Part shown: piece by piece, positions 1-26,501 of the stretch | Numbering within the stretch: the stretch's first letter is position 1 | Layout: the number at the start of each line of letters is the position of its first letter | From: a virus | Taxonomy: Duplodnaviria > Caudoviricetes | Reading direction: 5' to 3' (one strand) | Virus record (IMG/VR): IMGVR_UViG_3300020043_004612 | Span: 1-26,501 of that record | Length of the DNA: 26,501 nucleotides | Notes under the pieces: model-generated | The model's input: only the letters and a program-made list of their open reading frames with translations | The model's database searches: none | Told to the model about the DNA's origin: nothing | Translations under genes and position numbers: made by a program

Positions 1-2
1 CA

Positions 3-353
3 GAAGGAATTGTTGTTGTTGTTGAGGGTGGTCTTGTGACCGAATTGAAACCAATGGAAGAAGAAGCTCCAGAGGTTGAAGTAGTAATCGAAGAAGAACA
101 AACTTCTGAGGTTGTTGCTGAAGAAACACTAAGCAAAGAGGTTGAGGGACTTCTTTCGTTAGTTGCTAAGTTGGAAAGCGAACTTTCTGAAATGAAGAAA
201 GCAAACGCAGAACTTTCAAGCGAAGTAACAAAATTAAGCGCGCAGCCTGCAGCGTCTTCAATCAAAGAAGTAAAACAGGCAAAACAAACACCTTCTAAGC
301 CATACGCTAAAATGTCGGCAGAAGAACGTTTCTTATTTAACCTTAAAAAATAA
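3..353 (+). CDS. Capsid scaffolding-like protein, 5'-truncated by the window edge
   Basis: Frame is open from position 3 (EGIVVVVEGGLVTELKP...). Acidic coiled-coil sequence directly upstream of the major capsid gene. Confidence 0.65.
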   Translation, partial: EGIVVVVEGGLVTELKPMEEEAPEVEVVIEEEQTSEVVAEETLSKEVEGLLSLVAKLESELSEMKKANAELSSEVTKLSAQPAASSIKEVKQAKQTPSKPYAKMSAEERFLFNLKK

Positions 354-373
354 AAAATAATACAATTTAAAAA

Positions 374-1276
374 ATGGCTACTACCACTTCATTAACTACG
401 ACCTACGCAGGTCGCGAAGCTGCAGGATATATCCGCGCAGCGTTCTTAAGTAACGAGTCTTTGAACGCAGTTACTTTCAAAGAAAATATCGAGTACAAAC
501 AAGTTGTTCGCAAATTAGTTGACAACGTTACTTTCGCAAACGCGACTTGTGACTTCACACCAACAGGAACAGTTACTCTTACAGAGCGTATCTTGACTTT
601 GGAAAAATTCCAAATCCACAGATCTTTGTGCAAAAAAGATTTTTTAGCGGATTGGGAGAGCAAAGCAGAACAAGATGGTTTCTTGCACGCTTCTTTGACA
701 GACGCTTTAATTGCTAACGTTATGGCAGGAATGGCTGCTGAAAACGAGCGCATCATGTGGCAAGGTGTTAACGCAACTGCAGGTGAGTACGCAGGTTTCG
801 AAACTTTGTTCTTGAACGACGGAGATGTTATCGATGTTGGAACTCCAGAGGCTATCACTTCTGCAAACGTTATCGAAGAAATGAACCGTCTTGTATTGGC
901 ACTTCCTGTACGCGTTCGTCGTGCTACTGAAAAGCCTGTAATCGCGGTTTCTTCTAACGTTGCTGAAGCGTTCAGAACTGCTATCTTAGGTCTTGGCGGT
1001 GGTTCTTACTTGTATCAAGGAGAAACTGTTAAGATGACTTGGCAGGGTCAATACGACATCATCGAGTGTCCTGGTATGTCTGACGACACAATGGCTATGT
1101 TCCAAAAGTCAAACCTTTGGTTCGGAACTAACTTGAAAGACCAATGGAACAACGTTGCAGTTTTGGACATGTACCAATACGATCTTTCTGACAACGTTCG
1201 TTTTGCTTGTTCATTCTTCGCAGGTGTACAATACGGCTTCGGAAACGAAATCGCGTTCTACCAATACACTGCCTAA
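374..1276 (+). CDS. Major capsid protein
   Basis: 300 aa, follows the scaffold, strongly biased codon use. N-terminal TTYAGREAAGYIRAA and C-terminal NVRF..F.AGVQYG resemble Bacteroidota phage capsid proteins. Confidence 0.85.
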   Translation: MATTTSLTTTYAGREAAGYIRAAFLSNESLNAVTFKENIEYKQVVRKLVDNVTFANATCDFTPTGTVTLTERILTLEKFQIHRSLCKKDFLADWESKAEQDGFLHASLTDALIANVMAGMAAENERIMWQGVNATAGEYAGFETLFLNDGDVIDVGTPEAITSANVIEEMNRLVLALPVRVRRATEKPVIAVSSNVAEAFRTAILGLGGGSYLYQGETVKMTWQGQYDIIECPGMSDDTMAMFQKSNLWFGTNLKDQWNNVAVLDMYQYDLSDNVRFACSFFAGVQYGFGNEIAFYQYTA

Positions 1277-1293
1277 TTAACTAACCAACCCTT

Positions 1294-1336
1294 GCACGAT
1301 AGAGGTAGCGGCTTAAACACCGCTCCTCTTTTGTGC
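1294..1336 (+). terminator. Long imperfect hairpin after the capsid gene (terminator, processing or stability element)
   Basis: GCACGA-TAGAGG-T-AGCGG / CCGCT-CCTCT-T-TTGTGC inverted repeat; no clean 3' U-tract. Confidence 0.55.
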
Positions 1337-1354
1337 TAATAAAATAATAATAAT

Positions 1355-1867
1355 ATGGCTTGTGAATTAAGTACAGGATTTACACTCGATTGCAAAGATG
1401 GCATCGGTGGTATTAAGCAAATAATTTTAGCTGACCAAACTCTTGTTGAGTTTTCACTTGATGCAAATCAAGTTGTGACTGAAATTTCTGGAATAACAAG
1501 TGGCGATTTGTACACATACGAATTACCAACACAAACAGGTTCTTTCGAAGAAACAATCAATTTCAACCGCGACAACGGAACGGTATTCTACACGCAGACG
1601 GTAAATGTAATGTTGCACAAATTATCAAGCGCAAAGCGTTTAGAATTGCAAACAGTTGCACAAGCTCGCGTTATTGTATTTGTTCAAGACACTAACAATA
1701 ATTGGTGGGCAGTTGGATATGAGAACGGTGCAGACCTTTCTACTTCAACAGCGGGAACAGGAACAGCTTTAGGTGATATGAATGGCTACACTTTAGCGTT
1801 CACTCACGAGGCTGCAAAACGTGCATATCTTTTGGACGGAGCTCCAAATAGTATTCTTGCAGTTTAA
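1355..1867 (+). CDS. Putative major tail tube protein
   Basis: 170 aa, beta-rich, MAC.L..G..LDCKD..GG start and GT..GD.NGYTL motif typical of the structural protein after the capsid gene in this phage group. Confidence 0.6.
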   Translation: MACELSTGFTLDCKDGIGGIKQIILADQTLVEFSLDANQVVTEISGITSGDLYTYELPTQTGSFEETINFNRDNGTVFYTQTVNVMLHKLSSAKRLELQTVAQARVIVFVQDTNNNWWAVGYENGADLSTSTAGTGTALGDMNGYTLAFTHEAAKRAYLLDGAPNSILAV

Positions 1868-1878
1868 TAAAAAAACTT

Positions 1879-1916
1879 TTACACATAGAGGAGCAACGCG
1901 CTCCTCTGTGCTGTAA
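1879..1916 (+). terminator. Hairpin or likely intrinsic terminator after the tail tube gene
   Basis: CATAGAGGAGC-aacgc-GCTCCTCTGTG stem with outer TTACA/TGTAA pairing, followed by TTTT. Confidence 0.6.
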
Positions 1917-1939
1917 TTTTATCGTAAAGGAAAAAGGGA

Positions 1940-2323
1940 ATGGTTTACCTCAATACAAACACAGCGAATCAGTACGCGTGGCTTTCACTCGATGAAGGTC
2001 GCCAGTATTTCAACGTTGCCTTTACGCATTACTTGCTTGTTATGACTTACGAAATGACAGGTGAAAAACTCGAACAAGTAGTTGTCGTAATAAACGAGAA
2101 CGAACGTGTCACAAAAATAAGACTTACCACAGTTGGATTGCTCGATGCAGGTCGTTATCACTACGAAGTGTATGGTCAAAACAGCTCAACGAATACAAAC
2201 CCTACCGACGCTTCCGTTGTTGGTAAGGTTGAAGAAGGTTTAATGATTTTATCAAACGGAACAAATTACTTTGACGTTTCAACACCTACCATACCGGTAG
2301 ATGTAATTTATACAGGCTATTAA
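1940..2323 (+). CDS. Putative virion structural protein (head closure-like)
   Basis: 127 aa with G.Y.YEVYGQ.S.TN..P and VE.G motif; lies between tube and portal genes. Confidence 0.5.
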   Translation: MVYLNTNTANQYAWLSLDEGRQYFNVAFTHYLLVMTYEMTGEKLEQVVVVINENERVTKIRLTTVGLLDAGRYHYEVYGQNSSTNTNPTDASVVGKVEEGLMILSNGTNYFDVSTPTIPVDVIYTGY

Positions 2324-2324
2324 A

Positions 2325-4007
2325 ATGAGTAACATACAAGAAATTTTACTTTCAAGATACGAGCCTGTTGAGGCGATTGAAAAAGAAAATAGAAGCGGTT
2401 GGATTGACTATGGAAATAACAACTTGTTTCCTCAACACTTAATCAATTTATACCACAATTCACCAATTCATAACGCGTTGACGAACTCAATCGCGTTTAT
2501 GATTGAAGGACAAGGGACAGGAACAATCCTCGACAACGCATTACAAGGAATTGCCTTCGACTTAAAGTTACAAGGCGCATTTGTTGCCGAAGTTATTTGG
2601 TCAATGGATTTCACTCGCGTTGTACAAATCAACCACTTGCCTTTTGAGAATTGTCGTTTGGCTTACGATCGTGACGAAGACGATATAACAGGTATTTGGT
2701 ATTCTAAAGATTGGGCGAATACAAGAAGTAAGAAAGGAAAGCCAGAGTTCATTCCTGCGTTTAATCCTTCCATTGCACAAGAACAACCAAGACAAGTTAT
2801 TTACGCGCACGGAATGAGCGCAGGAAGTGTTTACTATCCAAAGCCCGACTACTTCGGTGCGTTGAATTACATCGAGTTGTCTTATCAAATGGGATTGTAC
2901 CACGTCAATAATATCTTGAATGGTCTTTTCCCTTCGTTTATCATTAACTTCTTGAATGGAATACCACAGAAAGAAGAACGTGAGGCTATCCGTCGTGAAT
3001 GGGAAACGAGATTGAGCGGTGCAAATAACGCTGGTAAATTCTTGATGACGTTCAACGAAGATCCAACACGCGCACCTTCAATTGAAGCGTTTCCTTTGTC
3101 GGATGCTGACAAGCAATATCAGTTCTTATCAGAAGAAACAGCGAAGCAAATTATGGTTGGACACCGCGTTGTTTCACCTTTGATTCACGGCATACGCGAC
3201 ACAACAGGATTTGGTTCGAACAAAGACGAAATGTTGGTAGGTTTGGAGATATTCAACAACCAAGTTATTAAGCCTTATCAAAGAATCATTGAAAGAGTTT
3301 TCACTCCAATTTTAGGTGAAGTAAACATCGAAATGAATTCACCTTTTGACGCTGAAGTTGTAGTTGTTGAACCAACGGTGCAAACTGCTGAATTAAAAAA
3401 AAAAGTTGTAACTGCTGAGAACGACTTTTCAGATGAGCAAGGTCGTGTTTGGATTCAAACGCTAAAAGAAAAAGCTGAAATAGTTGATTTGAACGAATGG
3501 GAATTGTTGAGTGAAGAAGATGTAACAGATCCACACAACGAAGCAAATTTCCGTCAAGAATATATGAGCGTTCGCAGTTATGCAAATGCCGACGACAAAT
3601 CTATTTGGGGAGATACAGGTCTTTACAAATTACGTTATGCTTACTCTCAAAATTTAAGCGAAAATAGTCGTGAGTTTTGTCAAGAAATGGTTGGACTATC
3701 AAAGGCAGGTTTGTCTTTCAGATATGAAGACATTCAAGAGATGAGCGACGCAGGAGTGAACGGTGAATTTGCTCCAGAAGGAAGTTCTTCTTACAATATA
3801 TTTATTTGGAAAGGCGGTTGTTTTTGCCACCACTTTTGGAAGCGTCAAATTTACATTAGAAAGAGAGATGCAAAAGGACGTGTACTTCCAAACAAAGGAC
3901 TTGAAAACGATAAGCGTGTAGGTAACAACCCATACGTTAAGCCAAAAGGCGAAGAAGGCATTGCGCCAATTAACACACCAACACGCGGTTCACTTAAATA
4001 CTCATAA
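2325..4007 (+). CDS. Portal protein with in-frame C-terminal MuF/minor-head-like domain
   Basis: N-terminal ~340 aa has portal-like motifs (WIDYG.NNLFPQ.L..LY.NSP.H, YYP.PDY, G..NAGK, I..GHRV.SP, VIKPYQ..I). C-terminal ~200 aa has SREFC and KGGCFCHHFW Cys/His motifs. Confidence 0.85.
   Translation: MSNIQEILLSRYEPVEAIEKENRSGWIDYGNNNLFPQHLINLYHNSPIHNALTNSIAFMIEGQGTGTILDNALQGIAFDLKLQGAFVAEVIWSMDFTRVVQINHLPFENCRLAYDRDEDDITGIWYSKDWANTRSKKGKPEFIPAFNPSIAQEQPRQVIYAHGMSAGSVYYPKPDYFGALNYIELSYQMGLYHVNNILNGLFPSFIINFLNGIPQKEEREAIRREWETRLSGANNAGKFLMTFNEDPTRAPSIEAFPLSDADKQYQFLSEETAKQIMVGHRVVSPLIHGIRDTTGFGSNKDEMLVGLEIFNNQVIKPYQRIIERVFTPILGEVNIEMNSPFDAEVVVVEPTVQTAELKKKVVTAENDFSDEQGRVWIQTLKEKAEIVDLNEWELLSEEDVTDPHNEANFRQEYMSVRSYANADDKSIWGDTGLYKLRYAYSQNLSENSREFCQEMVGLSKAGLSFRYEDIQEMSDAGVNGEFAPEGSSSYNIFIWKGGCFCHHFWKRQIYIRKRDAKGRVLPNKGLENDKRVGNNPYVKPKGEEGIAPINTPTRGSLKYS
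3395..3404 (+). other. A10 slippery homopolymer at the portal/MuF-like domain boundary
   Basis: TTA AAA AAA AAA GTT; both alternative frames stop within 5 codons (TGA 3416-3418, TAA 3409-3411). Confidence 0.55.
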
Positions 4008-4012
4008 AAATT

Positions 4013-4585
4013 ATGGCACTATCACCCGAAGTTCTACTCATTGACGAGAATTACATAAAGAAATACACTTGGATTAACGGTTCTGTTGATCCGCTTTTAA
4101 TGTATCCTGCAATCTATTTGTCACAAGACAAGTACGCACAATTGTATTTAGGAACTGACTTGTATAACAAGATAAAAGAAGACGTTGTAAACGACGACAT
4201 TGCAGGAGCATACGAAACGCTTCTTGACAATTATTTGCGTCGAATGGTTATGTGGTGGACGATGTACGAAGTGTTGCCTCATTTGTACGTTAAGACTGAC
4301 AACGGAAGTTTAGTAATTAGAACAAGCGAAGACACTCAACCTATTTCACAAACAGACTTACAAAACTATCGCGATCAAGCGCGTTCGCAAGCTATGTTTT
4401 ACACTCAACGCATGGTTGATTATTTGTGTCACAACAGCTCTGACTTTCCAGAATACACGACGAACACAACAAATCAAATTTGGTCTCAAACAAATGTATA
4501 TCCTTCGAACGCTTTTGAAATTTCAATGGGTCGCGACGGACATCCTTATGAATACAGAAGGCCTGGACTTGGTTGGTTAAAATAA
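4013..4585 (+). CDS. Putative head-tail adaptor/connector protein
   Basis: 190 aa helical protein after the portal; QD.Y....LGT.LY.KI and R..DYLC.N...FPEY motifs. Confidence 0.6.
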   Translation: MALSPEVLLIDENYIKKYTWINGSVDPLLMYPAIYLSQDKYAQLYLGTDLYNKIKEDVVNDDIAGAYETLLDNYLRRMVMWWTMYEVLPHLYVKTDNGSLVIRTSEDTQPISQTDLQNYRDQARSQAMFYTQRMVDYLCHNSSDFPEYTTNTTNQIWSQTNVYPSNAFEISMGRDGHPYEYRRPGLGWLK

Positions 4586-4592
4586 AAAATGA

Positions 4593-4709
4593 ATGGCAAA
4601 AAAGGGACGGAAAAAAGACTTAACGATGCAGAAGATCTACGAAGAAAAATTTCGTAAGTATCTCGCGAAGAAAGAAAAACAAATAAAGAAACTATCGAAT
4701 GAAAGTTAA
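4593..4709 (+). CDS. Small basic protein, 38 aa (not in the ORF track)
   Basis: MAKKGRKKDLTMQKIYEEKFRKYLAKKEKQIKKLSNES; fills the gap and overlaps the lysozyme start. Confidence 0.6.
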   Translation: MAKKGRKKDLTMQKIYEEKFRKYLAKKEKQIKKLSNES

Positions 4710-5142
4710 CGCTGAAGGATACGCGCTAATTAAGCGTTTTGAAGGTTGTCGATTGAAGGCTTACAAATGCCCTGCAAACGTGTGGACGATTGGATATGGA
4801 AACACTTTCTACGAAGACGGGATGAAGGTCAAAGAAGGCGACGTGATAACTCAACAACGTGCTGAGGAATTAGCAAAGTTTATCATTGACCAATTCGCTG
4901 TAACCATTGCGCCATTCATCAAACAACCTTTGAACGACAATCAATTTAGTGCGTGTGTTTCACTTGCGTACAACATCGGACAAGGTGGTTTCAAAAAGTC
5001 TTCTGTCTTCAAAAAGTTAAACATCAACCCTAACGATCCAACGATAGCAGATTCTTTTCGTTTGTGGAACAAGGGCGGTGGAAAGGTTCTTGCAGGTTTG
5101 GTAAAACGTAGAGAAGCAGAAATTCAACTTTACTTCAAATGA
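4699..5142 (+). CDS. Endolysin, GH24 phage lysozyme
   Basis: IKRFEG.RL.AYKCPA.VWTIGYG (E-8aa-C-5aa-T triad), QFSA.VS.AYNIG, L.GLV.RREAE..L. Confidence 0.95.
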   Translation: MKVNAEGYALIKRFEGCRLKAYKCPANVWTIGYGNTFYEDGMKVKEGDVITQQRAEELAKFIIDQFAVTIAPFIKQPLNDNQFSACVSLAYNIGQGGFKKSSVFKKLNINPNDPTIADSFRLWNKGGGKVLAGLVKRREAEIQLYFK

Positions 5143-5387
5143 ACACAGAAACTGAAATTGCCTTGATACACGAACAATTGCAAGAAATGGACAAGAAGAT
5201 TGACCGCATATACAACGTGTTAATCGGTGACGACCAAATGAAGATTGAAGGTCTTGTGAGCAAGGTTCAGAAGCACGACAAGTATATTCAGAACCAAAGG
5301 TTGCAGGTTGCTCGTTTGGGTGGTATTGCAACTGCTGCTGGTGTTGTTGGTGGTTTAATCGTTCAATTCATATTGAAACTTATATGA
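5139..5387 (+). CDS. Holin-like membrane protein (coiled coil plus C-terminal TM helix)
   Basis: 82 aa, hydrophobic C-terminus, ATGA-coupled to the lysozyme gene. Confidence 0.55.
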   Translation: MNTETEIALIHEQLQEMDKKIDRIYNVLIGDDQMKIEGLVSKVQKHDKYIQNQRLQVARLGGIATAAGVVGGLIVQFILKLI

Positions 5388-5650
5388 AAGAATGGTTGAA
5401 ATCTTTGTTAACATCGTGTTCAAAAGTTAGTTCGAAAAGAATTGTTGCTATATTTGTTACAATTAACTTAATCGTTTTGAGTTACGTTGCAACATTTTCT
5501 TACTACGTTTGTCCTATTGCGATGTTTGATACACTCGCTTTGCTCACAGGTGGTTTGTTTGGTGGAACAGTAATTGAACGATTCACAAAACAAAAATCAA
5601 ATGGCACGACCACAGACAGAAGCGCGCAAGATAGCAGCGGAGATTTGTAG
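5384..5650 (+). CDS. Putative holin (2 TM)
   Basis: SSKR followed by two hydrophobic segments and a charged tail; lysis cassette position. Confidence 0.65.
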   Translation: MKEWLKSLLTSCSKVSSKRIVAIFVTINLIVLSYVATFSYYVCPIAMFDTLALLTGGLFGGTVIERFTKQKSNGTTTDRSAQDSSGDL

Positions 5651-6602
5651 TAAATTTCCCGACGCTCCTTCTCATTCTTTAGCAACAAAACTATTCGCTG
5701 AATATCCAGAAGCATTTGATTCACAAGAATCTGCACGCAATTACGTTCGTCTTGTTCGTGGTAAGATTGGAAAGCGTAGCCGAGCATCTAACACACAAAA
5801 AGAATTAATTGACACAGCACCACGACCTTCCAACCCTTACGCACTTCCAAAGTCGTATTCAAAGAAACGTCGTCACGTTGAATTGAAGGGAAACAAGTTC
5901 TTAATCCTATCAGATATTCACTTGCCTTACCAAGACAACGAAGCGTTAGAGTGCGCTATTGAAGAAGGGTTGAAACAAGGCTGTGACGCAATCATTTTAA
6001 ATGGTGACGCTCTCGATTGTCATATGATTTCCGACTTCGTTAAAGATCCACGCAAGAGAAAATTCAAAGACGAACTATATTCTATTCGTCAATTCCTTGC
6101 GTCGTTAAGACACACTTTTCCAACGGCAAACATTTACTACAAAGAAGGCAACCACGAAGAACGTTACTGGCGTTATATGCGCATAAAAGCGCCCGAACTA
6201 TTCGACATTGACGCATTTGATTTTCCAACACTAACCCATTGCGATAAACACGACGTGAAATGGATTGATGGAAAGAGCAAGTTAAACATTGGTAAGTTGT
6301 CTATATTTCACGGACACGAATTTGGGAAACAATTCCTTCCGTCGGTTAACGTAGCGCGTGGGTTGTTTATGAAGACAAAGGTGAGCGCATTGTGTGGACA
6401 CCATCACCAGACAGCTGAACACAATGAGAGAGACGCTAACGGAAAGTTCATAACCTGTTGGGGTGTTGGTTGCTTATCTGAATTATCTCCCGATTATAAC
6501 CCTTATTCAAAGTACAATCACGGATTTGCAATAGTTGATAAAGGAAACAACGGAGCGTTCAGCGTTCACAATTACCGCATACACGAAGGGAAAATCTTAT
6601 GA
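5601..6602 (+). CDS. Calcineurin-like metallophosphoesterase with N-terminal helical/basic domain
   Basis: Motifs SDIH, NGDALD, EGNHEER, FHGHE, CGHHH. ATG 5601 with A-rich leader preferred over 5574. Confidence 0.9.
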   Translation: MARPQTEARKIAAEICSKFPDAPSHSLATKLFAEYPEAFDSQESARNYVRLVRGKIGKRSRASNTQKELIDTAPRPSNPYALPKSYSKKRRHVELKGNKFLILSDIHLPYQDNEALECAIEEGLKQGCDAIILNGDALDCHMISDFVKDPRKRKFKDELYSIRQFLASLRHTFPTANIYYKEGNHEERYWRYMRIKAPELFDIDAFDFPTLTHCDKHDVKWIDGKSKLNIGKLSIFHGHEFGKQFLPSVNVARGLFMKTKVSALCGHHHQTAEHNERDANGKFITCWGVGCLSELSPDYNPYSKYNHGFAIVDKGNNGAFSVHNYRIHEGKIL

Positions 6603-7174
6603 GAAAGAATTTATTATTTGCAGTCTTGCTTGTTGTTGGAACGTCAATTATTTGGACGGTCATGTGTTGGAATTGGTGGGGACGAAGTGTTGCAAAAAAC
6701 GCAACAACTGAAATTCAAAAACAAGATAGCGTGATAAACTACAACGCTGGTGAATATGACCGCTTACTTGCTGAACAAATAGAACTTTATAAACAATTAA
6801 GAACTTATGAAGACGCTCAATCTAAAGCCAAAACCACCTATCAAAGAACTCGTGATATTGCTCTTGTTCGAGATACTATTGTTCGCGTTGATGTTCTCCG
6901 TTTGGTGAACTCCTGTGACAGCGTAATTGCTTCCGATTCACTTGTAATTAACAACCTCAAAGAACAATTGAACATTGAATCTGAAAAGATTGACAACTTA
7001 CAAGAAACAATCGTTGCTTATGAACAGAAGGAAGACATCTTAACCGAAGAAATAAACACTCTAACTGCTGAAAAGAAAAAGTTAGACAAACAAAAAAAGC
7101 GCAGAAACCACGCTTTAATCTTTACTTCGTCTGTAGCTGCTCTTTCTACTTTTGTTCTGAGTGTTTTACTTTAG
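6599..7174 (+). CDS. Spanin-like protein (N-terminal TM, coiled coil, hydrophobic C-terminus)
   Basis: 191 aa at the end of the lysis cassette; topology inferred from hydrophobicity. Confidence 0.5.
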   Translation: MRKNLLFAVLLVVGTSIIWTVMCWNWWGRSVAKNATTEIQKQDSVINYNAGEYDRLLAEQIELYKQLRTYEDAQSKAKTTYQRTRDIALVRDTIVRVDVLRLVNSCDSVIASDSLVINNLKEQLNIESEKIDNLQETIVAYEQKEDILTEEINTLTAEKKKLDKQKKRRNHALIFTSSVAALSTFVLSVLL

Positions 7175-7322
7175 ATTCTGGAACGTAGAACTTCAAAGAG
7201 AACTCAATGGCTTCACTTAAGAAAGTGTTGCGACTATTCTCTCCACGTTTCTCGTCTATCTCGTTCCACAGGTCTTTGTGTAAGTAGACACATATTCCTT
7301 TTTTAGTTTTGCTTTCTGGCAT
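7146..7322 (-). CDS. Ribbon-helix-helix (CopG/Arc-like) DNA-binding protein
   Basis: KKGICVYLHKDLWNEIDEKRGENSRNTFLSEAI fits the RHH pattern. ATG 7322 preferred. 3' end overlaps the convergent spanin-like gene by 29 nt. Confidence 0.65.
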   Translation of the reverse strand: MPESKTKKGICVYLHKDLWNEIDEKRGENSRNTFLSEAIEFSLKFYVPESKVKHSEQK

Positions 7323-7506
7323 CTTCTTCAATTTTAAGTTTCTTCAAATACAACGCAAGGTCTAAGGCTTCTTCGTACGCGTGTTGTAGCCATTCTGAGC
7401 GCGTTAAATCAGTTCGGTCGAGTGTTGTTCCATAGGTGTCAATTCCCTTCGCTTCACGCGCTTCTAATTCAGCGATGACCTGCGTGAGTAAATTACTTTT
7501 CTGCAT
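7303..7506 (-). CDS. Small phage protein, probably all-alpha NTP pyrophosphohydrolase (MazG-like) fold
   Basis: R..KG..TYGTTLDR.DL...WL.HA.EEALD.ALYL motif with clustered acidic residues. Confidence 0.55.
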   Translation of the reverse strand: MQKSNLLTQVIAELEAREAKGIDTYGTTLDRTDLTRSEWLQHAYEEALDLALYLKKLKIEEDARKQN

Positions 7507-7705
7507 CTGGCTTTGACATCATTGAACCTATCATTAACGCTAAGTAGATTTTCTCTTTTGCGTTCAAGTCTTTTCGTTGTGAAAGTTCCAGAAGGATATC
7601 TCCAAGAATCTTCCCCTGTTGAAAGTAGTTCGCGAGTGAATTAACGATTTCTCGTTCGCGCTCGTAAGTCATTTTTAAAGACTCGTATAGTGGTGTGTTT
7701 TTCAT
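7493..7705 (-). CDS. Hypothetical protein
   Basis: 70 aa ORF overlapping its neighbours in the operon. Confidence 0.65.
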   Translation of the reverse strand: MKNTPLYESLKMTYEREREIVNSLANYFQQGKILGDILLELSQRKDLNAKEKIYLALMIGSMMSKPDAEK

Positions 7706-7875
7706 TCTTGTTTGTTTTCTATTTCTCGTTTTATTTTATGAGAAAATTCAATAATTTCACCTGTTTCAATATTTTCCATTTCAACAACGCATACAATTGA
7801 AATTGATTCGATTAAAGTTGCCTTTAATAAAGGTAATTCAGATTCATCATCTATTTGAATTTTTTCTTTTTTCAT
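7702..7875 (-). CDS. Hypothetical acidic protein, 57 aa (not in the ORF track)
   Basis: MKKEKIQIDDESELPLLKATLIESISIVCVVEMENIETGEIIEFSHKIKREIENKQE; ATGA overlap with the next gene; AT-rich. Confidence 0.6.
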   Translation of the reverse strand: MKKEKIQIDDESELPLLKATLIESISIVCVVEMENIETGEIIEFSHKIKREIENKQE

Positions 7876-7898
7876 TGTGCTAATATAGTCAACCTATG

Positions 7899-9209
7899 CT
7901 AACCCACAACATATTGTCCGTAACTTGGATTGAGTTCAAAATACATTCGCATCATAATAGCATCGGCAACGTCGGGAGAAATACCTTCGCGGTTCTTGAT
8001 AACGTCCTTCGGAGTTACCTGCAACTTACCGTCCACATCTGCGCGGTGTCGCTTAATCATTTCTAATTCACGAATGATTTGTTCTTTGCGCGTACTGGAT
8101 AAGATAGTGACTTTGTTTTCTTCAACGTATTGAGCGAGTTTGTAGTAACATTCGCTCTTTAAGTTTTGATATTGTGGGTGCTTTGGTTTAGATCCGTTCT
8201 GAAATCCTAAGCACTTCAAAAAGTCACAGACTCCTCCGCCCACCCCATCTTCATCCGCGATGATGTTTTGAAGTAGTATGTTGTGTTCTTTGGCTACAAC
8301 GCGTATCTTGTTCACGACTTCGTCTAACGCTGCTCTATTCAACTCAATTATATCAATGATAGTTAGACCTTCCCAAACGATTATAATCGTTCTATCCTTT
8401 CCAAATCGCGCAATGTCGGCTGTGATATACTTCTTGCCTTCATTGATTACTTCGTTGCGGAACATTCGAAGAAGATTCTCCGTGTTGAATAGTTTGTCGC
8501 TGTCGTCGTCGAACTCCCAGTTGCCTTCTAAAAGTCTTTTGCGGTCGTATTCGGGAAGTCTTCGCAACGATTCAATGTAAGCAACAGGAAGGAACGGATT
8601 GTCTTGTGGTAACGCTTGAACAAAAGCACGGTGTGAAGGTAGTTCGTTTCGGTTTGCTTTGATATAAAATTCATTGTACAACCAACCCTTCGATGGATTG
8701 CACGATAAGAAACCTTTCGGAATTAACCCGAACTCGTTCAACTTATAACGGCAACGAGAGTGAACTATGTTCACAGCTTTCTCTGTTACCTCTGCTACCT
8801 CGTCTATAAAATAATCGGTAATTTCCAACGATCCAAGTGAATCGAAGTTCGGATTTGAAGGATAAGCGAACAGGTCTTTCAATACAATTTCGCTTCCGTT
8901 GAAGAACTTAATTACATTCGTTTGTCCGTTGTAGGTGTAGTGTTTATCTGCAACCAAACCAAACTCACGCGCTGTTTCGAAAAAGGTGTTGAGCGTCGTC
9001 TTTTTCAGCGTATCTAATTTGCTTCGTCCAATAAGCGAACGCGTTCCAGCGTACTTTAAACGTCGTTGTATTTGCCACATACAACCGAACTTCGTCTTCC
9101 CACCACCTGCCGCGCCACCGTATAACAATTGCTCAACTTCACAATCGGTCGCAAGGTAGTTCAACGCTTCTATTTGACGCGGCAGGTATTCGGGTTTATA
9201 TGGTTTCAT
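7899..9209 (-). CDS. terL: Terminase large subunit
   Basis: Walker A LYGGAAGGGKT, Walker B YFIDE, coupling motif SCNP, RNase H-like nuclease ADIARFGKD and SPDVADA. Confidence 0.95.
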   Translation of the reverse strand: MKPYKPEYLPRQIEALNYLATDCEVEQLLYGGAAGGGKTKFGCMWQIQRRLKYAGTRSLIGRSKLDTLKKTTLNTFFETAREFGLVADKHYTYNGQTNVIKFFNGSEIVLKDLFAYPSNPNFDSLGSLEITDYFIDEVAEVTEKAVNIVHSRCRYKLNEFGLIPKGFLSCNPSKGWLYNEFYIKANRNELPSHRAFVQALPQDNPFLPVAYIESLRRLPEYDRKRLLEGNWEFDDDSDKLFNTENLLRMFRNEVINEGKKYITADIARFGKDRTIIIVWEGLTIIDIIELNRAALDEVVNKIRVVAKEHNILLQNIIADEDGVGGGVCDFLKCLGFQNGSKPKHPQYQNLKSECYYKLAQYVEENKVTILSSTRKEQIIRELEMIKRHRADVDGKLQVTPKDVIKNREGISPDVADAIMMRMYFELNPSYGQYVVG

Positions 9210-9372
9210 CTATTCTAATCATTGCGTAAGACTGCGGAATTTGTGCAATTATTTTATCTCCGATTAAGCACCACCAATATGAATCGTTGACCGAACCATA
9301 TTCTTCGATTTTATCACAAATAACAATGTGCGCTTCGCCTGTTACAGGATGAATGAATTTGTACTTTCTCAT
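9196..9372 (-). CDS. Hypothetical protein, 58 aa (not in the ORF track)
   Basis: MRKYKFIHPVTGEAHIVICDKIEEYGSVNDSYWWCLIGDKIIAQIPQSYAMIRIDETI; TAATG coupling upstream and overlaps the terL start. Confidence 0.65.
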   Translation of the reverse strand: MRKYKFIHPVTGEAHIVICDKIEEYGSVNDSYWWCLIGDKIIAQIPQSYAMIRIDETI

Positions 9373-9722
9373 TAAAATAAACTTAATTGAGGTTCACTAA
9401 CTATTACTTTTTTCGGTTCTACAACTTCACCAATTGCCATTAACAATCCGTCAAAACGTCCATTGAAGTTTCCTAATTGAAGTGCTTGTGTCAATTCGAA
9501 CTTTGCCAGTTCACTTGCTTCTTTTGCAGTTGAACAAACGTCTTCTTCGTACCAACCAATGGGAGTACAAATGGTTACGTTTGATCCGTGTATAGTCCAC
9601 GAGTATTTCCAACCATACTTATTTTTGGCAACATCATAAGAAGCGAAAATTCCGTCGGCTTTGTAATACATTCCGTCTGGATTTTCACAATGCCATTTTT
9701 CGTTCCAATTATACTTACTCAT
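9372..9722 (-). CDS. Hypothetical protein with C-terminal QLSLF (beta-clamp-binding consensus)
   Basis: 116 aa, coupled at both ends, ends EPQLSLF. Confidence 0.65.
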   Translation of the reverse strand: MSKYNWNEKWHCENPDGMYYKADGIFASYDVAKNKYGWKYSWTIHGSNVTICTPIGWYEEDVCSTAKEASELAKFELTQALQLGNFNGRFDGLLMAIGEVVEPKKVIVSEPQLSLF

Positions 9723-10474
9723 TGCTTCGACAAATAAAGTTTGTAAAGTTCACGCAACCCTTCGAACTGAATTGATTCTTTAACAAGCATACGCTTTCTA
9801 TCACTCATTCGGTCAACCATTGGTTTATTCAACTTCTGTTCATTAAAGACCGTTGCTCTTGCCTTCGCTTTACATCTTTGATATTCTTCTTCTGTGAATG
9901 TTTCAAGCGTTATACGCTTACTTTCTTCCAACCACCGCATCATTGACACACCTCGCAATTCTAACGTCGTCATTTTGCCTTGTTTGAAGCTGTCAATATC
10001 TTCCTTCAACATTCGTCTCCAGCTATCGTCATTCACCGCCATTTCGTTTTCTTTTATTAGTTCTGCTTTTTCCTCAATTGATTGCGCTATTTCACGCTGT
10101 ATTTGTAGATTCGCCTTATCTCTGTGTGGTTTGTAGTGAGTAAGCACGTCACCAATAAATGAAACGCTTAACGCTCCGAAGTGTTCGGTTTTCTTTGACA
10201 GTTCATTCGCCGCGTTTAGTTCAAATGCAAGGTTGAAGTGTTCAAACGTAACCCAACGAAAGTGTTTACCTATGAACTCATGCAACATTTGCAACAGTTG
10301 CGCTTCTGGTAACGCTATTCCGTACATCGCGCACACCTTCGAGCATAACTTAACGAATGTCGGAAGGTCGTAGTCGGCTACAAATGCGCTTTCTCTTTCC
10401 GCACGATCAACCCTTTGTGTAATTGTGAGCGTCGTTGTAGATGCGTTGCGCAGCATCGGAGTCGAATTTTCCAT
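9719..10474 (-). CDS. Putative helicase loader-like replication protein
   Basis: Directly downstream of the initiator-like gene; helical; F..AFEL and S..FIGDVL..Y motifs. Function inferred from position. Confidence 0.45.
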   Translation of the reverse strand: MENSTPMLRNASTTTLTITQRVDRAERESAFVADYDLPTFVKLCSKVCAMYGIALPEAQLLQMLHEFIGKHFRWVTFEHFNLAFELNAANELSKKTEHFGALSVSFIGDVLTHYKPHRDKANLQIQREIAQSIEEKAELIKENEMAVNDDSWRRMLKEDIDSFKQGKMTTLELRGVSMMRWLEESKRITLETFTEEEYQRCKAKARATVFNEQKLNKPMVDRMSDRKRMLVKESIQFEGLRELYKLYLSKQ

Positions 10475-10829
10475 TTTTGATTTTTGTTTGTTGGTTTGTA
10501 GTTACAAAGGTAGATAAGTCCCATTTACGAACGGCAGCCTTCCAGTCTTTCATTGGATTCCTTCCCACCTTCCAACCATTAGCCTCGTAGTGCGCGTGGA
10601 ATTTCTCGGTGAATTTAAGCGCGTCGTCGTTGCTTAATTTCTCGCAAGCGTATTCATAGATTTCAACAACCGTTGGTTTGACGAACGCAGTCTTCTTTTC
10701 TTTTACAGGTGCTGGAAGGTTAGCCTGTGGAACGGATAAGCGAATAAGAATGTCGTTTATCTTTTGCTCCTGTTCCTTAACCTGCGCTTCGAGTATTTCA
10801 ACTCTTCTTTTTAATTGTAGTATTAGCAT
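10407..10829 (-). CDS. Replication initiator-like protein (C-terminal domain type)
   Basis: FVKPTV.EI..Y, F..HYEANGWKVG.NPMKDWKAAVR.W motif common in Bacteroidota phage initiators; N-terminal coiled coil. Confidence 0.7.
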   Translation of the reverse strand: MLILQLKRRVEILEAQVKEQEQKINDILIRLSVPQANLPAPVKEKKTAFVKPTVVEIYEYACEKLSNDDALKFTEKFHAHYEANGWKVGRNPMKDWKAAVRKWDLSTFVTTNQQTKIKNGKFDSDAAQRIYNDAHNYTKG

Positions 10830-11029
10830 TATATTTTCTCCTCTCTGATTTCGATTTTGAATAAGTCTTTTAGTATTTCAATTTCGTGATCCTTGAAATT
10901 GGTTATTCCGTTTTCGCGAAGGCAATAATTCGATTGCTCGATGCCTAACTTATACGCGAGGTATTCCTGTTTGTAACCATAGAACAGACGGTAACATTTG
11001 ATTGATTTGTGAAATGGTATCATTCCCAA
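10829..11029 (-). CDS. XRE-family helix-turn-helix protein
   Basis: R...GYKQEYLAYKLGIEQSNY..RENG HTH_3 pattern. Confidence 0.8.
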   Translation of the reverse strand: MGMIPFHKSIKCYRLFYGYKQEYLAYKLGIEQSNYCLRENGITNFKDHEIEILKDLFKIEIREEKI

Positions 11030-11214
11030 CCCTCCCCTTTGTAATCGTCAGCGTCTTCTTCGCGTGTGCATTCGTAACAAAGACCTATTTCGTCTTCGAA
11101 TAGTTCCTGCACGTCGCTGTCGTCCCAGTCACGATATTTTCTGTTGGTGTGTTTGATGTCTGCAATTCGTTCTTCGATTGCTTCGCTGTCGCAATAACGG
11201 CAATAGTCGCTCAT
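11020..11214 (-). CDS. Small acidic protein with two CxxC motifs (possible zinc binding)
   Basis: CRYC and CYEC. Confidence 0.6.
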   Translation of the reverse strand: MSDYCRYCDSEAIEERIADIKHTNRKYRDWDDSDVQELFEDEIGLCYECTREEDADDYKGEGWE

Positions 11215-11741
11215 TTCTTTAATTGTTTTTTTAGTTTGATTTCTTTTTGGTGTTCTAAATGCTCCACAAATTTAGTAAAAAATTTCATTGGTTTAGCATA
11301 GCCGATTTCATTTAATAAATAACAGATTCTTTCAACGTCTTGTCGATAGTTTCTATCACACTCAATCTGCCAACTAACCTGCTTAATTCCGTGAAGAACT
11401 GTCGCGTGGTCTTTTGCGTAATGCTCTCCAATGTGCGAAAGGCTGAGCATATAGCAAGGACGTACAATGAAGAATATAATTTGTCTTGCATTTACTATCT
11501 CGCGCTTACGCGTCTTGTTGTAAAGCATTTGAGAAGGTATTCCCAATACTGAACAGGTAACGTCTTCGAGCGCACTCCAGAACATTTCCTTTTCATTGTC
11601 CAATTCCTGCTGTTGTTTGATTTGTTCACTCGTTAAACGCTCATAACGTGGTGTTATCATTGTCCACAAAGTCTCGAATCGTTCAAGGTATCGAAAGGGA
11701 ATCATATCCACAATCTCTTGTCTAATTTGCTCGTTAGTCAT
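11211..11741 (-). CDS. Protein with DnaA C-terminal (domain IV) DNA-binding domain
   Basis: TRKREIVNARQI.F...SLSHIG..Y.KDHATVLHG..V matches the DnaA domain IV signature; no AAA+ domain. Confidence 0.85.
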   Translation of the reverse strand: MTNEQIRQEIVDMIPFRYLERFETLWTMITPRYERLTSEQIKQQQELDNEKEMFWSALEDVTCSVLGIPSQMLYNKTRKREIVNARQIIFFIVRPCYMLSLSHIGEHYAKDHATVLHGIKQVSWQIECDRNYRQDVERICYLLNEIGYAKPMKFFTKFVEHLEHQKEIKLKKQLKK

Positions 11742-11973
11742 TTTCTTCGTTGATTAAAATTGTGGGTGTAAATGTGCTGAATACTTCTTCGCGTGAAAGT
11801 CCTGTGTGAAGGCAAATGTTGTTGAAGTCTTTAATTCTCATTCGCTCTGGATGTGCAACGTAAAGTCGTGCGGTTGGATCACTGATTCGAAGAACGTTCT
11901 TGAAGTTGTTCATCGTCTTGAATTGACTTTTGACAAGTCGTCCGAATGGTGTTGAATAGATTTGTTTGTTCAT
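11734..11973 (-). CDS. Putative HTH protein
   Basis: F.NVLRISDPTARLYV..P..M.I.DF..IC..TG.S XRE-like pattern. Confidence 0.55.
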   Translation of the reverse strand: MNKQIYSTPFGRLVKSQFKTMNNFKNVLRISDPTARLYVAHPERMRIKDFNNICLHTGLSREEVFSTFTPTILINEEND

Positions 11974-12263
11974 TTCTTTAATAGTGGTTTAATCAACTGC
12001 GCTTTCTTCTTATTTTCTTCGTGGTTTGTTCCGCGTAGTTCTGGATTGCGTTCCTTAACTAAACGCGCTATGCGTGTGATGTTGTCCGCTGTGGTGTACT
12101 TTCCGCTTTCATACATCGCGAAGAAGTTGCTTGTGATGTCTTTGCGCTCTGCAAATTGGTCTTGCCATATCTTCACACATAACGCTTTGTTATTGTTGCG
12201 GTATTTCTTTGCTTGTTTGAGTAGTTTCTCAACACGCTTTTCAAGTGATACTAATTTTTTCAT
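11970..12263 (-). CDS. Hypothetical basic protein
   Basis: 97 aa; R.N.K.L...IW and I.R..R...E..PELRG motif seen in phage hypothetical proteins. Confidence 0.7.
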   Translation of the reverse strand: MKKLVSLEKRVEKLLKQAKKYRNNNKALCVKIWQDQFAERKDITSNFFAMYESGKYTTADNITRIARLVKERNPELRGTNHEENKKKAQLIKPLLKK

Positions 12264-12290
12264 TGTATTGATTTTGATTCATTAAGTGTA

Positions 12291-12327
12291 ATAAAAGGGC
12301 ATTATGTCTGAGATAACACCCTTTTAT
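12291..12327 (-). terminator. Hairpin/terminator downstream of the SSB-like gene
   Basis: On the minus strand ATAAAAGGGTGTTAT pairs with ATAATGCCCTTTTAT, including G-U pairs. Confidence 0.65.
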
Positions 12328-12341
12328 AACACATTATTCAT

Positions 12342-13127
12342 TTAGAATGGCAATTCGTCTTCGTCGTCTTGTGTTGGTTTAACTAACCCGCTTTGTTCGA
12401 GCATTGCCTTCGCTTTATTCATTTGATCCGCAGAGCGTTCTAAACGTTTGCTAAATTCAGCCGAAGAACTAACTTTGTTTTGAAGCCACTCTGGAAGCAT
12501 CTTAAAACGCAAGTCGAAGTCTTCGCTGTCGTAGTCTAAAAGAAACGCTGCGTTCACTTGTGGTGGACAAACCATTCCTTTCGCAAGTGGTGAAGCTCCT
12601 TTCAAGTCTGCATAGGTACGTCCTGTGTTCGCGGTGCGGTGCATTACGCTCACCATTGCTTCTTTACCTAACAAAGTACCGATGTCGAATTTGTTTGCTT
12701 CAGCGTCGCTCATTGCCTTACCTAACCAAGATTGAACGAAGGCTCTTAGTCCGCTTTTCTCGTGCATTGAAAGAGTAAAGTCGCGACCGATTGAGAATGG
12801 TTGTTCACCTTTTCCGAAGTCAGCAGTTTCGAGAGGTAGTTCGAATACTAAGCGAACTTTGTTCACCAATTTTTCTTCGCCTTGATAGGTGTCGACAATT
12901 GTTCCGATGTGGATGATTTGGTAGCAACGCGCTACGTGTGTTCCTGCAGGGACTGTCTGTCCTCCTCCTCCGTTGTTTGTTTGTTGTGCGATAATGCTCA
13001 TTGTGTTGTTATTTTGTTGATTTATATAAGATTCAAATTTGTTTGCGAGTTTCGCTTCTTCGTTTTGCCAGAACCATTCGTTGGCTGACATTTGTTCTTC
13101 CTCGCTTATTCGCTTGTAATAACCCAT
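12342..13127 (-). CDS. Phage single-stranded DNA-binding/replication organizer-like protein; probable main start at 13001
   Basis: PAGTHVARCYQII.IGT, SMHEKS.LR.F..SW.GK, LLGK..MVSV.H, acidic C-terminal tail DDEDELPF typical of SSBs. Confidence 0.7.
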   Translation of the reverse strand: MGYYKRISEEEQMSANEWFWQNEEAKLANKFESYINQQNNNTMSIIAQQTNNGGGGQTVPAGTHVARCYQIIHIGTIVDTYQGEEKLVNKVRLVFELPLETADFGKGEQPFSIGRDFTLSMHEKSGLRAFVQSWLGKAMSDAEANKFDIGTLLGKEAMVSVMHRTANTGRTYADLKGASPLAKGMVCPPQVNAAFLLDYDSEDFDLRFKMLPEWLQNKVSSSAEFSKRLERSADQMNKAKAMLEQSGLVKPTQDDEDELPF

Positions 13128-13128
13128 T

Positions 13129-13410
13129 TTAGATATGGTCTTGGAAAATTCTGTAATCGAACTCGAACGTTATTCCGTCACGCTTCAAACGGACGTAGTG
13201 CAGATCGTATTCGGGTTCATCACGTCGAAAGAAACGACCAAGAACATCGAACTCAAATACGTTGCCTTTTTCGTCTGTGAACTGGCGTCCTTCGTTTTCG
13301 TGAAACCAACCGTTGTCGTGTTCGTAGTTCTCTGCGATTACTTTGATTTCTTCATTCAGACGCTCGATGTCGTCCATTGAAAAGTGATAAGTGATTTTTG
13401 GATTGTACAT
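13129..13410 (-). CDS. Hypothetical acidic protein
   Basis: 93 aa with an A-rich leader. Confidence 0.7.
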   Translation of the reverse strand: MYNPKITYHFSMDDIERLNEEIKVIAENYEHDNGWFHENEGRQFTDEKGNVFEFDVLGRFFRRDEPEYDLHYVRLKRDGITFEFDYRIFQDHI

Positions 13411-13558
13411 TGATTTTGATTTTTAGTGGTTACAAATGTATTCAATTAAGTCGTCGTTCCAACGCAATTCTGAAATTTTTTGATGTTTTTCTATGTTCGC
13501 GCTTATCTCATTGTGCGTTAGGTTATACGCTGAGGCTGAAGAATAAACACAAATAAAA

Positions 13559-13783
13559 TTAGATTTCTTTTGGTGGGGCTGGTAATTCCTTCCAATGCGT
13601 TGTAACAATGTGCTTGAGTACTCGTTCAAGTTTGTCAATTCTAAAGGAGCAATACGCATCCCAATCCAATGTTCCATTTCTCTTATCACCCCAATAATTT
13701 TGGGCGATGATAAGAGCTTCTTGAATTTCATTGATGTCTTCTGGAAAGAGAAGTGGTGTTTTACATTTGTTTTCATTGTTCAT
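13559..13783 (-). CDS. Hypothetical protein
   Basis: 74 aa, leader AACCATAAATCAAATG, ends with a THW.ELP.PP motif (DUF551-like ending). Confidence 0.65.
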   Translation of the reverse strand: MNNENKCKTPLLFPEDINEIQEALIIAQNYWGDKRNGTLDWDAYCSFRIDKLERVLKHIVTTHWKELPAPPKEI

Positions 13784-13801
13784 TTGATTTATGGTTTTGA
13801 T

Positions 13802-14053
13802 TTAAATTTCTTTTGATTCAAGAACTGTTTGACGTGGTTCGAAACACACCGCTTTGTCAAATTCTTCTTTCGCGGCTTCGTAAGTTTTAAAGCAACCTAC
13901 ATAGCTTACGTCAATTTTTAACCAGTACAGAGTTTCGTTGTACTTTACTTCTTCGATTAATTCTACTTTCATTTTGTTTTGTTGTTTTGTGTTTAAAAAG
14001 TTATCGTTAATGTTTGCAAGGTCATTGCAGAAATTTTCTATAAATTGACTCAT
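13802..14053 (-). CDS. Hypothetical protein; alternative start at 13972
   Basis: 83 aa; internal ATG preceded by ACAAAACAACAAAACAAA leader. Confidence 0.6.
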   Translation of the reverse strand: MSQFIENFCNDLANINDNFLNTKQQNKMKVELIEEVKYNETLYWLKIDVSYVGCFKTYEAAKEEFDKAVCFEPRQTVLESKEI

Positions 14054-14163
14054 TTTGTTGTGTAATTTGGTTGTTGTTCTAATTGTCTTGTTTGTTCATC
14101 AATCGTTCCTGCGATTAACATTCCTGCGAATAGCATCGCGATAAAGAGTAGTGTTTTTTTCAT
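14050..14163 (-). CDS. Small membrane or secreted peptide, 37 aa (not in the ORF track)
   Basis: MKKTLLFIAMLFAGMLIAGTIDEQTRQLEQQPNYTTK; ATGA overlap with the next ORF. Confidence 0.65.
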   Translation of the reverse strand: MKKTLLFIAMLFAGMLIAGTIDEQTRQLEQQPNYTTK

Positions 14164-14177
14164 TTGATTATTTGGGT

Positions 14178-14369
14178 TTAGTGTGCTCTTTCGTAACGTG
14201 CGCAATTATCGTAAGCGGTTTCGCAATAGATTAATTTTTCATTTGTATTAAAATCAATCGCTCCTTGTGTTTCTCCGTATTCGTAAGATACACTTGTTGG
14301 TTTAATTCCTCTTGTTGCGCATTCTGCGTTGAAGATTTCGATGTTGTTGAAGTAGGTGTGTGTGTACAT
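14178..14369 (-). CDS. Hypothetical early protein
   Basis: 63 aa with an A-rich leader. Confidence 0.65.
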   Translation of the reverse strand: MYTHTYFNNIEIFNAECATRGIKPTSVSYEYGETQGAIDFNTNEKLIYCETAYDNCARYERAH

Positions 14370-14439
14370 TTTGTTTTGTTTTTGATTATTTGGTTTTAGT
14401 TAATGCGCGTTGGTCAGCCGCGCCCCTGAGTTATTATTT

Positions 14440-14709
14440 TTAGAATTCGTATTCAGTTAAGAAGTCTACATACATACCAGCACAAATTTGTGTATGCTTT
14501 CCTTCTTTTGAAGTAATTATATATTTCTTTTGGCTTAATTGAGAAACATATCCTTTTACTTGTTCTTCAGTTAATGAATTTATGTGTCTCATTGCCTCGT
14601 CAAAGTATGTGAAATCACCACCATTTGCATCAGACGCAATACTGATTGCTTTTAATACTTCAATTTCGTTTGTGTTTAAATCTGTGTAAGTGTTCATTGT
14701 TGTTTTCAT
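14440..14709 (-). CDS. Putative winged-helix early protein
   Basis: LNTNEIEVLKAI...EEQVKGYVSQLSQKKYI pattern; first gene of the leftward operon. Confidence 0.55.
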   Translation of the reverse strand: MKTTMNTYTDLNTNEIEVLKAISIASDANGGDFTYFDEAMRHINSLTEEQVKGYVSQLSQKKYIITSKEGKHTQICAGMYVDFLTEYEF

Positions 14710-14715
14710 TTTGTT

Positions 14716-14723
14716 TATCTTTG
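14716..14723 (+). promoter_or_regulatory. Possible rightward Bacteroidota -7 promoter element
   Basis: TATCTTTG matches TAnnTTTG; TTG at 14697-14699 gives only a 16-nt spacer. Confidence 0.35.
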
Positions 14724-14744
14724 CTATTGTTGTTAATTGTTTTA

Positions 14745-14774
14745 CAAATATATGCTAAACTTTTGTGATAGCAA
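14745..14774 (-). promoter_or_regulatory. Bacteroidota primary-sigma promoter driving the leftward operon
   Basis: Minus strand TTG (14774-14772), 19-nt spacer, TATATTTG (14752-14745): the -33/-7 consensus, with A/T tracts upstream. Confidence 0.8.
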
Positions 14775-14820
14775 GAAAAAAAACAATCTTTTTTTATAAA
14801 AAATACTTAACTCATTGTAA

Positions 14821-15225
14821 ATGAACGTAAAAACTTTTAAGAAAACATATAAAAAAAGTAGCACGAAGCGTAAAATATCACCCGAAAGCGAAGCGAACCA
14901 ACAGGAAATAGTTATAAAATACCTTCGTTTAGCATATCCTAACGCGTTGTACTGCGCTTCTGCAGGTGGAATGAGGACAAGTTACTTACAAGCAATCAAG
15001 ATGAAACGTACAGGGTACGTCAAAGGATTTCCCGACTTATTTATTTACGAACCACGCGGAGAGTTTCACGGCTTAGCAATAGAGATGAAGAAAGAAAAGG
15101 GTGGTGTTGCTTCGCCAGAGCAAAAGGAATGGCAGGAACAATTAAGAAACAGAAACTATTGTTCTTATATTTGTAAAGGAAGTGAGGAAGCTATCAAAAG
15201 AATAGACGAATACTTTAATGTGTGA
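14821..15225 (+). CDS. VRR-NUC domain nuclease (PD-(D/E)xK, resolvase-like)
   Basis: SE...Q, G.VKGFPDL, L.IEMK..KGG..SPEQKEW. Confidence 0.9.
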   Translation: MNVKTFKKTYKKSSTKRKISPESEANQQEIVIKYLRLAYPNALYCASAGGMRTSYLQAIKMKRTGYVKGFPDLFIYEPRGEFHGLAIEMKKEKGGVASPEQKEWQEQLRNRNYCSYICKGSEEAIKRIDEYFNV

Positions 15226-15722
15226 AACTTGACCAATACATAGAAGGGCATTACAAGAAGTTCAAAGAACTTGCGAAAGGAATTGCGCGAGGTGAGGACT
15301 TCTATGAAGACTTGCTTCACGATTCTTTGCTGTCTATGTTTGGCTCGAAGCATATTGAGAAACTTATCGAAACAGGAGAATTCGAATTTTATCTCATTCG
15401 CGTTATGTATCTATCTGTTAACTCACCTAATAGTCCTTTCTATCGTCAAACGATTGCCTGGAACAGAAACAGACGCGACTTCAAAGAGTACGCGCACGAA
15501 GTGGACAAGACGTGGTTAGGCGCAAGAATGACAAACGAACAATTGGATATCTTGATAAGCCGTCTAACCGAGTTTGAACGCTTAATCTTCCAAGAGTACA
15601 TCTTCGAAGGTTTCACCTACAGAGAATTTTCAAAACAAACAGGAATACCAACTGTATTTTTATACAGGACAATTGATAGTATTAAACAAAAAATTAGAGC
15701 AAATGTTATTCGCAAAAAGTAA
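15222..15722 (+). CDS. Sigma-70/ECF-like transcription factor (probable late regulator)
   Basis: GTG start; region 2-like EDLLHD.LL and region 4 HTH LTEFERLIF..Y..EG.TYRE.SKQTGIP...Y.TI..IKQKI. Confidence 0.75.
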   Translation: MKLDQYIEGHYKKFKELAKGIARGEDFYEDLLHDSLLSMFGSKHIEKLIETGEFEFYLIRVMYLSVNSPNSPFYRQTIAWNRNRRDFKEYAHEVDKTWLGARMTNEQLDILISRLTEFERLIFQEYIFEGFTYREFSKQTGIPTVFLYRTIDSIKQKIRANVIRKK

Positions 15723-16143
15723 TGAGTACAAAAGACGACTTGAAATTTGTCGCACCTGTAAATTCTTCGAAGCATCAACGCAGTCTTGCGGTCCATTGAT
15801 CGTTGGCGACGAAGTAGAAACCGAAGTCCTATTCAGAAAGAAGTCAATCAAACTTTGTGGGTGTGTTATGCCCATTAAAGCGAAGTTAGCCTTCGCGCAA
15901 TGTCCAGCGTCTAAATGGTCGGGTGTGTTGTCTCTTGACGAACAAATAGAGTTTAAACGTTTCTTGCTCGATATGAAGGCACAGGGCAAGTTGGAAGACA
16001 AAGACTTGATGAAGTTCTATTCGTTTAAGGATAAAGCCACAGGAGCGTTTAACGAGCGTTCAACCTGTTCACCTTGCGTGCGCAAAGACATCAATATGTT
16101 TTTGGATTCAATGAAGGATGTCAACGTTGATTTGAACAATTAG
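15703..16143 (+). CDS. Cysteine-rich putative metal-binding protein
   Basis: RLEICRTC, SCG, LCGC.MP.K.KL..A.CP..KW and a C-terminal CSPC. ATG 15703 preferred over 15673. Confidence 0.7.
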   Translation: MLFAKSNEYKRRLEICRTCKFFEASTQSCGPLIVGDEVETEVLFRKKSIKLCGCVMPIKAKLAFAQCPASKWSGVLSLDEQIEFKRFLLDMKAQGKLEDKDLMKFYSFKDKATGAFNERSTCSPCVRKDINMFLDSMKDVNVDLNN

Positions 16144-16183
16144 AAACTTAAAACTTATAAGGCAACCTTTGACAATACGAACG

Positions 16184-16191
16184 TATATTTG
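16184..16191 (+). promoter_or_regulatory. Bacteroidota -7 promoter element
   Basis: TATATTTG in an intergenic region just before a structured leader; no TTG at canonical spacing (TTTG lies 12 nt upstream). Confidence 0.55.
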
Positions 16192-16266
16192 TATAGTCAA
16201 GTGTATTTAGCATTGCCCCCTTTTGTTTACGCTTGACGGCTATAAACAATTGGGGGTATATTTTTT
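16192..16266 (+). ncRNA. Candidate structured leader or small RNA: terminator hairpin whose loop pairs with the transcript 5' end
   Basis: TGCCCCC-tt-TTGTTTA / TAAACAA-tt-GGGGGTA plus T6; GTCAAGTGTA (16196-16205) is complementary to TACGCTTGAC (16228-16237). Confidence 0.55.
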
Positions 16267-16518
16267 AATGTAAATGAAACAAACTGGATAAGAACACAAA
16301 CAGCCTTCGTAAGTCAAAGCGAAGTAACCAATGACTACACTTGCAATAAACCAATGCTTGGATCGAGCAACTGCCCTTTTAAGGGCGAGAGTAATCTTTT
16401 TGTGGGGGGAGCTTTTTCTTTTGTTCTTTCTTTATAGTGCTTACACGTTTTCTTTGTTCTTTTCTTTTCTTTGCATATTTAGTGACCTTCTAATAAATTT
16501 AATGACATATAAAAACTT

Positions 16519-16731
16519 ATGATACCACAAGAAAAAGCAAAAGAGTTGTTAAATAAGTATTGGATATACTTAAGAGCTAATTTACTTTATGATGAAGAAG
16601 CAAAAGAAGACGCAAAACAATGCGCTTTAATTGCAGTAGATGAGATAATTAATAGTGTAGATAATGAACACGTTTCTGATATATTTAATGATTATTGGAT
16701 AGATGTAAAAGAAGAAATAGAAAAGCTATGA
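16519..16731 (+). CDS. Hypothetical phage protein
   Basis: P.EKAKEL..KY, AKQCALIAVDEII, YW..VK.EIEKL: a pattern widespread in Bacteroidota phages. Confidence 0.75.
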   Translation: MIPQEKAKELLNKYWIYLRANLLYDEEAKEDAKQCALIAVDEIINSVDNEHVSDIFNDYWIDVKEEIEKL

Positions 16732-17081
16732 TAATCATACCAGCTCAACTCGAAGCAGTAACAACACGAAAGGACAAAACGCTCAAACTAACATTTGGAA
16801 CGAATGAGTTAAGTCCTGCTCAAGCGTCCGAACTATTTACAATAGCAAATCAATTCGGTTATCTTGCTTTCAAAGACGAAGATTTTAAACGCGAAGAGTT
16901 AGACGCAGTAGAAAGTCTCAAGAGTGAGTTAGAAGATACGTTAAAGAAGCCTTCACAACGATTGAGGGGTGTTCTATTCAGACTATTCGAACAAGACAAC
17001 GACGGGTTTAAAACATTCTCGAAATACTACGATTCTAAAATGGAGCAACTTATTAACCATTACAAGAGTAAATTGGGTTAA
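16728..17081 (+). CDS. NinB-like or conserved phage protein
   Basis: TRKDKTLKLTFGT.EL, K.PSQRLR.VL, F..YY...ME.LI; ATGA-coupled start at 16728. Confidence 0.6.
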   Translation: MIIIPAQLEAVTTRKDKTLKLTFGTNELSPAQASELFTIANQFGYLAFKDEDFKREELDAVESLKSELEDTLKKPSQRLRGVLFRLFEQDNDGFKTFSKYYDSKMEQLINHYKSKLG

Positions 17082-17084
17082 TTG

Positions 17085-17116
17085 TTACCTTCGAAAAGTA
17101 AACGAGGGTAGTTTTT
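17085..17116 (+). terminator. Intrinsic terminator upstream of terS
   Basis: TTACCTTCG / CGAGGGTAG stem followed by TTTTT. Confidence 0.6.
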
Positions 17117-17129
17117 ATATTTACATTGT

Positions 17130-17552
17130 ATGAGCAAGGAAGAAAAGAAAGAAACCAAACCACAAAACGCAACACTAAAAAAGACTGCTATGCTAAAGGC
17201 TCTCGAAAGCACTTTGGGCGTGGTAACTTCTGCGTGTGAGATTGTAGGCATAGACAGAACAACACACTATCGTTGGTTGCAAGAAGACGAAGACTACAAA
17301 GCGAAGGTTGAATCATTGTCAGACCTTGCTGTTGACTTCGCAGAAAGTCAGTTATTTGAATTGATTAAGGGAGCGCATCGCGAGGTGTCAACACCAGACG
17401 GTGAAGTAATCCGCATTCAAGACGCACCCAACACAAGTGCAACGATTTTCTATTTGAAGACACGAGGAAAGAAACGAGGGTACGTTGAGCGAAATGAAAT
17501 TGCAGGTGTGAACGATGCTCCGATACAAATAATAATAAACGATAAATTATGA
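17130..17552 (+). CDS. terS: Terminase small subunit
   Basis: HTH LGVVTSACEIVGIDRTTHYRW, helical D.AES.L..LI, ATIFYLKTRGKKRGY.ER.E and a C-terminal beta strand. Confidence 0.8.
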   Translation: MSKEEKKETKPQNATLKKTAMLKALESTLGVVTSACEIVGIDRTTHYRWLQEDEDYKAKVESLSDLAVDFAESQLFELIKGAHREVSTPDGEVIRIQDAPNTSATIFYLKTRGKKRGYVERNEIAGVNDAPIQIIINDKL

Positions 17553-17701
17553 GATTGATAGAAAAAATTAGTGTTGGATTATTTTACTTTGCTTTATTAT
17601 ATGCTTTTCATTTAGCAGTTGGTTTTGAACATTGTGTAATTTTAGGAATGGCATTAATTATATCTAATCAAATTAATGAGCAAAGCAACACTAACCTTTG
17701 A
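17549..17701 (+). CDS. Small 2-TM membrane protein, 50 aa (not in the ORF track)
   Basis: MRLIEKISVGLFYFALLYAFHLAVGFEHCVILGMALIISNQINEQSNTNL; ATGA-coupled to terS; AT-rich. Confidence 0.6.
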   Translation: MRLIEKISVGLFYFALLYAFHLAVGFEHCVILGMALIISNQINEQSNTNL

Positions 17702-17921
17702 CCTTTCCGATTCCAACGATCGTGTTGAGTTCAACAGAATCACGAAGGCGCGTGACATGGCTATGTTACTTTGGGAAATTGAAATGAACGGTTACCGCAA
17801 GTTTACCAAATACAACGACAGGCAAGAAGGAGCGTATCAAGAAGGAATCGAAGAAGTGTTTGAATACTTTCGAGCGTTACTCAGTCATCACGAAATAGAT
17901 ATTGAACAATTAATAGTATAA
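17676..17921 (+). CDS. Hypothetical phage protein
   Basis: KATL.FDL..D..EF....KA.DMA..LWEI pattern. Confidence 0.7.
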   Translation: MSKATLTFDLSDSNDRVEFNRITKARDMAMLLWEIEMNGYRKFTKYNDRQEGAYQEGIEEVFEYFRALLSHHEIDIEQLIV

Positions 17922-17973
17922 CGTACCCGAAAGGAATCAGAATATACATTTACAAAATAGAAAAAAAGTCAAT

Positions 17974-18129
17974 ATGAGCGACAACAAATTAAACTTCTTA
18001 AAGTCTCAAATAGGAGCGTTTCATCCAGAGTGGACGAAGGAACAAATCGAGATGGAAGCAATACGCATATACAACGAAGCGAACACCATTGACGACGACG
18101 ACGAGGGTTGTCTTTATTGCGGATCATAG
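17974..18129 (+). CDS. 51-aa protein ending in DDDDEGCLYCGS, resembling the NrdA C-terminal redox tail (not in the ORF track)
   Basis: MSDNKLNFLKSQIGAFHPEWTKEQIEMEAIRIYNEANTIDDDDEGCLYCGS; A-rich leader; same strand as neighbours. Confidence 0.75.
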   Translation: MSDNKLNFLKSQIGAFHPEWTKEQIEMEAIRIYNEANTIDDDDEGCLYCGS

Positions 18130-18131
18130 TA

Positions 18132-18299
18132 CCTAATGCGCTACCCACAAGAACAGCGTCCCAGATTAGGGCATTTATTGTACCTACCTCTTGTTTCAAA
18201 GTAGAGTGCGTTGGACAGGGCGACCGACTGATTCCAACTAGCTGTGTTAGGTAGTAACTGCAACCGCTAACACAAAACACCAAGCTAAAGTCGGGTGTT
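18132..18299 (+). ncRNA. Candidate structured ncRNA: five tandem hairpins with a kissing loop
   Basis: Stems 18132-18170, 18171-18209, 18210-18238, 18243-18274, 18276-18299; loops ACAAGA and TCTTGT are complementary; several stem mismatches are G-U on the + strand. Confidence 0.6.
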
Positions 18300-18306
18300 A
18301 AATTTG
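18299..18306 (+). promoter_or_regulatory. Possible -7 element upstream of the tail operon
   Basis: TAAATTTG matches TAnnTTTG, 15 nt before ATG 18322; no -33 TTG. Confidence 0.3.
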
Positions 18307-18321
18307 AATAAATACGAATAA

Positions 18322-18906
18322 ATGAGTATAAAAGTTTCCATACCTGCCGACTACGCGAGTATCTCGCTGAAGCAGTACAAAGAGTTCAAGACAGCAAAGT
18401 CAGACGCTGACAAGTTGGTTGCGGTGTCTAACCTGTCAAAAGAAGACGTGCAGAAAGTACCAATGCAACACGTTCCTACCTTACTCGCTGCGTTCGACGA
18501 CACGTTGTTAAACGAGAGCGCAAAGTTCTTTGAGACGATTACTGTCAAGGATACTGACTTCGGGTTTATTCCTAACCTGTACGAAATCTCACTTGGCGAA
18601 CACGCAGACATCTCAACGTGGGCGGCAAACGTCGAAGAAAACATTGTGAAGATTATGAGCGTATTGTATCGTCCTATCGTTAAGCGCGTTGGTTCAAAGT
18701 ATCTCATCGAAGAGTACAACAGCACAAAAAGAGCAATGAGTGAGGAGTTAGTCGAGCAGATGACACTCGAACAATTTAATGGTGCGATGCTTTTTTTTTC
18801 GACTTTGCTCAACGAACTAAACAACACTTCGCTCGATTATTTGGAGACAGAGGTGAAGAAGTTGACGGAGGAATTGATGGAGCAATTGAAGACAGAGACA
18901 ACCTAA
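18322..18906 (+). CDS. Tail assembly chaperone (gpG-like, 0-frame product)
   Basis: FGFIPNL.EISLGE.ADI, IMSVLYRPI, GAMLFF; carries a T9 slippery site. Confidence 0.7.
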   Translation: MSIKVSIPADYASISLKQYKEFKTAKSDADKLVAVSNLSKEDVQKVPMQHVPTLLAAFDDTLLNESAKFFETITVKDTDFGFIPNLYEISLGEHADISTWAANVEENIVKIMSVLYRPIVKRVGSKYLIEEYNSTKRAMSEELVEQMTLEQFNGAMLFFSTLLNELNNTSLDYLETEVKKLTEELMEQLKTETT

Positions 18907-19082
18907 ATCAAGTGTTGGGACGATACGGTTGGTATCATCTTTTTATGGAAGCGTGCGGACGTGACATAACAAAATTAGATTTAATTACGGAAAAATCCGC
19001 GTGGAGTATATTTACATTTCTGACTTACCTAATAGACTACAATTATGTCGAACGTACAAAGCTACAACGCGCTTATAGATAG
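18798..19082 (+). CDS. -1 frame extension of the tail chaperone (gpGT-like)
   Basis: Open -1 frame after T TTT TTT: FDFAQRTKQHFARLFG...LGRYGWYHLFMEACGRDITKLDLITEKSAWSIFTFLTYLIDYNYVERTKLQRAYR, stop 19080-19082. Confidence 0.75.
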   Translation, partial: FDFAQRTKQHFARLFGDRGEEVDGGIDGAIEDRDNLNQVLGRYGWYHLFMEACGRDITKLDLITEKSAWSIFTFLTYLIDYNYVERTKLQRAYR

Positions 19083-21384
19083 ATTCAAAGCCTTCGCGGC
19101 TGGACATTTTATATTAAAGAGATTTTCACACGGACAAATCGAAGTTTCTGACTTAGAGAAGTTTGGTGAATATCCCTTTATGCACGTCATCCCTTCCAAC
19201 GTGACTTATTCACAGGGGATGAAGACGTTCAGTTTTCAGATTGTCCTTGCTGACTTACCACGCGACAAAGAAGATAAGAGCGAATACCAACGCGAAGTTC
19301 TTTCTGACCTTCAGAGAATTGCAGAAGATTTAATTGCTGAGATTACTAACCACCGCGTTTTGTTCGGTGATTTGATTACAGTTCAAAATGTAAGTCTTGA
19401 ACCATTCCTTGAAGAATTTCAGCATACTCTTACCGGTTGGACGATTAGTTTAGACCTTCTCGTTCCTTACTATTGGGACGCGTGTTCTATTCCTGCGGAA
19501 TGGAACGATATGTTTGAATCTTCAACAGGTGGCACAGGATCAATTTTAACGTTCACCGATTCGATAACACGCGACGAGAACGGATTCGTTCGACTTGTCA
19601 ATGACGAAGCAGAACCTGCTCCGAACTATTACTACGGAACGAACGACGAAGGGGTGCGCGGTTGGTACTTGTTGACTGACGAAGTAGGTCTTACTTGCGT
19701 AACGCTTCCTTCTTGCCAGACAATTATCGACATCGAAGCAGCCATTGATTTGTTGCAGACGGACGTCACCGATTTACAAGGCGATGTTTCTTCTTTGGAG
19801 ACAAACAAAGTACCATACACAGGCGCGACAGGCAACGTAGATTTAGGCGAATACGAGTTAAAGGCAGGGCAATTGTCTTTAGACACATCTCCAACAGGAA
19901 CGGCAGCGGTTGGAACAACGAGATGGAACGATAGTATTGGTAGTTCAGAGACTACTTTAAAAGGGGGGTCTGTTATCTTAAAGAATGGGGTTGACTTGGT
20001 CGCTCGCGTAGTGAACAAAGTAACACCAAGCACAACGCTTACGAAGGCTGCTTATCAAGCGGTAAGAATCAGCGGTGCGCAAGGTCAGCGTTTAGCGGTA
20101 GCACTTGCACAAGCGAACAACGATACGAATAGCGCAGATACCATTGGTGTAGTTACTGAGACCATCGCAACGAATCAAGAAGGCTTTATAATGACTGTTG
20201 GAAATCTTGAGGAGATTAATACTACGGGAAGTCTGCAAGGTGAAACGTGGGCAGATGGAGATGTGCTTTATTTGTCTCCAACAACGGCAGGAGCAATTAC
20301 CAATGTCAAGCCAACAGGCGCAACAGGACACATTGTTGTTATAGGATACGTTGAATACGCTCATGCTATTCACGGAAAGATATACGTTAAGGTGATGAAT
20401 GGGTGGGAACTTGACGAATTGCACAACGTGTATATCAGTTCACCTGCGAATAACGAAGTGTTGACTTACGAAAGTTCAACAAGCCTTTGGAAAAACAAGA
20501 CGGTTGCAACGGCTTTAGGTTACACACCAGTACCCGAAACGCGAACGCTCACGATTAACGGCACAACGCAAGACTTATCAGCTAACATAACATTCACGAT
20601 AGCAAGCAATCCAGGCACAGTTACGAGCGTAGCAGCGTTAACTTTAGGCACAACAGGAACTGATTTAAGTAGCACCGTTGCAAATAGTACAAGCACTCCT
20701 GTAATAACGCTTAACGTACCTACTGCAAGCGCAACGAACAGAGGTGTTTTGAGTTCAACAGATTGGTCTATGTTTAACGCAAAGCAAGCAGCTTTAGTTA
20801 GCGGAACGAATATCAAGACTATCAATGGTAATTCACTTTTAGGTAGCGGAGATTTAACGATAAGTGGTTCAAACATATACAACGCAGACGGAAGTTTAAC
20901 AGCGGCAAGAACCTTAACATTAAACACATTTGCATTAACTATTGCAGGTACAAGTTCTTCACGCTTCTTTGCGAATGGTAACGTAGGCATCGGCACAACA
21001 ACAGACGCAGGCTTTAAGCTCGATGTGAATGGAACGGCGAGGGTGAGTGGGGCTTTCTCAGTAGAAGGACCAAACTCCGCTTTTATCCAATCAAACAATG
21101 CTCTTTATGGACTTCGTTTAGAATTTCAGGGAGGTAGGCTGTACATAAATAGCTCAGAGGTTGCTATCAATGGAAGACCTTTTTATGTGGGTGGAGCAAA
21201 TGCAAATACAAGTGCTATTATGCAAGCAGATAGCACAACAAAAGGCTTCTTACCCCCACGAATGACAACAACGCAAAAGAATGCTATCGCTTCACCTGCG
21301 GCAGGGTTGGTAGTTTACGATACTACTTTGGGTAAACTTTGCGTTCGTGGCGCATCAGCGTGGGAAACAATAACATCAGTATAA
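19045..21384 (+). CDS. Tail terminator/completion-like domain fused to fibre-like domains
   Basis: First ~150 aa resemble tail completion proteins (YP.MHV.P, EPF.E.F...LTGW...L.VP...CSIP). The rest has Thr/Gly-rich fibre motifs (ELDELHNV.I, LVSGTNIKTING.SLLG.G, GNVGIGTT, GFLPPRMTT.Q.NAI..PA.GL.VYDT). Confidence 0.7.
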   Translation: MSNVQSYNALIDRFKAFAAGHFILKRFSHGQIEVSDLEKFGEYPFMHVIPSNVTYSQGMKTFSFQIVLADLPRDKEDKSEYQREVLSDLQRIAEDLIAEITNHRVLFGDLITVQNVSLEPFLEEFQHTLTGWTISLDLLVPYYWDACSIPAEWNDMFESSTGGTGSILTFTDSITRDENGFVRLVNDEAEPAPNYYYGTNDEGVRGWYLLTDEVGLTCVTLPSCQTIIDIEAAIDLLQTDVTDLQGDVSSLETNKVPYTGATGNVDLGEYELKAGQLSLDTSPTGTAAVGTTRWNDSIGSSETTLKGGSVILKNGVDLVARVVNKVTPSTTLTKAAYQAVRISGAQGQRLAVALAQANNDTNSADTIGVVTETIATNQEGFIMTVGNLEEINTTGSLQGETWADGDVLYLSPTTAGAITNVKPTGATGHIVVIGYVEYAHAIHGKIYVKVMNGWELDELHNVYISSPANNEVLTYESSTSLWKNKTVATALGYTPVPETRTLTINGTTQDLSANITFTIASNPGTVTSVAALTLGTTGTDLSSTVANSTSTPVITLNVPTASATNRGVLSSTDWSMFNAKQAALVSGTNIKTINGNSLLGSGDLTISGSNIYNADGSLTAARTLTLNTFALTIAGTSSSRFFANGNVGIGTTTDAGFKLDVNGTARVSGAFSVEGPNSAFIQSNNALYGLRLEFQGGRLYINSSEVAINGRPFYVGGANANTSAIMQADSTTKGFLPPRMTTTQKNAIASPAAGLVVYDTTLGKLCVRGASAWETITSV

Positions 21385-21395
21385 CATTATAAACA

Positions 21396-21665
21396 ATGGC
21401 TAAAATACAACCAATAGTCTTTCCTTTAAATCAAGGGACAGCAACAGAAATGAGTGTTCTCATTCTCAACTTCGAAACAAGCGCAACTACTTGCACTACT
21501 TATTATGAACTAAAATCAGAGGCTACTGAGGAAGTGCCTTCGAAGGTTTTAAGTAATGGTAACTACACATTGACCGAACAAGAGTTCGCAGCGTGGGGTG
21601 AAGACAATGCGTGGGTGGAGCAATGTGTGGCAAACGCAATAGGTGTTACAATTTTATCTTTCTAA
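21396..21665 (+). CDS. Fibre-associated small protein (possible assembly chaperone)
   Basis: 89 aa directly after the fibre gene; YYEL, GN..L...EF..WG motif. Confidence 0.55.
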   Translation: MAKIQPIVFPLNQGTATEMSVLILNFETSATTCTTYYELKSEATEEVPSKVLSNGNYTLTEQEFAAWGEDNAWVEQCVANAIGVTILSF

Positions 21666-21667
21666 AT

Positions 21668-21796
21668 ATGAACTTAACAGAGGAACACTTAAAGCAGTTA
21701 GACGCTTTTATCCAGGAGATGCCTGTCAAATTTGGCTTACCACTAATCCAATTCTTCAACAAGATTAAAGAGGAACAAGAGAAGGACAATGGCTAA
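21668..21796 (+). CDS. Small hypothetical protein, 42 aa
   Basis: MNLTEEHLKQLDAFIQEMPVKFGLPLIQFFNKIKEEQEKDNG; ATG 21668 preferred. Confidence 0.65.
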   Translation: MNLTEEHLKQLDAFIQEMPVKFGLPLIQFFNKIKEEQEKDNG

Positions 21797-22391
21797 CGAA
21801 CAGAGCGCACCAAATTTCTTCGCTGTCGTGAACGACATGGCTAAACGCTTTGTCGAGTTGATGCAGTCTGACTATCGTATGAAGCGAAAGGTAGGACGCA
21901 ACTTTACGAACGCGGTGGCAAGTGGTACGCTCGAAAAGTCTTTGAAATACAGACTGCAAATCAAAGGTCAAAACATCAACGTTTCAGTCTACGCGAAAGG
22001 TAAGGCTTCGAAGTATTTCTTGTTCAGAGAAAACGGTGTGAATGGAACGCAGAAGTCACAAGGTGCGCCCTACTCGTTCAAACGTGGCTCTGGAAGCAAA
22101 CCTGCAAAGGGACAAATGTCACCAATGCAAAAGGCTATCTACGATTGGATGACAATAAAAGGTATTCGCCTTCGTCAAAAAAGCGGTAAGTTCAAGAAGA
22201 CGACAGAACAACTGAAAATGGAAGTGGCGAAACTGATTATGTTCAAAGTTCGTCGCGACGGAATAAAGGGGTGGAAAGCATTTGACTACGCATACGAAAA
22301 CATTTGGGACGAATACGAAGCAAAGGTAGTAGCAGCATACGCGAAAGACTTTGAAGCAACAATAGAGAATCAATTAAACGACATACAATAA
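21789..22391 (+). CDS. Putative neck/tail completion protein (HK97 gp10-like, basic)
   Basis: ASG.L.KSL.Y, Y......GV.G, I.DW...KGI, basic composition. Confidence 0.6.
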   Translation: MANEQSAPNFFAVVNDMAKRFVELMQSDYRMKRKVGRNFTNAVASGTLEKSLKYRLQIKGQNINVSVYAKGKASKYFLFRENGVNGTQKSQGAPYSFKRGSGSKPAKGQMSPMQKAIYDWMTIKGIRLRQKSGKFKKTTEQLKMEVAKLIMFKVRRDGIKGWKAFDYAYENIWDEYEAKVVAAYAKDFEATIENQLNDIQ

Positions 22392-23629
22392 TGGCAATTA
22401 CAATAGACGATCAACCATACGAATACACACCCATTGGTCAGCGACTTATGCTCGTTGCATCTTCGACGAACGTAGCAAATACAGGCTTTCGTTTTGTGTT
22501 TGACTTCGGTTCATTCCAAGTGAACGTACAACCTAACGCAGCGAACAAAGGGGTGTTGGATTTAGCACCTATCTTTCGTGAACAACTGCAACACGACGCG
22601 TCACTTTTGACAGCATCAGCGGACACGGAGAACAGCAGCGTCGCTTTCATTTCTTGCACCATTAAAGAAGGTTGGCTCGTTGACGGAGTGTTCACGGTTA
22701 GTGGTTTAGGTATGGCTGACATTGACGACGTGTACGCGTTCCTCGCTGAATATCAAGTGGCGGATGGATACAAGCCAGACCCAAACACACGCTATGCGTT
22801 GGACGGAACAACAAAGTATTTAATGAGCGAAAGAACAATAGAAACGCACAAGTGGATTGAAGCACCAACAAGAGGTCTTTCGAACGATTGGGTGTATGTT
22901 CCAACAAGACTTTCAGATTGGGGTGTGATGTACGCTCCTTCGTCTTCTGCGTTGCTTATCGATAACGACTTCGATATTGTTGTGTTCACCTCTTACGACG
23001 ACACGGATACAATCATTGACACGCAGTTTTTGACAATGGAAAGTAACTCGGCAATCGTGAATGTGATTGGTAGCTATTACGCTAACATAAATGCGTGGGG
23101 TGGGTTAGATTTAACAGGTGCAAAATACTATACAATACAACTTGGAAAAGAAACAGCCTTCCCGATTTACACACCTTCTTCGCGCGTGTATTGTTTTTAC
23201 CTTGTCGCTGACGATTGTCGCTTTGACAATGTGCGTCTGGGTTGGACGAATACTTGCGGTGGTGTGGATTACTTCAACTTCACGAAGAAGAGTGAGTTGT
23301 CGTTCAACTACGATCGTAAGCAATATCAAAAAGTAGTTGGAAGTTACAACGCTTCAACCTTTGGATTCAACACCTACGACAGAGGAACAACGGACAGATA
23401 CGTCACAACGACGAAAGGACTTCAAATAAACAGCGATTGGGTATCGGTTGGAGAGTTTAACCTGTTGCAGACACTTTGTCGTTCAAACGACGTGTTCATA
23501 ATCAACGACGACGGAACACAAACACCTGTTCTTGTGGATACTCAAAACTTTGTTATCAAGGACGAAAGATATTCTAAACTTTACAATGTTACTTTGAACT
23601 TGAAATACTCTCAACCTGTTGGCTTATGA
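22391..23629 (+). CDS. Tail structural protein (distal tail/baseplate-like)
   Basis: 412 aa; RL.W.N..GG.DYFNF.KK, L.INSDWV, L..L..S..V motifs. Confidence 0.6.
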   Translation: MAITIDDQPYEYTPIGQRLMLVASSTNVANTGFRFVFDFGSFQVNVQPNAANKGVLDLAPIFREQLQHDASLLTASADTENSSVAFISCTIKEGWLVDGVFTVSGLGMADIDDVYAFLAEYQVADGYKPDPNTRYALDGTTKYLMSERTIETHKWIEAPTRGLSNDWVYVPTRLSDWGVMYAPSSSALLIDNDFDIVVFTSYDDTDTIIDTQFLTMESNSAIVNVIGSYYANINAWGGLDLTGAKYYTIQLGKETAFPIYTPSSRVYCFYLVADDCRFDNVRLGWTNTCGGVDYFNFTKKSELSFNYDRKQYQKVVGSYNASTFGFNTYDRGTTDRYVTTTKGLQINSDWVSVGEFNLLQTLCRSNDVFIINDDGTQTPVLVDTQNFVIKDERYSKLYNVTLNLKYSQPVGL

Positions 23630-26268
23630 TGAACGAAGTAATACTAACGCTTACCGATAGCAACGGAAACAGCGCTATTCTCGACCTTTACGAGAACGAG
23701 AAGATGCACTTAAACTATAAGTTCACCGACATAACAGACTTCGCTTCTGTGGGTAATTACTCGCGAGAATTTCGCGTTCCAGCGAGCAAGACAAATACTG
23801 ACTTCTTCGGTGCTATCTTCAACGTAAACTTCGACGGATGGTTTGACTTTAGAAAGAAGGTTGATGCGGTGTTGACTGTGAACACTATTCCAATTGCAAG
23901 TGGACATATTCAAGTGAAAAAGTTGTATTGGCAAAGTGGTAAACTATTCGAATTTGAAATTGTATTCTTCGGTGAAGTACCAAACCTTGCAAGACTATTA
24001 AATGAAAAGAAACTCAAAGATATTGAGAGCATTGTCGCAGGTGATTTGGATTACGACTTGCTTCACGAATACGTTGAAACACCACCTAATGCGCACACCA
24101 TTTTAACGCTTTGCGATAAGTTCAATCTGACTGCAACAAACGTTGAAGGACAACCTATTTATTGGAATGTTTCTTTAGGTGCGTTTAGCGACGCGTTACC
24201 GCTTTACGTTGGACACTTAACACCTGCTGTCAAGGCGCAATACTTATTCGATCAAATTCTTGCAGATGCAGGTATTCAATATTCGAGCGATTATCTTTCA
24301 ACGATATTGGATAATGTGTACGTTCCTTTCGTCAATGGTCAGTATTTGAATAGCGCAGTAGGATTAAACGACAACGCTTCAAATCTTGCTTTGGCTTCGG
24401 ATGTTAATGGATTGACATTTGCACCTTCCAATAACATTTATAACTTATACACTCAATTTACTGAATACGAAGATGCAGGACCAAATTGGAGTGGTGGTGT
24501 GTTTACCGTTCCTTATACAGCGCAATACACATTCAGACTTGCGGCAAATGGTCGTGTGAATACTTTGAACGGACAAGACTTCGGAAACTATCCTGTTCGC
24601 ATTTTAGTTTACGTCAATGATGTTTTCACTTACGAATACGAATTGTTTCAAACGAGTTATTTGTTTTATTTGAACTCAACGCAAACATACGCTTTCAATG
24701 GCGGTGATACCGTTAAATTCAAGTTGCAAATCTTACCACAAGATTCAACTGCAGGAACATTTACTTGGGACGTTGATTTGTTTGGTTCAGGAACAGTTTC
24801 TCAATTCGGTTGTGGTATTGAACTTATAAGTGTTGGAACAAATCTAATAGGCGACGAAGTTGTAATGGAATATAACGCTCCAGATATGAACCAAATGGAT
24901 ATCATAACGTCAATCCAAAAGATGTTCAACCTTGTCTTCGTTGCGGACAAGACGCTACCGAACACGCTGCGAATAGAACCAATGGTTGAATATATCGCAA
25001 GCGGAAACACGCTCGATTGGTCGCAGAAGTTGGACTTATCGAAAGACATCATGTACTCACCAACTACCGACCTGCAAAAGGCGAAGTTTACTTTTACCTA
25101 TACCGAAGACGGCGACTATTTCAACTCAGTCTATAAAGACAACGGACGCATCTACGGACGTTATGAAGTTACTGAAAACGATTTCGAAGTAATCAACGAG
25201 TTCGCAACAGGCGAAGAAAAGGTAGAACTTGCTTTCGCCTCAACACCTTCCGCACCCGTGCCAGGAACGAACGTTGTAATTCCACATTTCACCAATGCAG
25301 AAGGACAATTCGTTCAACCTAAACCACGCATCCTGTATTACTTCGCAGACTTCTTCGTCAATATGTACGATGAGGTTTCAGATAGTGTGGTGCAAACAGC
25401 GGTAAAGTGTTTGAATAACTATTCGACAATGAACGCAAGCGTAACGGATAGCGACCTCAACTTCGCTCCCGAAATACCTATTCACACAATCGTTGCTAAT
25501 CCATACAACAACTTGTACAATCGTTGGTGGAGAAACTACTATCGTGAACTTTACGACGGACAAGCGCGCATCTTAGAAGGAATGTTCGCTCTTACTTTGA
25601 ACGACATCTTCACGTTTCAATTCAGTGACAAAATTTGGATTATTGATAGTTGGTGGCGCGTGTTGGACATTGAAGGCTACGTTGTAGGTGAGCAGAACGT
25701 CACTAAGGTGAAACTCATTCGTGTGTTGGACATCGACAATGACTGCGACCTTACACCCGTTTCGGCTAACTTAGACCAAACGTTAAATTGGGAAACACCG
25801 AACGGAGATCCTGCGACAATTACACAAGACTGTTGTTTGCGTTTTGGCTACAATTGGAACAGCGCAAAGAACAATTGCTATTCAACACCAAACAATGGAA
25901 CGCGTTCTTTCATCACAGCACAAGCACCAACACTAGCACCAACGCGCTTCGGTGCTCCTGTTAGTTTTGGAGCGGGTGTTTCGCAGCCAGTTAGAACAAT
26001 AACGACTGACTACGTTGTAACGAACTTTGACCGAATGATTTTCGCAGATACGACATCGAATGGAATAACAATCTATTTGCCTTCTGCAACTACGACGGCA
26101 GGTCGTGAGTTCATCATTCAAAAGAGCGCAGCGGCTAACGGAGTGACAGTGCAAGCATACACAGGTGAAACGGTTGAAGGAAGCGGTAGCGTAACGTTTA
26201 CAGGAATGGGAGACACAATAACAATTATTTCAAATGGAAGCGACTTCAAAGGAACATCTACAAAATAA
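23626..26268 (+). CDS. Large tail protein (baseplate hub/tail tip-like)
   Basis: 880 aa; LDLYENE...LNY.F.DI, YSR.FRVP.S..N, I.KMFNLV, LDWS.KLD; C-terminal beta module (ITIYLP.A...GR.FII.K). Confidence 0.65.
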   Translation: MMNEVILTLTDSNGNSAILDLYENEKMHLNYKFTDITDFASVGNYSREFRVPASKTNTDFFGAIFNVNFDGWFDFRKKVDAVLTVNTIPIASGHIQVKKLYWQSGKLFEFEIVFFGEVPNLARLLNEKKLKDIESIVAGDLDYDLLHEYVETPPNAHTILTLCDKFNLTATNVEGQPIYWNVSLGAFSDALPLYVGHLTPAVKAQYLFDQILADAGIQYSSDYLSTILDNVYVPFVNGQYLNSAVGLNDNASNLALASDVNGLTFAPSNNIYNLYTQFTEYEDAGPNWSGGVFTVPYTAQYTFRLAANGRVNTLNGQDFGNYPVRILVYVNDVFTYEYELFQTSYLFYLNSTQTYAFNGGDTVKFKLQILPQDSTAGTFTWDVDLFGSGTVSQFGCGIELISVGTNLIGDEVVMEYNAPDMNQMDIITSIQKMFNLVFVADKTLPNTLRIEPMVEYIASGNTLDWSQKLDLSKDIMYSPTTDLQKAKFTFTYTEDGDYFNSVYKDNGRIYGRYEVTENDFEVINEFATGEEKVELAFASTPSAPVPGTNVVIPHFTNAEGQFVQPKPRILYYFADFFVNMYDEVSDSVVQTAVKCLNNYSTMNASVTDSDLNFAPEIPIHTIVANPYNNLYNRWWRNYYRELYDGQARILEGMFALTLNDIFTFQFSDKIWIIDSWWRVLDIEGYVVGEQNVTKVKLIRVLDIDNDCDLTPVSANLDQTLNWETPNGDPATITQDCCLRFGYNWNSAKNNCYSTPNNGTRSFITAQAPTLAPTRFGAPVSFGAGVSQPVRTITTDYVVTNFDRMIFADTTSNGITIYLPSATTTAGREFIIQKSAAANGVTVQAYTGETVEGSGSVTFTGMGDTITIISNGSDFKGTSTK

Positions 26269-26452
26269 AGCCGACGCGATGTTGGCGTGTTTAGAGTTTT
26301 TGAAACTAAACATCAAGACTGAAACAGAGTTCGGAAAGGTGGCAAATGGTAAGCGTCAATTGAAGTTGTGGAAACACTATGCTTTGAAAGTTACTCGAAT
26401 TTCTGTAAACGTGGCGTTTTGGATATTTATCTTATATAAACTACTATTCTAA
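26234..26452 (+). CDS. Small protein with C-terminal TM segment
   Basis: 72 aa, hydrophobic C-terminus, TAATG-coupled to the next ORF. Confidence 0.6.
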   Translation: MEATSKEHLQNKADAMLACLEFLKLNIKTETEFGKVANGKRQLKLWKHYALKVTRISVNVAFWIFILYKLLF

Positions 26453-26501
26453 TGGCTACAACGAAGGAATTTAATATATCGAGTAACGCGGTAACGGTCT
26501 T
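26452..26501 (+). CDS. Start of next gene (3'-truncated), possibly the tape measure protein
   Basis: MATTKEFNISSNAVTV... open to the window end. Identity is inferred only from position and the absence of a tape measure gene elsewhere in the window. Confidence 0.35.
   Translation, partial: MATTKEFNISSNAVTV

What the first reader, a model, noticed from the sequence alone, without database searches (positions are those of the whole stretch)
18132..18299. Compact five-hairpin candidate ncRNA with a kissing-loop pair between terS and the tail operon
Seen: about 170 nt of relatively GC-rich intergenic DNA is almost fully tiled by stems. H1 CCTAAT-GCGCT/AGCGT-ATTAGG (18132-18170); H2 GCATT..CTAC/GTAG-AGTGC (18171-18209); H3 GTTGGA-CAG/CTG-TCCAAC (18210-18238); H4 TGTGTTAG/CTAACACA (18243-18274); H5 AACACC/GGTGTT (18276-18299). 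H1-H2-H3 abut with no spacer, suggesting coaxial stacking. H1 loop ACAAGA (18147-18152) is perfectly complementary to H2 loop TCTTGT (18189-18194). Several stem mismatches are G-U on the + strand, pointing to selection at RNA level. An alternative TACCTAA/TTAGGTA pairing (18130-18136 with 18247-18253) could switch folds. It is not a tRNA, lacks a hammerhead core, and is far more than a terminator. Inference: an undescribed phage RNA. Loop-loop pairing could be intermolecular, as in the similarly sized phi29 pRNA, or it could be a ribozyme or leader controlling tail genes.
Basis: partly seen in the sequence, partly recalled or inferred. Interest (0 to 1): 0.8.

Follow-up and report, generated by a model that had tools for sequence, protein, structure and literature searches.

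The report
Phage RNA decoys of AbiF antitoxin
The flagged stretch holds two adjacent phage RNA genes: a 47-base copy of the hairpin that bacteria keep in front of their AbiF anti-phage toxin gene, here with no toxin gene found and so likely a decoy that silences this defence, and an uncatalogued 124-base knotted RNA whose relatives are predicted to pair with a second copy of themselves and often carry such a hairpin as an arm.

Summary
All stems and complementarities exist as described. The stretch is two separable elements, and the H1-H2 kiss occurs only in this window.

Module A (H1, 18128-18174) is a covarying hairpin. In bacteria it is promoter-led and lies 9-70 nt before Abi_2/AbiF toxin genes (5 intact, 2 broken, of 12 places). 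It precedes 6 of 9 such genes. No Abi_2 gene was found in the window or in 90 viral records, so it is likely an orphan antitoxin decoy.

Module B (18177-18300) has 111 distinct cores in viral and metagenome contigs and no Rfam match. Its helices covary, it ends in an H-type pseudoknot, and the central tetramer of one loop is palindromic in 22 of 23 hexamers, which implies self-kissing dimers. This window's copy is the exception. Its P2 arm is antitoxin-like in 25 of 111 cores but reduced here.

Module B is missing from 11 near-complete sibling phages, so it is not a pRNA or tail leader. Expression, dimerisation and toxin binding are untested. Earlier-findings look-ups by sequence were empty.

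The parts
17974..18129 (+). 51-aa ORF ending in DDDDEGCLYCGS; the RNA cassette starts at its stop codon. Context, not part of the RNAs.
   Evidence: in 61 of the 78 sibling loci with upstream DNA this gene is followed by a 9-48 nt spacer and the 194-aa gene
18128..18174 (+). Outer stem 18132-18137/18165-18170, inner stem 18139-18142/18155-18158, 12-nt loop 18143-18154, 6-nt 3' bulge 18159-18164.
   Evidence: model R2 63.1 bits (the window is in the training set); covariation; inner 26 nt match 24/26 to the RNA before an Abi_2 gene in L768
18177..18300 (+). Module B: uncatalogued ~124-nt structured RNA (P1/P2, P3, optional P4, 3' H-type pseudoknot)
   Evidence: model R1 122 bits (in the training set)
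18180..18209 (+). P1/P2: GnRC/GYnC helix with a 1x1 mismatch and a bulged A at 18205, then the exchangeable P2 arm. The arm is reduced in this copy and antitoxin-like in 25 of 111 relatives.
18210..18238 (+). P3 (H3): 6-bp and 3-bp stems, 2-nt bulge, 9-nt loop 18219-18227. The hexamer 18221-18226 is palindromic in relatives (predicted self-kissing site); here CGACCG keeps four G-C pairs around two central A-C mismatches.
18239..18287 (+). Pseudoknot stem S1: UAGCU 18239-18243 pairs with AGCUA 18283-18287
   Evidence: 105 UAGCU/AGCUA, 3 AAGCU/AGCUA, 2 UAGCC/GGCUA, 1 UUGCU/AGCAA of 111
18244..18273 (+). P4 (H4): covarying stem with a variable loop; dispensable
   Evidence: absent from 2 of 111 cores and 3 of 10 stretches
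18277..18298 (+). P5 (H5, pseudoknot stem S2) closing the 12-nt loop RAGCUAAAGUCG (18282-18293)
   Evidence: 4 of 4 pairs with two-sided changes; the loop tail was fixed by my search patterns, so its invariance is partly built in
18322..18906 (+). 194-aa gene of unknown function starting 22 nt after module B. Context; the 'tail chaperone' label was not confirmed.
   Evidence: PHROG 32199 unknown function; only 'hypothetical protein' names

Best explanation
The stretch is a dispensable two-RNA cassette: module A is a phage copy of the hairpin that precedes AbiF (Abi_2, HEPN RNase) toxin genes in bacteria, carried with no toxin gene found, so it likely binds and silences the host toxin in trans; module B is a new pseudoknotted RNA whose relatives are predicted to homodimerise through a palindromic loop and which likely serves as a stable scaffold showing two antitoxin-like arms to the two-fold AbiF dimer. 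Shown by my calls: both folds (covariation), the link of A-type RNAs to Abi_2 genes, the lack of Abi_2 genes in the viral records searched, palindrome covariation, and abiF-like P2 arms in a subset of B. Inferred: transcription with the upstream gene or tRNA array and release by processing; toxin binding; dimer formation; two-armed binding. In this genome B's arm is reduced and its palindrome imperfect, so the decoy job would fall on module A, and B is either weakened or has a second job through its conserved core. Rough odds: A is an AbiF-antitoxin-type RNA 0.9; it works as a decoy 0.7; the B family self-kisses 0.85; arm display is B's main purpose 0.5.
For: Module A. R2 matches 12 places in 11 of 150 Bacteroidota genomes. 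An Abi_2 ORF or remnant begins 9-70 nt downstream in 7 of 12, 5 intact and 2 broken. Conversely, 6 of 9 strong Abi_2 genes in the same sample have an R2 match upstream and a seventh has Rfam abiF above cut-off; genome-level Fisher p = 8.5e-5. In a second phylum sample 2 of 3 hits precede Abi_2-like sequence. The L773 toxin matches PDB 8VZ6 at E 6e-61. No Abi_2 in the window, 0 of 40 B-bearing and 0 of 50 A-bearing viral records, or 401 viral loci by tblastn. Tandem A copies occur in several phages. Module B. Covariation. 22 of 23 distinct loop hexamers have a palindromic central tetramer, 13 of the 16 possible; column-shuffle null mean 2.0, maximum 9. Shifted registers give 0-3. About 28 tetramer changes against 2 changes of palindrome status on a tree built without the loop. 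Adjacent bases cannot pair within one strand; the same argument is used for OLE and GOLLD (10.1101/2024.12.08.627333, passages). The Rfam abiF model matched 8 of 36 B-bearing records at E <= 0.5, and in all 8 the best match lies on the P2 arm (positions compared by hand with locus coordinates). Module A itself is the arm in 3 cores. Literature: the abiF RNA neutralises its toxin in trans, and PbAbiF is a homodimer bound to two RNAs (PMC12373285, passages). A single-stranded bulge carries the inhibitory nucleotides (PMC12737573, passages). The precedent is pseudo-ToxI (PMC3475682, abstract).
Against: No expression, binding or dimer data. The window's H1 does not score on Rfam RF03085 at E <= 10, and the P2-arm scores are 13-22 bits against a cut-off of 37. 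5 of 12 bacterial A matches have no Abi_2 within about 1.5 kb. 86 of 111 B cores lack a clearly antitoxin-like arm (31 keep only a short hairpin plus bulge; 55 are reduced or other), yet they keep the palindrome and core, so display cannot be B's only function. The window's own hexamer is the sole non-palindromic type (3 of 93 cores; hexamer self-duplex -0.5 against -3.2 to -7.9 kcal/mol). The window's H1 has G where most relatives have the unpaired A (18138). Only 25 of the 90 viral records are at least 90% complete, so a toxin gene could lie outside the fragments. The phage's host is not established. Whether a P3-P3 dimer can place two arms on one AbiF dimer was not modelled.
Confidence: 0.6

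Rival explanations
1. Module A is an AbiF decoy, but module B has its own job. Its conserved P1 junction and pseudoknot loop bind another host protein, such as another RNA-inhibited defence nuclease, or protect the transcript. Antitoxin-like arms are passengers or the relic from which B arose.
For: The core and palindrome are kept in the 86 of 111 cores without a clear antitoxin-like arm. Arm class changes about 28 times on the tree. A and B share the GUAC...GUC base. ToxI-type antitoxins are pseudoknots (recalled, not tested).
Against: No solo pseudoknot or host counterpart was found: none of the 7 non-B viral stretches or the 4 of 400 Bacteroidota genome hits matched R1, and 0 of 151 Flavobacteriaceae-family genomes did (no positive control). 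Antitoxin-like arms recur with several different palindromes.
Confidence: 0.25
2. Module B is a self-cleaving or processing ribozyme that cuts polycistronic phage transcripts between genes and before tRNAs.
For: Compact pseudoknotted fold with invariant unpaired bases; always between genes. 20 of 21 downstream tRNA calls start 4-9 nt after P5 (relaxed ARAGORN threshold).
Against: No match to any Rfam ribozyme in the window or 20 homologous loci. Such spacing is ordinary in tRNA arrays (own knowledge). A covarying self-kissing loop and antitoxin-like arms are not explained.
Confidence: 0.08
3. Module A mimics 5S rRNA helix III and loop C and sequesters ribosomal protein uL5 or uL18.
For: Visible likeness to the 5S loop C of two Flavobacteriaceae-related genomes: CCC...GAAC loop ends and a similar 4-bp closing stem.
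Against: R2 gives no match to four 5S loci at E <= 10 with filters off. The bacterial copies track Abi_2 genes, not ribosomal protein genes.
Confidence: 0.04
4. One reading: one 170-nt RNA with an H1-H2 kiss acting as a phi29-like packaging RNA or a switch controlling tail genes.
For: The complementarity exists in this genome. The family does carry an intermolecular kissing signal, though at another loop.
Against: The kiss and the switch are window-only and at chance level. B is absent from 11 near-complete sibling genomes and from 61 of 78 sibling loci. Downstream neighbours vary.
Confidence: 0.03

Closest known systems
abiF RNA motif (Rfam RF03085), the antitoxin of AbiF/AbiD type III-like systems: RCd22 (PMC12373285, passages read) and PbAbiFr in PDB 8VZ6 (Zilberzwige-Tal 2025; not held, known only through PMC12373285, PMC12737573 and PMC13064643 passages)
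   Same: Stem, one unpaired base opposite a 6-nt bulge, short stem, 11-12-nt loop. Bacterial A-type copies are promoter-led and sit before Abi_2 genes. Several P2 arms of B carry the Rfam consensus loop verbatim (L121, L127).
   Different: The A-type loop (WCCC-N4-GAAC) is not recognised by RF03085 in the window. The phage copies have no toxin gene, often lie in tRNA arrays, and in B are fused to a dimerising pseudoknot scaffold.
Pseudo-ToxI repeats of phage PhiTE (PMC3475682, abstract and outline read)
   Same: A phage-encoded RNA resembling a host RNA antitoxin, with no toxin gene; likely works in trans against abortive infection.
   Different: Different toxin family (AbiF HEPN RNase, not ToxN). 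Natural and widespread (81 to about 160 viral stretches by pattern) rather than expanded in laboratory escape mutants. Single, tandem or scaffold-borne.
abiF sRNA call in cyanophage S-CREM1 (PMC9964418, passages read)
   Same: An abiF-motif RNA in a lytic phage, next to other ncRNA genes.
   Different: A canonical Rfam hit. The passages read give no decoy test, no A-type variant and no scaffold.
Self-kissing natural RNAs: OLE L9.3 and GOLLD L21a, ROOL (10.1101/2024.12.08.627333, passages); manA and EGFOA assemblies (10.64898/2026.07.01.735769, first fifth read); HIV-1 DIS loop (recalled)
   Same: A loop tetramer switching between palindromes signals cross-chain pairing. ROOL is also often near phage tRNA islands. 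The 9-nt loop of two purines, a hexamer and one base has DIS-like anatomy (recalled).
   Different: B is 103-186 nt, has no Rfam match to any of these, samples 13 of 16 tetramer palindromes, ends in an H-type pseudoknot and has an exchangeable arm.
phi29 pRNA (recalled)
   Same: Similar size; intermolecular loop pairing.
   Different: pRNA is essential and uses two different loops. B is dispensable among siblings and pairs one palindromic loop with itself.

Membership tests
abiF RNA (RF03085) / AbiF antitoxin: module A | Scores at or above the Rfam gathering cut-off (37 bits) | tested here: not met
   no match at E <= 10 in the window; two bacterial A-model hits reach 35.4 and 28.2 bits
abiF RNA (RF03085) / AbiF antitoxin: module A | Stem, asymmetric 1/6-nt internal loop, short stem and 11-12-nt loop, supported by covariation | tested here: met
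abiF RNA (RF03085) / AbiF antitoxin: module A | Homologues lie directly upstream of Abi_2/AbiF genes | tested here: met
   7 of 12 places; 6 of 9 genes; 2 of 3 in a second phylum
AbiF toxin-antitoxin system (complete locus) | Abi_2 toxin gene in cis | tested here: not met
   0 in the window (85% complete record), 0 of 90 viral records
abiF RNA / AbiF antitoxin: module A and P2 arms | Binds AbiF and neutralises its RNase toxicity | not testable with these tools
   needs co-expression or binding assays
abiF RNA (RF03085): P2 arm of module B | Match to the Rfam model | tested here: inconclusive
   best match of the record falls on the arm in 8 of 36 B-bearing records, at 13-22 bits, below cut-off; the window's arm is reduced and does not match
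Phage antitoxin-mimic RNAs (pseudo-ToxI kind) | Phage-encoded copy of a host RNA antitoxin without its toxin | tested here: met
Phage antitoxin-mimic RNAs (pseudo-ToxI kind) | Expressed during infection and suppresses abortive infection | not testable with these tools
   no RNA holder listed
Self-kissing homodimeric RNAs (OLE/GOLLD/DIS kind): module B family | Loop palindrome with compensatory changes at adjacent positions | tested here: met
Self-kissing homodimeric RNAs: the window's own copy | Palindromic loop core | tested here: not met
   CGACCG, one substitution from a palindromic core
phi29-type pRNA | Present in all members of the phage group | tested here: not met
Known self-cleaving ribozymes and other Rfam families | Match to a family model | tested here: not met
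Self-cleaving ribozyme (any) | Site-specific self-cleavage | not testable with these tools
   bench assay needed
5S rRNA loop C mimic: module A | Model of A recognises 5S rRNA | tested here: not met

The most novel reading that the evidence does not exclude
Module B is a phage-built RNA-only 'antibody'. A pseudoknot-capped scaffold dimerises through a freely drifting palindromic kiss and shows two exchangeable antitoxin-mimic arms matched to the two-fold symmetry of AbiF, the HEPN toxin ancestral to Cas13. The arms are swapped by recombination to track host toxin variants, and free A-type hairpins are the monovalent form of the same counter-defence.
Probability: 0.3. Interest if true: 0.92.

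Novelty: new variant of a known kind. Interest (0 to 1): 0.78.

Why it matters
No natural RNA counter-defence against AbiF turned up in ten literature searches, though the main AbiF paper could not be read. These data give matched pairs for a direct test in a laboratory strain: host toxin genes with their own RNAs, and phage copies 24/26 identical in the core. They also extend the abiF family beyond what Rfam detects. Module B adds a short natural RNA with unusually clear sequence evidence of self-association, plus a natural site for swapping arms. That bears on how small RNAs assemble and on RNA inhibitors of HEPN nucleases, including the Cas13 lineage.

Tried and rejected
Rfam: no hit in the window at gathering, none at E <= 10 over 600 nt, two unrelated weak hits over 106 nt. 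In 20 B loci and 20 phage A loci only tRNAs and weak unrelated families appeared. No tRNA in the window. Folding z-scores were uninformative. GenBank phages: no match for the region, the downstream protein, one other B or one A. Pattern 92 was too short to inform. The 15-mer also matches tRNA-Gly(UCC) genes; treated as coincidence. The genome-contig scan gave 2 hits, neither matching R1. B was not found in 151 genomes of a Flavobacteriaceae MAG's family (no positive control). Expression: no RNA holder listed; three runs marked probably DNA gave one short contig each, so no evidence either way. The 5S loop C idea was raised and demoted. The anticodon-loop-mimic idea was dropped, because the bacterial loops vary at those positions. 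A solo pseudoknot, as in ToxI-type arrays, was not found. In one search two 30-nt P3 loops were read one base out of register; the final statistics use only the 93 cores with a 29-nt P3, and the 18 others are listed. Fremin 2023 (PMC10690425): searchable supplements held none of six motifs, but the zips, large files and one table were not searched, so either module may be among its 8,495 unnamed candidates. Zilberzwige-Tal 2025 is not held and may already mention phage-borne copies. The notebook's '16 of 80' is a miscount; one search shows 17.

Full report
Setting. The window is an 85%-complete linear virus record with portal, terminase and lysozyme genes. The flagged stretch lies between a 51-aa ORF ending at 18129 and a 194-aa ORF of unknown function starting at 18322. 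The host is not established; Bacteroidota is my inference from where the closest module A copies were found.

Observation. All five stems, the 6-nt loop complementarity and the 7-nt alternative pairing are at the stated coordinates. Folding energy is no better than shuffles (z -0.8), and there is no Rfam or tRNA hit. The case therefore rests on comparison.

The stretch is an optional insert of two parts. Of 80 viral loci found through the downstream protein, 17 carry the H2-H5 part, 1 of them also H1, 61 have only a 9-48 nt spacer, and 2 lack upstream DNA. A model of H2-H5 (R1) finds it in 6 of 28 sibling records. It is absent from 11 of the 17 that are at least 90% complete; those 11 were chosen because they lack it at this site. 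An exact 20-nt H1 pattern hits 81 viral stretches, and a looser one about 160 by estimate. H1 is beside or within H2-H5 in 6 of 98 distinct contexts. I call H1 module A and H2-H5 module B.

The named kiss is not conserved. A 6-bp match among the five loops arises in 8.8% of shuffles. Each half occurs without the other in relatives, and the three other A+B tandems give 2-3 bp. The alternative pairing exists in 1 of 19 eligible cores.

Module B fold. Pattern scans of viral and metagenome contigs and R1 gave 111 distinct cores. In a 47-sequence alignment 97.2% of cells pair and 25 of 35 pairs show two-sided changes; slid controls pair 29-40%. P4 can be deleted. The linker UAGCU pairs with the P5 loop to form an H-type pseudoknot. 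With those bases freed in the pattern, three cores showed compensatory changes at two positions. The loop tail AAAGUCG was fixed in every pattern, so its invariance is partly built in.

Module B self-kissing loop. Among 93 cores with a 29-nt P3, the loop hexamer takes 23 forms; 22 have a palindromic central tetramer and 14 are fully palindromic, covering 13 of 16 possible tetramers. Column shuffling gives a mean of 2.0 and a maximum of 9 in 100,000, and other registers give 0-3. A rough tree built without the loop and the P2 arm needs 28 tetramer changes but 2 changes of palindrome status; the tree-free minimum is 13 changes among 14 words. The central pair joins adjacent bases, which cannot pair within a strand, so pairing must be between molecules. 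Kretsch et al. use the same argument for OLE and GOLLD (10.1101/2024.12.08.627333, passages). The one exception, CGACCG, is the window's own, shared with L010 and L042.

Module B context. 21 cores are followed by an ARAGORN tRNA call at relaxed threshold (20 of them 4-9 nt away), 5 by tRNA-like sequence, 72 by an ORF and 13 by neither. B was not found in the bacterial genomes searched.

Module A is an AbiF-antitoxin-type RNA. Its two helices covary at 12 of 12 pairs. Model R2 hits 12 places in 11 of 150 Bacteroidota genomes. There the hairpin follows a TAnnTTTG-like promoter element (motif recalled) and ends in a U run. An Abi_2 gene starts 9-70 nt downstream in 5 places, a broken one in 2, and none is seen in 5. 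Of 9 strong Abi_2 genes in the same sample, 6 have an R2 match upstream, 1 has Rfam abiF at 44.9 bits, 1 shows a similar hairpin by eye and 1 shows none. In 150 genomes of a Burkholderiales MAG's phylum, 2 of 3 weaker hits precede Abi_2-like sequence. The L773 toxin matches PDB 8VZ6 at E 6e-61. The window's inner 26 nt match 24/26 to the RNA before the L768 toxin gene. Against formal membership, RF03085 does not score the window.

The phage copies appear to be orphans. No Abi_2 match was found in the window, in 40 B-bearing records (16 near-complete), in 50 A-bearing records (9 near-complete), or by tblastn in 401 viral loci. The control genomes rang in the family searches.

Link between the modules. 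The Rfam abiF model matched 8 of 36 B-bearing records at E <= 0.5, and each best match falls on the P2 arm, at 13-22 bits (positions checked by hand). By regular expression 22 arms are abiF-type, 3 are module A itself, 31 keep a short hairpin plus bulge and 55 are reduced or other (a looser rule gave 25, 3, 31 and 52). The same palindrome occurs with different arm classes, which suggests exchange. The window's arm is reduced.

Mechanism. AbiF is a homodimeric HEPN RNase held off by two copies of its RNA, and a two-motif antitoxin works in trans (PMC12373285, passages). A single-stranded bulge carries the inhibitory bases (PMC12737573, passages). A phage making the RNA without the toxin would keep AbiF inhibited during infection, as PhiTE pseudo-ToxI does for ToxIN (PMC3475682, abstract). 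That is my reading of module A (about 0.7). A self-kissing B would show two arms, matching the toxin's symmetry; this is inferred and unmodelled (about 0.5), and the many arm-less B copies argue for a second function of the core. In this genome the decoy role would rest on A.

Novelty. Antitoxin mimicry by phage RNA is known for ToxIN, and an abiF hit was noted in cyanophage S-CREM1 with no decoy test in the passages read (PMC9964418). A review notes a phage sk1 hairpin that inhibits AbiF without resembling the antitoxin (PMC13064643, passages). Ten searches showed no description of either module or of widespread orphan abiF copies. The Fremin 2023 alignments and the Zilberzwige-Tal 2025 paper could not be read and may overlap. 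Look-ups of this scan's earlier findings by sequence and place were empty, and the word look-up for abiF decoys returned nothing on AbiF.

Verdict. Real and interesting, but not as first drawn: a likely RNA counter-defence cassette made of an orphan AbiF-antitoxin-type hairpin and a new self-kissing pseudoknotted RNA family. New variant of a known kind; interest 0.78.

Noticed in passing
window 18791-18799 and 18912-19082: A run of nine T late in the 194-aa gene, followed by a 56-aa ORF just after its stop; resembles the frameshift layout of tail assembly chaperones (recalled). Reading frames not tested.
   Followed up: no
window 7899-9209 (-) and 17130-17552 (+): Large and small terminase genes are about 8 kb apart and on opposite strands.
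   Followed up: no
L084:424-579, L125:458-570, L133:303-391, L124:311-392, L050:1884-1979: tRNA-like genes near or right after module B keep D- and T-arm ends but have swollen or odd anticodon domains.
   Followed up: no
downstream of module B in L121, L127, L472, L551; and of B or A in L094, L125, L161, L370, L381: Two further conserved non-coding sequences recur in these arrays; possible additional unknown RNAs.
   Followed up: no
L348, L349, L364, L369, L372, L738, L751: Two different module A variants in tandem within about 100 nt, as expected of a multi-copy decoy array.
   Followed up: partly
L771:1429-1547: A bacterial locus with an A-type hairpin followed by a second, Rfam-type abiF hairpin, just before a type I restriction R gene and with no Abi_2 gene nearby.
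   Followed up: no
L644:1501-1610, L645:468-576: 5S rRNA helix III and loop C visibly resemble module A's inner hairpin; R2 does not score it.
   Followed up: partly
L104, L108, L138, L141, L146: The 15-mer around the P5 loop also occurs in phage tRNA-Gly(UCC) genes; probably coincidence.
   Followed up: partly
L791:361-420: Five tandem copies of the 12-nt P5 loop sequence without the rest of module B; possibly a coding repeat.
   Followed up: no
window 12281-12337: 28-nt imperfect inverted repeat with 1 nt between arms in an intergenic gap.
   Followed up: no
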